DNA of 61,725 nt, filler included. It is 6 parts of 6 records of this genome, joined end to end, with 100 filler letters (N's around TTAATTAATTAA, not from the genome) between each part and the next. Parts side by side here need not be neighbours in the genome. Positions count along the whole stretch, not along the records: positions 25,297 to 38,707 come from DRR723986_8343; 5 more parts are not named here. One strand, given 5' to 3'. The stretch's first letter is position 1. Every line of letters begins with the position of its first letter. The position numbers were made by a program, and so were the translations under genes. A model generated the notes under the pieces. That model was not told the origin of the DNA. It saw only the letters and a program-made list of their open reading frames with translations, and ran no database searches. This document shows, in pieces, positions 1-61,725 of this stretch.

Positions 1-1
1 G

Positions 2-418
2 ATCGAAGCCTACGGTGACTTCTTCGCCCGTAAACTGGAGCGATCCTTCGCTGACGATTCCCGACCACCGCTGTCGAGGCTGGAGGCGTTTGTTCAGGAT
101 GCCAAAGCGGGCATGAAGAAATACGACTACCGGCGAGGCTGTCTGATCGGCAATCTGGGGCAGGAAATGGCGGCCCTCCCGGAGAGTTTCCGCGAGCTTT
201 TGAGCGATACTTTTCGGGATTGGGAAGCCCGGGTTGCCCGAGTTCTTCAGCAGGCCCGGCAAGCGGGGGATATCCCTCAAAGCGCGTGCTGCGAGTCGTT
301 AGCGCAGTTTTTCTGGATTGGCTGGGAGGGCGCTGTGCTCAGGGCCAAACTGGAGCAGTCAGCTCAGCCGCTGGACCGGTTTTCCCATGGATTCATGGCG
401 CTTGTACAAAGTGCCTGA
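2..418 (+). CDS. acuR: TetR-family regulator, AcuR-like (5'-truncated)
   Basis: Frame is open from nt 2 ([16 protein letters not shown]...). It contains the [10 protein letters not shown] and [13 protein letters not shown] motifs of this TetR C-terminal domain and lies directly upstream of an acuI-type gene. Confidence 0.75.
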
Positions 419-465
419 GAGCTCGATACGCAAGTTCACTGATTAAACGGAGAGCGGGAGGCAAC

Positions 466-1449
466 ATGTTCAAAGCAATTCTGATTGAAGGCAGTCGGGG
501 TGATCAGCAGGTGGCCCTGAAGTCTGTTGAAGAGACCCAGTTGCCGGAAGGCGACGTCACGGTTGAAGTGGCTTACAGCACCCTGAACTATAAGGATGCG
601 CTGGCAATTACCGGCAAGGCGCCGATTGCCAAAACCTATCCCATGGTGCCTGGTATCGACCTCGCCGGGGTTGTGACGGAATCCGACAATCCGGATTTCA
701 AGCCCGGCGACCAGGTCGTGCTGAACGGTTGGGGTGTGGGCGAAAAACACTGGGGCGGGCTGGCTGAGAAGGCACGCCTCTCCGGAGACTGGTTGATTCC
801 GTTACAAGTCCCGTTTACTCCGCGCCAGGCCATGGCCATTGGCACCGCGGGCTACACTGCCATGCTATGCGTGATCGCCCTGGAGAAGCAGGGCGTCAAG
901 CCGGATTCAGGTGACATCCTGGTAACCGGGGCAACCGGAGGTGTTGGGAGTGTGGCGGTCGCGATCCTGGCTAAACTCGGATACTCGGTGACTGCGGTAA
1001 CCGGTCGGCCCGAGGAGGAAGGGTATCTTAAGTCCCTGGGGGCGAAGCAGATTCTGGATCGGGCTGAGTTGACGGAGCCCGGCAAGCCGTTGGCCCGTGA
1101 AACCTGGGCGGGGGCTATTGATGTGGCCGGCGGACAAGTGTTGGCGAATGTCTGTGCGGCCATGAAGTATCGCGGTGTTGTTGCTGCCTGTGGTCTGGCG
1201 GCAGGGATGGACTTTCCGGCTACAGTCGCTCCGTTCATTCTTCGAGGCGTGACCTTGTGCGGTGTTGATAGTGTTATGGCTCCGAAAGCTGATCGCCTGT
1301 ACGCCTGGAAGCGTCTGGCCGAGGACCTGTCCCCGGAGCTCCTGGACAGCATGATTACCGAGGTGTCCTTTGACGATGCTATCGGTGCCGCCGGACAGTT
1401 GCTCGAGGGCAAGTTGCGGGGCCGCGTGGTGATTCCGGTCGCCGGTTAA
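466..1449 (+). CDS. acuI: Acrylyl-CoA reductase AcuI / YhdH-family MDR oxidoreductase
   Basis: GGGAG RBS before ATG 466 (MFKAILIE). Motifs [42 protein letters not shown]. Confidence 0.85.
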
Positions 1450-1489
1450 CCGGCGTTTTGAACAGACTGATAACAACAGAGGATGCAGA

Positions 1490-2068
1490 ATGTCGGACCC
1501 AAAAGAACAACCGATCAGCCGGTTTCCGGTGCCAGAGCTGGGCTCGTTGCCCAGCGATATCCGTGACCGGATTCTGAAAGTGCAAGAGAAGTCGGGGTTC
1601 ATTCCTAACGTCTTCCTGGCGCTGGCACATCGCCCCGACGAGTTCAGGGCGTTCTTCGATTACCACGATGCTCTGATGGAGAAGGAGAGCAACCTGACCA
1701 AGGCTGAACGCGAGATGATTGTGGTGGCGACCAGCAACCTGAATCAGTGCCAGTACTGCGTGGTAGCTCATGGCGCAATCTTGCGGATCCGGGAGAAAAA
1801 CCCACTGATTGCCGATCAGGTGGCGGTGAATTATCGCAAAGCGGATATCTCCGAGCGCCAGAAGGCGATGCTGGATTTTGCCGTGAAAGTGTCGCAGTCG
1901 GCCTATGCCGTGAATGAGGACGACTTTGCCACATTGCGAGCGCATGGGTTTACCGATGAGGACGCCTGGGATATTACAGGCATCACGGCCTTCTTCGGTC
2001 TGTCCAACCGCATGGCCAATGTCACCAGCATGCGGGCCAACCCGGAATTCTATTCGCTGGGGCGCTGA
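1490..2068 (+). CDS. Peroxidase-related AhpD/carboxymuconolactone decarboxylase family protein
   Basis: EREMIVVATS...NQCQYCVVAHGA CxxC motif. AGAGG RBS. Confidence 0.85.
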   Translation: MSDPKEQPISRFPVPELGSLPSDIRDRILKVQEKSGFIPNVFLALAHRPDEFRAFFDYHDALMEKESNLTKAEREMIVVATSNLNQCQYCVVAHGAILRIREKNPLIADQVAVNYRKADISERQKAMLDFAVKVSQSAYAVNEDDFATLRAHGFTDEDAWDITGITAFFGLSNRMANVTSMRANPEFYSLGR

Positions 2069-2080
2069 GTGCAGGGGCGT

Positions 2081-4189
2081 TTACGCCCCTGCTGCATCTG
2101 TGGCCAGAATCCGCGCCTGTTTCTGCCGCTGTTTGGCCTGAACAATGGCGTCTACGCACTGATTCTGGTCCCGCAGAATCACAACGCACTCCAGGCACTG
2201 GATGCACTCGTCGTAGTCCACCCGGCCATCCTTGCGGATGGCGTTGATACCGCATTCGTTTTTGCAATGCTGGCAAGGCTGGCCACAGCGTTTGACCCTC
2301 TCCAGCCAACTGAACACTCGTAGTCGCCCCAGCACCGCCAGTCCTGCGCCCAGCGGGCACAGATAACGGCAGTAGAACTTGTGAACGAACAGGCCGATCG
2401 CCAGTAAGGCGAGGGCGTACATTACAAATGGCCAGTGCCTGACGAAATACAGAGTAATGCTGGTTTTGAACGGCTCAACTTCAGCCAGTTGCTCGGCCAG
2501 GGTCAGTGAAAAGAACGCGGTGGTCACAAGCCCGGCCAGTATCGGGTATTTCAACAGGATGAGCCGGCGGTGCCATCTCTCAGGTATTCTTATCTGCCGC
2601 AATCCGAGCCGCTGACCTATCCACGCGACCAGTTCCTGAAGTGCGCCAAACGGGCAGAGCCAGCCGCAAAAAAGCCCGCGCCCCCAGATAAACAGGGTGA
2701 CAAAGGTGTAGGTCCATAGAATGAATATCACCGGGTCCAGCAGAAATACGTTCAGGGAGAAGCCATCCCAGAGAGCCAGCAACAAGGTATAGATGTTTAC
2801 GACCGATAGCTGCCCCTGGGCATAAAAGCCAATAAAGAAGAGCGTGAAGAGCAGAAAGCCCCAGCGGAAGCCGTGCACCAGCCGGGGATACCGTGTCAGG
2901 GTTTTCTGGCGCGCAAAGAACACCGTCAGTATGGTCAGGCCAGCAACCAGCAGGCTGATCTGCCACCATCGTTCTTTCCAGAGCCCAATCCAAACCGGTT
3001 GCTGGCCTTCATTAAAGTCTGGTGCCACCTCGACCGGTTCAAACAGGTCCGGGGAAAAAGTCACGGGCAGCGTGAAGCGTGCGTGGTCGGTGATCAGGTG
3101 ATTTCGTGGCGCAGTGATGTCCAGATGGAACGATGCCTCGGAACCCGGGTTGAAGCCCGCATTGCCGCCGACCCGGAACAGGTTCATGGCGGCCATATCG
3201 GGTGCGCCCGGAGCCATGATCTGTTGATTCGGTTCGAGCCAGTTCAGATCCCTCATCTCGATGGCCAGCTCATTCTGATTGAGACCGATTCGGCTGGGCG
3301 TACTGCCGGGCACAAAGGCTTCGCTGACATGAGGATATACGCCTTGTGACATCACCATAATGACTTTGCCTCGATCATTCAGGCGTTCCTGAAACGCTTT
3401 GTAGCCTTCGTCGCCAAGCAGGTTTCGCCCCACCATGGGTGAATTCACATAGGCAAAATAGATCTCTGTAAATGCCTCGCCGGATGGAGGCGACAGGTCG
3501 GTTGGGTAGTCCGTCAGCGGGCGGCCCAGCTTCGCCTCCACCTCCTGCGCTGAGAGTGTCCGCTTCTGGACGTAGCCGCGGTCCAGCAGTTGTTGCCAGG
3601 TCAGAGGCTCATAATAATCTTGTCGGGCCCTTGTGGGGGCCGCCTGGGCGAACCCTTCCAGCTTGCTTCTGGCAACTTGTAAGGCGGAGGAGAGTATCGT
3701 GTCATTGATGATCAGCACAGAAACCGTGGCCTTGCTCACACCATCAAAGTAGACCTGTTGGCCACCTGTGTCGCGACTGGAACGACTGGACGCCTGAACG
3801 ATGATCTGGTCTTTCAGGGACCGCCCTTCATACTGCGCCACAAATTCGTTCAGGGGTGCTTCGCCCAGGCCATGCAGAAAGACAGGCTCGTGATGGTGAA
3901 GCACCTCGACGCCCGTGAATCGGCCTTTGGTGTCCAGGCCGATCATCATGGTGATCGGCTTGCCCGCGAATCCCTGCAAGGTAACAAAATCGGTTGAGAC
4001 ATAGGCGTAGCCCAGCAGTTCCTGGAGCTGGTACACGGGGTAGACGGGAAAGTCCGGCAACTTGTCCTCAATGACGGTTGCTGATGGAAACAGAGACTGA
4101 ATGACGGCCCTGGGCTCCGGTGGCGGCTCAGCCGCGTAGGCAGAGGCTGTGAACACCAGTGAGAGCAAGAGCATCAGGCGCCCCACCAT
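2081..4189 (-). CDS. NosR/NirI-like membrane protein with FMN-binding domain and 4Fe-4S clusters
   Basis: Signal peptide, DGVSKATVS flavinylation-like motif, several TM helices, CGWLCP and CRYLCP motifs, C-terminal CGQPCQHCKNEC and CIQCLEC. Confidence 0.85.
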   Translation of the reverse strand: MVGRLMLLLSLVFTASAYAAEPPPEPRAVIQSLFPSATVIEDKLPDFPVYPVYQLQELLGYAYVSTDFVTLQGFAGKPITMMIGLDTKGRFTGVEVLHHHEPVFLHGLGEAPLNEFVAQYEGRSLKDQIIVQASSRSSRDTGGQQVYFDGVSKATVSVLIINDTILSSALQVARSKLEGFAQAAPTRARQDYYEPLTWQQLLDRGYVQKRTLSAQEVEAKLGRPLTDYPTDLSPPSGEAFTEIYFAYVNSPMVGRNLLGDEGYKAFQERLNDRGKVIMVMSQGVYPHVSEAFVPGSTPSRIGLNQNELAIEMRDLNWLEPNQQIMAPGAPDMAAMNLFRVGGNAGFNPGSEASFHLDITAPRNHLITDHARFTLPVTFSPDLFEPVEVAPDFNEGQQPVWIGLWKERWWQISLLVAGLTILTVFFARQKTLTRYPRLVHGFRWGFLLFTLFFIGFYAQGQLSVVNIYTLLLALWDGFSLNVFLLDPVIFILWTYTFVTLFIWGRGLFCGWLCPFGALQELVAWIGQRLGLRQIRIPERWHRRLILLKYPILAGLVTTAFFSLTLAEQLAEVEPFKTSITLYFVRHWPFVMYALALLAIGLFVHKFYCRYLCPLGAGLAVLGRLRVFSWLERVKRCGQPCQHCKNECGINAIRKDGRVDYDECIQCLECVVILRDQNQCVDAIVQAKQRQKQARILATDAAGA

Positions 4190-4221
4190 GAGAAGTCTCC
4201 TGTGATTGTTATTGTTTCTCT

Positions 4222-4313
4222 CATGGTAGGGCGCGGCCGGTGGGGCTCAATTCAACCTCCGGGCCAAAGGTCTGCTACTTTCAGGCGGGCAAAAACGGTC
4301 CCAAAGTACCATA
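4222..4313. promoter_or_regulatory. Possible NarL/LuxR-type heptamer sites in the divergent promoter between the NosR-like gene and pqqA
   Basis: TACCATG (minus strand, 4222-4228), TACTTTC (4276-4282), TACCATA (4307-4313) and repeated CCAAAG. Short motifs, so tentative. Confidence 0.3.
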
Positions 4314-4415
4314 TGGCGTGGCAGGCACTGTGATTAGCATGAAAGTGATCGTGGGCGCTTGCCTGCGGTGCCCATAAATGCCAAGCACTAACAATCATGA
4401 CAAGAGGTGAGCATC

Positions 4416-4487
4416 ATGTGGACCAAGCCAACTTATGAAGACCTTCGCATCGGTTTTGAAGTGACTATGTACTTCGCTAACCGCTGA
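4416..4487 (+). CDS. pqqA: PQQ precursor peptide PqqA (23 aa, missing from the ORF track)
   Basis: Translates to MWTKPTYEDLRIGFEVTMYFANR with the ExxxY core. GAGG RBS. Directly upstream of pqqB. Confidence 0.97.
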   Translation: MWTKPTYEDLRIGFEVTMYFANR

Positions 4488-4493
4488 GCCACG

Positions 4494-4518
4494 AATAGCC
4501 AGCCCCCGGCTGGCTATT
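4494..4518 (+). terminator. pqqA-pqqB intercistronic stem-loop (partial terminator or mRNA stabiliser)
   Basis: Perfect 11-bp inverted repeat AATAGCCAGCC-ccc-GGCTGGCTATT. Confidence 0.7.
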
Positions 4519-4541
4519 TGCGTTCTGCTCGGGAGGTTGCC

Positions 4542-5459
4542 ATGCAGATTCGAATTCTGGGTTCAGGGGCCGGGGGCGGTTTTCCCCAGTGGAACTGTAA
4601 CTGCCGGAATTGTGCCGGTTTTCGGGCCGGTACCCTGAATGCCCGTGCCCGGACCCAGTCATCCATTGCCATCAGCGACGATGGAGAGCGTTGGATTCTT
4701 TTCAATGCCTCACCGGATATCCGGGCCCAGCTTGCTGACTTTCCAGCCATGCAGCCGGGGCGTTCTCTACGCGACACCGGAATCTCTGCCATCGTCCTGA
4801 TGGACAGTCAGGTTGATCACACCACCGGATTGCTGTCACTGCGGGAAGGGCTGCCGCTGGACGTTTGGTGTACATCGCAGGTGCACAGTGATCTGTCCAC
4901 CGGCTTCCCGCTGTTCGAGATGCTCCTGCACTGGAATGGCGGCCTCAATTGGCAAGCCATTGAGCCGAACGAAGATACGGCGTTCACGATACCGTGCGCG
5001 CCAACTCTGGCGCTAACGGCTATTCCGCTCCTGAGTAACGCTCCGCCGTATTCTCCAAGGCGAGACCAGCCGCACCCTGGCGACAATATTGGCCTATTCA
5101 TTGAAGACTCCGTCAGTGGTCAGAGCGTTCTATACGCGCCCGGCCTGGGGCAGCCGGATGACCGGATCAAAGCCTGGATGGCCCGAGCTGACGTGCTGTT
5201 GGTGGATGGTACCGTTTGGCATGATGATGAAATGATCCGCCAGGAAGTCGGCACCAAAACTGGTCAACAGATGGGGCATCTCGCGCAGGCCGGGCCGGGT
5301 GGCATGATTGAGCTGCTGGACACATTGCCGGGCGCGCGCAAGATCCTCATTCACATCAACAATACCAATCCCATCCTTGATGAGGCCTCGCCAGAGCGCG
5401 CTGAGCTTGCGGCGCATGGTATCGAGGTGGCGTGGGATGGCATGCACATACACCTGTGA
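4542..5459 (+). CDS. pqqB: PQQ biosynthesis protein PqqB
   Basis: [25 protein letters not shown] and HINNTNPIL motifs. GGAGG RBS. Confidence 0.97.
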
Positions 5460-5467
5460 GGTCCGCC

Positions 5468-6223
5468 ATGAACGCACAAGTTACGCCTGCCCTGCATCGG
5501 GACGATTTCGAGGCCGCGCTGCGTGCCAAGGGCGGCTACTACCACATCCATCATCCATTCCACCGGGCCATGTACAGCGGTGGGTGCACGCCTGCCCAGA
5601 TCCGGGGGTGGGTGGCAAATCGTTATTACTATCAGATCAACATCCCCCAGAAGGATGCGGCCATCATGGCGAATTGCCCGGATGCCAGCGTCCGTCGTCT
5701 GTGGTTGCAGCGTATTCTGGATCACGACGGTCATGATGACGATGCCGGAGGCATTGAGGCCTGGTTGCTTCTGGCCGAAGCTGTGGGCCTGACGCGAGAG
5801 GAGGTGATTGATCAGCGGCACGTGTTACCGGGTGTCCGCTTTGCGGTCGATGCCTACCTCAACTTTGCCCGTCGGGCCACATGGCAGGAGGCTGCCTGTT
5901 CCTCGCTGACCGAGCTGTTCGCGCCGGAAATTCATCAGTCCCGTCTGGACAGCTGGCCAGATCATTATCCCTGGATTGAGGCGGAGGGTTACCGGTATTT
6001 CCGCAAACGCCTCTCTGAAGCGCGCCGGGATGTGGAGCATGGTCTGAGTATTACGCTGGATCATTTTGTCTCGGCCGCGGATCAGCAGCGAGCGTTCGAG
6101 ATCCTGCAATTCAAACTCGATATTCTCTGGACCATGCTGGATGCCATGACCATGGCGTATGTTCACGAGACACCGCCCTATCATACAGTGACAGATCAGC
6201 CGGTGTGGCATCGTGGTCTGTAA
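5468..6223 (+). CDS. pqqC: Pyrroloquinoline-quinone synthase PqqC
   Basis: [40 protein letters not shown] motifs. Confidence 0.97.
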
Positions 6224-6233
6224 GGAGGTAGCC

Positions 6234-6497
6234 ATGGCTCAGGTTCCCCGCTTGCGTCGAGGTTTCCGGTTTCAGTGGGAGCCGGCACAGCAAAGTCACG
6301 TTCTGTTGTATCCGGAGGGCATGGTCAAGCTTAATGGCAGCGCCGGTGCCATACTGGCGGAAGTGAACGGTTCTCGCACCAGTACCGAGATTGTCGAACT
6401 TCTGGAGCGGGCGTTTCCGGAGGCTGGTCCCCTGTCAGCCGACGTCGAGGACTTTCTCGCCGAGGCAACCCGCCAACACTGGATTGAATGGCTATGA
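6234..6497 (+). CDS. pqqD: PqqA-binding chaperone PqqD
   Basis: [23 protein letters not shown] motif. AGGAGG RBS. Confidence 0.95.
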
Positions 6498-7627
6498 GTG
6501 GTGAACACGAAACGGTTGGTCACCCGCTCTGGCTGCTTGCTGAGTTGACCTACCGCTGCCCGCTCCAATGTCCCTATTGTTCCAATCCGCTGGATTATGC
6601 CGATCAGGCGCATGAGCTTTCGACGCGCCAGTGGCTGGAAGTGCTGAAGCAAGGCCGGGCAATGGGAGCTGCCCAGCTGGGCTTTTCCGGTGGCGAGCCC
6701 CTGGTGCGGCAAGACCTGCCGGAGTTGATCGCCGGCGCCCGGGGCATGGGTTACTACACCAACCTGATCACATCGGGCCTGGGACTGACGGAGGCGAAGG
6801 TTCAGGATTTTGCCGAGGCAGGGCTGGATCATATTCAGGTCAGCTTTCAGGCATCGGATCCTGAGCTCAACAATGCGCTGGCTGGCTCCAGAAAGGCCTT
6901 TGATCAGAAGCTGGCCATGGCGAGGGCGGTCAAGGCGGCGGGCTATCCGATGGTGCTCAACTTTGTGATCCATCGTCACAACATTCATCAGATGCCTGAC
7001 ATTCTTGCGCTGTGTGAGAAGCTGGGAGCCGATTATGTTGAGCTGGCCACTTGCCAATACTACGGGTGGGCGTTTGCCAACCGGGAAGGGCTGATGCCCT
7101 CGAGAGATCAATTGGTAACGGCTGAGGCCACCGTGAATCGCTACCGCACAGATCTGCTTGCGCGGGATCATCCGATGAAGGTGATCTTCGTAACACCGGA
7201 CTACTACGAAGAACGTCCAAAAGCCTGTATGAATGGCTGGGGCAGCCTGTTCCTGACCGTTGCCCCTGACGGAACGGCGCTGCCTTGTCACAGCGCCCGG
7301 CTTCTGCCGATTGAGTTTCCCAATGTGACCGAGCAGTCGCTGGAGGATATCTGGTATCGCAGTCCCGGGTTCAATCATTACCGTGGTGACCTCTGGATGC
7401 CTGAACCCTGCCGTTCCTGTGATGAAAAAGGCAAGGATTTCGGGGGGTGCCGCTGTCAGGCTTACCTGTTGACCGGGAACGCCGACAATGCCGATCCGGT
7501 TTGCGGAAAGTCACCACATCACGACCGGATCCTGGCCGCCCGAACGGCGGCCGATCACGCGACGGCTGGTCTGGAGGATCTGATCTACCGAAACGCCCGG
7601 AATTCCCGTGTCATTTGCCGGGGATGA
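6494..7627 (+). CDS. pqqE: Radical SAM PqqA peptide cyclase PqqE
   Basis: CPLQCPYC radical SAM motif and SPASM cysteines (CMNGWG, CRSC, GCRCQA). ATGA overlap with pqqD. Confidence 0.97.
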
Positions 7628-9431
7628 AATCCTGTCGGCCCGCACGGCGTGTCTTGAAACTCAGCAGTTTTCGGAACTGAAAGCCGACGGCGGGCTACTG
7701 TACTGGCTGGCTTCTGAACCCGGTTCCGGGCGTGTAAACCTGTGGCGCTTTGACGGCGAGCGGACACGTAGAATCGAGACCGGCAACGGTGTCGGCAGTC
7801 GCCTGAACGGATACGGTGGCGGTGCCTTTGCGGTGATGGGGCGATTCATGTGCTGGGTGGCAGAGGATCAGAGTCTCTGGCAGCTGGATCTTGGAACGGG
7901 CGTTCGGCTCAGCCTGGCCGCTCCCTCAGGGGCACGGTGGGGAGGGCTGGTGGCAGACCCCCACCGGCAGCGCTGGTTGGCCGTACGAGAATGCGGCGAT
8001 CAACAGGCCCTGGTGGCGATTGACTCGTCTGGACAGATTACGGTGCTCGACGACCGTTTTGACTTCTACAGCGCGGCGGCGCTCAGTCCGGATGGCAAGG
8101 CCTTGGCCTGGGTCAGTTGGCAGCTCCCGGACATGCCTTGGGATAGGTCCGTGTTGTGTCTGGCGCGGCTTGGTGCCAACGGCGATGTGCGGGATGCGCT
8201 GGTTGCGGAACCGCCGGGAGGCGGGTCTGTCCAGCAGCCCCAGTTCGATGATAGCCAGCTCTGGGTTCAGTCAGATCACCTTGGCTGGTGGCAGCCGTTT
8301 CGGGTGGATCGAAATCACCACTCGCTGCGTTGGACCGCAGGAACTGAGGTCATGGCCGATCACGCCAATGCGCCCTGGCAGCTCGGGGAGCAGCATAGTT
8401 GCCCCCTGTCTGGCGGGGGGTGGGGGCTGGTCCGTTATGTCAGGGGGTGGGCCGAACTCTGGATTGATCGAGACGGCTGGCGTCGCCGGGTGGCATCGTC
8501 TTACTCGGATTTCCGGTGGCTGTCTGCGTGGAATAATAGCCTCGTTTGTCTGGCCCGACGACCGGATAGCGCGGATCACATTCTCAGGATTGATCCGGAC
8601 ACCGGCAGGGAGGAGGTATTGAGTGCGGCCATTTCACCGATCGCAGAACGCGACTGGGTCTGGCCGGAGGCGGTGTGCCTGCCTCCAGATGACCAGTTTT
8701 CGTTCGAGCTGCAAAGCTTTCTGTACCGACCGGCAAAGCCAGCCAAGGCCTCACCGCTCATCATCCTGGCCCATGGCGGACCGACCTCGGCTGCCTACGC
8801 TACCTTCAATGCCCAGATACAGTTCTGGTGTCAGCACGGGTTTGCGGTAGCGGACGTGAATTACACCGGCAGCACCGGTTTTGGTCGGGCATATCGTCAG
8901 GCGCTGGCTGGCAACTGGGGACGAGCCGATGTTGCCGATGTTGTAAGGGTGAGGCATTCGCTTGGCGCCAGCCGCGGGATAGACCCTGAGCGGGTGTTTA
9001 TCCAGGGGCGCAGTTCCGGTGGCTATACCGCACTGATGGCAGCCATGCAGCCGGGACAGTCATTTCGTGGTCTCGGCAGTCTGTTTGGCGTGACCGAACC
9101 GTTGAAGCTGAAGGCAGCCACCCATCGGTTTGAGTCGGGCTATCTTGACTGGTTGTTGGGCCCACCGGGTTCTCGAGGTGTTAACTGGCGTTCCCGGACA
9201 CCGGCCTTCCAGGCAGGCCGGATTGCGTGTCCGGCGCTGTTTTTTCAGGGCGGAAAGGACCGGGTGGTGGTGCCGGAGCAAACCCGGGAAATGGTGGCGG
9301 CTCTCAGAGCTGCAGGCCAGTGCGCCGAAATGGTCTGGTTTGATGAGGAGGGGCACGGTTTCCGGTCCCCGGAGAATCAGGTCACGATGCTGGACACACT
9401 ATGGCGCTTCTATCGCAGACTGGCAGAGTGA
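7608..9431 (+). CDS. pqqH: S9 prolyl-oligopeptidase family peptidase (PqqH-like)
   Basis: HGGPT, GRSSGG nucleophile, GKDRVV Asp and EGHGF His motifs. Follows pqqE as in Pseudomonas aeruginosa. Confidence 0.8.
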
Positions 9432-9523
9432 GCCGGCCTTAGCCAAAAGGTCGATGAAGCGCTCGCCAAGTTGCGTTAATATGTCAGTTACTCCTATAAC
9501 AACAACCGTACGCGTCAGGCCCC

Positions 9524-10687
9524 ATGAGTTACGACATTTCTGCTTTGCGAAAGTTTGTCTCTCCGGAGATTGTGTTCGGCGCGGGTTCACGCCGATCGGT
9601 GGCCAATTTTGCCAGTAATTTCGGGGCGCGCCACGTGTTTCTTGTCTCGGATCCCGGTGTCCAGGCTGCCGGGTGGGTTGGTGAGATTGAAACGCTCCTG
9701 AAAGAAGCCGGCCTGGCCTGTACCACTTACACCGCAGTTTCCCCCAATCCCAAGGTGGATGAGGTGATGGCGGGCGCCGAGCAGTACCGGTCGAATGACT
9801 GTGACGTTATCGTCGCCATTGGTGGTGGCAGCCCGATGGACTGTGCCAAGGGCATCGGTATTGTCGCCACGCACGGTCGGAGCATTCTGGAGTTCGAAGG
9901 GGTGGATACCATCACCAATCCCCCTCCGCCCTTGATACTGATTCCGACGACGGCGGGAACCTCTGCCGACGTATCCCAGTTTGCGATCATTTCGGACCCC
10001 AATCGGCGCTTCAAGTTTTCCATTATCAGCAAGGCGGTCGTGCCGGATGTCTCTCTGATTGATCCGGGAGTCACGGAAACCATGGGTGCTTATCTGACCG
10101 CCTGCACCGGGGTGGATGCGCTGGTTCACGCCATTGAAGCATTTGTGTCTACCGGCAGCGGACCGCTCACCGACACGCACGCTCTCGAAGCCATCCGACT
10201 GATCAACCGGAACCTGGAGCCATTGGTTGCCAACCCGGCGGATCCGGTATTGCGCGAGCAGATCATGCTGGCCTCCATGCAGGCGGGCCTGGCCTTTTCA
10301 AATGCCATTCTTGGGGCAGTACACGCCATGTCGCATAGCCTCGGGGGCTTCCTGGACCTGCCCCACGGATTGTGCAACGCGCTATTGCTGGAGCACGTGG
10401 TGGCCTACAACTTCCCGTTTGCCGAAGACCGCTTCCGGCGTGTGGCGGAGGCGATGGATATTGATACCCGGGGAATGAGTAATGCCCAGGTCAAAAAACA
10501 CCTGATGGCCCGTATTGTTGCGCTCAAGAAAACCGTCGGCCTCGAAGCCCGGTTGAAAGAGCTGGGTGTGACGACATCGGATATTCCCTATCTTTCAGGC
10601 TATGCATTAAAGGACCCCTGCATACTGACCAACCCAAGGAAGTCGTCGCTTCGGGATGTTCAGGTGGTTTATGAAGAAGCCCTCTGA
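9524..10687 (+). CDS. ercA: Iron-containing alcohol dehydrogenase-like regulatory protein ErcA
   Basis: LRKFVSPEIVFG N-terminus, GGGSPMDCAK, PTTAGT, DALVHAIE and HAMSH...HG motifs. Precedes a hybrid kinase. Confidence 0.85.
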   Translation: MSYDISALRKFVSPEIVFGAGSRRSVANFASNFGARHVFLVSDPGVQAAGWVGEIETLLKEAGLACTTYTAVSPNPKVDEVMAGAEQYRSNDCDVIVAIGGGSPMDCAKGIGIVATHGRSILEFEGVDTITNPPPPLILIPTTAGTSADVSQFAIISDPNRRFKFSIISKAVVPDVSLIDPGVTETMGAYLTACTGVDALVHAIEAFVSTGSGPLTDTHALEAIRLINRNLEPLVANPADPVLREQIMLASMQAGLAFSNAILGAVHAMSHSLGGFLDLPHGLCNALLLEHVVAYNFPFAEDRFRRVAEAMDIDTRGMSNAQVKKHLMARIVALKKTVGLEARLKELGVTTSDIPYLSGYALKDPCILTNPRKSSLRDVQVVYEEAL

Positions 10688-12425
10688 ATCGCCTGACAGT
10701 GGTTTTGGCGTTGGCGATCTGCTGGGACTTGGCAGTCAGTCGGTGCGTAAGAATTATTATCCGGCCTTGCAGGAACGTATTGAGGAACTGGAGCGGGAGC
10801 GCAACCGTTACAAATGGCTGTTCGAAAACGCGCTGCATGGCATTTTTCAGGCCAATCTGCGGGGTGGTTTTCTGGCCTGCAACCCGGCGATGGCGCGGAT
10901 TTGCGGATACGACAGCCCTGAACAGCTACAGAACCGGATGATCCGGCTCCGCGAACAGCTTTTTTTCAGCGCCGCGGAGTTTGATGTCATTCGCCAGGAA
11001 TTGCTGGATTACGGCAGCCTTAGCGCGCGGGAGGCTCGTTTTCGTCGGGCCGACCAGTCGGCCGTCCATGTCGCCGTGACCATGCTGCGGCGGCCAGACC
11101 TCGGGCCTGAAGTGGTGGAAGCCTTTGTTGCTGATATCACTGACCGCGTTCAGGCCCGGGAAAAGCTCGAACAGCTCAACGCCGAACTGGAGCGTCGGGT
11201 GGAGGAACGCACTGAAGCGTTGCAGAACGCCAACGTGGACCTCCGCTATCAGATTGAAGAGCGCGAGAAAGTTGAGCAGGAGTTGGTGATCGCTGTCGAT
11301 GCCGCCAAAGATGCAAACCGGAGCAAAGACAAGTATCTGGCCGCCGCGAGTCACGATTTACTTCAGCCGTTGAATGCCGCCCGGCTCATGATCTCGGCGT
11401 TGCAGGACAGCACCCTGCCCGATGCCGAACGCCGGATGGTGCACCAGGCCCACCGTGCTCTGGAAGGCGCAGAGGATCTTCTGGCCGATTTGCTGGACAT
11501 CTCCAAGCTGGATCAGCAGGCGATGAAGCCCGATCTGGTGTATACCGACGTCGATGAGCTGGCGCGCAGTCTCGGCAGCGAGTTTGAAGCCGTGGCGGCC
11601 AACGCAGGGCTTGGTTTTCGGGTCCGTTCTTCACCGGCCATGGTGCGCACGGACCAACGTATGCTCACCCGTATTCTTCGAAACCTGCTCAGCAATGCCT
11701 TCCGTTACACGCGGTCCGGTGGTGTGATGCTGGCCGTGCGTGTGCGCGATGATGACGTTCGGCTCGAAGTCTGGGATACCGGCGTCGGGATTGATGCCGC
11801 CAAGCTCGATGAAATCTTTACCGAGTTTCATCAGATCCTGCCGCCGGGGAGCGGTGGCAGGCAAGGGGTTGGCCTTGGGCTGGCCATTGTCGAGCGAATG
11901 GTTCGGGTTTTGGGCTATCGGATTGACGTGGCGTCAAGACCCGGGCTTGGCTCTCGCTTCACCGTAACGCTGCCACGCGTTCCCGTGCCAACGTTGCAGG
12001 CCTTTGCGAAGCCTGCCCCGGCCGTGTCGACAGACCGCGGTTTTGAGGGAGCTCCGGTTCTGGTCATTGATAACGAGCCAGCCGTTCTTGAGAGCATGGC
12101 GATGCTTCTCAGTCGATGGGGGTGTGTCGTGATTACGGCCGGTGGCCGGGATCATGCCCTGGCCCGACTGGATGAATCCGGCTTGACTCCGAGAGCTGTG
12201 CTTGCGGATTACCATCTCGATGACGGCCAGACCGGTTTTGATGCCATTCACTCGGTGCGGCGACATCTGGCGATGGACCTGCCCGGGGCCATCATTACGG
12301 CTGATCGCAGTGACGAGACGCGGGCCTTGTTACGAGCCCAGTATCTTCCTGTATTGAATAAACCGGTCAAGCCCAACCGACTGCGGGCATTGCTGACCAG
12401 CCTGATTGCCTCGTCGTCGTTCTGA
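10671..12425 (+). CDS. ercS: NahK/ErcS-family hybrid sensor histidine kinase (PAS-HisKA-HATPase-REC)
   Basis: LLGLGSQSVRKNYYP N-terminus, AASHDLLQPL H-box, N/G boxes, C-terminal receiver domain (LADYHLD, KP). Overlaps the end of ercA. Confidence 0.85.
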   Translation: MKKPSESPDSGFGVGDLLGLGSQSVRKNYYPALQERIEELERERNRYKWLFENALHGIFQANLRGGFLACNPAMARICGYDSPEQLQNRMIRLREQLFFSAAEFDVIRQELLDYGSLSAREARFRRADQSAVHVAVTMLRRPDLGPEVVEAFVADITDRVQAREKLEQLNAELERRVEERTEALQNANVDLRYQIEEREKVEQELVIAVDAAKDANRSKDKYLAAASHDLLQPLNAARLMISALQDSTLPDAERRMVHQAHRALEGAEDLLADLLDISKLDQQAMKPDLVYTDVDELARSLGSEFEAVAANAGLGFRVRSSPAMVRTDQRMLTRILRNLLSNAFRYTRSGGVMLAVRVRDDDVRLEVWDTGVGIDAAKLDEIFTEFHQILPPGSGGRQGVGLGLAIVERMVRVLGYRIDVASRPGLGSRFTVTLPRVPVPTLQAFAKPAPAVSTDRGFEGAPVLVIDNEPAVLESMAMLLSRWGCVVITAGGRDHALARLDESGLTPRAVLADYHLDDGQTGFDAIHSVRRHLAMDLPGAIITADRSDETRALLRAQYLPVLNKPVKPNRLRALLTSLIASSSF

Positions 12426-12427
12426 CG

Positions 12428-12446
12428 CTGTAAGACCGTCTTACAG
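12428..12446. promoter_or_regulatory. Perfect 19-bp palindrome, probable transcription-factor site upstream of the CotH-like gene
   Basis: CTGTAAGAC-C-GTCTTACAG with a 1-nt centre and no U-tract. Confidence 0.5.
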
Positions 12447-12526
12447 ACTCCCGTGCATTCCATCCGCAATACTTCCTGAAGCCGGTTTTCCCCCGGCCAC
12501 GATAGACAATCTTCAGGGAGTGGTTC

Positions 12527-13792
12527 ATGACAACAACAGGATTCAGAACATCGTGGGGGCGCTGCCGCTGGCTAATGGCAGGCATGGCGTTGGTGGTGCT
12601 GCAGGGCTGCGGGGGCGGAGGCTCGGATTCTTCTGATCCCTCAGACTTCGATGCTCCGGTTGAGCCGGTCAACATTGGTGGCGACGGCGACCTTTACGCC
12701 CCGGATCGGATAATGGCCGTGGACATTCGTATGTCCGATGATGATTTCGAAAAGCTGCGTGCCGAGGGGCGTACCCTGGCGAGCACGGATCGCGAGTGTA
12801 TACCGCCGTTTGAATACACGGAATTTACCGCGCGTGTGTCGATTGATGGCGATCGGATGGACAACGTCATTGTTCGCAAAAAGGGTTATATGGGTTCTCT
12901 CAGCCCAAGCATTCCCTCTCTCAAGCTGGATTTCAACGACCTGCAAAAAGGCCGGACCTACCAGAATTCCTCACGGATGACCCTGAACAACAATCGCCAG
13001 GATCCTTCCAATGCCAGGCAATGCATGGCGTATGACCAGTTCCGTGAAGCCGGCATTGCGGCGCCAAGATGCAACTACGCCAGGGTAACCGTGAACGGCG
13101 AAACACTCGGCGTGTTTACCAATGCAGAGCCTCTTAAAAAGCCTTTCCTGACCCGTGCGTTCGGCAACGATGAGGGTAATCAGTATGAGGCGCAGACCGC
13201 CGATTTTGGTACCTGGCTGAGCCAGCGATTCGAGAAGAAGACCAACGAAAAGGAAAACGACCGCAGCGATCTGCAAGCCGTTGCAGAAGCTCTGGCGTTG
13301 CCAGATGAGCAGATGCTGAACGTGTTGCCGCAGTTGGTCGATGTGGACGAGTTCATCCGCTTCTGGGCGGTGGAAACCTTGCTCGGCGCCTGGGATTCCG
13401 CCACCGGCAATGCCAACAACTTCCACATTTACCGTAATCCGGAGGACGGACTGTTCCATTTCATTCCCTGGGGGGCGGACACGGCTTTTCGCGGGGACCA
13501 TCCGCTCAAGCCGCTAACCGGTGTTTTCTATCGCAACTTCCGGCTCGCAGATCGTCTGTTCCAGATACCCGAATACCGGGCAGCCTATTATGCGGAGCTG
13601 AAGAACCTGCTGGAGACCCAGTGGGATGAGAATGCCTTGACCGACCGCCTGGCGCGCATCCGGCAATTGACCGGAACCACCGAGGAAGCGGCGGCCAGCC
13701 TGGAACGCTTTATCATCGGCAACGGTGAGCCGGGCGACGATGATTACCAGCCCGCCCGCAGGGTTGTTCTGGAGCAGGCGATGGCGGCGGAG
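12527..13792 (+). CDS. CotH kinase family lipoprotein (3'-truncated)
   Basis: Lipobox LQGC-GGGG. Motifs VRKKG, SLKLDF, TLNNNRQDPS, APRCNYARV, WDS...NNF, FIPW fit the CotH family. Confidence 0.8.
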
Positions 13793-13892
13793 NNNNNNNN
13801 NNNNNNNNNNNNNNNNNNNNNNNNNNNNNNNNNNNNTTAATTAATTAANNNNNNNNNNNNNNNNNNNNNNNNNNNNNNNNNNNNNNNNNNNN
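13793..13892. other. Artificial contig spacer
   Basis: 44 N + TTAATTAATTAA (stops in all six frames) + 44 N. Confidence 0.99.
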
Positions 13893-14565
13893 TCTGAACG
13901 TGATGATGGATGTGGACCGGACACAGACCCTGCTCACGGCGACCCTGCGAAGCACGCACAGTTCTGCGGTGCGGGCGCTGGCGCAGAACGCAGAAACCTG
14001 GCTGTCTGAAAACGAACCGGAAATTGCGACCCGTGCGGCGGGCATGGGTATCGCATTTGCCCGGATATCCCAACGCAACAACAGCCAAATGCTGTTTGGG
14101 TTTGTGACTGTACTAGGAATAGTCTCCTTCACCCTTGTCCTTACCCTGCGCAGCCTGCGGCACGGGATCATCAGCCTTGTGCCAAATCTGGTGCCTGCGC
14201 TGTTGGCGTTTGGGCTTTGGGGATGGGCCATTGGCGATCTGAATTTAGGATCAACAGTGGTGACCACAATGACATTTGGCATTGTGGTGGATGACACGGT
14301 ACATTTTCTGATGCACTACCTGCGGGAAAGACGTCGTGGGCTCAGTGTGGAAACCGCTTTGGAAGAAACTTTTGCCGTGGTCGGCTCTTCCATCACACTT
14401 ACGTCTATCGCATTGATATTGGGCTTTGGCATCATGACCGCCTCAGGCTTTTCCATCAATCAACACATCGGTATGCTGACCGCCACGGTGATCGCTTTTG
14501 CATTGCTGTCCGATCTGTTGTTATTGCCTGCCCTGCTTCGAACCTTTCAAGGAAAGTCACTATGA
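13893..14565 (+). CDS. MMPL/RND-family transporter (5'-truncated)
   Basis: Several TM helices with PNLVP and GIVVDDTVHF RND motifs. Confidence 0.85.
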
Positions 14566-15359
14566 TGCTGATCCGCCGCACCCTGTTTGGGGCCGCCCTT
14601 GGCCTGTTGGCCCTTGGGGCCGGCATGGCAGCCGCTGAAACTGCCGAACAGCGCGGGTTGCGCCTTGCGACGGAGGCATCGAACCGCAACGGGGGCTATG
14701 AAGACATCACCGTGTCCGGCGAGATGATCCTCAAAACGTCTGGCGGGCAATCCGCAACCCGCCGTTTCGATGCCAGATGGGTCACAACTGGGGCGGGCGC
14801 CTCGCGGTCTATGCTAATCTTTCGTTGGCCGGGCGACATTCGCAACACCGCTTTGCTGACACATGTCTTTACCGGAAAAAAGGACGACCAGTGGCTGTAC
14901 CTGCCGGCAATGGAGCGGGTGCGCCGGATTTCCGGCTCGGGGCGTTCGGGCTCATTTGTCGGCAGTGAATTTGCATTTGAGGACATGGCCGATCAAGAGG
15001 TAGACAAGTTCAAACACCAATGGATTGGTGAACAGAACTGCCCCGGTGGCGGCCGCTGCCATGTGATCGACAGGTTCCCGACGTCCAAGTCTGGCTACAG
15101 CCGCCAGCGGATCTGGTTGGATACAGCGCACCTGCGGTTGCAACAGGTGCATTACTTTGATCGCCGCGGGGCGCATCTCAAGACCTTGTCCCTATCAGGA
15201 TACCGCCAATACAACGGGCGGTTCTGGCGGTCATCGCGCATGGATATGGTGAACCATTTGACAGGCGCGCGCACCCGGTTGAATTGGAAAGGCTACAAAT
15301 TCAATCAAGGGCTGCAAAAGAACGCGTTTACCGTCAACGCCTTGCGCCGGATCAGATAA
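14562..15359 (+). CDS. Outer-membrane lipoprotein-sorting (LolA-like) periplasmic protein
   Basis: Signal peptide and DDQWLYLPAMERVRRI...SFVGSEFAFED motif. Translationally coupled to the MMPL gene. Confidence 0.85.
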   Translation: MMLIRRTLFGAALGLLALGAGMAAAETAEQRGLRLATEASNRNGGYEDITVSGEMILKTSGGQSATRRFDARWVTTGAGASRSMLIFRWPGDIRNTALLTHVFTGKKDDQWLYLPAMERVRRISGSGRSGSFVGSEFAFEDMADQEVDKFKHQWIGEQNCPGGGRCHVIDRFPTSKSGYSRQRIWLDTAHLRLQQVHYFDRRGAHLKTLSLSGYRQYNGRFWRSSRMDMVNHLTGARTRLNWKGYKFNQGLQKNAFTVNALRRIR

Positions 15360-15370
15360 GGCCCATCTGC

Positions 15371-16129
15371 CTACTCGGCCAGTTGCAGCGTGAAACCCTG
15401 TTTGGCCGCCGGGCCGGTTTCTTGTGGCGCGGCTTCGGTTACGATCATGGGCGTGCCACCCGCAGGGGGCAGGACCAGTCCGACCAAGTCCGTTGCGGCC
15501 AAGAACTTGCTGCTGTCGATGGCATAGATCGTTTGCCGGGCGATGGCGGACATCGCGACCGAGATGTCATATTCGCATTGCTCGGCCACGCGAATGCCCT
15601 GCATGGGATCAACCTGAGCAGCGGTCAGGATCGCATAATCGACCTGCATCCGCTCAATCACCTCAAAGGCGGTCCGGTCGAACGAGGCACCGTCATAGTC
15701 GCGCAATTGCGTGCCCGCCATGAACACCCGGTTGCCGTGGATCAGGGCCAAAGTGCTGGCGATATAGGCGGAGTTGGTCACCACCGTGAGATCCTGACGC
15801 TTTTGCAGGGCTTGGGCCACAAAGGCCGCCGTTGAGCCGGTGTCGATCGCAACAGACGCGCCATCGGGGATCATGTTGGCAATGTGGTCTGCGATCTTGG
15901 CCTTGGCGGTGCGGTTCTGTTCCATTCGGGCGGCAAAGGGCGCGGTCAACGGGTTACCCACAGCGCGGATGGCGCCATGCAGTTTTTCGATATGACCCTG
16001 ATCGACCAGCGGTTTGATGATCCGGCGCACGGTCTGGTCCGTCACATCCAGCATCCGCGCCAGATCAGTGACCGAGACGGTCCCGCGCAAAGCGACGATG
16101 TTGGCTATTTGTTGATCATATTTCCCCAT
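15371..16129 (-). CDS. DeoR/GlpR-family transcriptional regulator
   Basis: N-terminal HTH (VTDQTVRR...HGA) and sensor domain motifs IDTGST, VVTNS, DSSKF. Confidence 0.9.
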   Translation of the reverse strand: MGKYDQQIANIVALRGTVSVTDLARMLDVTDQTVRRIIKPLVDQGHIEKLHGAIRAVGNPLTAPFAARMEQNRTAKAKIADHIANMIPDGASVAIDTGSTAAFVAQALQKRQDLTVVTNSAYIASTLALIHGNRVFMAGTQLRDYDGASFDRTAFEVIERMQVDYAILTAAQVDPMQGIRVAEQCEYDISVAMSAIARQTIYAIDSSKFLAATDLVGLVLPPAGGTPMIVTEAAPQETGPAAKQGFTLQLAE

Positions 16130-16165
16130 GTTTTCTGTCTATTGCAAATCCGCCCCACGGAAAAG

Positions 16166-16195
16166 CAACAAAAAATGTTGATTTGTGTTGATTTG
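16166..16195. promoter_or_regulatory. Putative DeoR operator
   Basis: CAACA-N5-TGTTG palindrome plus tandem TGTTGATTTG x2 in the divergent promoter. A similar motif occurs at 21231-21295. Confidence 0.55.
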
Positions 16196-16232
16196 GTGTC
16201 ATGCTGAGAGGGACTCACTTGGCGGACCCACA

Positions 16233-18656
16233 ATGACACAGCATCACGTAAAACATCTTATCATCGGCGGCGGCATCATCGGATGTTCCACCGCCTATCA
16301 TCTGGCCAAGAATGGCGAGACCGATATCGTCCTGCTGGAAAAGGCGGCCTTGACCGAAGGGGCGACCTGGCATGCGGCGGGGTTGGTCGGGCAGCTGCGG
16401 TCCTCGCGCAACACCACGCGGATGCTCAAACGGTCCGTGGCGATGTACGATGCGCTTGAGGCGGAAACTGGCATGGCGTTTGACTGGAAAAAGGTCGGAT
16501 CGCTGCGGCTGGCGGCGACCAAGGAACGCCTGCTTGAGGCGCAGCGCCTAACAACCATGGCCCGCAGTTTCGATCTGGAAATGTCGATGATCACCGCCGA
16601 AGAGGCCAAGGATCTGTTCCCCTATATTGACGCAAGCGGGCTGGAAGGCGCGGCTTATATCCCGTCGGACGGTCATGTGGACCCGGCCAGCCTGTGCCAG
16701 ACAATTGCATCCGCGGCCCGCCAGATGGGCGTGGATATCCGCCAAGGGGTGAAGGTCGAGGATTTCGCAGTGACCGAGGGCAAGATCACCGAAGTCATCA
16801 CCGATCACGGCAATTACACCGCCGAAACGGTGATCATGGCCGCCGGTATGTGGAGCCGCGAATTGGGTGCAAAGCTTGGCATCAAGGTGCCGGCCTGCGC
16901 GGTTGAGCATCAATATATTGTCACCGAACCCTTGCCGCAGCCCGAATTGGTAAAAGGTCTGCCGACCCTGCGTGATCCCGAAAGGTTGGTTTACTACAAG
17001 CCAGACGCAGGCGGGCGGCTGGTCATTGGCGGTTATGAAGAAGGCACCTTGCCATTTGGTGACACCGGCATTCCCGGTGAATTTGTGCGCCAATTGTTGC
17101 CCGACAATCTGGACCGGTTTGGACCGCTGGCCGAACTGGCCGCCGAGGTCACTCCGGTGCTCAACGAGGTGGGCATCCGGCAGGTGATCAACGGGCCGAT
17201 CCCCTATTCGGCGGATGGTGATTTTGTCATGGGCTGGGCGCCGGCTTTTGACAATCTGATGATGGCGACGGGGTTCCTTTATGGCATCGCGGCTGGGGGC
17301 GGTGCGGGCGAGATGATTGCGGAGTGGATCATAGAGGGACGGCCATCGCTGGATCTATGGCCATTGGACGTGCGCCGCTTTGGCCCGCACCACGGCAGCC
17401 GCGCCTTTATGTACCCCCGCGCGGTGGAGCATTACGCCCATCACTACAAAATGCGCTATCCCGGACAGGAACATGAAACCGCGCGGCAATTGCGCCTGTC
17501 GCCGCTTTATCAAACGTTGAAAGACAAAGGCGCGGTTTACGGATCGAAAAACGGTTGGGAGCGCCCTTTGTGGTTTGCGCCGGACGGGGTGGAGCCCGTG
17601 GACCAGCTGGACTTTCTGAACCCCGGCTGGCACCAGTTCGCCGAACAGGAACACAGGGCGGTGCGCGAGGGTGCGGCGCTGATTGATCAATCCAGCTTTG
17701 CCAAGTTTGAGATGTTCGGCCCTGCCGCCCTGGACACGCTGCAACATCTTGCCGCATGCAACATGGACAAGCCCGTGGGCAGCGTCATCTATGCGCAGCT
17801 GTGTAACGAGACGGGCGGGATCGAGGCGGATCTGACCATCGCGCGGCTGGGCGCGGATCATTTCTATATCGTCACCGGATCAGGCTTTGGCGTGCATGAC
17901 GCCGACTGGATTCGCCGCCATATGCCCAAAGATGGGAGTTGTCATTTGATCGAAGTGACCTCTGCCCGTGCGGTGATCAACATTTGCGGCCCCAAATCGC
18001 GGGAGGTGTTGCAATCGATCTGCGAGGAAGACCTTTCAAACGCGGCTTTCCCCTTTGGCACGGCGCAAGACATCACATTGGGCGCGGCGCCTGTGCGGGC
18101 GGTGCGCATTGGATTTGTTGGCGAATTGGGCTGGGAATTGCACGTGCCAACCGAATTTGGCGCACATGTCTATGACCAACTGTGGCAGGCAGGGCAGGGG
18201 CAGGGCATCCGCAATGTCGGCTACCGCGCCATCGACAGCCTGCGGTTGGAAAAGGGTTATCTCTATTGGTCGGGTGACATCTCCCCTGATTACACGCCTA
18301 TCGAGGCGGGGCTTGGGTTCCGTGTGCATCTCAAATCGGGCGGTGATTTTATGGGCCGCGCGGTTCTGGCGCAGCAAAAGCAGGACGGGCCAAAGCGCCG
18401 TCTATGTACCTTTGTCACCGAGGCCAAGCTGCCGCTTTATGGGGGGGAGACGATCATCCACAACGGGCAAACGGTCTCGCTTGCTACGGCGGCGGGGTTT
18501 GGGCACAGCGCCGGGAAAACCATCCTTTTTGGGTATCTGGACAAGTCTCTATGGGAGCAGGCCGATTTCGAGGTTGAGGTGTTTGGCAAACGCCATCCCA
18601 TCGCCAAGGTCGACGGGCCGCTATACGATCCTGAAAACACACGACTGAAATCTTGA
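16233..18656 (+). CDS. GcvT-family FAD-dependent oxidoreductase (dimethylglycine/sarcosine dehydrogenase-like)
   Basis: IIGGGIIG FAD motif, TWHAAG covalent-FAD motif, C-terminal THF-binding GcvT domain (GELGWELH, SLRLEKG). Confidence 0.9.
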   Translation: MTQHHVKHLIIGGGIIGCSTAYHLAKNGETDIVLLEKAALTEGATWHAAGLVGQLRSSRNTTRMLKRSVAMYDALEAETGMAFDWKKVGSLRLAATKERLLEAQRLTTMARSFDLEMSMITAEEAKDLFPYIDASGLEGAAYIPSDGHVDPASLCQTIASAARQMGVDIRQGVKVEDFAVTEGKITEVITDHGNYTAETVIMAAGMWSRELGAKLGIKVPACAVEHQYIVTEPLPQPELVKGLPTLRDPERLVYYKPDAGGRLVIGGYEEGTLPFGDTGIPGEFVRQLLPDNLDRFGPLAELAAEVTPVLNEVGIRQVINGPIPYSADGDFVMGWAPAFDNLMMATGFLYGIAAGGGAGEMIAEWIIEGRPSLDLWPLDVRRFGPHHGSRAFMYPRAVEHYAHHYKMRYPGQEHETARQLRLSPLYQTLKDKGAVYGSKNGWERPLWFAPDGVEPVDQLDFLNPGWHQFAEQEHRAVREGAALIDQSSFAKFEMFGPAALDTLQHLAACNMDKPVGSVIYAQLCNETGGIEADLTIARLGADHFYIVTGSGFGVHDADWIRRHMPKDGSCHLIEVTSARAVINICGPKSREVLQSICEEDLSNAAFPFGTAQDITLGAAPVRAVRIGFVGELGWELHVPTEFGAHVYDQLWQAGQGQGIRNVGYRAIDSLRLEKGYLYWSGDISPDYTPIEAGLGFRVHLKSGGDFMGRAVLAQQKQDGPKRRLCTFVTEAKLPLYGGETIIHNGQTVSLATAAGFGHSAGKTILFGYLDKSLWEQADFEVEVFGKRHPIAKVDGPLYDPENTRLKS

Positions 18657-18670
18657 GGGGAGGTTTGGAT

Positions 18671-19600
18671 ATGACAGAACATGCAACGCGGGTGTTGGAG
18701 CAGCTGAAGGTGCTGCCGGAGTTTGCTGAACTGACCGAAGAAAACTGCACCATCACGCGGCTTGGCGGGCTGACCAATCTGGTACACCGCGTCGATTGTG
18801 AGGCAGGCAGCGTGATCGTGCGCATTCCCGGCGATGGCACCGAGGAATATATCGACCGCGCGGTCGAGATCACCAATGCCAACGCCGCCCATGCGGCAGG
18901 CGTTTCACCAGAGGTTCTTTGGGCCGAGGCCGAAACCGGCGTGATGATTTCAACCGCCGTGCCGGACATCACCACGATGACCCCGCAGAATTTCAAAACC
19001 ATTCCCGGCGCGGCAGAGCGGGCCGGAAAGGCGCTGGCCCAATTGCACACTTCCGGCGAAGTTTTCGACTTCCGGTTTGAGCTGTTTGCGATGATTGATG
19101 ACTATCTCAAAATCCTGTCGACCAAGGACGTGGACCTGCCCGATGGTTATCACGATGTGGTCAAAGCAGCCCAACCGGTCAAGGCGGCGTTGGCGGCCAA
19201 TCCTGCGCCGCTCGCCCCCTGCCATTGTGATCCTTTGTCCGAAAACTTTCTCGATGACGGGGCAAAGATGTGGATCGTGGATTGGGAATACTCGGGCATG
19301 AACGATCCGCTGTGGGATGTGGGGGATCTGTCCGTGGAGGCCGAGATGGATGCGGAGAAAGAGGAGGAGCTGCTGCAAGGTTACTTTGGCCGCGCCCCCA
19401 CCGCCGAGGAAACGGGCCGCGTTGTGATCTATAAGGCGATGTGTGATCTGCTGTGGACCCTTTGGGGCTTGATCCAGCATGCGGACGGCAATGACGCCGA
19501 AGACTTCTGGGCCTATGCCACCGGACGGTTTGCCCGCTGCCGTGCGTTGATGGACAGCCCTGATTTCGACGCCCATGTGGCGGCGGTCGCGGCGCGCTGA
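18671..19600 (+). CDS. Choline/ethanolamine kinase-like phosphotransferase
   Basis: GGLTN loop, Brenner motif CHCDPLSENF, choline-kinase motif IVDWEYSG. GGAGG RBS. Confidence 0.88.
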   Translation: MTEHATRVLEQLKVLPEFAELTEENCTITRLGGLTNLVHRVDCEAGSVIVRIPGDGTEEYIDRAVEITNANAAHAAGVSPEVLWAEAETGVMISTAVPDITTMTPQNFKTIPGAAERAGKALAQLHTSGEVFDFRFELFAMIDDYLKILSTKDVDLPDGYHDVVKAAQPVKAALAANPAPLAPCHCDPLSENFLDDGAKMWIVDWEYSGMNDPLWDVGDLSVEAEMDAEKEEELLQGYFGRAPTAEETGRVVIYKAMCDLLWTLWGLIQHADGNDAEDFWAYATGRFARCRALMDSPDFDAHVAAVAAR

Positions 19601-20359
19601 TCAGCCGGTGATTTGTGCCAGCAACGCTTGATGCAAATCCGGCGTTGCGGCAGTCACCACCCGCCCGTCAGAATGCAGTGTCAGGGCTGCGCCCTCCCAA
19701 TCGGTCATCACACCGCCCGCCGCTTCGATCAGGCTGACCAGAGGCAGGAAGTCGTAAGGCTCCAGCCCAAAATCCACGACCGCGTCTATGCGCCCTGCTG
19801 CGACCATGGCGTGCGGATAACAATCATAGGCCATGCGGCGGGTGTGGCCGATCCGGCAAAGCCGCCCGAAGAGGGCAGGGTTATGGGAGAAAATACGCTC
19901 TGCCTCGTTGATATAGACCATCGCCTGATCAAGCTGTGTGGTGGACCGGCAATGAATGGGCGTGCCATTGCATTCGGCAGTGCCGCCGCGCTGGCCGACG
20001 AAGGTTTCCCCAAGCGCGGGCATCTGCACCAACCCCAACTGCGGCACGCCGCCCACCAGATGGCCAATCAACATGCCAAATAGCGGCGATCCGGTGATGA
20101 AAGACCGCGTGCCATCAATCGGATCAATGATCCAAGAGGGACCATCCAATGATCCCTCGATCCCGTGTTCCTCGCCAAAGATCGCATGTTCGGGAAACAC
20201 CTTCGCCAGTTCTGCACGGATATAGCTTTCGGTCTCGCGGTCGGCCACCGTGACCGGGCTGTCGTCCGCCTTTTCGATGATGTCCAAAGGGGCGCGGAAA
20301 TACTGCATCGCCACGGCGCTGGCCTCATGCGCGATGCGCACTGCTTCTGACTTGATCAT
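19601..20359 (-). CDS. Inositol monophosphatase family protein (HisN-like)
   Basis: SPVTVAD, GEE, IDPIDGT, PYD, AGG motifs. Confidence 0.88.
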   Translation of the reverse strand: MIKSEAVRIAHEASAVAMQYFRAPLDIIEKADDSPVTVADRETESYIRAELAKVFPEHAIFGEEHGIEGSLDGPSWIIDPIDGTRSFITGSPLFGMLIGHLVGGVPQLGLVQMPALGETFVGQRGGTAECNGTPIHCRSTTQLDQAMVYINEAERIFSHNPALFGRLCRIGHTRRMAYDCYPHAMVAAGRIDAVVDFGLEPYDFLPLVSLIEAAGGVMTDWEGAALTLHSDGRVVTAATPDLHQALLAQITG

Positions 20360-20369
20360 CGGGATGTCC

Positions 20370-21158
20370 TTATGTTTGCGGCGTATGGATGGAGATACCC
20401 CATCCGGCGCAGGCTGTGCTCAGATCCTCGGGCGGGCGCTGGTCCGTGGCGAGGATATCGACCAGCGTGGGATCACCGATCAGAATCGGTGCCTCGCGGC
20501 CAAACTTGCTGGAATCGGCGGCCATGATCCGGGTGCCGGCCCGTTGTAGAATCAGCCGCGAAAACTGCGCCTCTTCGAGATCAAACAGCGCGAATCCCTG
20601 TCCGGCGGTGATCCCGGCAGAGGACATCACGGCAAAGTCGGTGTTGAAGTTTGCCGCAAAATCCATCGCCGCATGACCAAAGGCGCCGCCGTCATGGCTG
20701 CGCAACCGCCCGCCCGCCATATAGACACAATTGTCATTGCGCATCGCCAGCTTGGACGCCACGTGGATCGAATTGGTCACAACCGTCAGGCGATGCCGTT
20801 CGCGCAGGGCATCGGCGATATGGGCGGTGGTGCTGCCGATATCCAGAAACAAAGACGCCCCGTCAGGGATCAGTTTGCACACCGAACGGGCAATCGCCAT
20901 TTTGGCGTCGATGTTCTCGCTAAAGCGTTGTTTGAACGTGCCTTCTTCTTGTTCCTGATCCTGATCTGCGCTGCTAAGCCGGACGCCGCCATGCATCTTT
21001 TCGACCAATCCGCCCTCGACCAGAGACCGCAGATTGCGGCGCACGGTTTCGCTTGTGACATTCAACTCCGACGCGATGGCACCGACCCGCAATGATCCGC
21101 CTGCACGGCGCAGGGCGTCCATGATTTCCTGTTGGCGGTGATTGGCGAGCGGGTCCAT
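20370..21158 (-). CDS. DeoR/GlpR-family transcriptional regulator
   Basis: HTH VTSETVRRNL...HGG and LDIGSTT, VVTNS, ADSSKF motifs. Confidence 0.92.
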   Translation of the reverse strand: MDPLANHRQQEIMDALRRAGGSLRVGAIASELNVTSETVRRNLRSLVEGGLVEKMHGGVRLSSADQDQEQEEGTFKQRFSENIDAKMAIARSVCKLIPDGASLFLDIGSTTAHIADALRERHRLTVVTNSIHVASKLAMRNDNCVYMAGGRLRSHDGGAFGHAAMDFAANFNTDFAVMSSAGITAGQGFALFDLEEAQFSRLILQRAGTRIMAADSSKFGREAPILIGDPTLVDILATDQRPPEDLSTACAGWGISIHTPQT

Positions 21159-21230
21159 GACAGGGCACTTCTACAAAGGGGAAGGGTGACTTTCATTTAG
21201 GCATATCACGCCATGTCATGGCAAGTGAAA

Positions 21231-21295
21231 CAACAAAAAACCTCAAAAACCAACATTATTTGCCAGATAACCACATTTGTTGTTGCTTTATGTGT
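21231..21295. promoter_or_regulatory. Putative DeoR operator array
   Basis: CAACA at 21231 and 21251, and CCACA-N5-TGTTG at 21271-21285, in 10-bp register. Confidence 0.5.
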
Positions 21296-21375
21296 TTTTT
21301 CGGGGAGATTAAGAGGAGCTCGTGATGCAGAGACAAAAACGCCGCACCGGGCGCAGACCAGCAAGGAGGCTGACG

Positions 21376-22317
21376 ATGACTACATCTAAACTGACGGCTG
21401 CGGGACTTGCTCTCGCGCTATCGACCGCGGGCGCATTTGCGGACGTTGAATCTTCTGACCCGATCAAACTGACCACACATGACTGGACAGGTCAGATCAT
21501 CACCACAACCCTGATGGGCGAGGTGCTGAAGAAGGCGGGCTATAATGTTGAATATGTGCAGGCCGATTACATCGCGCAATTTGCCGGGTTGAAAACCGGC
21601 GATCTGCACGTGGCTATGGAAATCTGGGAAACCACCGGCAAAGAGGCCATGGACGAAGCGATTGGCACCGGCAACGTGGTCAGCGCAGGCCCAACCGGCA
21701 TGAAGGCCATCGAGGAATGGTGGTATCCGGCCTATATGGAAGAACGCTGCCCCGGATTGCCCGATTGGGAGGCGTTGAACGATTGTGCCAGCGAATTTGC
21801 CACCGCCGAAACCGCGCCAATGGGCCGGTATCTGGGCGGCCCCGTCACATGGGGCGGCTTTGACGAGGAACGTGTCGAAGCGCTTGAGATGGACTTTGAA
21901 GTGGTCCACGCCGGCACCGATGCTGCGCTATTTGCCGAGCTTGAAGCGGCCTATCAGCGTCAGGATCCGATTGTTCTGTGGATCTATTCGCCACATTGGG
22001 CGCCATCGAAATACAAGGGCAGCTTTGTAGAGTTCCCGCCCTATTCGGAAGAATGCTATGCGGATGCTTCTGTGGGGATCAACCCTGACGCGGCCTATGA
22101 CTGCGGCAAGCCGCGCGGCGAGATCTTTAAAGTGGCATGGTCCGGCGTGGCCGACAAATGGCCCGGCGCATCTGAGGCGATCAACGACTTCCACATCACC
22201 AGTGATGAAATGGGGGCCATGGTTGGCGCGGTCGATCTTGACGGCAAAACCGTGGATGCAGTTGTGGCCGAATGGATGGCCAGCAACGAAAGCACATGGC
22301 AGGGTTGGATCAACTAA
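21376..22317 (+). CDS. ABC transporter substrate-binding protein, glycine betaine/TMAO (ProX/TmoX-like) family
   Basis: Signal peptide, AGGAGG RBS, and SSDPI..HDW, WWYP..CPGLPDW.ALNDC, YDCG motifs. Confidence 0.88.
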   Translation: MTTSKLTAAGLALALSTAGAFADVESSDPIKLTTHDWTGQIITTTLMGEVLKKAGYNVEYVQADYIAQFAGLKTGDLHVAMEIWETTGKEAMDEAIGTGNVVSAGPTGMKAIEEWWYPAYMEERCPGLPDWEALNDCASEFATAETAPMGRYLGGPVTWGGFDEERVEALEMDFEVVHAGTDAALFAELEAAYQRQDPIVLWIYSPHWAPSKYKGSFVEFPPYSEECYADASVGINPDAAYDCGKPRGEIFKVAWSGVADKWPGASEAINDFHITSDEMGAMVGAVDLDGKTVDAVVAEWMASNESTWQGWIN

Positions 22318-22332
22318 ACCCGCCTGAAATCT

Positions 22333-22359
22333 TCCGGGGCGGTGTCACATCGCCCCGGA
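22333..22359 (+). terminator. Intercistronic stem-loop after the substrate-binding protein gene
   Basis: TCCGGGGCGGTG-tca-CATCGCCCCGGA, 12-bp stem with one G-U pair. Confidence 0.6.
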
Positions 22360-22396
22360 CCACACGTCCCTTTCTCATGTCACAGGATCACGCCGG

Positions 22397-23425
22397 ATGT
22401 CGCGTAACGTTATGCTGGATTGCTCTAACGTCTGGAAGCTGTATGGCCCGCAGGCCGATGCCTTTCTGACCGCTCACAACGGGGCGCCAAGTGACGCCGA
22501 TCTGGCCAAAGCCAAGATGATCGGCGCGGTGCGCGGTGTGGATGTTCAGATCGAGGACGGCGAGATTTTTGTGATCATGGGCTTGTCCGGCTCTGGCAAA
22601 TCGACGCTGGTGCGTTGTTTGTCACGGCTGGTTGAGCCAACCGCCGGAGCGATCAATTTCGAAGGTCAGGATTTGCTGACCATTTCCGAGGCGGACCTGA
22701 TCGAGATACGCCGCAAGAAGATGGGCATGGTGTTTCAGCATTTTGCCCTGTTGCCGCATCTGACGGTCTTGCAAAATGTCGCATTTCCGCTTGATGTCCA
22801 AGGGGTTGACCGCACCACCCGCGAGGCGCGTGCGCATGAGATGATCGAAACCGTGGGCCTGAAGGGCCGCGAAGATTATTACCCGCGCCAGCTTTCCGGT
22901 GGCCAACAGCAGCGTGTCGGGATTGCCCGGTCCTTGGTGACTGAACCGGACCTTTGGTTTCTCGATGAGCCGTTTTCGGCCCTCGACCCCCTGATCCGCC
23001 GCGAGATGCAGGACGAGTTTTTGCGCCTGCAATCCATGCTGAAGAAAACCATCGTGTTTATCACCCATGACTTTGACGAGGCGATCCGCCTTGCCGACCG
23101 GATTGCGGTGATGAAGGACGGGCGGATCGAACAGACCGCCACCCCTGAGGAATTGATGACCAACCCCGCAACGCCCTATGTGGCGGAGTTCACGCGCCAT
23201 GTGAACAGATCCAAAGTGGTCAAGTTACGCTCCATCGCTGTGCCGGTTGATCCCGATGCCACCTATGCCGGCGATCTCCCCGCCCGCATGACCGTGGCCG
23301 AAGCGATGGAGCAAATAGACGCCGCCGCCCACCCATTCAAAGTGGTTGAGGCAGGCGGCGAAGTGATCGGCGCGGTGGATGCCCAGACCGCGATCGCGGT
23401 GATGATCGGGCGCAGTACCAAATGA
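22397..23425 (+). CDS. Betaine/proline/choline-family ABC transporter ATP-binding protein (ProV-like)
   Basis: GLSGSGKS Walker A, LSGGQQQRV signature, DEPFSALDPLIR. Confidence 0.93.
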   Translation: MSRNVMLDCSNVWKLYGPQADAFLTAHNGAPSDADLAKAKMIGAVRGVDVQIEDGEIFVIMGLSGSGKSTLVRCLSRLVEPTAGAINFEGQDLLTISEADLIEIRRKKMGMVFQHFALLPHLTVLQNVAFPLDVQGVDRTTREARAHEMIETVGLKGREDYYPRQLSGGQQQRVGIARSLVTEPDLWFLDEPFSALDPLIRREMQDEFLRLQSMLKKTIVFITHDFDEAIRLADRIAVMKDGRIEQTATPEELMTNPATPYVAEFTRHVNRSKVVKLRSIAVPVDPDATYAGDLPARMTVAEAMEQIDAAAHPFKVVEAGGEVIGAVDAQTAIAVMIGRSTK

Positions 23426-25196
23426 CGGATCAAGTGGCAGATCATCCCACACCTAAGGGCGGCAAGGCGCGGTGGCTGACCGGTGGTCGCTTGTTCTGGC
23501 TGATCCTGCTGGCGGTCACCTGGGCGGCATCAACCTGGTCTTTTGCGCTTTATAAAGCGTTGGATGCCCGCTGGATCGTGCGGTTTCCCAAGGCTTATCA
23601 AATTCCAGTGGATGACTGGCTGTCGGATTTCACCAAATGGCTGGTTGAGGATCTCAGCTTTGGCTGGTTCACCTTTCGCGATGTCACGCGGTTTATCGCT
23701 AGTCTGATTGAGGCGCCCTATGATCTGGTGCGGTCGCTGCTATTGGATGGATTTGCCCAAGGGCAAGGTCAACAGGCGGTCGAGATTGTGCCAGCGCTGA
23801 GCTGGATCGCGATCATCTTTGTTTTTGTGGCCTTGGCCAAATACGCGCGCGGTTGGAAGCTGGCCGCGCTGGTCGGCACCTGTTTTGCCTATCTCGCGAT
23901 CTTTGGCCAATGGGCCAGCGCAATGGTCACGCTGGCCTCGGTTTTGATTGCGGTGCCCATCGGGGCGATCGGCGGTCTGCTGCTGGGCATCGCCGCCTAT
24001 CGGTCGGTGCGGGTGGAACGGCTGATGCGGCCGGTTCTGGACTTGATGCAAACCGTGCCGGTCTTTGCCTATCTGGTGCCGATCCTTGTTCTGTTCGGCT
24101 TTGGTCCGGTGGCCGCGCTGATTGCGACGGTGATCTATGCCATGCCGCCGATGGTGCGCAACACCACAGTGGCGTTGCAATCGGTGCCCGAGCAATTGAT
24201 CGAAGCGGGCAAAATGATGGGCTGCAAACGCCGCCAGTTGATGTGGAAGGTCATGGTGCCTGCCGCGCTGCCCTCGATCATGGTCGGCGTCAATCAGGTG
24301 ATCATGCTGACCCTGAACATGGTGATCATCGCCTCGATGATCGGGGCAGGCGGGCTGGGCTATGACGTGCTGACTTCTCTGCGCCGGTTGGACATTGGCG
24401 GCGGGGTTGAGGCCGGATTTGCCATTGTGGTCATGGCCATCGCGCTGGACCGGCTCAGCCAGGCGTTCGCCGAACGCCAGTTGCGTCCGCAGCCGGATCT
24501 GAGCCTGCCGCTGCCCAAACGTTACCCTTGGGTGACGGCCACGGTTGTGATCATTGTCTGTGCCACGCTGGCCAGCCTGTTCATTCCGTTCTTTCGTGTC
24601 TATCCGTCGGAATTGGCGCTGACGACCGGCTCGATCTGGGAAAGCACAATCGCATGGATCAATATCAATTTCTTTGATGCCATCGACGCGGTGAAAACCT
24701 TTCTGCTGACCTGGCTTTTGTTGCCGGTGAAACAGTTCTTTGGCGGCATTCCGTGGCCTGTTGGCATCGTGGTGACCGGCCTTGCCGCAGGGCGTGCGGG
24801 TGGCTGGCGTCTGGGGCTTTTGGCGGCGGCGATGATGACATTTATCGCGGCGACAGGGCTGTGGAACAAGGCGATGATCACCATCTACCTGACCTCCGTT
24901 GCCGTCCTGCTGGCCAGCGTTATCGGCATTCCCCTGGGCATCTGGGCGGGCCAGAATGCGCGGGCCAACTCGGTCATCGGGGCGATCATCGACACCCTGC
25001 AAACCCTGCCCAGTTTTGTCTACCTGATCCCGGTGATCATGTTGTTCCGGGTCGGCGATTTTTCCGCGCTCATTGCCATTGTCCTATATGCGCTGGCCCC
25101 CGCTGTGCGCTACGCCGCCCATGGCATCCGCAGCATTGACCCCGAACTGATCGAGGCGGGCAAGGTTGCCGGTTGCACCAATTGGCAATTGCTGCG
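23422..25196 (+). CDS. Fused double-domain ABC permease (ProW-like), 3'-truncated
   Basis: Two ProW-type TM domains (DLMQTVPVFAYL and DTLQTLPSFVYL) with EAA loops. Confidence 0.92.
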
Positions 25197-25296
25197 NNNN
25201 NNNNNNNNNNNNNNNNNNNNNNNNNNNNNNNNNNNNNNNNTTAATTAATTAANNNNNNNNNNNNNNNNNNNNNNNNNNNNNNNNNNNNNNNNNNNN
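25197..25296. other. Artificial contig spacer
   Basis: 44 N + TTAATTAATTAA + 44 N. Confidence 0.99.
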
Positions 25297-25413
25297 GGCG
25301 GTCTGCTTGGCGGAGACGGCGGCGGTCTGACCGACGGCTTGCTGGGCGACGAAGGCCTCGTAGGCGGTCTGCTCGGTGGCCTGACGAACACCGGTCCCGA
25401 AGACTTCGGCTGA
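25297..25413 (+). CDS. C-terminus of a Gly/Leu-rich repeat protein (5'-truncated, not in the ORF track)
   Basis: Translates to GGLLGGDGGGLTDGLLGDEGLVGGLLGGLTNTGPEDFG*. The repeats are clearer in protein than in DNA. Confidence 0.6.
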   Translation, partial: GGLLGGDGGGLTDGLLGDEGLVGGLLGGLTNTGPEDFG

Positions 25414-25540
25414 TCCACTCACGGACAAGGGACCCCTACCTGCCCCGAACCCCCCAGGCGGGGCAGGTCTCCGGACAGGGCGATACCATCCGCCCTGTCC
25501 GGGATTAACCAAGACGAACCAGAGATTAGAGGAGCCGGAC

Positions 25541-26533
25541 ATGAGAATTCTCGCAGTAGACGACAGTCCCATTTCCCGAGACCTGTTGCCCGTTTTGTTC
25601 TCCAGTTCCGGTTTTCCACCGCTTCACGTCGCCGAAAGCGGCAGCGCCGCCTTGGCGATCCTCGGCAAGAGCGAGCCGCAGTTCGACTGTCTCATCCTCG
25701 ATATCGAAATGCCCGGCATGGACGGGATCGAGCTGTGCTCCCGCATCCGGCAACTCGCCCGGTATCGCGAGACCCCGATCATCATGCTGACGGCGCGGGA
25801 CGATGCCGAGACCATCGAGACCGCCTTTGCCGCGGGCGCCAATGACTACATCCTGAAAAGCACGGCCGCCCGGGAACTGGTCGGGCGGGTGTACGTCGCC
25901 CAACGCATGTTGCAGCGCAACGAGTGCAAGATCCTTCCGCACGCCGAACCCGGCAAGACCGAAGGGATGCGCTTTGCACGCAGCGGCAAGCACAGCTTCG
26001 CGCTGGCCGACAGCCTGCTGATCGAGGGCGTGGACCGACTGGTCATGCCGTTCTCGCTTGGCAACTATCTGACCCAGTTGCCCACGTCGGCGCTGCCCGC
26101 CGCGCGGATCTTCGGTGTGCAGATCGAGGACCCGATCCGGCATTACCACGACAACACGACCCGGGATTTCGCGACCATCCTTGCCCGGGTGGCCAACGGC
26201 ATCCGCGCGACGGTCGACACCGAGCGGCTGCTGATGTCCTATCTCGGCGGCGGGGCGTTCTATTGCATCGCCCGCGACATCGCCGGAGAGCAATCCTCCG
26301 ATCTCGAGGCGGGCATCAACCGCTATCTCGACACCTGCGCCTCTGCCAGCGTGCTCGCGGCCCTTCAGTCGGTCAGCGTTTGCGTCGGCGCGCTGGTGGT
26401 GCCAAGCGCCCGGCGCGGGCAGCGGGTGCGTCTGTCATTCGATCGCGTGAAAGAGCGGATGGAGGCCCGTGCCCGGGCGGAAACGACATTCCACACGCAT
26501 GCAGCGGAACGGGAGAGAGCCACATGGCAGTGA
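25541..26533 (+). CDS. Response regulator (REC) with degenerate GGDEF-like C-terminal domain
   Basis: RILAVDD, LDIEMPGMDG, TA and K receiver motifs. YLGGGAF sits where GGDEF would be. GAGGAG RBS. Confidence 0.85.
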   Translation: MRILAVDDSPISRDLLPVLFSSSGFPPLHVAESGSAALAILGKSEPQFDCLILDIEMPGMDGIELCSRIRQLARYRETPIIMLTARDDAETIETAFAAGANDYILKSTAARELVGRVYVAQRMLQRNECKILPHAEPGKTEGMRFARSGKHSFALADSLLIEGVDRLVMPFSLGNYLTQLPTSALPAARIFGVQIEDPIRHYHDNTTRDFATILARVANGIRATVDTERLLMSYLGGGAFYCIARDIAGEQSSDLEAGINRYLDTCASASVLAALQSVSVCVGALVVPSARRGQRVRLSFDRVKERMEARARAETTFHTHAAERERATWQ

Positions 26534-26730
26534 TTTGCTTTGTCGTCAGCAGTTTCGTTTCCATGATCGTCGCGGTGCTTTGTTATGCCTTTACCAGTCT
26601 GGGCCTTCTGGATGCGGCGATGATCTACCTCGGCGGGGGCATCGTCCTTGGCACGGCGCTCAGCCTGATCGGCCACGGGTTGGTCGGCAGGATGCCCTAC
26701 CCGGGCGCCTTGGCCTCGGACCATTCGTAA
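26524..26730 (+). CDS. Small 68-aa two-TM membrane protein
   Basis: MAVICFVVSSFVSMIVAVLCYAF... with two hydrophobic helices. GGAGAG RBS. Overlaps the end of the response regulator. Confidence 0.6.
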   Translation: MAVICFVVSSFVSMIVAVLCYAFTSLGLLDAAMIYLGGGIVLGTALSLIGHGLVGRMPYPGALASDHS

Positions 26731-27406
26731 CCGTCCCGCCCTGACATAGGGCAGCTACGTATCGCGGACGGGCGAGGGCGGTCCCGGGGTACTGGCCGCT
26801 TCGGCGCCGGTCGGTCGGGAGCGGATCGGGGTGATGCCGGTATGGCGTCATCCTGTTTTGTGCGGTCGCGACCTCGCCCGCTGCGCCCGGAGGCGCGTGG
26901 TCGCCCGCCACCTTCCCCGTTTTCGACAGAGCGTTTGCACCGTGGTCGGCTTCGGTGACGGGGCGGCCCGTCTTCCGGTTGCCATGGTCGCGCGGTCCAT
27001 CGCGCAGGGGCGTCCGGCGTAACGCCCGGGATCACCGTGGACGCCTTTTGCAATTGTCTGGCGTGGTGCCCGGTCGGTCTTTCCGGCGATGCAATCCTGC
27101 ACCCCCTGACGGTCCTGCGGATCGCGCCGCGAGAGCCGTGAGCCTGCGGGCCGATGAGGCCACCGCGGATGCCGCCTGTTCGGCCCCGCCTAGGCACCGC
27201 GATTGCTTCAGTTTTCGAAAGACTCCCTTGCCGAAGGCAGGCATTCCTTCGATCTGCGCAGGGTATAGGTTTCGGCCATCGCCCGCGACGACCCTGATCC
27301 TGTCCAGCCCATTTGAAGCGGGACAGGGGGCGTCGCCTTACCATCACGGGGGCGCCGCTCTGGCCCGCGCCGCCGGACGGGCGCCCGAACCGAAAGGAAT
27401 TCGCCA

Positions 27407-28273
27407 ATGACCACCGTGTCTTACCGCACGCAAGCCGTCGGAGACGTGGACGTCTTCTACCGCGAAGCCGGACCTGCGACCGCGCCCGTCCTGTTGCTGC
27501 TGCACGGGTTTCCCTCTGCCAGCCACATGTTCCGCGACCTGATCCCGCAGCTTGCCGACCGCTACCGCGTCATCGCGCCGGATCTGCCGGGATTTGGACA
27601 GACCCGCGCGCCCGACCGGGGGAACTTCCCCTACGGCTTCGACACCCTTGCGACGGTGATCGACCATTTCACCGAGGCGCTCGGACTGGATCGCTTCGCG
27701 CTCTATGTCTTCGACTACGGCGCACCCGTGGGCCTGCGGATCGCCATGCAGCACCCCGAGCGCATCACCGCCATCATCTCGCAGAACGGCAATGCCTATA
27801 CCGAGGGCTTCAGCGACGGATGGGGCGATTGGGAGCGGTACTGGATCGACCCCACCGAGCAAAATCGCGAGGCCTGTCGCGCGTCCCTGTCGCCCGAGAC
27901 GATCCGCGACTGGCAATACGGGACCGGCGCCGATCCCACGCGGTTGTCCCCCGACGGCTATACGCTGGACATCGCGTACATGGCCCGGCCCGGCGCCGAG
28001 GACATCCAGCTCGACCTGATCCTGGACTATCGCGGGAACGTCGCGCTCTACCCGGATTTTCAGGCCTATTTCCGGAACCACCAGCCGCCGTTTCTGGCGG
28101 TCTGGGGCAGGCACGATCCGGCCTTCATTCCGCCGGGCGCCGAAGCCTACGCCCGGGACCTGCCCAAGGCCGAGATCCACCTGATCGACGCGGGCCATTT
28201 CGCGCTCGAGACCCATCACGAAGAGATTGCGGGCTATATCCGCGATTTCCTTGGCCGGGTCCTCGCGCGCTGA
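27407..28273 (+). CDS. Alpha/beta fold hydrolase (epoxide hydrolase/dehalogenase-like)
   Basis: LLHGFPS, APDLPGFG, FDYG nucleophile, AGHFALE. AAGGA RBS. Confidence 0.92.
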   Translation: MTTVSYRTQAVGDVDVFYREAGPATAPVLLLLHGFPSASHMFRDLIPQLADRYRVIAPDLPGFGQTRAPDRGNFPYGFDTLATVIDHFTEALGLDRFALYVFDYGAPVGLRIAMQHPERITAIISQNGNAYTEGFSDGWGDWERYWIDPTEQNREACRASLSPETIRDWQYGTGADPTRLSPDGYTLDIAYMARPGAEDIQLDLILDYRGNVALYPDFQAYFRNHQPPFLAVWGRHDPAFIPPGAEAYARDLPKAEIHLIDAGHFALETHHEEIAGYIRDFLGRVLAR

Positions 28274-28303
28274 ATTAAGGCCACTACGCCAATACCGATG
28301 CGG

Positions 28304-28333
28304 ACGGCCCTCGCTCTTGATTGCGAGGGCCGT
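28304..28333. terminator. Stem-loop between convergent genes
   Basis: ACGGCCCTCGC-N8-GCGAGGGCCGT, perfect 11-bp stem. Confidence 0.6.
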
Positions 28334-28504
28334 GACGGACTCTCAGGGCGCGAAAGACTGGTCGGGTGACGGGATATGCGCCCGCACACCGGAAGTCACC
28401 GTCTGATACCGTCAGGCCGCCCGTCTCGCTGAATCACATGACCCTCGCAAAAGCGCGCCGGGCGCTCGAGCCATTTGCGGGCGCCGCGCTCTCCGTCGGA
28501 AATG

Positions 28505-29227
28505 TCAGCGGCCAAGCAGCCTTTTCAGGCGGCTGTCCGCATGGGGATCGCAATAGTGGAAGATGGCGGTCGAGCGGATCCTTTCGACGTCGCAGGCCTC
28601 GTTGGTGTGGATCGTCCGGTAGCCCCAGAACAGATACGCATTGCCCGGCTTCAAATCCACGAACCGCATCCGTGCGCTGTTGTGACCATGGAGAATGCGA
28701 AGACGCCGTTGCGCGGATTTGTTGTCGAGCAGGAGCTTGTCGAGCAGGTTCCGCATGTAGCTCTTGCGCAGCCTGCGCGTGTTCGGCAGCAGCACCAACC
28801 GGCCCGTCCGTCCCTCGGTGGGGATCATGATCGGGAAGATGACGGTCAGGACGTATGTGTCGTAATGAAAGACCATCGAATGGTCTTGCCCCGATTCGCC
28901 CGACAGACAGCGCAGCGAGGGGATGAGGTCCGACTCCCCGGGCGCGGTGCCCAAGGCCGACGTGGTGATGTCGCGGCAGAGATTCCTGAAGCCGGGGCTG
29001 CTCGACAAAGCCGATACGAAAGTCTCGGAGAAATCCTTCAGATCGAAGACCGCGACGCTTTCATCGTTGTTCAGGTGGACGGCGCGTTTCACAGCCGCCC
29101 GCGCAATGGCGATGTCCGGGGCAGGGATGCAGTCGTCGATGACGCAGAGCCCCGTCTTTTCGAGGTCGGCCACGATGTTATCGACGTCCAGTCCAGCGGC
29201 AATTGGAAAAGAAAAGGGCTTGTTCAA
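28505..29227 (-). CDS. Hypothetical protein with predicted 2OG-Fe(II) oxygenase fold
   Basis: FHYDT (HxD), GRLVL, LKPGNAYLFWGYRTIH (distal His), RSTAIFHY. Start uncertain: TTG 29227 follows AGGAAGG, and the ORF is open to 29284. Confidence 0.6.
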   Translation of the reverse strand: MNKPFSFPIAAGLDVDNIVADLEKTGLCVIDDCIPAPDIAIARAAVKRAVHLNNDESVAVFDLKDFSETFVSALSSSPGFRNLCRDITTSALGTAPGESDLIPSLRCLSGESGQDHSMVFHYDTYVLTVIFPIMIPTEGRTGRLVLLPNTRRLRKSYMRNLLDKLLLDNKSAQRRLRILHGHNSARMRFVDLKPGNAYLFWGYRTIHTNEACDVERIRSTAIFHYCDPHADSRLKRLLGR

Positions 29228-29360
29228 TGGTTTCACCTTCCTGTCCAATTCGTAGCAGACTAGCCTTGTGCAGGTGGGCCGCACTAACGTGGATCAGGCC
29301 GATTGCAGTAAACCGGCGGCGCGCCATTCGGCCTTTGGACCTGCGGGAAACTCGGTGGTC

Positions 29361-30113
29361 TCACGTCGAGATCGGCAGGTCGACGTCATGCCGGGGGCCG
29401 GCGTAATCGAGATAGCCCATGTCGAAGTCGGCGATGCGCACCAGATGGTCGAAGCCGTCGAATGTGACCTTGCCGCTGCGAAACGTCAAAAGGCCCTCTT
29501 CGCGCAACTGGCGCAGGACGCGGTTGACATGAACGGCGCTGAGACCGAGGGCATCGGCCAGATGGTATTGCGACAGGGGGCAATCGAACCCCGCCTTGGT
29601 GGCCATCCCCACCATTTTCAGCCGCATATCCATTTCCAGAAAGAAATGAGCCGTCCGCTCCAACGCGTCGCGGCGGCCGAGGCTGACCAGCCGCTCTTCG
29701 ACGATGGCTTCGTCGGATGAAACGGCGCAGAGGATCGCCGTCGCAAGGCGCGGAAAGGCCGCGAATGTTCCAGCCAGATCCACGGCCCGCAACACCGATG
29801 CCCTGATTTCCGTGACGGGTTCGATGCAGTGGTTGGCGGTCTTCAACAGGACGTTGTGCAGTCCGAGAAAATCTCCGGGGATATGAAAATCGACGATCTG
29901 CCGTCCGCCATTGCGCAGCGCCTTGTAGGAGCAGACCCAACCCTTGGACAAAACGTAGGCCGGCGGCTGGCTTTGTCCCTCGTGGACGAGGTCGGTGCCC
30001 ATGGCGAAGCGTCGTTGATGTCGTTGAAACGCGGCGAGCACGGAGAGGTCGTCTTCGGATAGTTCCACGTAGGCGCTGAGTCTTCGAGCCAGGGGCGTGC
30101 TTTGGATTGTCAT
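29361..30113 (-). CDS. Crp/Fnr-family transcriptional regulator
   Basis: GRQIVDFHIPGDFLG cNMP-type domain and LADALGLSAVHVNRVL HTH. Confidence 0.92.
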   Translation of the reverse strand: MTIQSTPLARRLSAYVELSEDDLSVLAAFQRHQRRFAMGTDLVHEGQSQPPAYVLSKGWVCSYKALRNGGRQIVDFHIPGDFLGLHNVLLKTANHCIEPVTEIRASVLRAVDLAGTFAAFPRLATAILCAVSSDEAIVEERLVSLGRRDALERTAHFFLEMDMRLKMVGMATKAGFDCPLSQYHLADALGLSAVHVNRVLRQLREEGLLTFRSGKVTFDGFDHLVRIADFDMGYLDYAGPRHDVDLPIST

Positions 30114-30485
30114 TTTTTTTCAAAGCCTTTTTGCATCCGAAAAGGATGAGTATCATTAACCAATATTAACGCGTTTACCCGATAATTTCTCTTTTGCCGC
30201 TGATGCAGGTTAGTGCGCCCTGCTTTGACGCTGTCTGCGGCGCGGTTCGACGGGTGTCACAGTCGGGCGCTTTGGCGCGCGTTTCCCTTTGCGAAAGCGT
30301 CCTGCCGGGCTCCGTCGACCAGCGTGTCGGGCTTCGCCGCGTCCGCGCTGCAAACCGTCGAGGGGGCAAAACCAGGGGCTGCCGGCGAACGAACTGCGCA
30401 AGCCCTTGTGCCCGTGCAGGGGCTTCGGGGCGCGGAGATCAAGGATTTCGGTGCGTCCCCTGCGTCGGCTGTTGCCCGCCGCGCT

Positions 30486-31319
30486 TCAAACCGGCCGATC
30501 CGTCCGTTTCAGCACGAACCCCATGCTTTCGCTGCGTCCCAGCCATGGGTGGGACGGAATCACATGGCCCAGCTCCGGAATCGTCCAGCTGTCCAGCACC
30601 TCATATCCCAGTCGCGCCACTTCTGCGTCCCATTGCGGTCGGGCGCGCAAATGGTAGGCCACGCGCGCCCGACCGATCCGCTCGATGCAAAATCGCTCTG
30701 CCGCCGGCGAGAAAGCGATCTTGTTGATGACGATGAACCGGGGGCGGGCGGGAAGCGCGTCGACGAAATCCGGGAAGGGTGTGGGGAGGTATTGCAGCAG
30801 GCCGGACGCCAGCAGGAGGTCGGCAGCGGGGGCATTCTCCAGCCGGTCGACGAAGGTGATGGCGGCCGGGATCGCCCCCGCGGCCTGCCGGGCCTTGGCC
30901 GCGCGCACGATGCCGGGCAGATCGTAGACCGTCCAGCGCACGGGCGCGAGGTCGAGCAGGGGCGAAAAGGCCGTGAACTTCGTCCCCAGATGGCCGCCCG
31001 CATCGAGGACCGAGGGATGGTCGGGAAGCAACCGCGACAGCCAGAACAGGACGGGATAGTCCCAGGGCGCTCGCCGACGCATCAGGTCGAGCGACACGTC
31101 TGCCGTGTCCTCGTCGTCATAGCCCGGTGCCTCGATACGGGCGAGGGCGGCGTCGACCGCCATGCGCGTGGGATAAGCCCCCGTGAACCGGGCCGACCGG
31201 GACGTCCGGGCCAGAAGGCGCGCAAGCCCGGCCCGCGGCAGGGCGCCGAAGAGGGTGGCGGCTTGCCGAAGCCGGGCGCGCAGGGGCAGGGGGCGGGTAT
31301 CCGTGGTGCAGGCGGTCAT
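30486..31319 (-). CDS. Putative SAM-dependent methyltransferase (TIGR04325-like)
   Basis: WDYPVLFWL, VLDAGGHLG, WTVYDLP, ASGLLQYL motifs. ATGA overlap with the flippase stop codon. Confidence 0.8.
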   Translation of the reverse strand: MTACTTDTRPLPLRARLRQAATLFGALPRAGLARLLARTSRSARFTGAYPTRMAVDAALARIEAPGYDDEDTADVSLDLMRRRAPWDYPVLFWLSRLLPDHPSVLDAGGHLGTKFTAFSPLLDLAPVRWTVYDLPGIVRAAKARQAAGAIPAAITFVDRLENAPAADLLLASGLLQYLPTPFPDFVDALPARPRFIVINKIAFSPAAERFCIERIGRARVAYHLRARPQWDAEVARLGYEVLDSWTIPELGHVIPSHPWLGRSESMGFVLKRTDRPV

Positions 31320-32824
31320 TGCGATCCGGCCTCGACGATGGGCGCGGGCCGCATGATCGCCAGCATCTGCCGCCGGAAGTCCGGGTCGACGATGGAGATC
31401 GCCAGCGTGTAGATCGCAGCCCCCGCGAGACCGGCGGCGATTGCCTCGCCGACGGCACCAAGGGAGGCAACCGCCGCCGACCGTTCGACGGCCCAGACCG
31501 ACCCCGCGAAGGCCGCCAAGGGAAGGGCTGAGGGCCGCAGCATGATCCCCACGGGCTGCCACCGCACCCCGGCGTAGCGCCGGAAAAGCCAGAGCGTCGC
31601 CCCCAGGACCAGGGCCGCGACGGCGACCTGCGACCAAGCCAGCGCGTGGATGCCGTAAGGCGCGGTCGCGAGCGTCAGCGCCACCGACCCGGCGAAAATC
31701 GCGGTCATGAAGGCGGGCAGACGGCGCGCCTGCCCCGTGAGGGACATCAATGGCTCCGTCAACACGCCGAGGAACAGGAGCAGGCGGCCAAGGACGAGAA
31801 TGGAGAGCACCGCGCTCGCAGGGAGCCAGTTCGGCCCCAGCAGACCGGACACGATTTGATCGCTCATCAGGGCCAGCCATATGAGCAGGGGCGCGCCCAA
31901 GGCCACCAGAACCTTCAGGCTGCGCGCGATCTGCGCATTCAGACGCGCGGCCTGTCCCTCGGGCGGGCCGTCATCCCTGGCCTGTCTGAGTTGCGCCCAT
32001 GCCAGAAGTTGTCCCGGCACCACGATCAGTTCCGAAACGCCGCCCACCAATCGCTCCGCCGCGCGGAAGTACCCGACCGCGGCGGGACCCAGAACGCCGC
32101 CGATGATCAGGGTGACGAAGTGCAGCCGGGCATGGACGAGCATACGGCTCGAAAAGATCTGGACGGAGAAGGTCCAGAGCGCGCGCTGACCCTCGCGCGC
32201 CAGCCCGGGCAGCGGCAGGCGCCGGGTGGCGATCAGGCCAAGGATCAGGGCCGTGGTCTGGGCGGCCAGTCGCCCGTAGACGAGGGCAAAGACGCCCGCC
32301 CCGTCCAGAAGCGCCAGCACCGCGGCGACGAGGCCCGCAAGCTCTCCGGCGATTTCATTGATCGAGGCCGTCTTGATGCGCCCCAGAAAGATCAGCACGC
32401 CCTTCTGGGCCGAGGCCGCATTGGCCAGCGCGACCCACAGGGCGAACAGCACCATCAGGTTTACGATCTCTGGGGATACCCCGAACCCGCCCGCCACCAC
32501 GGCCCCGATCGCGCCGAGCATACCGCAGAGCGCCCCGAAGACGATGGCGACGAACAGCACCTGCAGCGGCACGGTGACGTCCCCCCTGCAGGACATGATG
32601 AACGGCGCCCACCCCGCTTCTGCCGCCCGCAACAGCAGGATGGCTGCGGCGGATCCCAGGGCGAACACGCCGAATTCCGCAGGCTCCAGCACACGCGCGG
32701 CCAGCACGAAGACGGCGAATTGCCCGATCTGCGAGATCACCCGCTCGGCCACGGAAAAGACGGCGTCGCCCGCGGCCTTGCGGGATCGGGGGGCAGGGGC
32801 GTGGGACAGGGGGCTCTGGCTCAT
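31316..32824 (-). CDS. Oligosaccharide flippase (Wzx/PST family)
   Basis: LAARVLEPAEFG, GPAAVGYFRAAERL, LLGPNW motifs and many TM helices. Confidence 0.9.
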   Translation of the reverse strand: MSQSPLSHAPAPRSRKAAGDAVFSVAERVISQIGQFAVFVLAARVLEPAEFGVFALGSAAAILLLRAAEAGWAPFIMSCRGDVTVPLQVLFVAIVFGALCGMLGAIGAVVAGGFGVSPEIVNLMVLFALWVALANAASAQKGVLIFLGRIKTASINEIAGELAGLVAAVLALLDGAGVFALVYGRLAAQTTALILGLIATRRLPLPGLAREGQRALWTFSVQIFSSRMLVHARLHFVTLIIGGVLGPAAVGYFRAAERLVGGVSELIVVPGQLLAWAQLRQARDDGPPEGQAARLNAQIARSLKVLVALGAPLLIWLALMSDQIVSGLLGPNWLPASAVLSILVLGRLLLFLGVLTEPLMSLTGQARRLPAFMTAIFAGSVALTLATAPYGIHALAWSQVAVAALVLGATLWLFRRYAGVRWQPVGIMLRPSALPLAAFAGSVWAVERSAAVASLGAVGEAIAAGLAGAAIYTLAISIVDPDFRRQMLAIMRPAPIVEAGSQ

Positions 32825-32836
32825 CTCGTGCGGCGA

Positions 32837-33571
32837 TCAGTACGCGCCATGGCCCGTCAACACGACATGCACCGTGCGCAACAGAATGCGGATATCGCCG
32901 AGCATCGACCGCTCCTCGACATAGCGGACGTCCAGCGCGACGCGTTCCGCATAGGTCGTGTTGTTGCGCCCGCTGACCTGCCACAGGCCGGTGATGCCCG
33001 GTCGTACGCCCATGTAAGAGGCGAAATCGGAGCCGTAATGCACCATCTCGTCGCGCACGATCGGGCGGGGGCCGACAAGGCTCATGTCGCCGCGCAGCAC
33101 GTTGATCAGTTGCGGCAGCTCGTCGAGGCTGGATTTGCGCAGAAGCCGCCCGATCGGCAACACCCGAGGATCGCGCTTCAGCTTTTGTGTCTGCGCCCAT
33201 TCGCGCCGCTGCGCGGGGTTGGACTTCAGACAGTCCGCCAGCACGCGGTCGGCATCGGTGTGCATGGTGCGGAACTTGAGGCAGTAGAACGGAACCGCCG
33301 CCCGACCCAACCGCCGATGGCCGAAAAACACCGGGCCGGGGTGAAAGAGGCCAAGCACGATGCAGATCAGCGCGAAGACCGGAAGGAAGAACAAAAGGAT
33401 GAGGCAGGTGCCGACGATGTCCATGACCCGCTTCGCGCGCGGTCCGTCGATCCAATGCGCAGGAGGCCGGCCGGCCACCGGCGTCGGGATCGCCGGTTGA
33501 TAGCCGAAATTGGCCTCGCTCTCCTTGCGGGCCGTGTCGAGGCCGACTGTTCCGATAAAGTTGTGTTGCAT
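32837..33571 (-). CDS. Priming polyprenyl glycosylphosphotransferase (ExoY/WbaP-like)
   Basis: KRVMDI, KFRTM, DPRV, LRKSSLDELPQL, MSLVGPRP, RPGITGLWQVSGRN motifs. Confidence 0.93.
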   Translation of the reverse strand: MQHNFIGTVGLDTARKESEANFGYQPAIPTPVAGRPPAHWIDGPRAKRVMDIVGTCLILLFFLPVFALICIVLGLFHPGPVFFGHRRLGRAAVPFYCLKFRTMHTDADRVLADCLKSNPAQRREWAQTQKLKRDPRVLPIGRLLRKSSLDELPQLINVLRGDMSLVGPRPIVRDEMVHYGSDFASYMGVRPGITGLWQVSGRNNTTYAERVALDVRYVEERSMLGDIRILLRTVHVVLTGHGAY

Positions 33572-33865
33572 CAAAATTCCCCCCCGGGATTGCAAAGATG
33601 TCCTGCACCGGCCTGTCTCCGCCGCCTTTTTGGCTGTTCGGCCAAGCCCGTGCGTTTGCTCTCAAATGATCCGATCTCTGGTCTTCACTCCATGGGTCCG
33701 GCGCGTCCACCCACGCACCGGAGGTTGCTGTTCAGGACGGAACCGGGGCTGCGGACGGGACGTGCCGCTTGCCCGACAGCCTCGGCTCCGGTAGGTCTGC
33801 GAGGAGGCCTTCGTGCGACCCGTGCGGAGGGCCGACCGCTTCGCAAAGAGGATACTCCAGCTTCG

Positions 33866-34075
33866 ATGGCCCGTTTGGAACCGACCTCGGATGATGACGC
33901 GGCCTCTCGGCAGGCCCCTGAGAAGGCCCCTTCGACCGCGGGACTGCGCCTGCGCGATCAAGGCCTGCATGACGACCGGACCCGCGGCGGAGTGACCGGG
34001 CGACGGCTGCGCATCGCGGCCATCGCCGTCTGCGCAATGGTGTGGATCGGCGTGCTTTACGTTGCATTGACCTGA
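33866..34075 (+). CDS. Small 69-aa protein with C-terminal membrane anchor
   Basis: AGAGGA upstream of ATG. Ends RRLRIAAIAVCAMVWIGVLYVALT. Overlaps the NRPS 3' end by 19 nt on the opposite strand. Confidence 0.45.
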   Translation: MARLEPTSDDDAASRQAPEKAPSTAGLRLRDQGLHDDRTRGGVTGRRLRIAAIAVCAMVWIGVLYVALT

Positions 34076-36888
34076 TCCTCAGCGGGGGCGTCGGCTTGAT
34101 AGGCGTCGAGAAGCGTCTCGATCTGCCGTGCGGCTTCTGCAATGCCCAGATTGCGACCCTGCGCAATGCTCAACTCCTTGACCGGATGCGTCAGCAACCG
34201 CCCCGTCACCTGACTGTCCCACCCCATGGTCGGGTCGAACATCGCCCCTTGCGGCGCTTCCGTGGTCACGAAATGCAGAACAGTGCCGTCGTAGGGCTCG
34301 GGATAATGCAGGTTTCGGGCGTCCCTGAGATGGTCGATGAACTCTTCCTGCTCGGCATCCAGATCTGTGGCGCGGACCCGCTCCATCAGGCGCAGGCGCA
34401 CGGCGAGACGCAGGATGCCGGTCCTTTTGATGACCCCGAAACTGCCCAGGAACGCGGCAAGGGAAATATCCCCCCGGCGCAGAAAGCGCGCTCGGATGCG
34501 GGCCGAGTGCAGCCGGTCCAGAAGCGACGACCAGCGCCCGCTTTGAATGCGGTCGGCATAGCGCGGCTCCCACACGTCCTTGAGGATCACGGCCACCACC
34601 TCTTCGCCCTGCGCCTTCAGCTGCCGCGCGACTTCGATGGCGAGGTTGCCATGCACGCAAACCCCGAAGAACGCGTAGGGCCCATGCGGCTGCGCGCTGC
34701 GCACCGCGTCCACGTAATCGGCTGCGATATCGTCGAACGGGCGAGGGGCAAGGGCGATGCCCCGGCTCTTGTCGTAGATGCGCACCGCGAGGGCCGGGCG
34801 TGGCTTGGCCATGGCCGCCGACAGGGCAAAGACCGTTTGTGCGTTGTTGATCGCGATCAGGGGAATGCCGCTGCCCCTGTCCTGCAGGACCATGACGCGC
34901 CAGTCGCCCGCGCCCGCCTCGACCCCCGGCGCGACGGCGGGGGGCGCGTCGCCGGACAAGTGCTGCGCCAGCGTGCGAAGGGTCGGGCTGTAGTAGGCCG
35001 TCGCTAGGCTGAGCCTGCGCCCGAATTCCTGCTCGATCCTCGCCAGCATGCGGACGGTCAGCAGGGAGTGGCCGCCCAGCTCGAAGAAGTTTGCGGTGGG
35101 CGGGATCGTGTCGATCCCCAGAAGGTCGCTCCAGATCACCGCCAGCCGGGTTTCGACATCGGTGTCGGCGCCGTCGGGTCCTGAGCCGCCTGAGCCGGGC
35201 ATGGGGGGGCGGCCTTGCAGGGCTGCGGCGAGGGGGAGCGCGGTCTTGCGGACCTGTCCGCCCGCGTCCCGTGGCAGCGCCCGCAGCACGCTGATGCCAT
35301 CCGGCCGGACATCCTCTGCCGCCATGTGGTTTGCGAGCGCCGCGGGCAGGCCTTCCAGCGGCAGGAGCGGGGCCTGCGGGTTCGCCGTCACGAAGGCATG
35401 GACACGACGACCCCCGTCCGGGCCGGCATAGGGCACGGCGGCGACCTCCCCGACCTGCGCGTGGGCCTTCAGCGCGGTTTCGATGCGGTTGGCCTGCTGC
35501 GTGTCGCGCTTCCGCGCGTCTTGCCCTGCCTGCGGTTGCGGCATCCGGTCGAGGGTCTGGTCCGGGTGGTCGAAGGCGAAGGCAAAGCTGGCCTGCCAAA
35601 GCGCCAGCATGTCGCGCGCGGTCTCGGCGCTGAACAGGTCCGAGTTGTACTCCAGCGTCATCCGCCAGCCGCTTTTCCGTCCGATCAGGACGAAGCTGAA
35701 GTCGTAGATCGCGCCGGGGGCGTGAGAGGGGGCGCTGGACAGTTCGAACCCGCCGTATTGCGCCGTTTCCATGAAGGCGTGCTGAAGGATGAAGTTGACG
35801 GAGATCAGCGGCGTGCGCGACGGATCGCGGCCCGGATTGACGATTTCCACGAGCTTGTTGAACGGCACATGCTGGCCGATCAGCGCATCCTGAACCACGC
35901 GGTGCGCGCGGGCGAGATGATCGTTCACGGTCTGCTTCGAGGGGGCCGGAAACCGCAACACGACGTTGTTGATGAAGACACCGATGAGAGGTTCGAGGTC
36001 CACCTCCGTCCGGCCTGCGACCTGGGTGCCGATCGTGACCTCGGGGGCGTCGGCGCAGCGGGAGAGCATCGCGCTCAGCACGCCCGCGCCGTAAGAGAAG
36101 GGCGACATCGCCCGCGCCTTTGCCTCTGCCGACAGCCGCTCTCCGAACGAGGCGGGCAGGTCGGCGTATACATTGGCGCAGGCCCCGCTGCGGTGCAGGG
36201 GGCGGGGGAAATCGGGCGACAGCTCGAAGTAGGGCGCGCCGGCCAGCCGGTCCCGCCACGGGGCGAGGTCATCGGCGAAGGCCGCGCTGCCGAAGTAGTC
36301 CTGCTGCCACAGGGCATAGTCGCCATATTGCAGCGGCAGCTCTGGCAGTTCCGGGGCAGTGCCTGCCTCATGCGCCGCCGCGGCCGCGCCGATCTCGCGG
36401 CCAAGGACGCCGATGGACCAGCCGTCGAAACAGATCTGATGCACGGTGATGGCAAGGATCGCGTGATCCTCGGCCAGGCGGATCAGCGTGGCGCGGATCA
36501 GGCCCGGGGATGCGAGATCGAAGGGCAGGGCGGCGTTTTCGGTGGCGATGTCCTCTACCCGCCGGGCGTGCGTGTCGGCGGGGGCCGTGCGGATGTCGAT
36601 CTCGGAGAGGTGGAAATCGGCGTGGTCCATGACCTCCTGCACGGGGCGGCCTGCCTCTTCGACGAAGCGCGTGCGCAGGATTTCATGGCGCGCCATGACG
36701 GTGCGGAAGGCCGCCTCGAACGCCGCGGCGCTGAAGCGCCCCGCGACCGCCCAGCGGATCGCCACGTTGAGGGCCGGTGTGCCCGGCGCCATCCGATCGA
36801 GGAACCAGCACCGCTCTTGCGTGGCGGAGCAGGGAAAGCGGTCCAGCGCGATCGGCGCGGGTTCCGGGCGTTTGATGCGCTCGTTCAT
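34057..36888 (-). CDS. Atypical NRPS: condensation - A-subdomain remnant - PCP - thioesterase-like
   Basis: QERCWFL, RHEILRT, HQICFDG, QYGDYALWQ, IGVFIN (C domain). FFELGGHSL (PCP). QPHGPYAFFGVCVHG (TE-like). Confidence 0.9.
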   Translation of the reverse strand: MNERIKRPEPAPIALDRFPCSATQERCWFLDRMAPGTPALNVAIRWAVAGRFSAAAFEAAFRTVMARHEILRTRFVEEAGRPVQEVMDHADFHLSEIDIRTAPADTHARRVEDIATENAALPFDLASPGLIRATLIRLAEDHAILAITVHQICFDGWSIGVLGREIGAAAAAHEAGTAPELPELPLQYGDYALWQQDYFGSAAFADDLAPWRDRLAGAPYFELSPDFPRPLHRSGACANVYADLPASFGERLSAEAKARAMSPFSYGAGVLSAMLSRCADAPEVTIGTQVAGRTEVDLEPLIGVFINNVVLRFPAPSKQTVNDHLARAHRVVQDALIGQHVPFNKLVEIVNPGRDPSRTPLISVNFILQHAFMETAQYGGFELSSAPSHAPGAIYDFSFVLIGRKSGWRMTLEYNSDLFSAETARDMLALWQASFAFAFDHPDQTLDRMPQPQAGQDARKRDTQQANRIETALKAHAQVGEVAAVPYAGPDGGRRVHAFVTANPQAPLLPLEGLPAALANHMAAEDVRPDGISVLRALPRDAGGQVRKTALPLAAALQGRPPMPGSGGSGPDGADTDVETRLAVIWSDLLGIDTIPPTANFFELGGHSLLTVRMLARIEQEFGRRLSLATAYYSPTLRTLAQHLSGDAPPAVAPGVEAGAGDWRVMVLQDRGSGIPLIAINNAQTVFALSAAMAKPRPALAVRIYDKSRGIALAPRPFDDIAADYVDAVRSAQPHGPYAFFGVCVHGNLAIEVARQLKAQGEEVVAVILKDVWEPRYADRIQSGRWSSLLDRLHSARIRARFLRRGDISLAAFLGSFGVIKRTGILRLAVRLRLMERVRATDLDAEQEEFIDHLRDARNLHYPEPYDGTVLHFVTTEAPQGAMFDPTMGWDSQVTGRLLTHPVKELSIAQGRNLGIAEAARQIETLLDAYQADAPAEDQVNAT

Positions 36889-38707
36889 GACACCACCGCC
36901 GTCTTGCGCCGCGCGCCTCTGCGGAAATCCTTCAGCGAGGGTGCCTTGGCCGTATCCGCCCGCGCCTCGGTGAAGGCCGCGACCGCCTGGATGGTGGGGT
37001 ATTGCATCAGATGCCGCGCCTCGATGCCGGTGTTGCGATCCAGCGTCCGGGCGGCGATGCGGAAGATGCTGAGGGAATCCGCGCCAAGCGCGAAGAGGTC
37101 GTCGGTGATGCCGATGGCGTCGATCCCCAGCACGTCCTGCCAGATCTCGGCCAGCGTGCGTTCCAGATCGGTCTTCGGCGCAACGATCTCGCGCAGGGTG
37201 GCGTCGGGGCGCATCGGCTCCAGATCGGGCAACGCGCGCCGGTCGAGCTTGCCATTGGCCGTCTCTGGAAGCGCGGAGAGGCGATGATAGCGCGTCGGCA
37301 CCATGTAGCCGGGGAGTTGCCCCTGCAGCGCCTGCGCGATGTCGGCAGGCTCTGCCGCGCCGACGTAGAACCCCGCGAGGAATGGCCCGGCAGGCCCCTC
37401 GCGCAGATCCACCGCGGCGGCGGTGACGTTTGACAGGCCGCGCATCGCGGCCTCGATCTCGCCGAGCTCGATGCGGAAGCCGCGCAGCTTGACCTGCCCG
37501 TCGCGGCGGCCCAGCACCACGATCCGGCCATCGGCCCCGCGCCGCGCCAGATCGCCCGTGCGGTACAGACGTGTGGGGCCGGAGCCCGGAATGTCGACCG
37601 TGCGAAACGCGGCCTGCGTCAGATCGGGGCGACCGAGATAGCCCGAGGCAAGCCCCGCCCCGCCGATGTTCAGCTCTCCGGTCACGCCAAGGGGCACGAG
37701 CCGATCGTCTTCGTCAAGCACATGCATCACGGTGTTGTCGAGGGGTGTGCCGATGTCGATGATGCCGTCCGTGACCCGCCCGCAGGACGACCAGATGGTC
37801 GTTTCGGTCGGGCCGTACATGTTCCAGACCTCACCGCCGCCGGCGACGAGCCGATCCGCCAGATCGCGGGGCAGAGCCTCGCCCCCGACCAGCGCCTTGA
37901 GGGTCGGGCCGGGGATCAATCCCGCCTCCAGCAGCATCTGCCACAGCGTCGGGGTGGCTTGCAGGACGGTGATGTCGCCCTTGGCCAGCCGCTCGACGAG
38001 GGGGAAGGCGGCCTGCACATCGGCCTCGGAGGCGATCACGGTCTTGCCGCCCGTCGTGAGGGGCAGGAACAGTTCCAGCGCCGCGATGTCGAAGGCGACG
38101 GTCGTGACGGAGAGGATCGCGTCGCTTGCCGTGAAGCCGGGGCTGCGCGCCATGGACACCATGAAGTTACCGAGGGCCGAGTGCGGCACGTCCACGCCCT
38201 TTGGCGCGCCGGTAGAGCCGGAGGTGAAGATGGCATAGGCGGGTGCGTCGTTCGGCGTGGGGGCCGGGGCGACCGGGCCATCGCGGCGCGCGGCGGCGTC
38301 GATCAGCGCAAGGTCCAGCCCCTCGGCAATCCCGGGGCGGGGGCCGGAGTGGACCAGGGCGGATACGCCCGACGCCTCCAGAACCGCGCGCAAGCGGGCC
38401 GGGGGGTGGCTTGGGTCCAGCGGGACGTAGGCATGGCCCGCCTTCATCACCGCCAGAAGGGCGATGACGAGATCGGCGGACCGGTCGAGCATGACGGCGA
38501 CGCGGGCGCCCGGCTCGGGCAATTGGTGCGCGATCTCGGCGGCAAGGCCGTCGCTCTCGGCGCCGATCTGCGCATAGCTGTGCGCGCCGCGGGCGTCCTC
38601 TATGGCCGTCGCTTCGGGCGTGGCGGCGATCTGCCGGGCGATCATCTGGTCCAGCCGCTCCTGTGGCAGCGGCTTGTCCGTGGCGTTGCCGAGGGCGGCG
38701 AGCGCCG
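36885..38707 (-). CDS. NRPS adenylation-PCP module, predicted Gly-specific (5'-truncated)
   Basis: FTSGSTGAPKG, NMYGPTETTIW, YRTGD, QVKLRGFRIELGEIE, NGKLDR, LGADSL motifs. Specificity code read by eye as DILQLGMIWK. Confidence 0.92.
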
Positions 38708-38807
38708 NNNNNNNNNNNNNNNNNNNNNNNNNNNNNNNNNNNNNNNNNNNNTTAATTAATTAANNNNNNNNNNNNNNNNNNNNNNNNNNNNNNNNNNNNN
38801 NNNNNNN
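38708..38807. other. Artificial contig spacer
   Basis: 44 N + TTAATTAATTAA + 44 N. Confidence 0.99.
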
Positions 38808-38812
38808 GCCAT
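38808..38812 (-). CDS. groES: First codons of a heat-shock gene, most likely groES (cut by contig end)
   Basis: Minus strand reads AAGGAG-ctgcaaag-ATGGC, downstream of a CIRCE and an RpoH-type promoter. Identity is inferred only from this context. Confidence 0.5.
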
Positions 38813-38875
38813 CTTTGCAGCTCCTTAAGGCTCAAAGGTTATTATTCCTCATCTCGCACTCCCTTGGCGAGATCA

Positions 38876-38902
38876 TTATCACTCACTTGTGTTGAGTGCT
38901 AA
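38876..38902. promoter_or_regulatory. CIRCE element (HrcA operator)
   Basis: TTATCACTC-N9-GAGTGCTAA, one mismatch to TTAGCACTC-N9-GAGTGCTAA. Confidence 0.9.
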
Positions 38903-38911
38903 CGGAAGCAT

Positions 38912-38940
38912 AGCTAGGCACTGATATTTACCGAGTCAAC
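38912..38940 (-). promoter_or_regulatory. RpoH (sigma-32)-type promoter
   Basis: Minus strand GTTGAC...CCTAGCT just upstream of the CIRCE, resembling alphaproteobacterial CTTG...CCTATNT. Confidence 0.6.
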
Positions 38941-38962
38941 AGGTAGGGTCAGAAAAATGAAC

Positions 38963-39634
38963 CTATTTTTGGTCCCAGCTATAAGCCCAGTGCTTTAGCC
39001 CTTCGGAGCCTGCCTTGCTGAGCATATAGATACCGGTATCGACCTTTTCAAACCAACCGTAATGGTTAATCCGCATAAGCCCGGTTGCCTTGGGAACGCC
39101 TGCTGCCTTTGCAACCTCTGCCCCTTTGGACGGGCCGTTTTCCGCCAGATAGGCGGCGCAACGTAGGGCATCTTGCCTATAGGCAGTGACGATCCCGTGC
39201 CGGGTGGCTCCGCCCGCGTTTGGATCCCCCTGCAGGCGATCAAATTCGCGCAGCAGTCGTTTTGTTTTCTGTTTGGATTTACGGGGGGCGTAAGGTCCCG
39301 GATCACACTGAACCTCGACGGTTCCATCAGCTCGAACCGTGATCAGGCCCACCCCGAGACGCCGACACATCAATAGGTTTTCTTTGAGCATGCGGCGCGC
39401 GCTTTTCCCTGTGGGCTTTGGCACGCCAATATATACGGTCTCTGTGACCTTTAGCCGTTCGATGGCTTGGTGGTACAGGGACAAAGAAAACCGCAGCTTC
39501 AGCTCGACGATAACCGGAGTTTCATCCCCACGGCATGCCACGACATCAGCTGCCCCGACTTCGCCTTTAACGACATAGCCTTGTGCCTCAAGGTAGGCCT
39601 TGATCGGGGGATAAAGATCTTGCTCACGATTCAT
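38963..39634 (-). CDS. DUF2161-family putative PD-(D/E)XK phosphodiesterase
   Basis: REQDLYPPIK, VKGEV..AD, IVELK, GDPNAGG, TAYRQDAL, NHYGWF motifs. Confidence 0.8.
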   Translation of the reverse strand: MNREQDLYPPIKAYLEAQGYVVKGEVGAADVVACRGDETPVIVELKLRFSLSLYHQAIERLKVTETVYIGVPKPTGKSARRMLKENLLMCRRLGVGLITVRADGTVEVQCDPGPYAPRKSKQKTKRLLREFDRLQGDPNAGGATRHGIVTAYRQDALRCAAYLAENGPSKGAEVAKAAGVPKATGLMRINHYGWFEKVDTGIYMLSKAGSEGLKHWAYSWDQK

Positions 39635-39743
39635 CCGCTCACCTTATGGGCCCTCGCGTCTATTTGCCACCAACGCGCATCGTGACAAGCAACGCCCCCG
39701 CCCGTATAACGCGCGGAAAATTGTATGAACGCAGGACGCTGAC

Positions 39744-40664
39744 ATGAACACCCAAGTTTTTGGCCACAAATCCCCTGACACCGATTCCACCGGCTCCCCC
39801 ATCGTCTGGGCCTGGTATCTGAACGAAGTGAAAGGTGTTCCAGCAACGCCCGTTCTGTTGGGCGAGCCTAACACCGAAGCCGCGTTCATGCTGGAACGTT
39901 GGAACTTGGAAAAACCGGCGATCATCACGGAAATCGCCGACGGTCAGCCTTGTGTCATCGTCGATACCAACAACCCTGCTGAACTGCCTGACAACATCAA
40001 CGGGGCTGATATTCAGGCCATTATCGACCACCACGCACTGGTGGGCGGGCTGAAAACCAAGGGCCCCATCCACATCACCATCCGTCAACTGGCCTGCACC
40101 GCCACCATCATGATTGATCTGATGGGCGATGATGCAGCGAAAATGCCCGATGCAATCAAGGGCGCGGCCCTGACCTGCATCCTGTCCGACACGTTGGAGT
40201 TCCGCTCGCCGACCACTACGGACCATGACCGCGCCGTTGCCGAAAAGCTGGCCGCCGATCTGGGAATCGACATCGCAGCCTATGCGGCTGACATGTTCGC
40301 CGCGAAATCCGACGTATCCTCGTTCAGCGATGCAGAGCTGTTGCGGATGGATTCCAAGGAATACGCCGTAGATGATACCAAATTCCGTGTGTCCGTTCTG
40401 GAAACCACAGCGCCGGGCGTTGTGCTGGATCGCAAGGCATCCTTGATCGACACCATGACTTCGGTTGCGAGCGAAGACAGCGTTGATCAGGTTCTACTGT
40501 TCGTCGTCGACATCCTGAACGAAGAAGCGACCCTGCTGGTACCCAACGATCTGGTCAAAGGCGTTGCTGAAAAAAGCTTTGGCGCTTCGGTCAACGGGGA
40601 CGCGGTTGTCTTGCCTGGCATCATGAGCCGCAAAAAGCAGATCATTCCGAACCTCAAAGTCTGA
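39744..40664 (+). CDS. ppaC: Manganese-dependent inorganic pyrophosphatase (DHH family)
   Basis: GHKSPDTD, IDHH, SDTL, DSKEY, MSRKKQIIP motifs. Confidence 0.95.
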   Translation: MNTQVFGHKSPDTDSTGSPIVWAWYLNEVKGVPATPVLLGEPNTEAAFMLERWNLEKPAIITEIADGQPCVIVDTNNPAELPDNINGADIQAIIDHHALVGGLKTKGPIHITIRQLACTATIMIDLMGDDAAKMPDAIKGAALTCILSDTLEFRSPTTTDHDRAVAEKLAADLGIDIAAYAADMFAAKSDVSSFSDAELLRMDSKEYAVDDTKFRVSVLETTAPGVVLDRKASLIDTMTSVASEDSVDQVLLFVVDILNEEATLLVPNDLVKGVAEKSFGASVNGDAVVLPGIMSRKKQIIPNLKV

Positions 40665-40702
40665 TTACGATTGCAAACTTGTTATAGGCAAGCTCTACAC
40701 AA

Positions 40703-40735
40703 GGCGTTCTCCCAGAGGGAGAGCGCCATTTTTTT
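40703..40735 (+). terminator. Rho-independent terminator downstream of ppaC
   Basis: GGCGTTCTCCC-aga-GGGAGAGCGCC followed by ATTTTTTT. Confidence 0.75.
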
Positions 40736-40748
40736 ATTGAGGGATCCC

Positions 40749-41123
40749 ATGAAGACATTTGTATTGCTGTTGGCCGCAGGGCTGACTCTCGGTGCTTGCA
40801 GCGAAACTTGGAACACAACCAATCTGGAACCAACTGCAAAAAAAGCCGAAGTGACACAGACAATGGTCGAAGACGTGACGTTGACCAGCGCGAAGTTTGA
40901 CGCCGAAGGTTGGGAAAAGCTGGCCGACCTCGACGTGACCGTCAACAAGACTACGGCCTTTCACCCAGAGCCCACCACCGATGCGGTCAAGGCAAAGTTG
41001 AAACTCGACGCTGCCAAACTGAATGCCACAAAGGTGTTCGAGGTCGAGGTCTCAGATGTGCAGATCTCTGCTTTAAGCTGGGGCACCCGCAAAGGGACCG
41101 GCATCGCCGCACGCCCAAAATAA
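40749..41123 (+). CDS. Small lipoprotein (possibly RcsF/YbjQ-like fold)
   Basis: GAGG RBS and MKTFVLLLAAGLTLGAC lipobox. Confidence 0.75.
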   Translation: MKTFVLLLAAGLTLGACSETWNTTNLEPTAKKAEVTQTMVEDVTLTSAKFDAEGWEKLADLDVTVNKTTAFHPEPTTDAVKAKLKLDAAKLNATKVFEVEVSDVQISALSWGTRKGTGIAARPK

Positions 41124-41479
41124 GCGCGTTGTTTCCGGCTGCAGCATCAGCAGCGGCCGGTCAACCACCCAGTACATATGGCGGGCAACGCCAATGCGGC
41201 GGTGAAGGTCCCCTCCCGTCTTTGGCAACTACAACGCGGTAGCTGTTTCGCCTCCAGCCATTGCTTTGGATTATGCTGCGTCCAAATGCCTTGAGATTAC
41301 GTATATACACTTGATACACAATGTAGTAACAACCCCTCATTCAGCCCACGCTGAACATTCAATACTCTGACCCAGAAATTTTCAATGGATCGGATCAGTC
41401 CAAGCCTTTGTTGTCGTTCGACATTCGGAAACATCAAAAGCTTAGAGAATAGTCAAAGCACTGAAAAAGGGGACCTATC

Positions 41480-41599
41480 ATGGCCAAAGATAAGAAGCTG
41501 AAAGACCTGAAAAAAGAAGTCAAACTGCGCGAAGGCAAAGTAGAGCGCCAGCAAGACAAGCTGAAGAAAGCAAAGAAAGCCCTGAAAAAGGCGAGCTGA
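41480..41599 (+). CDS. Small Lys-rich basic protein (39 aa, not in the ORF track)
   Basis: AAGGGG RBS. MAKDKKLKDLKKEVKLREGKVERQQDKLKKAKKALKKAS, 15 of 39 residues Lys. Confidence 0.65.
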   Translation: MAKDKKLKDLKKEVKLREGKVERQQDKLKKAKKALKKAS

Positions 41600-41699
41600 T
41601 TTTCGGCAATCGGGGAGCCCGCTTAATGCATGGTGTGACGTCGAAAGGCCAAACACAGAGAAGTTGCTGAGCGGGATACCCCAACCCAATGGCTAAAAT

Positions 41700-41738
41700 A
41701 CCGCCCCGTTCATTCGTACGGGGCGGTTTTTTGTTTTT
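41700..41738 (+). terminator. Rho-independent terminator
   Basis: ACCGCCCCGT-N8-ACGGGGCGGT followed by a T-rich tract. Confidence 0.85.
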
Positions 41739-41857
41739 CAGCTGAAATTTGGAACTACGCGACGCCTATGCGCTTGCCCTATGGCCAAGCATGGTAACTG
41801 TTACAATTTTGGGCCATACACGCAGGCAACAATCACCATTTTGCCCTAAGGCCCGCC

Positions 41858-42733
41858 ATGACCCAGATCGTTACCGCCCTCTCCGAGATCTCTGACCGCT
41901 ATCAGGCCCTGTTTGTTGATCTTTGGGGCTGTGTCCACAATGGGGTCACAGCGTATCCGTCAGCGGTTGCTGCGTTGCAAGAGTATCGCGCCAAGGGCGG
42001 CACGGTAGTGTTGGTCACCAACTCGCCCAAGCCACGCGCTGGTGTGGCCAGTCAGCTCAGCCAATTCAACGTGCCGGACGACGCCTATGACATCATCGCC
42101 ACTTCGGGCGATTCTGCGCGCTCGGCCATGTTCCGGGGGGCCGTTGGCAACAAGGTCTATTTTATGGGCGAATGGCAGCGCGATGCTGGGTTCTTTGAAC
42201 CGCTCAGCCTGTTGGAAAACCCGGTCGAAATCGAACGTGTCGCTTTGCAAGACGCCGAGGGGATCGTGTGCTGTGGCCCCAATGACCCGATGGCTGATCC
42301 AGACGTGAACCGGGCAGATTTCCTGTACGCCAAAACCAAGGGCATAAAATTGCTCTGCGCCAACCCTGACATTGTTGTGGACCGTGGTGAAATACGGGAA
42401 TGGTGCGCCGGTGCCTTGGCAGGCCTTTACACAGAGATGGGCGGCGAGAGCCTGTATTTTGGCAAACCCCACCCGCCGATCTATGATTTGGCCCGCCGTC
42501 GGCTTGCGTCTTTGGGCAAAGATATCCCCGATTCTGAGATTCTCGCGATCGGAGATGGCGTGATTACGGACATTGCAGGGGCCATGGGCGAAGGAATCGA
42601 TTCCCTTTTCATCACCGGAGGGCTGGCTGCATCAGAAACAAAAACTGGCCATCAACCTGACCCAGAAGCGTTAACCACCTATCTGGAAAAGGAAAAATCG
42701 AATCCAACCTATTCGATCGGCCTGTTGCGGTAA
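41858..42733 (+). CDS. HAD-superfamily hydrolase, subfamily IIA (TIGR01459-like)
   Basis: DLWGCVHNG, VTNSP, CANPD, GKPH, IGDGVITDI motifs. Confidence 0.9.
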   Translation: MTQIVTALSEISDRYQALFVDLWGCVHNGVTAYPSAVAALQEYRAKGGTVVLVTNSPKPRAGVASQLSQFNVPDDAYDIIATSGDSARSAMFRGAVGNKVYFMGEWQRDAGFFEPLSLLENPVEIERVALQDAEGIVCCGPNDPMADPDVNRADFLYAKTKGIKLLCANPDIVVDRGEIREWCAGALAGLYTEMGGESLYFGKPHPPIYDLARRRLASLGKDIPDSEILAIGDGVITDIAGAMGEGIDSLFITGGLAASETKTGHQPDPEALTTYLEKEKSNPTYSIGLLR

Positions 42734-42834
42734 GAAAATAGGGGTTGATTTTCTGCACCTGCAAAGTAATAAAGTTGCCTCATACCGGCAGGGTGTGACT
42801 GATAATTACCCAGCCAGACAGAAAAGAGGACACT

Positions 42835-43278
42835 ATGTTGGACAATCTGCCCCGCGGAACGATCTGCATTGAAGACATCGAAATGGGCATGACCCGGTAT
42901 CTGCGTAAAGTGGTGACCGACGAAGACATCGAGATGTTTGCTCAGGTGTCCACGGACCGCAATCCGGTGCATCTGGACGATGAATATGCACGCGACACCA
43001 TCTTTCAGGGCCGTATTGCCCACGGGATGCTGACTGCGGGGCTGATCTCGGCCGTGATTGGGGAACAACTGCCGGGCCATGGCACCGTATACATGGGCCA
43101 GTCGCTAAAGTTCCTAGCACCCGTTCGCCCCGGCGACATGGTCTATGCCGAGGTCAAAGTCGTTGACATCGAAGTCGGCAAACGCCGCGTGAAACTGGAT
43201 TGCCACTGCTCTGTTGATGGGAAAAAGGTCCTGATTGGCGAAGCGATGGTTCTTGCCCCCTCGCGTAAGTTCGACTGA
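42835..43278 (+). CDS. MaoC-family (R)-specific enoyl-CoA hydratase
   Basis: STDRNPVH and IAHGML, FLAPVRPGD motifs. Confidence 0.9.
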   Translation: MLDNLPRGTICIEDIEMGMTRYLRKVVTDEDIEMFAQVSTDRNPVHLDDEYARDTIFQGRIAHGMLTAGLISAVIGEQLPGHGTVYMGQSLKFLAPVRPGDMVYAEVKVVDIEVGKRRVKLDCHCSVDGKKVLIGEAMVLAPSRKFD

Positions 43279-43326
43279 CCCAACGCAGTGCTTGCACGTC
43301 CCGCCTGAGAACGCTAGGCAACGCCC

Positions 43327-44259
43327 ATGCGCATCATCCGGGACTATCAGTTTGTTGAACCTCAAGATCGCGGTGCTTGCGCCGCGATTGGCAATTTTGA
43401 CGGCGTCCATCTGGGCCATCAATCGGTGATCGCGCTTGCCCGGCAAGCCGCCCCAGACGCGCCTTTGGGTGTTCTGACGTTTGAGCCCCACCCCCGAGAA
43501 TTTTTTGCCCCTGCGGCCCCGTCTTTTCGCCTGATGCGCGGCCCTGCCCGCGCGCACCGGCTTGAGAAATTGGGAATCGAAAAGCTGTACGAGTTGAATT
43601 TCAACGCAACGTTGGCCAACCTCAGCCCGCGCGAATTTGCGCAGAACGTCATTGCTGACGGGTTGGGTCTGACGCACGTTATCGTGGGTGCTGATTTCTG
43701 TTTTGGTCAGGGCCGCACAGGGAACGCCACTGATCTGGCCAATTTTGGTCAGGAAATGGGCTTTGGCGTCACCATCGCCCCGCTTTTGGAGCAATCGGAG
43801 GATATCGTGTCATCCACAGCCATTCGTAAGGCCCTGGCCGAGGGACGCCCACGGGATGCCGCGCGCATGTTGGGCCACTGGCATCGCATCGAAAGCGAAG
43901 TGATTGGCGGTGAACAACGCGGTCGTGAGCTGGGATTTCCCACCGCAAACATGTCTATCGACGGCCTGCACCAACCTGCGTTTGGTGTTTATGCCGTTTT
44001 GGTTGACGTTCTCGATGGGCCTCATCAGGGCAGCTATCACGGTGCCGCGTCCATGGGCGTGCGCCCGATGTTTGGCGAAAACCGTCCCAATCTGGAAACC
44101 TTTTTGTTCGACTTTTCTGGCGACCTTTATGGGGCGACTTTGTCTATTGGCCTCGTGGACTATCTGCGCCCTGAACAAAAGTTTGATGGGCTTGAGGCAC
44201 TCATTTCTCAGATGGATAGCGATTGCGCCCGTGCCCGTGAAATTCTAGGCGCGTTATGA
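43327..44259 (+). CDS. ribF: Bifunctional riboflavin kinase/FAD synthetase
   Basis: IGNFDGVHLGH, TFEPHP, SSTAIR, GRELGFPTAN motifs. Confidence 0.96.
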   Translation: MRIIRDYQFVEPQDRGACAAIGNFDGVHLGHQSVIALARQAAPDAPLGVLTFEPHPREFFAPAAPSFRLMRGPARAHRLEKLGIEKLYELNFNATLANLSPREFAQNVIADGLGLTHVIVGADFCFGQGRTGNATDLANFGQEMGFGVTIAPLLEQSEDIVSSTAIRKALAEGRPRDAARMLGHWHRIESEVIGGEQRGRELGFPTANMSIDGLHQPAFGVYAVLVDVLDGPHQGSYHGAASMGVRPMFGENRPNLETFLFDFSGDLYGATLSIGLVDYLRPEQKFDGLEALISQMDSDCARAREILGAL

Positions 44260-44726
44260 CCGATCCAATCGACCGCGATGGTCTTAAAAAACGTTTCTGG
44301 GAAAAGAAGCCCCTCAAGGACCTGTCCCAAAAGGAATGGGAAGCCCTGTGTGATGGCTGTGGGAAATGCTGTCTGAACAAATTGGAGGATGAGGACACAG
44401 GCGAGGTCGCATTGACCCGTGTTGCCTGCCGTCTTTTGGATGATTCCAGCTGTCATTGTGCGCAATACCCGATCCGACATCAGTTCGTTCCCGAATGCAT
44501 CGTTCTAAAGCCCGACAATCTGGATACCCATGCGTATTGGATGCCGCAAACCTGTGCCTATCGGCTGCTTTGGAAGGGAAAACCCCTTTACGATTGGCAT
44601 CCGTTGATATCAGGTGACCCAGACAGCGTGCACAAGGCCGGAATTTCAGTCCAAGGCTGGACCGTTTCGGAATTTGAAACGCCTGAGGAAGAGTGGGAAG
44701 ACCACATAATCGAGGAACCAATCTGA
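44256..44726 (+). CDS. YcgN-family cysteine cluster protein
   Basis: EWEALCDGCGKCC, CAYR, WHPLISG motifs. Confidence 0.92.
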   Translation: MTDPIDRDGLKKRFWEKKPLKDLSQKEWEALCDGCGKCCLNKLEDEDTGEVALTRVACRLLDDSSCHCAQYPIRHQFVPECIVLKPDNLDTHAYWMPQTCAYRLLWKGKPLYDWHPLISGDPDSVHKAGISVQGWTVSEFETPEEEWEDHIIEEPI

Positions 44727-45763
44727 TGTATTTTGCCTCTGACAATTCAGGACCCGTCCACCCACAGGTACTGGAGGCATTGGCAGAGGCAAACCAAGGC
44801 TACCAGATGGCCTATGGCGCTGATGCTTTGATGAATGATGTGCGGGATAAGATCCGCGCCCTGTTCGAAGCCCCCGGAGCGGCGGTCTATCTGGTTGCAA
44901 CGGGCACTGCTGCAAATTCGCTGGCACTCGCCACTTTGTCAGAACCTTGGCAGACTATATTTTGCTCGCCTGTCGCGCATATCCACGAAGACGAATGCAA
45001 CGCGCCCGAGTTCTACAGCGGGGCCAAGCTGACCTTGGTGCCCGGTGGTGACAAGATGACGCCAGCTGCGCTGCGCCAGTCCATCGCGGGCGAAGAAACC
45101 CGTGGCGTCCATGGCCCGCAACGTGGACCGGTTTCGATCACACAGGTCACAGAACGCGGCACAATTTATTCGCTGGATGAGCTACAGGCCCTGTGCAAGG
45201 TCGCCAAAGATTTTGACCTGCCTGTCCATCTGGATGGTGCGCGGTTTACGAACGCAATGGTCGCGCTGGGATATACGCCCGCAGAAATGACGTGGAAAGC
45301 GGGTGTAGATGCGGTCAGTTTTGGCGGTACCAAGAACGGGTTGATGGGTGTCGAAGCGGTCATCTTCTTTGATGAAACACGGGCCTGGGAATTTGAGCTG
45401 CGGCGCAAGCGCGGCGCGCATTTGTTCTCAAAACATCGGTACCTGTCCGCACAAATGGATGCGTATCTGCGCGATGATTTGTGGCTGACCAGTGCGCGTC
45501 AGGCCAACGCCAACTGTGCGCGGTTGGCAGAGGGGTTGCGCGCGGCAGGTGCATCATTCCTGCATGCCCCTGAGGCCAACATGATCTTTGCCAGCTTTCC
45601 ACGCGCCCAGCACAAAGAGCTGCATGCGGCGGGGGCGATGTATCACCTCTGGGGTGCAAACCTAGAAGGTGATGACCCAGAAGAGATGTTGGCCTGCCGA
45701 TTGGTCTGCGACTGGTCGATCACCGACGCGCAGATTGACCAGTTTCTGTCTTTTCTGAGCTAG
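44726..45763 (+). CDS. ltaE: Low-specificity L-threonine aldolase
   Basis: FASDN, TGTAAN, HLDGARF, GGTKNG PLP lysine motif. Confidence 0.9.
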   Translation: MYFASDNSGPVHPQVLEALAEANQGYQMAYGADALMNDVRDKIRALFEAPGAAVYLVATGTAANSLALATLSEPWQTIFCSPVAHIHEDECNAPEFYSGAKLTLVPGGDKMTPAALRQSIAGEETRGVHGPQRGPVSITQVTERGTIYSLDELQALCKVAKDFDLPVHLDGARFTNAMVALGYTPAEMTWKAGVDAVSFGGTKNGLMGVEAVIFFDETRAWEFELRRKRGAHLFSKHRYLSAQMDAYLRDDLWLTSARQANANCARLAEGLRAAGASFLHAPEANMIFASFPRAQHKELHAAGAMYHLWGANLEGDDPEEMLACRLVCDWSITDAQIDQFLSFLS

Positions 45764-45818
45764 GGTTATTGGCAAATGGTGTCCGGCCACAGAATATCTG
45801 TTCCGGACGCCATCCCGT

Positions 45819-46631
45819 TTAGAGGGTAGACCAAAAATCCATCAGCAAAGACGCTGTTGTGCCCGGATGAGAGATGGGGAGCATGTGCCCTGCCCCCGTC
45901 ACGGCCTGTGACTGTGCGTTGGAAAGGCGTTGCGCCAGCCCTTCGTTTATCACGGTGATGACTGGCTGTGTTTCCGTCCCACGCAGCAGCAAACAGGGCA
46001 TGTTCGCCCGATCCAGCACACCCGACTTGAGCAACCCCGCTTGATCATCAAACAAGCTCGCATCGCAGGCTGGAACCACATGGATGCTGCGTGTCATTGC
46101 TGCGCGCGTGGCCTCTGGCATATCTGGCCAGCGTGGGCTTCCTGAGGAACTCCACATACGGTTAAACAGGCGCGCGCCCAAAGCGTGATCCCCCGCCGAA
46201 ATTGCATCGGCATATGGCTTGGCATCTTCGCGAAGCTGAGCCACTAGCGCTGGTTTCTCTTGTCCAGCAACAGCGAAAAACACCGGCTCGATCAGAGTGA
46301 GGCTCCGAACCCGTTCAGGGTATTCAACAGCCAGCCGTAAGGCCACTGTTGCCCCAAAAGAATGCCCAATCAGGTCCATAGGCTGTTGAAGCAGCGTAGC
46401 CGCCGCTTCAACGTTTCTGTCTTGATAGCCCCCCTGCCCGTCCCAATCCGGGCTTTGCCCATGAGACAGCATATCAAAGGCGGTGAAAGTGGCCTCTTTG
46501 TCCAAACGCCCTGCCACGCCCTTCCATGCGCCGGAATGGGCGATGGTACAGTGGATCGCCAGAACTTGGCGCGGTCCGTTCCCGAGTTGGCGAACGTGAA
46601 CCGGTTGAGGCAAAGAGGCCAAATCCTTCAT
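45819..46631 (-). CDS. Alpha/beta fold hydrolase
   Basis: GHSFG nucleophile elbow and GAGHML. Confidence 0.88.
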   Translation of the reverse strand: MKDLASLPQPVHVRQLGNGPRQVLAIHCTIAHSGAWKGVAGRLDKEATFTAFDMLSHGQSPDWDGQGGYQDRNVEAAATLLQQPMDLIGHSFGATVALRLAVEYPERVRSLTLIEPVFFAVAGQEKPALVAQLREDAKPYADAISAGDHALGARLFNRMWSSSGSPRWPDMPEATRAAMTRSIHVVPACDASLFDDQAGLLKSGVLDRANMPCLLLRGTETQPVITVINEGLAQRLSNAQSQAVTGAGHMLPISHPGTTASLLMDFWSTL

Positions 46632-47230
46632 GCTTTCAACGTCTCCAGATGCTTGTCCAGATCAGCCAGCCTGTCTTGCCCCCAGAACCGTTGCCCATCT
46701 TCGGTGACATAAAACGGCGCCCCAAAGACACCATTTTCAACGGCGGCCTCCAGATTGACAGCGTAGGTATCAGCCCCAACAAGCAGACCACTATCGGCCA
46801 AGGCAGGATCAAAACCAGCGCCCTGTAAACATTCGCGCACGACCTCATCCTCGGCGATATCTTTTTCTTCAGCCCAGCAGGCGCGCAGGATCAGGCGGCA
46901 CAGTTTGCCAACATCCCCGCCCCCGGCTTTGGAAGCCGCAATGATCGCATACGAAGACGGGGCCGCATTGGTGGGCCAATGTGCTGGTTTCAGGTTGAAA
47001 TCCATGTCCAGATTTGCCGAACGTCGCAGCAAATCCTGGGCGCGATATTCAATCCGCGACGGATGCCGGTCCTTGGGTGAAATGCCTCCGGTCCGACCAA
47101 ACAGCGACAGGATGTCCATGGGTTTGTAGTTGATCGTTGCCCCATGTTTGGCAGCAATTTCTTCCAACCCGTCACCGGCTAGATAGGCATAGGGCGACAG
47201 TGTCGCAAAATAGTAGTCAATTTGGGCCAT
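46628..47230 (-). CDS. 2-hydroxychromene-2-carboxylate isomerase / DsbA-like (GST kappa) protein
   Basis: SPYAYL, GVFGAPF, FWGQDRL motifs. Confidence 0.9.
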   Translation of the reverse strand: MAQIDYYFATLSPYAYLAGDGLEEIAAKHGATINYKPMDILSLFGRTGGISPKDRHPSRIEYRAQDLLRRSANLDMDFNLKPAHWPTNAAPSSYAIIAASKAGGGDVGKLCRLILRACWAEEKDIAEDEVVRECLQGAGFDPALADSGLLVGADTYAVNLEAAVENGVFGAPFYVTEDGQRFWGQDRLADLDKHLETLKA

Positions 47231-47338
47231 GTTCATTTTCTCCGCAGCGTTACCTATGCGCGAAGCTAAGCCCATGCTAAGCGGTGTCAACATCACGAAT
47301 CTGTCACATAGCCTTTGCTGCCTGGGGATATTCAGCTC

Positions 47339-47581
47339 ATGCCGACACTCAACGAACCCAAACTCATCTCTGGGAACGCCAACCTTCCTTTAGCCGAATC
47401 CATTGCACGCCGCATGAGCCTGTACCGAGGTGTCGACCAAGGTCTGGTTGATGCCCGTGTAGAGCGTTTCAACGACGGTGAAATCTTTGTCGAAGTTTTC
47501 GAAAACGTGCGCGGTGAGGACATGTTCGTCATCCAGCCGACATCGAACCCAGCCAATGACAACCTGATGGAACTGCTGATC
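47339..47581 (+). CDS. prs: Ribose-phosphate pyrophosphokinase (3'-truncated)
   Basis: [31 protein letters not shown] motifs. Confidence 0.95.
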
Positions 47582-47681
47582 NNNNNNNNNNNNNNNNNNN
47601 NNNNNNNNNNNNNNNNNNNNNNNNNTTAATTAATTAANNNNNNNNNNNNNNNNNNNNNNNNNNNNNNNNNNNNNNNNNNNN
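47582..47681. other. Artificial contig spacer
   Basis: 44 N + TTAATTAATTAA + 44 N. Confidence 0.99.
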
Positions 47682-48818
47682 GTAGAAGCTGTCCTGCGGG
47701 CCGGGGCTCGCTTCAGGGTGATGCTGGACCGAGATGATCGGGCGATCCTTCACGGCGAGACCGGAATTCGTACCGTCGAACAGGGAGCGGTGGCTTTCCT
47801 CCACGCCGGCCGGCAGGCTCGCCGGGTCGACCGTGAAGCCATGGTTCATCGACACGATCTCGACTTTGCCGGTGGAGAGATCCTTTACCGGGTGGTTCGC
47901 GCCATGATGGCCCTGCGCCATTTTCATGGTCTTCGCACCGAGCGCGAGCGCGAGCAGCTGGTGGCCAAGGCAGATGCCAAGAATCGGCAGGCCGCTGTCG
48001 ATGACCGCGCGGATCATGTCTCCGGACCGTTTGATGGTTGCCGCCGGGTCGCCAGGGCCATTGGAGAAGACGACACCATCCGGTTTGTGCGAGGCGATGT
48101 CGTCAAACGAGGCGTCACCGTTCACGACGGTCGCCCGGATGCCGACATTGGCGAGATTGCGCAGAATGTTCTTTTTCACGCCGAAATCGACCACGACGAC
48201 GTGGAAGGCCGGGGCGTCCAGATGTCCGTAGCCGGTTTCAGGATTCCAGAGGCTTTCGGAATTATCGAATTCGGCGTTTGTATCGACATCGGCGGCCAGG
48301 TCGGCGGTTTCCAGGCCTTCCCAGGCGCGGGCGGCCTCGATCAGGGCGTCGAGGTCGATATTTCCGTTCGGCTGATGGCAGATCGCGGCTTTTTGCATGC
48401 CTTTTTCGCGGATCAGGCGGGTGATCGCCCGCGTATCGACGCCCGAAAGGCCGACAATGCCGCGTTTCTCTAGCCATGATTCGAAGGTTTCGGTGGACCG
48501 CCAGTTCGAAGGCGCCGTGATCGGCTCGCGGAAAACGGCCCCCCGGGCCGCGTGCGATCCGGCTTCCGAAGACTCTTCATGGTCCTCGTCGTTAGCTCCG
48601 ACATTGCCGATATGAGGAAATGTGAACAGGACGATCTGGGAGGCATATGAGGGGTCAGTGAGGATCTCCTGATAGCCCGTAATCGCTGTATTAAAACACA
48701 ATTCTCCGGTCCGGATGCCCTCGGCGCCGGTGCCGTGGCCCAGGAACACTGTGCCGTCAGCGAGGGCGATCGCCCCTGTGGCTGAAGTCGCCGCTTGAGT
48801 TTTGGCCAAGTAGGACAT
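47682..48818 (-). CDS. carA: Carbamoyl-phosphate synthase small subunit (3'-truncated)
   Basis: [35 protein letters not shown] motifs. GGAGG RBS. Confidence 0.97.
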
Positions 48819-48978
48819 ATTTGTCACACCTCCCGGGCGCCGCGTAGGGTCTCGTTAACCCATCCGCATGAAGTTCGACCGGTGTATTGGGGCGGAGTCT
48901 CTGCGGCGTCAAGCGAGTGATGCGGCAGGGCTTATGAGAGGCAAACTTGGCATGGGCCGAGAAGACAAGAGTGGATTG

Positions 48979-49449
48979 ATGTCGCTTAAGGCGCGCATTG
49001 GAAATGCCCTCAAATCTGAGACCGAAAAGGGCCAACCCGGCGTACGCCTGGCAACGCTGCGCCTGATCGATTGCGCTGTGCGCGACCGGGACGTGTGTGC
49101 CCGTGGCCGAGGTGATGGCGAAGGATGCCCGGAAGCAGATGTGCGCCGCGTGCTGGAGACCATGGTTGCCCAGCGCGAAGTCGCGGCCCGCGAGCACGAA
49201 GACGCCGGCCGCCTCGAAGAAGCCATCCGCGAGCGCGAGGAAATCGAGATCATCCAGCAATTCCTGCCGGTTCCCCTGCAGGGCAAGGCGCTGGACTCTG
49301 CCGTGGAAGAGGTTGTGACCGACCTTGGTGCCTCCAAGCTCAAGGACCTTGGCCGCTGTATGAGCGCCCTGAAGGAGCGTTATCCTGGCATGATCGAGTC
49401 CGGTGCAGCTGGTAAAGCCGTCCGCAAGGCGCTGTCGCGCGCCAGCTGA
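48979..49449 (+). CDS. GatB/YqeY domain protein
   Basis: LATLRLI, AGRLE, EIEIIQQFLP, KDLGRCM motifs. Lies between carA and dnaG. Start uncertain. Confidence 0.85.
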   Translation: MSLKARIGNALKSETEKGQPGVRLATLRLIDCAVRDRDVCARGRGDGEGCPEADVRRVLETMVAQREVAAREHEDAGRLEEAIREREEIEIIQQFLPVPLQGKALDSAVEEVVTDLGASKLKDLGRCMSALKERYPGMIESGAAGKAVRKALSRAS

Positions 49450-49477
49450 CCCTCTCAGTGAAACCTTCTTAACCTTC

Positions 49478-49502
49478 GGAACGCTCCGGGGGTGATCTCG
49501 TT
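49478..49502 (+). promoter_or_regulatory. EcfG (sigma-T/RpoE2) general-stress promoter
   Basis: GGAAC-N16-CGTT ending 33 nt before ATG 49536. Confidence 0.7.
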
Positions 49503-49535
49503 CTTTCCGGCACGAGCCATGGAAAGGACGATCAC

Positions 49536-50300
49536 ATGAAACCCCTTCTTGTTACCGCCAGTGCCGTTGCCCTGTTGATGAGCGCAGCCGCCTGCAGCAA
49601 AGCCACCAGTCATGCCGGCACCACGCCGCCGGTGAAGGCGGAAACGGCAGCGGCGACACCGGATCAGGCAAAGGACCAGTACGCCGCTGATCTCAAAGAC
49701 ATGACACGGGCCGAGATTGAGCCGGCAGAGCGTGCGCAGTTCGCGCTGGCCGCTGATGAAATTCTGGCCTCGCGCCTGATCGGGTCAGAAGTGCTGAACC
49801 CGGCCGGTGATGAAATCGCGACTGTCGCCGATGTCTGGATCGGCGAGCCCGGCGATACGCCGAAACTGATCATCCGTGATGGCGGTGTTGCCGGTGTCGG
49901 CGGCAAACTTCACGCCATAGGTTTCGAAGGCGCCCTGATCGAGTCCGTCGCCAATCATGACGAGCCGGATGTCCGTGTGACCTATTCGGAATCCTCGCTG
50001 GAAGGTCTGCCGGAGTTCGAGCAGAACGGCGTGGATGACTACCGCCTCGCATCCGAAGCCATGGGCACGACCGCATCGCTGACCTTCGGCGATGACCTCG
50101 CCCGCGTGAACGACTTCGTGATGAAGGTCGACGGCACGCCGGAATACGCGGTCATCACAGATGGCCTCGCCGGAACGACCAGATACGTCATCGATGCGGA
50201 TGCCCTGACCATCGAGCAGGGCGACGGGGACGGGACACTCGTCATCGACCTTGATGCAGAGGCGTTTGCCCACGCCAAAGTGCTGGCAGACCGCCAATAA
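49536..50300 (+). CDS. PRC-barrel domain lipoprotein
   Basis: Lipobox AAAC. ASRLIGSEVLNPAGDEIATVADV...GGVAGVGGK PRC motif and a degenerate second barrel (RLASEAMG). Confidence 0.8.
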   Translation: MKPLLVTASAVALLMSAAACSKATSHAGTTPPVKAETAAATPDQAKDQYAADLKDMTRAEIEPAERAQFALAADEILASRLIGSEVLNPAGDEIATVADVWIGEPGDTPKLIIRDGGVAGVGGKLHAIGFEGALIESVANHDEPDVRVTYSESSLEGLPEFEQNGVDDYRLASEAMGTTASLTFGDDLARVNDFVMKVDGTPEYAVITDGLAGTTRYVIDADALTIEQGDGDGTLVIDLDAEAFAHAKVLADRQ

Positions 50301-50411
50301 TCCGCCCTTTGCGTAGATCAGGGGAGGGTCTGGCATTGCCGGACCCTCTTTTCATGGTCGAGTGTGAAAAGGCGCGTTTCCCCGGAGGCGGGAACGCGGT
50401 ATCCTTGCTGG

Positions 50412-52292
50412 ATGGCGCCACCTTCCATCCGCATCCCTGACGGCTTCGTAGAGGAGCTGAAGGCCCGTATCCGGCCTTCGGACGTGATCGGCCGCAAGGT
50501 GAAGCTGACCAAGAAGGGCAAGGAGTGGGTGGGCCTGTCTCCTTTCTCAAACGAAAAGTCGCCCAGTTTCTACGTCAACGACCAGAAGCGCATCTTCAAG
50601 GACTTCTCTTCCGGCATTGGCGGCGATGTCATCAGCTTCATTATGGAGACAGAGCGGCTGTCTTTCATGGAGGCCGTGGAAAAGCTGGCCGAAGAGGCGG
50701 GCATGGAGCTGCCCAAGGCCAGCCCGCAGGCCGCTGAGGAATATGATCACCGCAAACGCCTGCAAGCCGTTTGCGAAGCCGCCGCGGCCTATTTCGAAGA
50801 CCGGTTGCTCTCCTCAGAAGGCGCAGCCGCGCGGACCTATCTGGAAGGGCGGGGGCTTCGGCCGGCCGCCTGGAAGCGTCACAGGCTGGGCTATGCTCCG
50901 GATGACTGGCGCAAGACGATCGATCACCTGAAATCTGAAGGATTCTCGACCAAGGAGATCCTGGAGGCCGGGCTCGCCAAGGAAAGCGACCGGGGCGGGG
51001 AACCGTACGATGCGTTCCGTGGGCGCCTGATGTTCCCCATCGCCGATGTGCGCGGCGGTATCATCGCCTTCGGGGGCCGGGCGCTCCAGCCGGATGCCAA
51101 GCCGAAATACCTGAACTCCGGAGACACACCACTCTTCCACAAATCTCGCGTGCTCTACCGCTACAAGACGGCGCGCGAGGCCCTTGGCGGCGGTGAGGGC
51201 GGCGGGCTGATCGTCTGCGAAGGCTATATGGACGCCATCGCGCTCGCCGAGGCGGGTTTCGGCACATCTGTTGCCCCGCTCGGCACGGCGCTGACCGAAG
51301 ACCAGCTGAACCTGATCTGGAAGGCCGGTCCGGAGCCGGTCCTCTGTTTTGACGGTGACCGTGCCGGACTAGGCGCAGCCTACCGTGCGATCGACCGCGC
51401 CCTGCCGCATGTCGAGCCGGGACGGTCCTTGTTCTTCGTTCTTTTGCCCGACGGCATGGATCCGGACGACCTGATCCGAGCGCGCGGCCCTGGTGCCATG
51501 TCCGATGCGCTGGACAGGCGGATCGCCATGTCCGAGCTGCTCTGGCTGCGCGAACGGGATGCCGAAGCGCTGGACACGCCGGAACGCCAGGCAGGTCTTG
51601 AGGCGCGCCTCATGGCGGCTGCGGCCCAGATCCAGCACCCCGGCGTCCGCGCCGCCTATGAGCGGGATCTCAAATCCCGCATGCGAGACCATTTCTGGCA
51701 GCTGCGTCAGGCCAGTCGAGGCAAGGGAAAAGGCAGCGGCGACTACAGAAAGCGGCCCGGAACGGGACAGTTTCCCGCGTCAGGCGATCAGGGGCAGGTG
51801 GAGCTGAAAAGCGGTGCACCGGCCAAACTGCGCGGCCTGGGACAGGTCGTGCGGGCGGTCGATACGCCGGAACTGCTCGACCTGGGCGCTGAAACGCTCG
51901 CGGCGGCGGCTTTCGCCGATCCCGATGTCAGCCTGATGCGCGATGCTGTTCTGGATTTCGCTCATGCAGGAAAACCTATTGACCGCGGCGCTTTGAGTGC
52001 CCATTTAGCGGAAGCAGGGAACATGCGCGCTGCCAGTCTGCTCAACGAATATCCCCACACGCCTCCGATAGCGGTCGACGGACCCGAGGCACGGGAATGG
52101 CTCATAGCCCTCGAGCAATACATGGTTGCAGGTCGTTCCGTTGAGCAGGACGCCGACGCTGGCATGGATGATGCTGGCGCGGATGCTACGTCGTCGCCAT
52201 CAGCCTGGCGGCGCAAGCACCAGCTCGTCGCGGAACGAAGGGCTTTGAGAGCCCGCATGAACGAGGCAGCAGGAAAAGTCGGCGAGAGCTGA
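50412..52292 (+). CDS. dnaG: DNA primase
   Basis: FRGRLMFPI, AFGGR, KYLNS, EGYMD, FDGDRAG, DPDD motifs. Upstream of rpoD. Confidence 0.97.
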   Translation: MAPPSIRIPDGFVEELKARIRPSDVIGRKVKLTKKGKEWVGLSPFSNEKSPSFYVNDQKRIFKDFSSGIGGDVISFIMETERLSFMEAVEKLAEEAGMELPKASPQAAEEYDHRKRLQAVCEAAAAYFEDRLLSSEGAAARTYLEGRGLRPAAWKRHRLGYAPDDWRKTIDHLKSEGFSTKEILEAGLAKESDRGGEPYDAFRGRLMFPIADVRGGIIAFGGRALQPDAKPKYLNSGDTPLFHKSRVLYRYKTAREALGGGEGGGLIVCEGYMDAIALAEAGFGTSVAPLGTALTEDQLNLIWKAGPEPVLCFDGDRAGLGAAYRAIDRALPHVEPGRSLFFVLLPDGMDPDDLIRARGPGAMSDALDRRIAMSELLWLRERDAEALDTPERQAGLEARLMAAAAQIQHPGVRAAYERDLKSRMRDHFWQLRQASRGKGKGSGDYRKRPGTGQFPASGDQGQVELKSGAPAKLRGLGQVVRAVDTPELLDLGAETLAAAAFADPDVSLMRDAVLDFAHAGKPIDRGALSAHLAEAGNMRAASLLNEYPHTPPIAVDGPEAREWLIALEQYMVAGRSVEQDADAGMDDAGADATSSPSAWRRKHQLVAERRALRARMNEAAGKVGES

Positions 52293-52358
52293 AAAGGCGC
52301 GAAAACTTTGAGATGTATTGCGGGATGAGCGCGCAGTACGTCACGGGAGAGAGATTGA

Positions 52359-53879
<1,521 letters not shown>

Positions 53880-53979
53880 NNNNNNNNNNNNNNNNNNNNN
53901 NNNNNNNNNNNNNNNNNNNNNNNTTAATTAATTAANNNNNNNNNNNNNNNNNNNNNNNNNNNNNNNNNNNNNNNNNNNN
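53880..53979. other. Artificial contig spacer
   Basis: 44 N + TTAATTAATTAA + 44 N. Confidence 0.99.
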
Positions 53980-53983
53980 CCGG

Positions 53984-54031
53984 CCGGGGGCTCTGCCCCC
54001 GGACCCCCGAGGTATTTCAGGACCAAAGAAG
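53984..54031 (+). repeat. REP-like palindromic intergenic repeat
   Basis: CCGGGGGC-tct-GCCCCCGG hairpin followed by CCCCCGAGGTATTTcaGGACCAAAGAAG. Inverted 26/28 copy at 61698-61725. Confidence 0.75.
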
Positions 54032-54156
54032 ACTGGAAGGCCTGCCTGCGTCATCGCGGGCGGCGCGTTTTCGGGTCGGTGCGGGTCGGCGCCTAGCGGG
54101 GCCGACCGTTTTTGTCCGGTGGGTGTGCGGGGGCCGCTTCGGGGCGGCGCCGGAGC

Positions 54157-54738
54157 TTAGCCGGCCTTTCGCAGGTCCGCGATCATGGCGTCGATGTCGC
54201 CGCGGCGGCGGTCCAGCATGGCGCCGATCTCGCTGCGTTCGGTCAGGAGCATGTTCACCCCCTCGACATACATGTTGAAGAACCGGTTGTTGTCGGAGAC
54301 GTGGAACGTCACCGTGAAGGGCGACGTGCCGCGCAGGAAGGCCGTCGATTTCACCTCGAAGCCGTTCTTGATGCGCCCGACGGACTGCACTTCGAGCCGC
54401 CCGCCCTCGAACTCGCGGAACCGCTTGCCGTATTTGCGCGCGATGTAGCCGGTGAAGGCGTCGGTGAAGGCTTTCTTCTGCCCGTCCGACGCGCGCCGCC
54501 CGTCGGCGCCCATGGCATAGGCCGCGATCACCCGCGTGTCGCCGTATTTCCGGAAGATGCGCTCGAACTCGCCGTACATCGCCCCCGGGGACCGCCCCGA
54601 GGCGATCACGCCGTTGATCTCGGACACCATGCCCTCGATCAGGCCGCGCGCCTGCCCCTCGGTCAGAGCCAGCGCCGGTGTGCCGAGCAGGCCGAACGCC
54701 AGCCCGCCCGCCAGAATGCCGCGTCGTGAAAGCCTCAT
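54157..54738 (-). CDS. mlaC: Phospholipid-binding periplasmic protein MlaC/Ttg2D
   Basis: Tat-like signal (SRRGIL) and VEGVNML..RSE motif. Downstream of a vacJ/mlaA gene. Confidence 0.85.
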   Translation of the reverse strand: MRLSRRGILAGGLAFGLLGTPALALTEGQARGLIEGMVSEINGVIASGRSPGAMYGEFERIFRKYGDTRVIAAYAMGADGRRASDGQKKAFTDAFTGYIARKYGKRFREFEGGRLEVQSVGRIKNGFEVKSTAFLRGTSPFTVTFHVSDNNRFFNMYVEGVNMLLTERSEIGAMLDRRRGDIDAMIADLRKAG

Positions 54739-54756
54739 GATGTCCTCCGGGAAACT

Positions 54757-55506
54757 CTAGAATCCTGATACGTCAATGGCGGTCGGGTCGATATCGTTCC
54801 CCGGCACCTCTTGCCCCAGTTCGAACCGGCGGCTCTGCATGTAGATCAGCTTCAGTTGATCATAGGAGTCGGCGCTTTCATAGAGCACCGAATCGACGGT
54901 GTCGGAATATTGCCCACGGTCGCCCACCATCTCGAGCGTGCGCGCGGCGGTGCCGATGTAGCGTTCGGGCTTGGGGACCAGATAGCTCATCGGATCGAGG
55001 AAGAGGTCGGTGGCCCGCCCGAAGGCGTCACGCTCGGTCGCGGGGCCCAGAACCGGCAGTTCCAGATAGGCGCCCTCGGGCACGCCCCAGACGGCCAGCG
55101 TCTCGCCGAAGTCGGAGCCGTTCTCTTCCAGCCCCATGTCGCTGGCCACGTCCACCAGCCCGCCGAAGCCCAGCAGCACGTTGGCGGAAAAGCGCAGGCC
55201 GTTCTTCGAGGCCGCGCCCAGACGGCCCTGCAGGATCTGGTTCACCACCGTCTGCGGCAGCGACACCGTTTCGGCGAAGTTCGACACGCCCAGCTGGATT
55301 TCGTCGGGGACGGCGCGGGAATAGCCGCCGCCGGTGCCCTTGAGAAAGCGTTCGTCGAGGGCGCGGTTGAAGGCATGGGTGCGGCGGTTCTGCGCCTCGT
55401 AGGGATCGTGGACGCCGTCCTCGGGCAGCGCTCCGGGCTTTGGCAGACTGCAGGCGCCCAACGCCGCCATGACCGCCATACCGAGAATGACCCGACCGAA
55501 CCGCAT
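54757..55506 (-). CDS. mlaA: VacJ/MlaA family lipoprotein
   Basis: Lipobox LGAC. DPYEAQNR..HAFN, DFGETLAVWG, YLELPVLGP..RD motifs. Confidence 0.93.
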   Translation of the reverse strand: MRFGRVILGMAVMAALGACSLPKPGALPEDGVHDPYEAQNRRTHAFNRALDERFLKGTGGGYSRAVPDEIQLGVSNFAETVSLPQTVVNQILQGRLGAASKNGLRFSANVLLGFGGLVDVASDMGLEENGSDFGETLAVWGVPEGAYLELPVLGPATERDAFGRATDLFLDPMSYLVPKPERYIGTAARTLEMVGDRGQYSDTVDSVLYESADSYDQLKLIYMQSRRFELGQEVPGNDIDPTAIDVSGF

Positions 55507-55702
55507 CCCTGAACACCCTGTGCAAAAGCCTTGGGAAAGCGTAGAAGCTTCCCTAAAAGGCTACTTAAATTCATTTCCCGGGGGACCCAACGTTGCAGGC
55601 CGGATTCACACCCGTTGTGGCAGATAGGCGACAAGCGCCGCCGCACCACCCAGCCTGACACACAATCCACCCGCAGACAAAAGAAAGGGCGCAGGGACGA
55701 CC

Positions 55703-57439
55703 ATGACCGCCTCGCGAACACGGGACACAGGCCGCGAAGAATTGCGCGCCGCACGTCGACAGAGCCGCCCGTACTACTGGTTCGTCTTTCTCTTCAGCTT
55801 CTTCGTGAACATGCTGATGCTGACCGGGCCGCTCTACATGCTGCAGGTCTACGACCGCGTGCTGGGATCGCGGTCGGAGGCGACGCTGGTGGCGCTGTCG
55901 GTGCTGGTGGTCTTCCTCTACGGGATGATGGGCATCCTCGACTACGTGCGCGGGCGGGTCATGGGGCGTGTCGCGGCGCGCTTTCAGGCGGCGCTGGACC
56001 TGCGGGTCTTCGACGCGGTCATGCGGCGCTCGGCGATTCAGTCGGACGAACTGGCGCAGACCGGGCTGCGCGATCTCGAATCGGTGCAGCGGCTGATGTC
56101 CTCTCCGGTGTTGCTGGCGGTCTTCGACATCCCGTGGACGCCGCTCTTCATCGCCGCGATCTTCGTCTTCCACCCGTGGCTGGGCTATCTCGCGCTGGCC
56201 GGCGGCGCGGTGCTGATCGTCGTGACCTTCGTGAACCAGGCGGTGACGCGGGCGCCTTCGCTGAAGTCGAACTCCGCCGTCATGCAGGCCGAGAAGACGT
56301 CCGAGCAGATCCGCGCCGAGGCCGAGATGGTGCAGGCGCTGGGGATGCGCGGCGACGCTTTCCAGCGCTGGATGGGGGCGCGCGGCGACGCGCTGCGCGG
56401 CCAGATCGCGACCGCCGACCTGACCGGCACCTTCACCACGCTGACCAAGACCTTCCGGCTGCTGCTGCAATCCGCGATGCTGGGCCTTGGCGCCTACCTC
56501 GTGCTGCAGGGGCAACTGACGCCCGGCGCGATGATCGCGGGCTCGATCCTGATGGGCCGGGCGCTGGCGCCGCTGGAACTGGCGATCGGGCAATGGGCGC
56601 TGGTGACGCGAGCCCGCAAGGGCTGGGACAACCTCGCCCAGCTTCTGACCGAGATCCCCGAAGAGCCGCCGCGCACCGCCCTGCCCCGCCCCAAAGCCAA
56701 GCTGGAGGTGCAGCAATTGACCGTGGTCGCGCCCGGCGAACAGCAGGCGGCGCTGCGGCTGGTCAGCTTCAACCTGAACCCCGGGCAGGCGCTTGGCGTG
56801 ATCGGGCCCTCGGGGTCCGGCAAGTCGACGCTGGCGCGCGCCCTGACCGGCATCTGGCGCCCGGCGGGCGGCAAGATCCGCCTCGACGGGGCCGCGCTCG
56901 ACCAATACGGGCCGGACGTGCTGGGCCAGCACATAGGCTACCTGCCGCAGCGTGTGACGCTCTTCGACGGCACGATCGCCGAGAACATCGCCCGCCTCTC
57001 GCCGCAGCCCGACGCGCAGAAGGTGGTGGAGGCCGCGCAGAAGGCCGACGCGCATGAGATGATCCTTAAGCTGCCCAACGGCTATGACACCCGCGTGTCC
57101 GCCGCCGGCGGACGGCTGTCGGGCGGGCAGATGCAGCGGATCGGGCTGGCGCGCGCCATGTACGGCGACCCGGTGATCCTTGTGCTGGACGAGCCGAATT
57201 CGAACCTCGACAACGAAGGCTCGACAGCCGTGAACAAGGCGATCAAGGGCTTCAAGGCCGAGGGCAAGTCGGTGCTCATCATGGCCCATCGCCCCGCCGC
57301 GATCCAGGAATGCGACCTGCTTCTGATGCTCGAGGGCGGCAGCCGCGTGGCCTTCGGTCCCAAGGACGAGGTGCTGCAGAGCATGGTCAAGAACCACCAG
57401 CAGATCCAGAAATCCGCCACGCCCGGAGGTGTGCGATGA
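55703..57439 (+). CDS. Type I secretion system ABC permease/ATPase (PrtD/AprD family)
   Basis: [33 protein letters not shown] motifs. Confidence 0.95.
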
Positions 57440-58740
57440 CGACCCCGAACCCGTTCCCCACCCGCGGGCCGATGATCCTTGGCATCCTCGCGCTGCTGGT
57501 CCTCGTCGGCGGTTTCGGCACTTGGGCCGCGACGACGAACATCTCGGGCGCCATCGTCGCATCGGGCTCCATCGAGGTGGAGCAGAACCGGCAGGTGGTG
57601 CAGCATCCGGACGGCGGCGTGGTGGCCGAGATCCTCGTGCGCGAGGGCGACACGGTCGAGGTCGGCGATACGCTGGTCAAGCTGGACCCGACGCTTCTGC
57701 GCTCTGAACTGGCGATCACCGAGGGGCAGCTTTACGAGCTCATGGCGCGGCGCGCGCGGCTTCATGCAGAACGCGACACCGCCGCCGACATCACCTTCCC
57801 CGAGGCGCTTCTGGCCCGGGCCGAGGCCGACGAAGAGGTCGGCGAACTGGTCGAGGGCCAGCGCAACCTCTTCCTCGCCCGGCTGGATTCGGCCGCCCGC
57901 GAGATCGAGCAGCTGTCCAAGCGCAAGGACCAGATCGCCGATCAGGTGCGCGGGATCGAGGCGCAGCAGGTGGCGCTGGACGAGCAGCTCGAACTGATCC
58001 GGCAGGAGCTGGAGAACCAGCAGTCGCTGCTGGAGCGCGGGCTGGCCAAGATCGGAACGGTGCTGGCGCTGCAGCGCGAACAGTCGCGGCTGACCGGCAC
58101 GGTGGGCGAGCTGATCGCCCAGAAGGCGCAGGCCGAGGGGCGGATCACCGAGATCGACATCCAGATCCAGAGCCTGCAGACCCAGCGCCGCGAGGAATCC
58201 ATCACCACCCTGCGCGACCTGCAATTCCGCGAGCGTGAACTGGCCGAGCAGGCCCGCGCTCTGCGCGAACGCCTCAGCCGGATGGAGATCACGGCCCCGG
58301 TGTCCGGCGTGGTCTACGGCATGACCGTCTTCACCCCGCGCTCGGTGATCCGCTCGGCGGACCCGGTGCTCTATCTCGTGCCGCAGGACCGCCCGCTGGT
58401 GATCGCCGCGCAGGTCGAGACCATCCACATCGACCAGCTTTTCGTGAACCAGGAGGTCTCGCTGCGCTTCGCCGCGCTGGATCAGCGCCAGACGCCGGAG
58501 TTGTTCGGCCGCGTGGTGCAGATCTCCGCCGACGCATTCGAGGACCAGTCGACGCGCGTGCGCTACTACCGCGCCGAGATCGTGCTGAGCGAGGGCGAGA
58601 TCGACCGCCTGCCCGAGGGCACGGCGCTGATCCCCGGCATGCCGGTGGAGGCCTTCATCCGCACCGCCGACCGCACCCCGCTGGCCTACCTCGTGAAACC
58701 CTTCACCGACTACTTCGCCAAGGCCTTCCGCGAGACCTGA
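57436..58740 (+). CDS. HlyD-family type I secretion periplasmic adaptor
   Basis: VQHPDGGVV, coiled coil, [22 protein letters not shown] motifs. ATGA overlap with the ABC gene. Confidence 0.95.
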
Positions 58741-58752
58741 GCGGCGGGCGGC

Positions 58753-58795
58753 AAGCCGGTTGGAACCGGCTTCGAAGGGCCTTCGAAGGCCCTTC
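58753..58795. repeat. Tandem palindromes downstream of the T1SS operon
   Basis: AAGCCGGTT-gg-AACCGGCTT followed by the perfect 22-bp palindrome GAAGGGCCTTCGAAGGCCCTTC. Confidence 0.6.
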
Positions 58796-58894
58796 CCCGC
58801 CCCGACGCGGACCACGGCGCCACCCCCGAAACAGGGGCTTTCCATCGGCTGCCCCCGCGACTAGCCTCCGCGCGAAACCGCGAAGGAAACACCC

Positions 58895-59359
58895 ATGTCC
58901 GATCCCATCGAAACCCGCCTCGCCGAACTGGGCCTGACCCTGCCCGACGCCCCCGCCCCGGCGGCGAACTACGTGCCCTACGTGATCTCGGGCAACACGG
59001 TCTACGTCTCGGGTCAGGTCTCCATGGGGCCGGACGGCTTCATCACCGGCAAGCTGGGCAAGGACCTCTCGGTCGAGGAAGGCGCAGCTGCCGCCAAGGC
59101 CTGCGCCCTCAGCCTGCTGGCCCAGGTCCGGGCGGCCTGCGGCGGCGACCTGTCGCGCCTCAAGCGGGTGGTCAAGCTGACCGGCTTCGTCAACGGCACG
59201 CCCGATTTCACCGACCAGCCCAAGGTCATCAACGGCGCCTCCGACACGCTGGTCGAGATCCTCGGCGACGCCGGGCGCCACGCCCGCTCCGCCGTCTCGG
59301 CGGGCGGCCTGCCCTTCAACGTCGCGGTCGAGATCGAGGGCATCTTCGAGATCGCCTGA
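58895..59359 (+). CDS. RidA/YjgF family protein
   Basis: PAANYVP, VSGQ, NGASD, GRHARSA, VEIE motifs. Confidence 0.92.
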   Translation: MSDPIETRLAELGLTLPDAPAPAANYVPYVISGNTVYVSGQVSMGPDGFITGKLGKDLSVEEGAAAAKACALSLLAQVRAACGGDLSRLKRVVKLTGFVNGTPDFTDQPKVINGASDTLVEILGDAGRHARSAVSAGGLPFNVAVEIEGIFEIA

Positions 59360-59376
59360 CCGCCGGAGAGCCCGCG

Positions 59377-60132
59377 ATGACGCCCCTGCCCCGCGCTTTC
59401 CTCGACCGTCCCCTCGCACATCGTGCCCTGCACGACCGCGCCTCGGGGCGGATCGAGAACAGCCCCGCCGCCATCCGCGCTGCCATCGCGGCGGGCTACG
59501 GCATCGAGATCGACGTCCAGCGGTCCTCCGACGGGCAGGCCATGGTCTTCCACGACTATGACCTGCAGCGGCTGACCGGCACCCGGGGCGCGATCCAGCA
59601 AAGCAGCGCAGAGACCCTGCGTGGCCTCACGCTGACCGGCGGCGAGGACAGCATCCCGACCCTGCCCGAGGTCCTTGACCTCGTGGCGGGCAGGGTCCCG
59701 CTGCTGATCGAGGTCAAGGATCAGGACGGCGCCATGGGGCCGAAGGTCGGCGCGTTGGAAGAGACCATCGCCCAAGCGCTCAAGGGCTACGACGGCCCGC
59801 TGGCGCTCATGTCCTTCAACCCGCATTCCGTGGCGGCGCTGGCCGCGCTGGCGCCGGATATCCCGCGCGGCCTGACCACCTGCGGCTATACGCCCGAGGA
59901 CTGGCCGACCCTGCCGGCCGCCACCCGCGACGCGCTGCGCGCCATCCCGGACGTCGAACGCACTGACGCCAGCTTCATCAGCCACCACCACCGTCACCTC
60001 GACGCGCCGCGCGTGGCGGAACTGAAGGCGCAGGGCCTCGCCGTCCTGTGCTGGACCATCCGTTCGTCCGAGGACGAGGCCGCCGCGCGGACCATTGCCC
60101 AGAACATCACATTCGAAGGCTACGCGGCTTGA
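59377..60132 (+). CDS. Glycerophosphodiester phosphodiesterase family protein
   Basis: AHRALH, ENS, IEIDV, VFHD, IEVK, WT motifs. Confidence 0.92.
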   Translation: MTPLPRAFLDRPLAHRALHDRASGRIENSPAAIRAAIAAGYGIEIDVQRSSDGQAMVFHDYDLQRLTGTRGAIQQSSAETLRGLTLTGGEDSIPTLPEVLDLVAGRVPLLIEVKDQDGAMGPKVGALEETIAQALKGYDGPLALMSFNPHSVAALAALAPDIPRGLTTCGYTPEDWPTLPAATRDALRAIPDVERTDASFISHHHRHLDAPRVAELKAQGLAVLCWTIRSSEDEAAARTIAQNITFEGYAA

Positions 60133-60162
60133 ACCCCCGGGCGGAAACGCCAGATTGAACCC

Positions 60163-61362
60163 GTGATGACCGACCAGAGCCCCGGCCCGACGCTCACCGT
60201 CTCCGTGCTGACCAGCCTCTCGCAGATCGCCCCGGGCGACTGGGATGCCTGCGCCTGCCCCGAAGACGCCGATGGGCGCCCCAACGATCCCTTCACCACC
60301 CACCGCTTCCTCAGCGCGCTGGAGGAAAGCGGCTCCGTCGGGCGCGGAACCGGGTGGGAGCCGCGCCACCTCGTGGTGGAGGCAGAGGGCGAGATCATCG
60401 CCGTGGCGCCGATGTACGGCAAGACCCACAGCCAGGGCGAATACATCTTCGACCACACCTGGGCGCACGCGCTGGAAAACGCGGGCGGCGCCTACTACCC
60501 CAAGCTGCAGATCGCCGTGCCCTTCACGCCCGCCACCGGGCGGCGCTTCCTCACGAAGCCGGGGCACGAGACCACCGGCATGTCGGCGCTGATCCAGGGC
60601 GCCGTGCAACTCGCCAGCGACAACGACCTGTCGTCGCTGCACGCCACCTTCTGCACCGAGGCAGAGGCCATCGCCGGCGAACGCATGGGGCTTTTGCGGC
60701 GCACCACGCAGCAGTTCCACTGGCACAACCGCGGCTACGCGGATTTCGACGCCTTTCTCGCCGACCTCAGCAGCCGCAAGCGCAAGACCATCCGCAAGGA
60801 ACGCCGCACCGCGCAGGAGTTCGGCGGCACCATCGAAACCCTCACCGGCGAGGCCATCCAGCCCCACCACTGGGACGCCTTCTGGCAGTTCTACCAGGAC
60901 ACCGGCGCGCGGAAATGGGGCTCGCCCTACCTCACCCGAGCCTTCTTCGAGATCGCCCACCAGACCCTGCGAGACGACATCGCGCTCGTCATGTGCGCGC
61001 GCGACGGCCAGCCGGTCGCGGGCGCGCTGAACTTCATCGGGCGCGACGTCCTCTATGGCCGCTACTGGGGCTGCGTCGAAGACCACCCCTGCCTGCATTT
61101 CGAAGCCTGCTACTATCGGGCCATCGACTTCGCCATCGCGCAGGGTCTGTCGCGGGTCGAGGCGGGCGCGCAGGGCGAGCACAAGCTGGCCCGGGGCTAC
61201 CTGCCCGCGCAGACCCACTCGCTGCACTGGATCGCCAACCCCGGCTTTTCCGACGCGGTGGAACGCTTTCTCAGGGCGGAACGCGCCGCGGTGGATGAGG
61301 ACATCGAGATCCTCACCAGCTACGGCCCCTTCCGCAAGGCAACCATGGAGGAAAGAGAATGA
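60163..61362 (+). CDS. GNAT/FemAB-like protein (DUF482)
   Basis: [45 protein letters not shown] motifs. Confidence 0.9.
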
Positions 61363-61649
61363 CCGAGAAACTGTCGGAAAGCGGCCGCCAGACCGTGCTG
61401 GAGCCGCTGCTGTCCTCCGGCTGGGAGATGGTCGAGGGACGCGATGCGATCCGCAAGAGCTATGAATTCACCGATTTCACCCAGGCCTTCGCCTGGATGA
61501 CCCGCGCCGCGATGTTCGCCGAGAAGTGGAACCATCACCCGGAATGGCTGAACGTCTACAACCGGGTGGACGTCACCCTTACGACCCATGACGTCGGCGG
61601 GCTGTCGCAACTCGACGTGAAACTCGCCCGCAAGATGGACAGTCTCTAA
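61359..61649 (+). CDS. phhB: Pterin-4-alpha-carbinolamine dehydratase
   Basis: [17 protein letters not shown] and LTTHD motifs. Confidence 0.92.
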
Positions 61650-61697
61650 ACAGACACCCACGCACGCACCCAGCCTTCTCCGAAAAGGCACCCCCGG

Positions 61698-61725
61698 CTT
61701 CTTTGGTCCCCAAATACCTCGGGGG
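61698..61725 (-). repeat. REP-like repeat, inverted partial copy
   Basis: Reverse complement CCCCCGAGGTATTTggGGACCAAAGAAG matches 54004-54031 at 26 of 28 positions. Confidence 0.75.

Follow-up and report, generated by a model that had tools for sequence, protein, structure and literature searches.

Surface polysaccharides serve roseobacters in their attachment to algae and particles and rhizobia in their dealings with hosts, and the locus described here raises the question of why an NRPS predicted to activate glycine should be encoded among genes for such a polymer, and where its product goes. The locus lies on a contig of 13,411 bp (positions 25297 to 38707) within the window, this being the whole stretch of DNA analysed (61,725 nucleotides, filler included), in which parts of one genome are separated by N spacers.

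Gene content of the contig

The seven genes recognised in the initial annotation, which had proposed that the synthetase builds a glycine-containing acyl unit for a lipid-linked glycan, were all located on the minus strand of this contig (Table 1). The GC content of the contig is 66.8%, as compared to 55-59% in the neighbouring contigs of the window. Sequence comparison established that the remainder of the cluster is absent from the window's other contigs, the starter, the PKS part and most of the glycan genes being missing from the window itself. A promoter and terminator scan gave no signal above shuffled sequence, and an Rfam search of the contig at E<=0.1 returned zero matches.

Table 1. 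Genes and domains of the synthetase-glycan locus (positions in the window)
Feature	Position	Strand	Basis
Hybrid PKS-NRPS, 3′ part, A(Gly)-PCP (glycine predicted)	36885..38707	minus	PF00501, TIGR01733, PF00550
PCP1 carrier domain of A-PCP gene	~36972..37157	minus	PF00550
C-PCP-TE gene, 943 aa	34057..36888	minus	PF00668, PF13193 (sub-cutoff), PF00550, PF00975
Condensation domain of C-PCP-TE	~35539..36840	minus	PF00668; motif HQICFDG
Remnant of adenylation C-terminal subdomain in C-PCP-TE	~35263..35484	minus	PF13193, below cutoff
PCP2 carrier domain of C-PCP-TE	~34957..35148	minus	PF00550; GGHSL
Thioesterase-like domain of C-PCP-TE	~34084..34896	minus	PF00975; Cys744 at nucleophile position, elbow GVCVHG
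Priming transferase, small monotopic polyprenyl-phosphate sugar-1-phosphate transferase	32837..33595	minus	PF02397 E 5e-61
Wzx-type (MOP family) flippase	31316..32824	minus	PF13440, PF01943
TIGR04325-family methyltransferase	30486..31319	minus	TIGR04325 151.4 bits
Crp/Fnr-family regulator, cluster edge	29361..30113	minus	PF13545, PF00027, PF00325
Predicted Fe(II)/2-oxoglutarate oxygenase, BesD/HalD-like, 259 aa	28505..29284	minus	Conserved residues, AlphaFold/Foldseek

The synthetase

The A-PCP protein scores as an NRPS adenylation protein (PF00501 at E 2.3e-70; TIGR01733 at 385.7 bits against a cutoff of 317.4) and also matches PF00550, with DltA models among the profile matches of its A domain. 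The reading frame is uninterrupted up to position 38705, i.e. the contig end, and as the window protein aligns only with residues 2016-2621 of a 2623-aa Loktanella hybrid protein, the gene is 5′-truncated, in line with the earlier reading, approximately 2000 codons of the 5′ part of the hybrid gene having been lost at the contig end. The ten-residue code had been correctly read from the sequence as DILQLGMIWK, which has been reported for Gly-activating domains (PMC12283262); all 12 orthologues retain it in the form DILQLG[MLV][IV]WK, with one or two substitutions. The assignment as an NRPS adenylation domain with predicted Gly specificity is thus supported.

The start ATG of the C-PCP-TE gene overlaps the stop of the upstream A-PCP gene (ATGA). 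The condensation domain (PF00668 at E 1.8e-74) has Txo2, Txo1 and TycC as its closest solved relatives. Gln replaces the second His of its HHxxxDG motif in the window sequence, as it does in 19 of the 31 relatives, so that the last condensation step may be non-canonical. The carrier Ser of PCP2 is invariant among the aligned relatives. The adenylation-subdomain remnant is present in C-PCP-TE forms of ~920 aa and absent from those of ~830 aa, and none of the 120 near-length relatives listed has PF00501. Two relatives of 1390 aa (P0029 and P0064) were considered as forms with an intact A domain and rejected, their extra part being an N-terminal extension before the C domain, which renders them uninformative on the cargo of PCP2. 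The search for longer relatives yielded generic multimodular NRPSs only, at 28-39% identity and mostly over 43-57% of the query, and such matches say nothing about fused forms with an intact A domain.

The terminal domain has a thioesterase fold (PF00975; AlphaFold pLDDT 92.7; Foldseek E 8e-13 to NRPS/PKS thioesterases), while the GxSxG elbow, Ser and C-terminal His of canonical type I thioesterases are not found together in it. Its nucleophile is a Cys in all 32 aligned members and in 7 further orthologues checked; 30 of the 32 lack the canonical His and instead carry a His two residues after the Cys, this residue appearing to be relocated in the window's clade. The domain is predicted to be a working TE or acyl-transfer domain outside the canonical Ser-His-Asp triad, and a Cys thioesterase with a displaced His represents a defined enzymological question.

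Complete relatives of the locus encode a full line composed of an amino-acid A-PCP starter, a KS-AT-ACP-aminotransferase-C-A(Gly)-PCP protein, in which the aminotransferase is of class III, and C-PCP-TE, with three carrier domains ahead of the last protein and a PPTase after it. Comparison with these sequences suggests, as the best explanation, that the window retains the final module and a half of such an assembly line, a hybrid made up of three proteins. With 325.9 bits the starter enzyme scores above the TIGR01733 cutoff (317.4); its Asp235 is conserved in all 9 loci and its Lys517 in 8 of them, and the predicted specificity of its A domain varies among species. A lipopeptide product (a FAAL-primed beta-amino-fatty-acyl-Gly lipid) was also considered, and was ruled out because the starter passes this model and retains Asp235 throughout. 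The glycine of the acyl unit proposed in the initial annotation is accordingly retained, while its acyl part is now read as an amino-acid starter with a C2 extension and transamination, in place of a fatty acyl chain.

Glycan genes and cluster edge

The priming transferase scores 205.8 bits with PF02397 (cutoff 27) and has the one hydrophobic segment of its class; its similarity to WbaP-type models is to their catalytic C-terminal part, TIGR03022 being matched only over the C-terminal 200 positions of the model (301.6 bits against a cutoff of 403). Its Loktanella homologue is 65% identical, and its true start may be as late as position 33424. The flippase has ~12 hydrophobic segments and exceeds the cutoffs of PF13440 (90.8 bits against 23) and PF01943 (32.3 against 28.2), as befits a Wzx protein, and the methyltransferase likewise belongs to its family by score (cutoff 80). 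The ATG of the latter overlaps the Wzx stop (ATGA), by which it is predicted to be translationally coupled to wzx, and the same order, flippase and immediately after it the TIGR04325 gene, is seen in Loktanella, Jannaschia and Rhizobium CCGE532.

Of the five parts expected of a whole Wzx/Wzy system the window has the priming transferase and Wzx only. Clusters at the related loci comprise a priming transferase, Wzx, a Wzy-like membrane protein, GT2/GT4 enzymes, Wzc and Wza, often together with a pyruvyl transferase and the TIGR04325 methyltransferase; the Wzc-like proteins have a Wzz+GNVR+AAA_31 composition, the Wza-like ones Poly_export+SLBB, and the Wzy candidate (~450 aa; 10-13 hydrophobic segments; zero family matches) is assigned its role from hydropathy alone. 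No exporter family besides Wzx, Wzc and Wza recurs in the annotated related loci, no DltB/DltD- or AlmG-like transferase is present among the annotated genes of five of them, and no dedicated peptide-to-sugar transferase was recognised.

Homologues of the Crp/Fnr regulator occur in 6 of 14 related loci, and a response regulator is found at the cluster edge in some. A scan for FNR boxes, with up to 2 mismatches allowed, gave 31 matches over the whole window against 16 expected, none of them in either of the cluster's two intergenic gaps. The 259-aa protein, initially annotated as a 2OG-Fe(II)-like oxygenase, has zero Pfam/NCBIfam matches at threshold (Pfam HalD at E 0.013 is sub-cutoff) and no meaningful match in a PDB sequence search. 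In 27 sequences of this protein H140, D142, H226 and R237 are invariant (HxD...H...R), and Foldseek places its AlphaFold model (pLDDT 88.8) closest to 7u6h, 9oet and 7jsd, the top matches being HalD (a BesD homologue, E 4e-10), 'Hydrox' and a BesD-homologue hydroxylase. This residue pattern, together with the structural matches to Fe(II)/2OG hydroxylases and halogenases, bears out the annotation, and the protein is predicted to be a BesD/HalD-like Fe(II)/2OG oxygenase whose HxD corresponds to a hydroxylase-type triad. Its homologue was found in none of the 14 related loci fetched.

Linkage of the synthetase to the glycan genes

Linkage was determined for 14 related loci, of each of which 19-43 kb was fetched (tblastn at E<=1e-8, HSP covering at least half of the query). 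In 11 of the 14, homologues of both the priming transferase and Wzx are encoded no further than ~20 kb from the synthetase. Not all of the loci are independent: G006 nearly duplicates the Loktanella plasmid, and the 11 Rhizobium records are closely related to one another. GT4 homologues were observed in 13 loci, PPTase in 12, Wzc-like proteins in 11, the TIGR04325 methyltransferase in 9 and the pyruvyl transferase in 7; Wza-type homologues were detected in 5 at the thresholds used and are annotated in further loci. In Rhodobacterales and Rhizobiaceae alike the glycan genes flank the synthetase on both sides, interleaved with the PPTase, and the pairing persists despite a rearranged gene order. 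At the thresholds used the priming transferase and Wzx were not found in 3 of the 14 loci: the contig of G127 is only 15.8 kb long, the stretch from Rhodobacter CZR27 ends at the record start with an annotated flippase 12 kb away, and Rhizobium SL42 has minCDE in place of these genes.

A sample of 401 genomes of the family contained C-PCP-TE at E<=1e-100 in 7 genomes and Wzx at E<=1e-56 in 8, namely those same 7 and G386, a fragmented draft with pieces of C-PCP-TE. In G193, a ninth genome with an A-PCP orthologue, C-PCP-TE matches at 1.1e-99, and a gene with weak similarity to Wzx lies ~21 kb away. At class level a match at E<=1e-60 was obtained in 8 of 401 genomes; G001 is the sole orthologue, and in the other 7 the similarity is confined to the C domain of large NRPS ORFs. 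A search of genome contigs for related loci, which used generic NRPS motifs, kept 80 loci, of which one (L001) is an orthologue and the other 79 are ordinary NRPS genes. Related clusters occur in 19 PLSDB records, being often located on plasmids or chromids.

The initial annotation had suggested that its proposal be checked by asking whether full-length loci also carry wzx and a priming transferase gene. The outcome of this test was positive and supports the view that synthetase and glycan pathway are functionally coupled. The best explanation of these sequence comparisons is that a Wzx/Wzy-type polysaccharide cluster includes the synthetase as an integral component; judging from the same loci, the two are inherited together in marine and root-nodule Alphaproteobacteria. 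No product assigned to the cluster was found in the literature searched, most subscription journals lying outside its scope.

Proposed pathway and alternatives

We propose, giving it an even chance of being correct, that the assembly line makes a short pseudo-peptide rich in amines, which is transferred to the lipid-linked repeat unit of a Wzx/Wzy polysaccharide. The starter amino acid would be adenylated and extended by one malonyl (C2) unit, the resulting beta-keto group would be transaminated to give a 3,4-diamino acyl unit, and this unit would be condensed with Gly. The last carrier, PCP2, having no A domain of its own, would receive its residue in trans, a second Gly being the simplest candidate. 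The TE-like domain with its Cys nucleophile could then transfer the chain to a sugar hydroxyl or amino group of an undecaprenyl-diphosphate-linked repeat unit, whose assembly would fall to the priming transferase together with GT2/GT4 enzymes and which may also be methylated and pyruvylated. Wzx would flip the unit, the Wzy-like protein would polymerise it, and export via Wzc/Wza would yield a peptide-carrying exopolysaccharide or capsule. The sequences show the domain orders, the Gly-type code, and the linkage and co-occurrence of the synthetase with glycan genes; the biosynthetic steps, the covalent one from peptide to glycan included, are inferred. Gene linkage cannot show a covalent bond.

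The pseudo-peptide might instead be placed on one sugar or one repeat unit to give a small diffusible glycopeptide, the Wzx route serving for glycosylation and export only and the polymer staying undecorated. A similar model has been proposed for carenaemin of Collimonas arenae (PMC8313283), and the pyruvyl transferase homologues, present in half of the related loci, are in agreement with it; Wzc-like tyrosine autokinase co-polymerases, present in 11 of 14 loci, and Wza-type export proteins, detected in 5 of 14 at the thresholds used, are however polymer-export parts, for which a small molecule has no need, and we consider this product unlikely. It is also improbable, in our estimate, that the line releases a free peptide (a signal, an antibiotic or a metal binder) which is not coupled covalently to the glycan and whose genes are co-located with the glycan genes through a common lifestyle and common regulators. 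Such a peptide is suggested by the end of the line in a TE-fold domain resembling ordinary NRPS/PKS thioesterases, by the Crp/Fnr regulator, and in some loci the response regulator, at the cluster edge, and by the frequent location of the clusters on plasmids and chromids, where co-selected traits gather. A free peptide would not account for the near-exact match of Wzx and synthetase across the 401 genomes or for gene sets that stay interleaved through rearrangements in two orders, and a separate exporter does not recur in the annotated loci. A terminal TE is equally expected in a free-peptide pathway, and to that extent counts against the peptide-on-glycan reading. The adjacency of the two gene sets could finally be due to chance, two unrelated islands having met on a mobile replicon, as the GC content of the contig relative to its window neighbours and the plasmid-borne relatives might suggest; this is contradicted by the co-occurrence counts, with the pairing kept in 11 of 14 loci from both Rhodobacterales and Rhizobiaceae and with the 8 of 401 genomes that have the Wzx orthologue being those that hold the synthetase, and we regard it as very improbable.

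Loading of the pseudo-peptide onto the polysaccharide, if true, would make a carrier-protein assembly line within a Wzx/Wzy pathway a new route of polymer decoration, and would give NRPS products a new fate, namely offloading onto a lipid-linked sugar as opposed to release. More tentatively, at somewhat below even probability, the product would represent an undescribed class of glycoconjugate, a Wzx/Wzy-made exopolysaccharide or capsule with the pseudo-peptide (an amino-acid-derived 3,4-diamino acyl unit plus Gly or Gly-Gly) on its repeat units, attached by a TE-like domain rewired to a Cys nucleophile and a His two residues further on; with a pyruvyl ketal such a polymer would be zwitterionic, and its genes would be common to plasmids and chromids of marine Rhodobacterales and rhizobia. 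As the cluster is conserved, often plasmid-borne and present in cultured strains (Loktanella salsilacus 1A07899, Jannaschia sp. M317, Rhodobacter sp. CZR27 and Rhizobium sp. CCGE532 among them), the idea is directly testable.

Comparison with known systems

DltABCD puts D-Ala on teichoic acids and AlmEFG puts Gly or di-Gly on the lipid A of Vibrio cholerae. The route proposed here would resemble both in passing from an adenylating enzyme via a carrier protein to a surface glycoconjugate that gains amino groups, whereas ligase and carrier stand alone in those systems and are here domains of a multimodular PKS-NRPS that also has condensation domains and a TE, and the annotations of five loci contain no transferase of the Dlt or Alm kind. 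In loading of the iturin/mycosubtilin type an acyl-ACP is followed by KS, an aminotransferase and then C-A-PCP, and the likeness lies in a KS that extends the chain ahead of an in-line class-III aminotransferase, which provides a beta-amino acyl unit for the C domain. The present line differs in having an amino-acid A-domain starter in place of a fatty acyl ligase, AT in cis, a predicted chain of only two or three residues and a polysaccharide-cluster setting. A-less terminal NRPS modules that are loaded in trans are exemplified by the last module of yersiniabactin synthesis; there, as here, a terminal C/Cy-PCP-TE without its own A domain could be loaded by an upstream A domain, trans-loading being a proposal for the present system, of which the ~920-aa forms differ in retaining a dead remnant of the A C-terminal subdomain.

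The initial annotation had pointed to NRPS/PKS-plus-glycan loci of Roseobacter-group genomes. Such loci do exist: a conserved Roseobacter PKS/NRPS cluster (Martens et al. 2007) with NRPS, PKS, glycosyltransferase and PPTase genes and an unassigned product is reported in 28 of 57 genomes (PMC4337385, PMC5014874). It shares its bacterial group and these gene types with the locus described here, but the window-type synthetase was found in 7 to 9 of 401 genomes, and the cluster meant by the initial annotation is probably a different and much commoner one. Approximately 100 of the sample genomes have another NRPS-like ORF (~1500 aa), presumably that of the Martens cluster, which matches only residues 233-590 of A-PCP at ~42% identity, and one genome (G384) holds both this ORF and a window-type synthetase.

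A published parallel is carenaemin of C. arenae Cal35, for which a cpl PKS-NRPS with N-terminal KS/AT-aminotransferase, a pyruvyl transferase and a PPTase are described, along with the requirement of the cluster for a separate Wzy-dependent locus and the diffusible nature of the metabolite; its authors proposed that the peptide is joined to a lipid-linked sugar unit and then flipped (PMC8313283). As far as that description goes, both systems have the hybrid KS/AT and aminotransferase front end, pyruvyl transferase and PPTase, and both are tied to a Wzx/Wzy-type sugar-repeat pathway, in carenaemin by genetic dependence and here by gene linkage. The carenaemin system differs in its betaproteobacterial host, in its small diffusible antifungal product, in its Gln, Ser and Leu as against one variable starter and Gly, and in having two loci far apart on the chromosome, whereas here a single interleaved cluster points to an unstudied peptide-carrying sugar polymer.

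Results

Gene content of the contig carrying the synthetase

All genes listed in the initial annotation were confirmed on the minus strand of the contig at 25297..38707, which is 13,411 bp long with a GC content of 66.8%, the contigs on either side being 55-59% GC. As GC ranges from 55% to 68% across the six contigs of the 61.7-kb window, more than one replicon or organism may be represented in the assembly.

The frame of the adenylation-carrier (A-PCP) gene is open to the contig end and, in alignment, covers residues 2016-2621 of a Loktanella protein 2623 residues long, in agreement with the earlier remark that the upstream part had been cut off; approximately 6 kb of this gene is missing, plus whatever lay beyond, and the rest of the gene or cluster was not found on the window's other contigs. 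The specificity code of its adenylation domain, read from the sequence as DILQLGMIWK, occurs unaltered or with at most two substitutions (DILQ[LFMW]G[MLV][IV]WK) in 12 of 12 orthologues compared, and is reported for Gly-activating domains (PMC12283262). For the 259-residue protein no family match was obtained at threshold; the '2OG-Fe(II)-like' label given to it earlier nevertheless holds, as an HxD...H...R signature is invariant across 27 aligned relatives and its AlphaFold model (pLDDT 88.8) resembles amino-acid hydroxylases and halogenases of the Fe(II)/2-oxoglutarate type. For both a 59% identical homologue of this protein (P0125) and a 68% identical homologue of the condensation-carrier-thioesterase (C-PCP-TE) protein (P0006) the longest contig recorded is 15,413 bases, and the two may be encoded together on one contig of a close relative.

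The response regulator encoded on the plus strand has a 33% identical homologue near the Loktanella/G006 cluster (G006 being a sampled genome), and in two Rhizobium loci a response regulator gene adjoins the Crp/Fnr gene. No homologue of the hydrolase was found in the 14 related loci.

Features of the contig at 25297..38707 and the window's spacers
Feature	Position	Strand	Remarks
A-PCP gene, 3' part	36885..38705	-	open to contig end
C-PCP-TE gene	34057..36888	-	ATG overlaps upstream stop
TE-domain Cys744	34657..34659	-	
TE-domain His746	34651..34653	-	
Priming transferase	32837..33595	-	PF02397
Wzx flippase	31316..32824	-	
TIGR04325 methyltransferase	30486..31319	-	ATG overlaps Wzx stop
Crp/Fnr regulator	29361..30113	-	
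259-residue protein, 2OG-Fe(II)-like	28505..29284	-	HxD...H...R signature and structure model
Alpha/beta-fold hydrolase	27407..28273	+	haloalkane-dehalogenase-like matches below cutoffs; between regulator genes and cluster
Intervening stretch	26534..27406		~870 bases, 67% GC; no ORF passing codon-position GC test
Response regulator	25541..26533	+	receiver domain and unassigned 200-residue C-terminal part
Spacers	13793..13892, 25197..25296, 38708..38807, 47582..47681, 53880..53979		44 N, 12 bases without G/C, 44 N

Association of the synthetase with glycan genes

In related loci of the Rhodobacterales and Rhizobiaceae the synthetase is embedded among genes for a priming transferase, Wzx, three glycosyltransferases (one GT2, two GT4), a Wzc-like tyrosine autokinase co-polymerase, a Wza-like export protein and a Wzy candidate, which is a membrane protein of 450-476 residues that has 10-13 hydrophobic segments and matches no family. 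Genes for a pyruvyl transferase, the TIGR04325 methyltransferase, a hydrolase of the CocE/NonD kind and a Crp/Fnr regulator are often present as well. When the fetched 19-43 kb of 14 such loci were searched by tblastn (E<=1e-8, HSP covering at least half the query), GT4 was detected in 13, the PPTase in 12, priming transferase and Wzx in 11, the Wzc-like protein in 11, the methyltransferase in nine and the Crp/Fnr regulator in six. These 14 loci are not all independent, since G006 nearly duplicates the Loktanella plasmid and the Rhizobium records are closely related to one another. The three loci in which tblastn found no priming transferase and Wzx were those of G127 (a sampled genome), a Rhodobacter plasmid and Rhizobium sp. 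SL42; the G127 locus is a 15.8-kb contig in a genome with a Wzx orthologue on another contig, and the Rhodobacter stretch, truncated where its record begins, has an annotated flippase at a distance of 12 kb. Gene order differs between lineages: in the window and Loktanella the transferase-flippase-methyltransferase block is found downstream of the TE gene, in Pseudooceanicola, Jannaschia and G245 (a further sampled genome) it lies upstream of the starter, and in Rhizobium it is several genes off. The association is nevertheless kept across two orders.

Among 401 genomes of the family, evenly drawn as one sample, C-PCP-TE was present in seven at E<=1e-100, and the window Wzx at E<=1e-56 in eight, namely the same seven and G386, a fragmented 2.8-Mb draft with C-PCP-TE pieces on small contigs; the six further matches to Wzx, at E 1e-21 to 1e-28, were weak. 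An A-PCP orthologue (E<=1e-160) was found in nine genomes, the ninth of which, G193, has a C-PCP-TE match of 1.1e-99, just short of the 1e-100 cutoff, and a weak Wzx-like gene approximately 21 kb away. The check proposed in the initial annotation, co-occurrence of the synthetase with wzx and the priming transferase, was thus positive, and this co-occurrence supports functional coupling of synthetase and glycan genes.

The complete assembly line in relatives

The complete line was found in Pseudooceanicola (locus L001) and five further genomes, as well as on plasmids of Loktanella salsilacus, Rhodobacter sp. CZR27 and Jannaschia sp. M317 and on chromids of Rhizobium, Sinorhizobium and Ensifer. 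It opens with an adenylating starter, which may be separate or fused, and continues with a carrier, KS, AT, another carrier, a class-III aminotransferase, a condensation domain, the Gly adenylation domain and a carrier, followed by the C-PCP-TE gene and the PPTase. That the starter might be a fatty acyl ligase, giving a lipopeptide, was ruled out, since it scores above the cutoff of the amino-acid adenylation model (325.9 bits, cutoff 317.4); the Asp that binds the alpha-amino group is kept in 9 of 9 loci, and the pocket codes vary among species. From the domain order and the known activities of such domains, the predicted chain is a starter amino acid that would be extended by two carbons, have its keto group converted to an amine and then receive Gly; the last carrier, which lacks an adenylation domain, would add one further residue if loaded in trans.

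Unusual motifs of the C-PCP-TE protein

The C-PCP-TE family is well populated, its members being ~830-960 residues long and mostly from Rhodobacterales, with others in Rhizobiaceae, Methylocapsa and Hyphomonadaceae. No adenylation core was found among the 120 relatives listed. In the window form ~75 residues of the C-terminal adenylation subdomain remain between condensation domain and carrier, a vestige that is missing from shorter forms. The HHxxxDG motif of the condensation domain reads HQICFDG in the window, relatives having HQ (19/31) or HH (12/31). In the thioesterase domain the nucleophile is Cys in all 32 aligned members and seven further orthologues; in 30 of the 32 the canonical C-terminal catalytic His is missing and a His stands two residues past the Cys (G-x-C-[VW]-H-G), while the remaining two and the short forms read G-L-C-V-[ADNS]-G at this place and retain the canonical His in G-[GW]-H. 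This clean inverse pattern in the alignment suggests that the catalytic His may have moved. The AlphaFold model of the domain is confident (pLDDT 92.7) and in structure is closest to NRPS/PKS thioesterases, among them AB3403, Pks13, EntF and a bifunctional TE (7crn).

In loci with the short (~830-aa) C-PCP-TE, the next gene encodes a ~530-residue protein with a GINT1_N domain, as in G331 (L096:2477-4063) and, annotated 'hypothetical protein', in L112 and L116. Homologues were present in seven of the 14 loci, none of which carries the long C-PCP-TE of the window type except those of Ensifer and S. fredii (C-PCP-TE match, 94% coverage).

Discussion

The initial annotation had read the locus as a candidate peptidyl/acyl-glycan tailoring system, and this reading is supported in part: the functional coupling to glycan genes is supported, while transfer of the chain to the glycan stands as a proposal. 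Chance adjacency of synthetase and glycan genes is contradicted by the counts and is very improbable. Wzx, Wzc and Wza are the sole export machinery recurring in these clusters, and the synthetase product would come off the carrier in activated acyl form, so that transfer to a lipid-linked sugar is the simplest joint pathway. At the cytoplasmic face a sugar of the lipid-linked repeat unit would receive the short amine-rich chain on a hydroxyl or amino group, and the unit would then be flipped, polymerised and exported, a sequence to which we give roughly even chances. The Cys thioesterase-like domain is a candidate for the transfer; some thioesterase domains are known to hand their acyl chain on to a sugar, as that of Pks13 does to trehalose.

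Alternatively, the product might be a free peptide, linked to the polysaccharide only by shared inheritance and regulation, which we consider improbable. The product might also be a small glycopeptide that simply travels by the Wzx route, in the manner of carenaemin, for which joining of the peptide to a lipid-bound sugar unit before flipping was proposed (PMC8313283); the polymer-export parts in the present clusters argue against this reading, which is unlikely.

A widely conserved Roseobacter PKS/NRPS cluster is described in two papers as present in 28 of 57 genomes and of unknown product (PMC4337385, PMC5014874). It is probably a different locus, as the present synthetase occurs in only 7-9 of 401 genomes, while approximately 100 of the 401 carry another ORF, of ~1500 residues, whose match to A-PCP is confined to residues 233-590, the second half, at ~42% identity, and one genome, G384, has both (the ORF at G384:C2:260506-261573); this ORF probably represents the common Roseobacter cluster. 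No product assigned to the present cluster was found in the literature searched, mostly main texts outside subscription journals. The present system is akin both to carrier-protein-dependent decoration of envelope polymers and to hybrid PKS-NRPS lines with an in-line aminotransferase and, as the covalent peptide-glycan link is putative, it is a variation on these known kinds and not categorically new.
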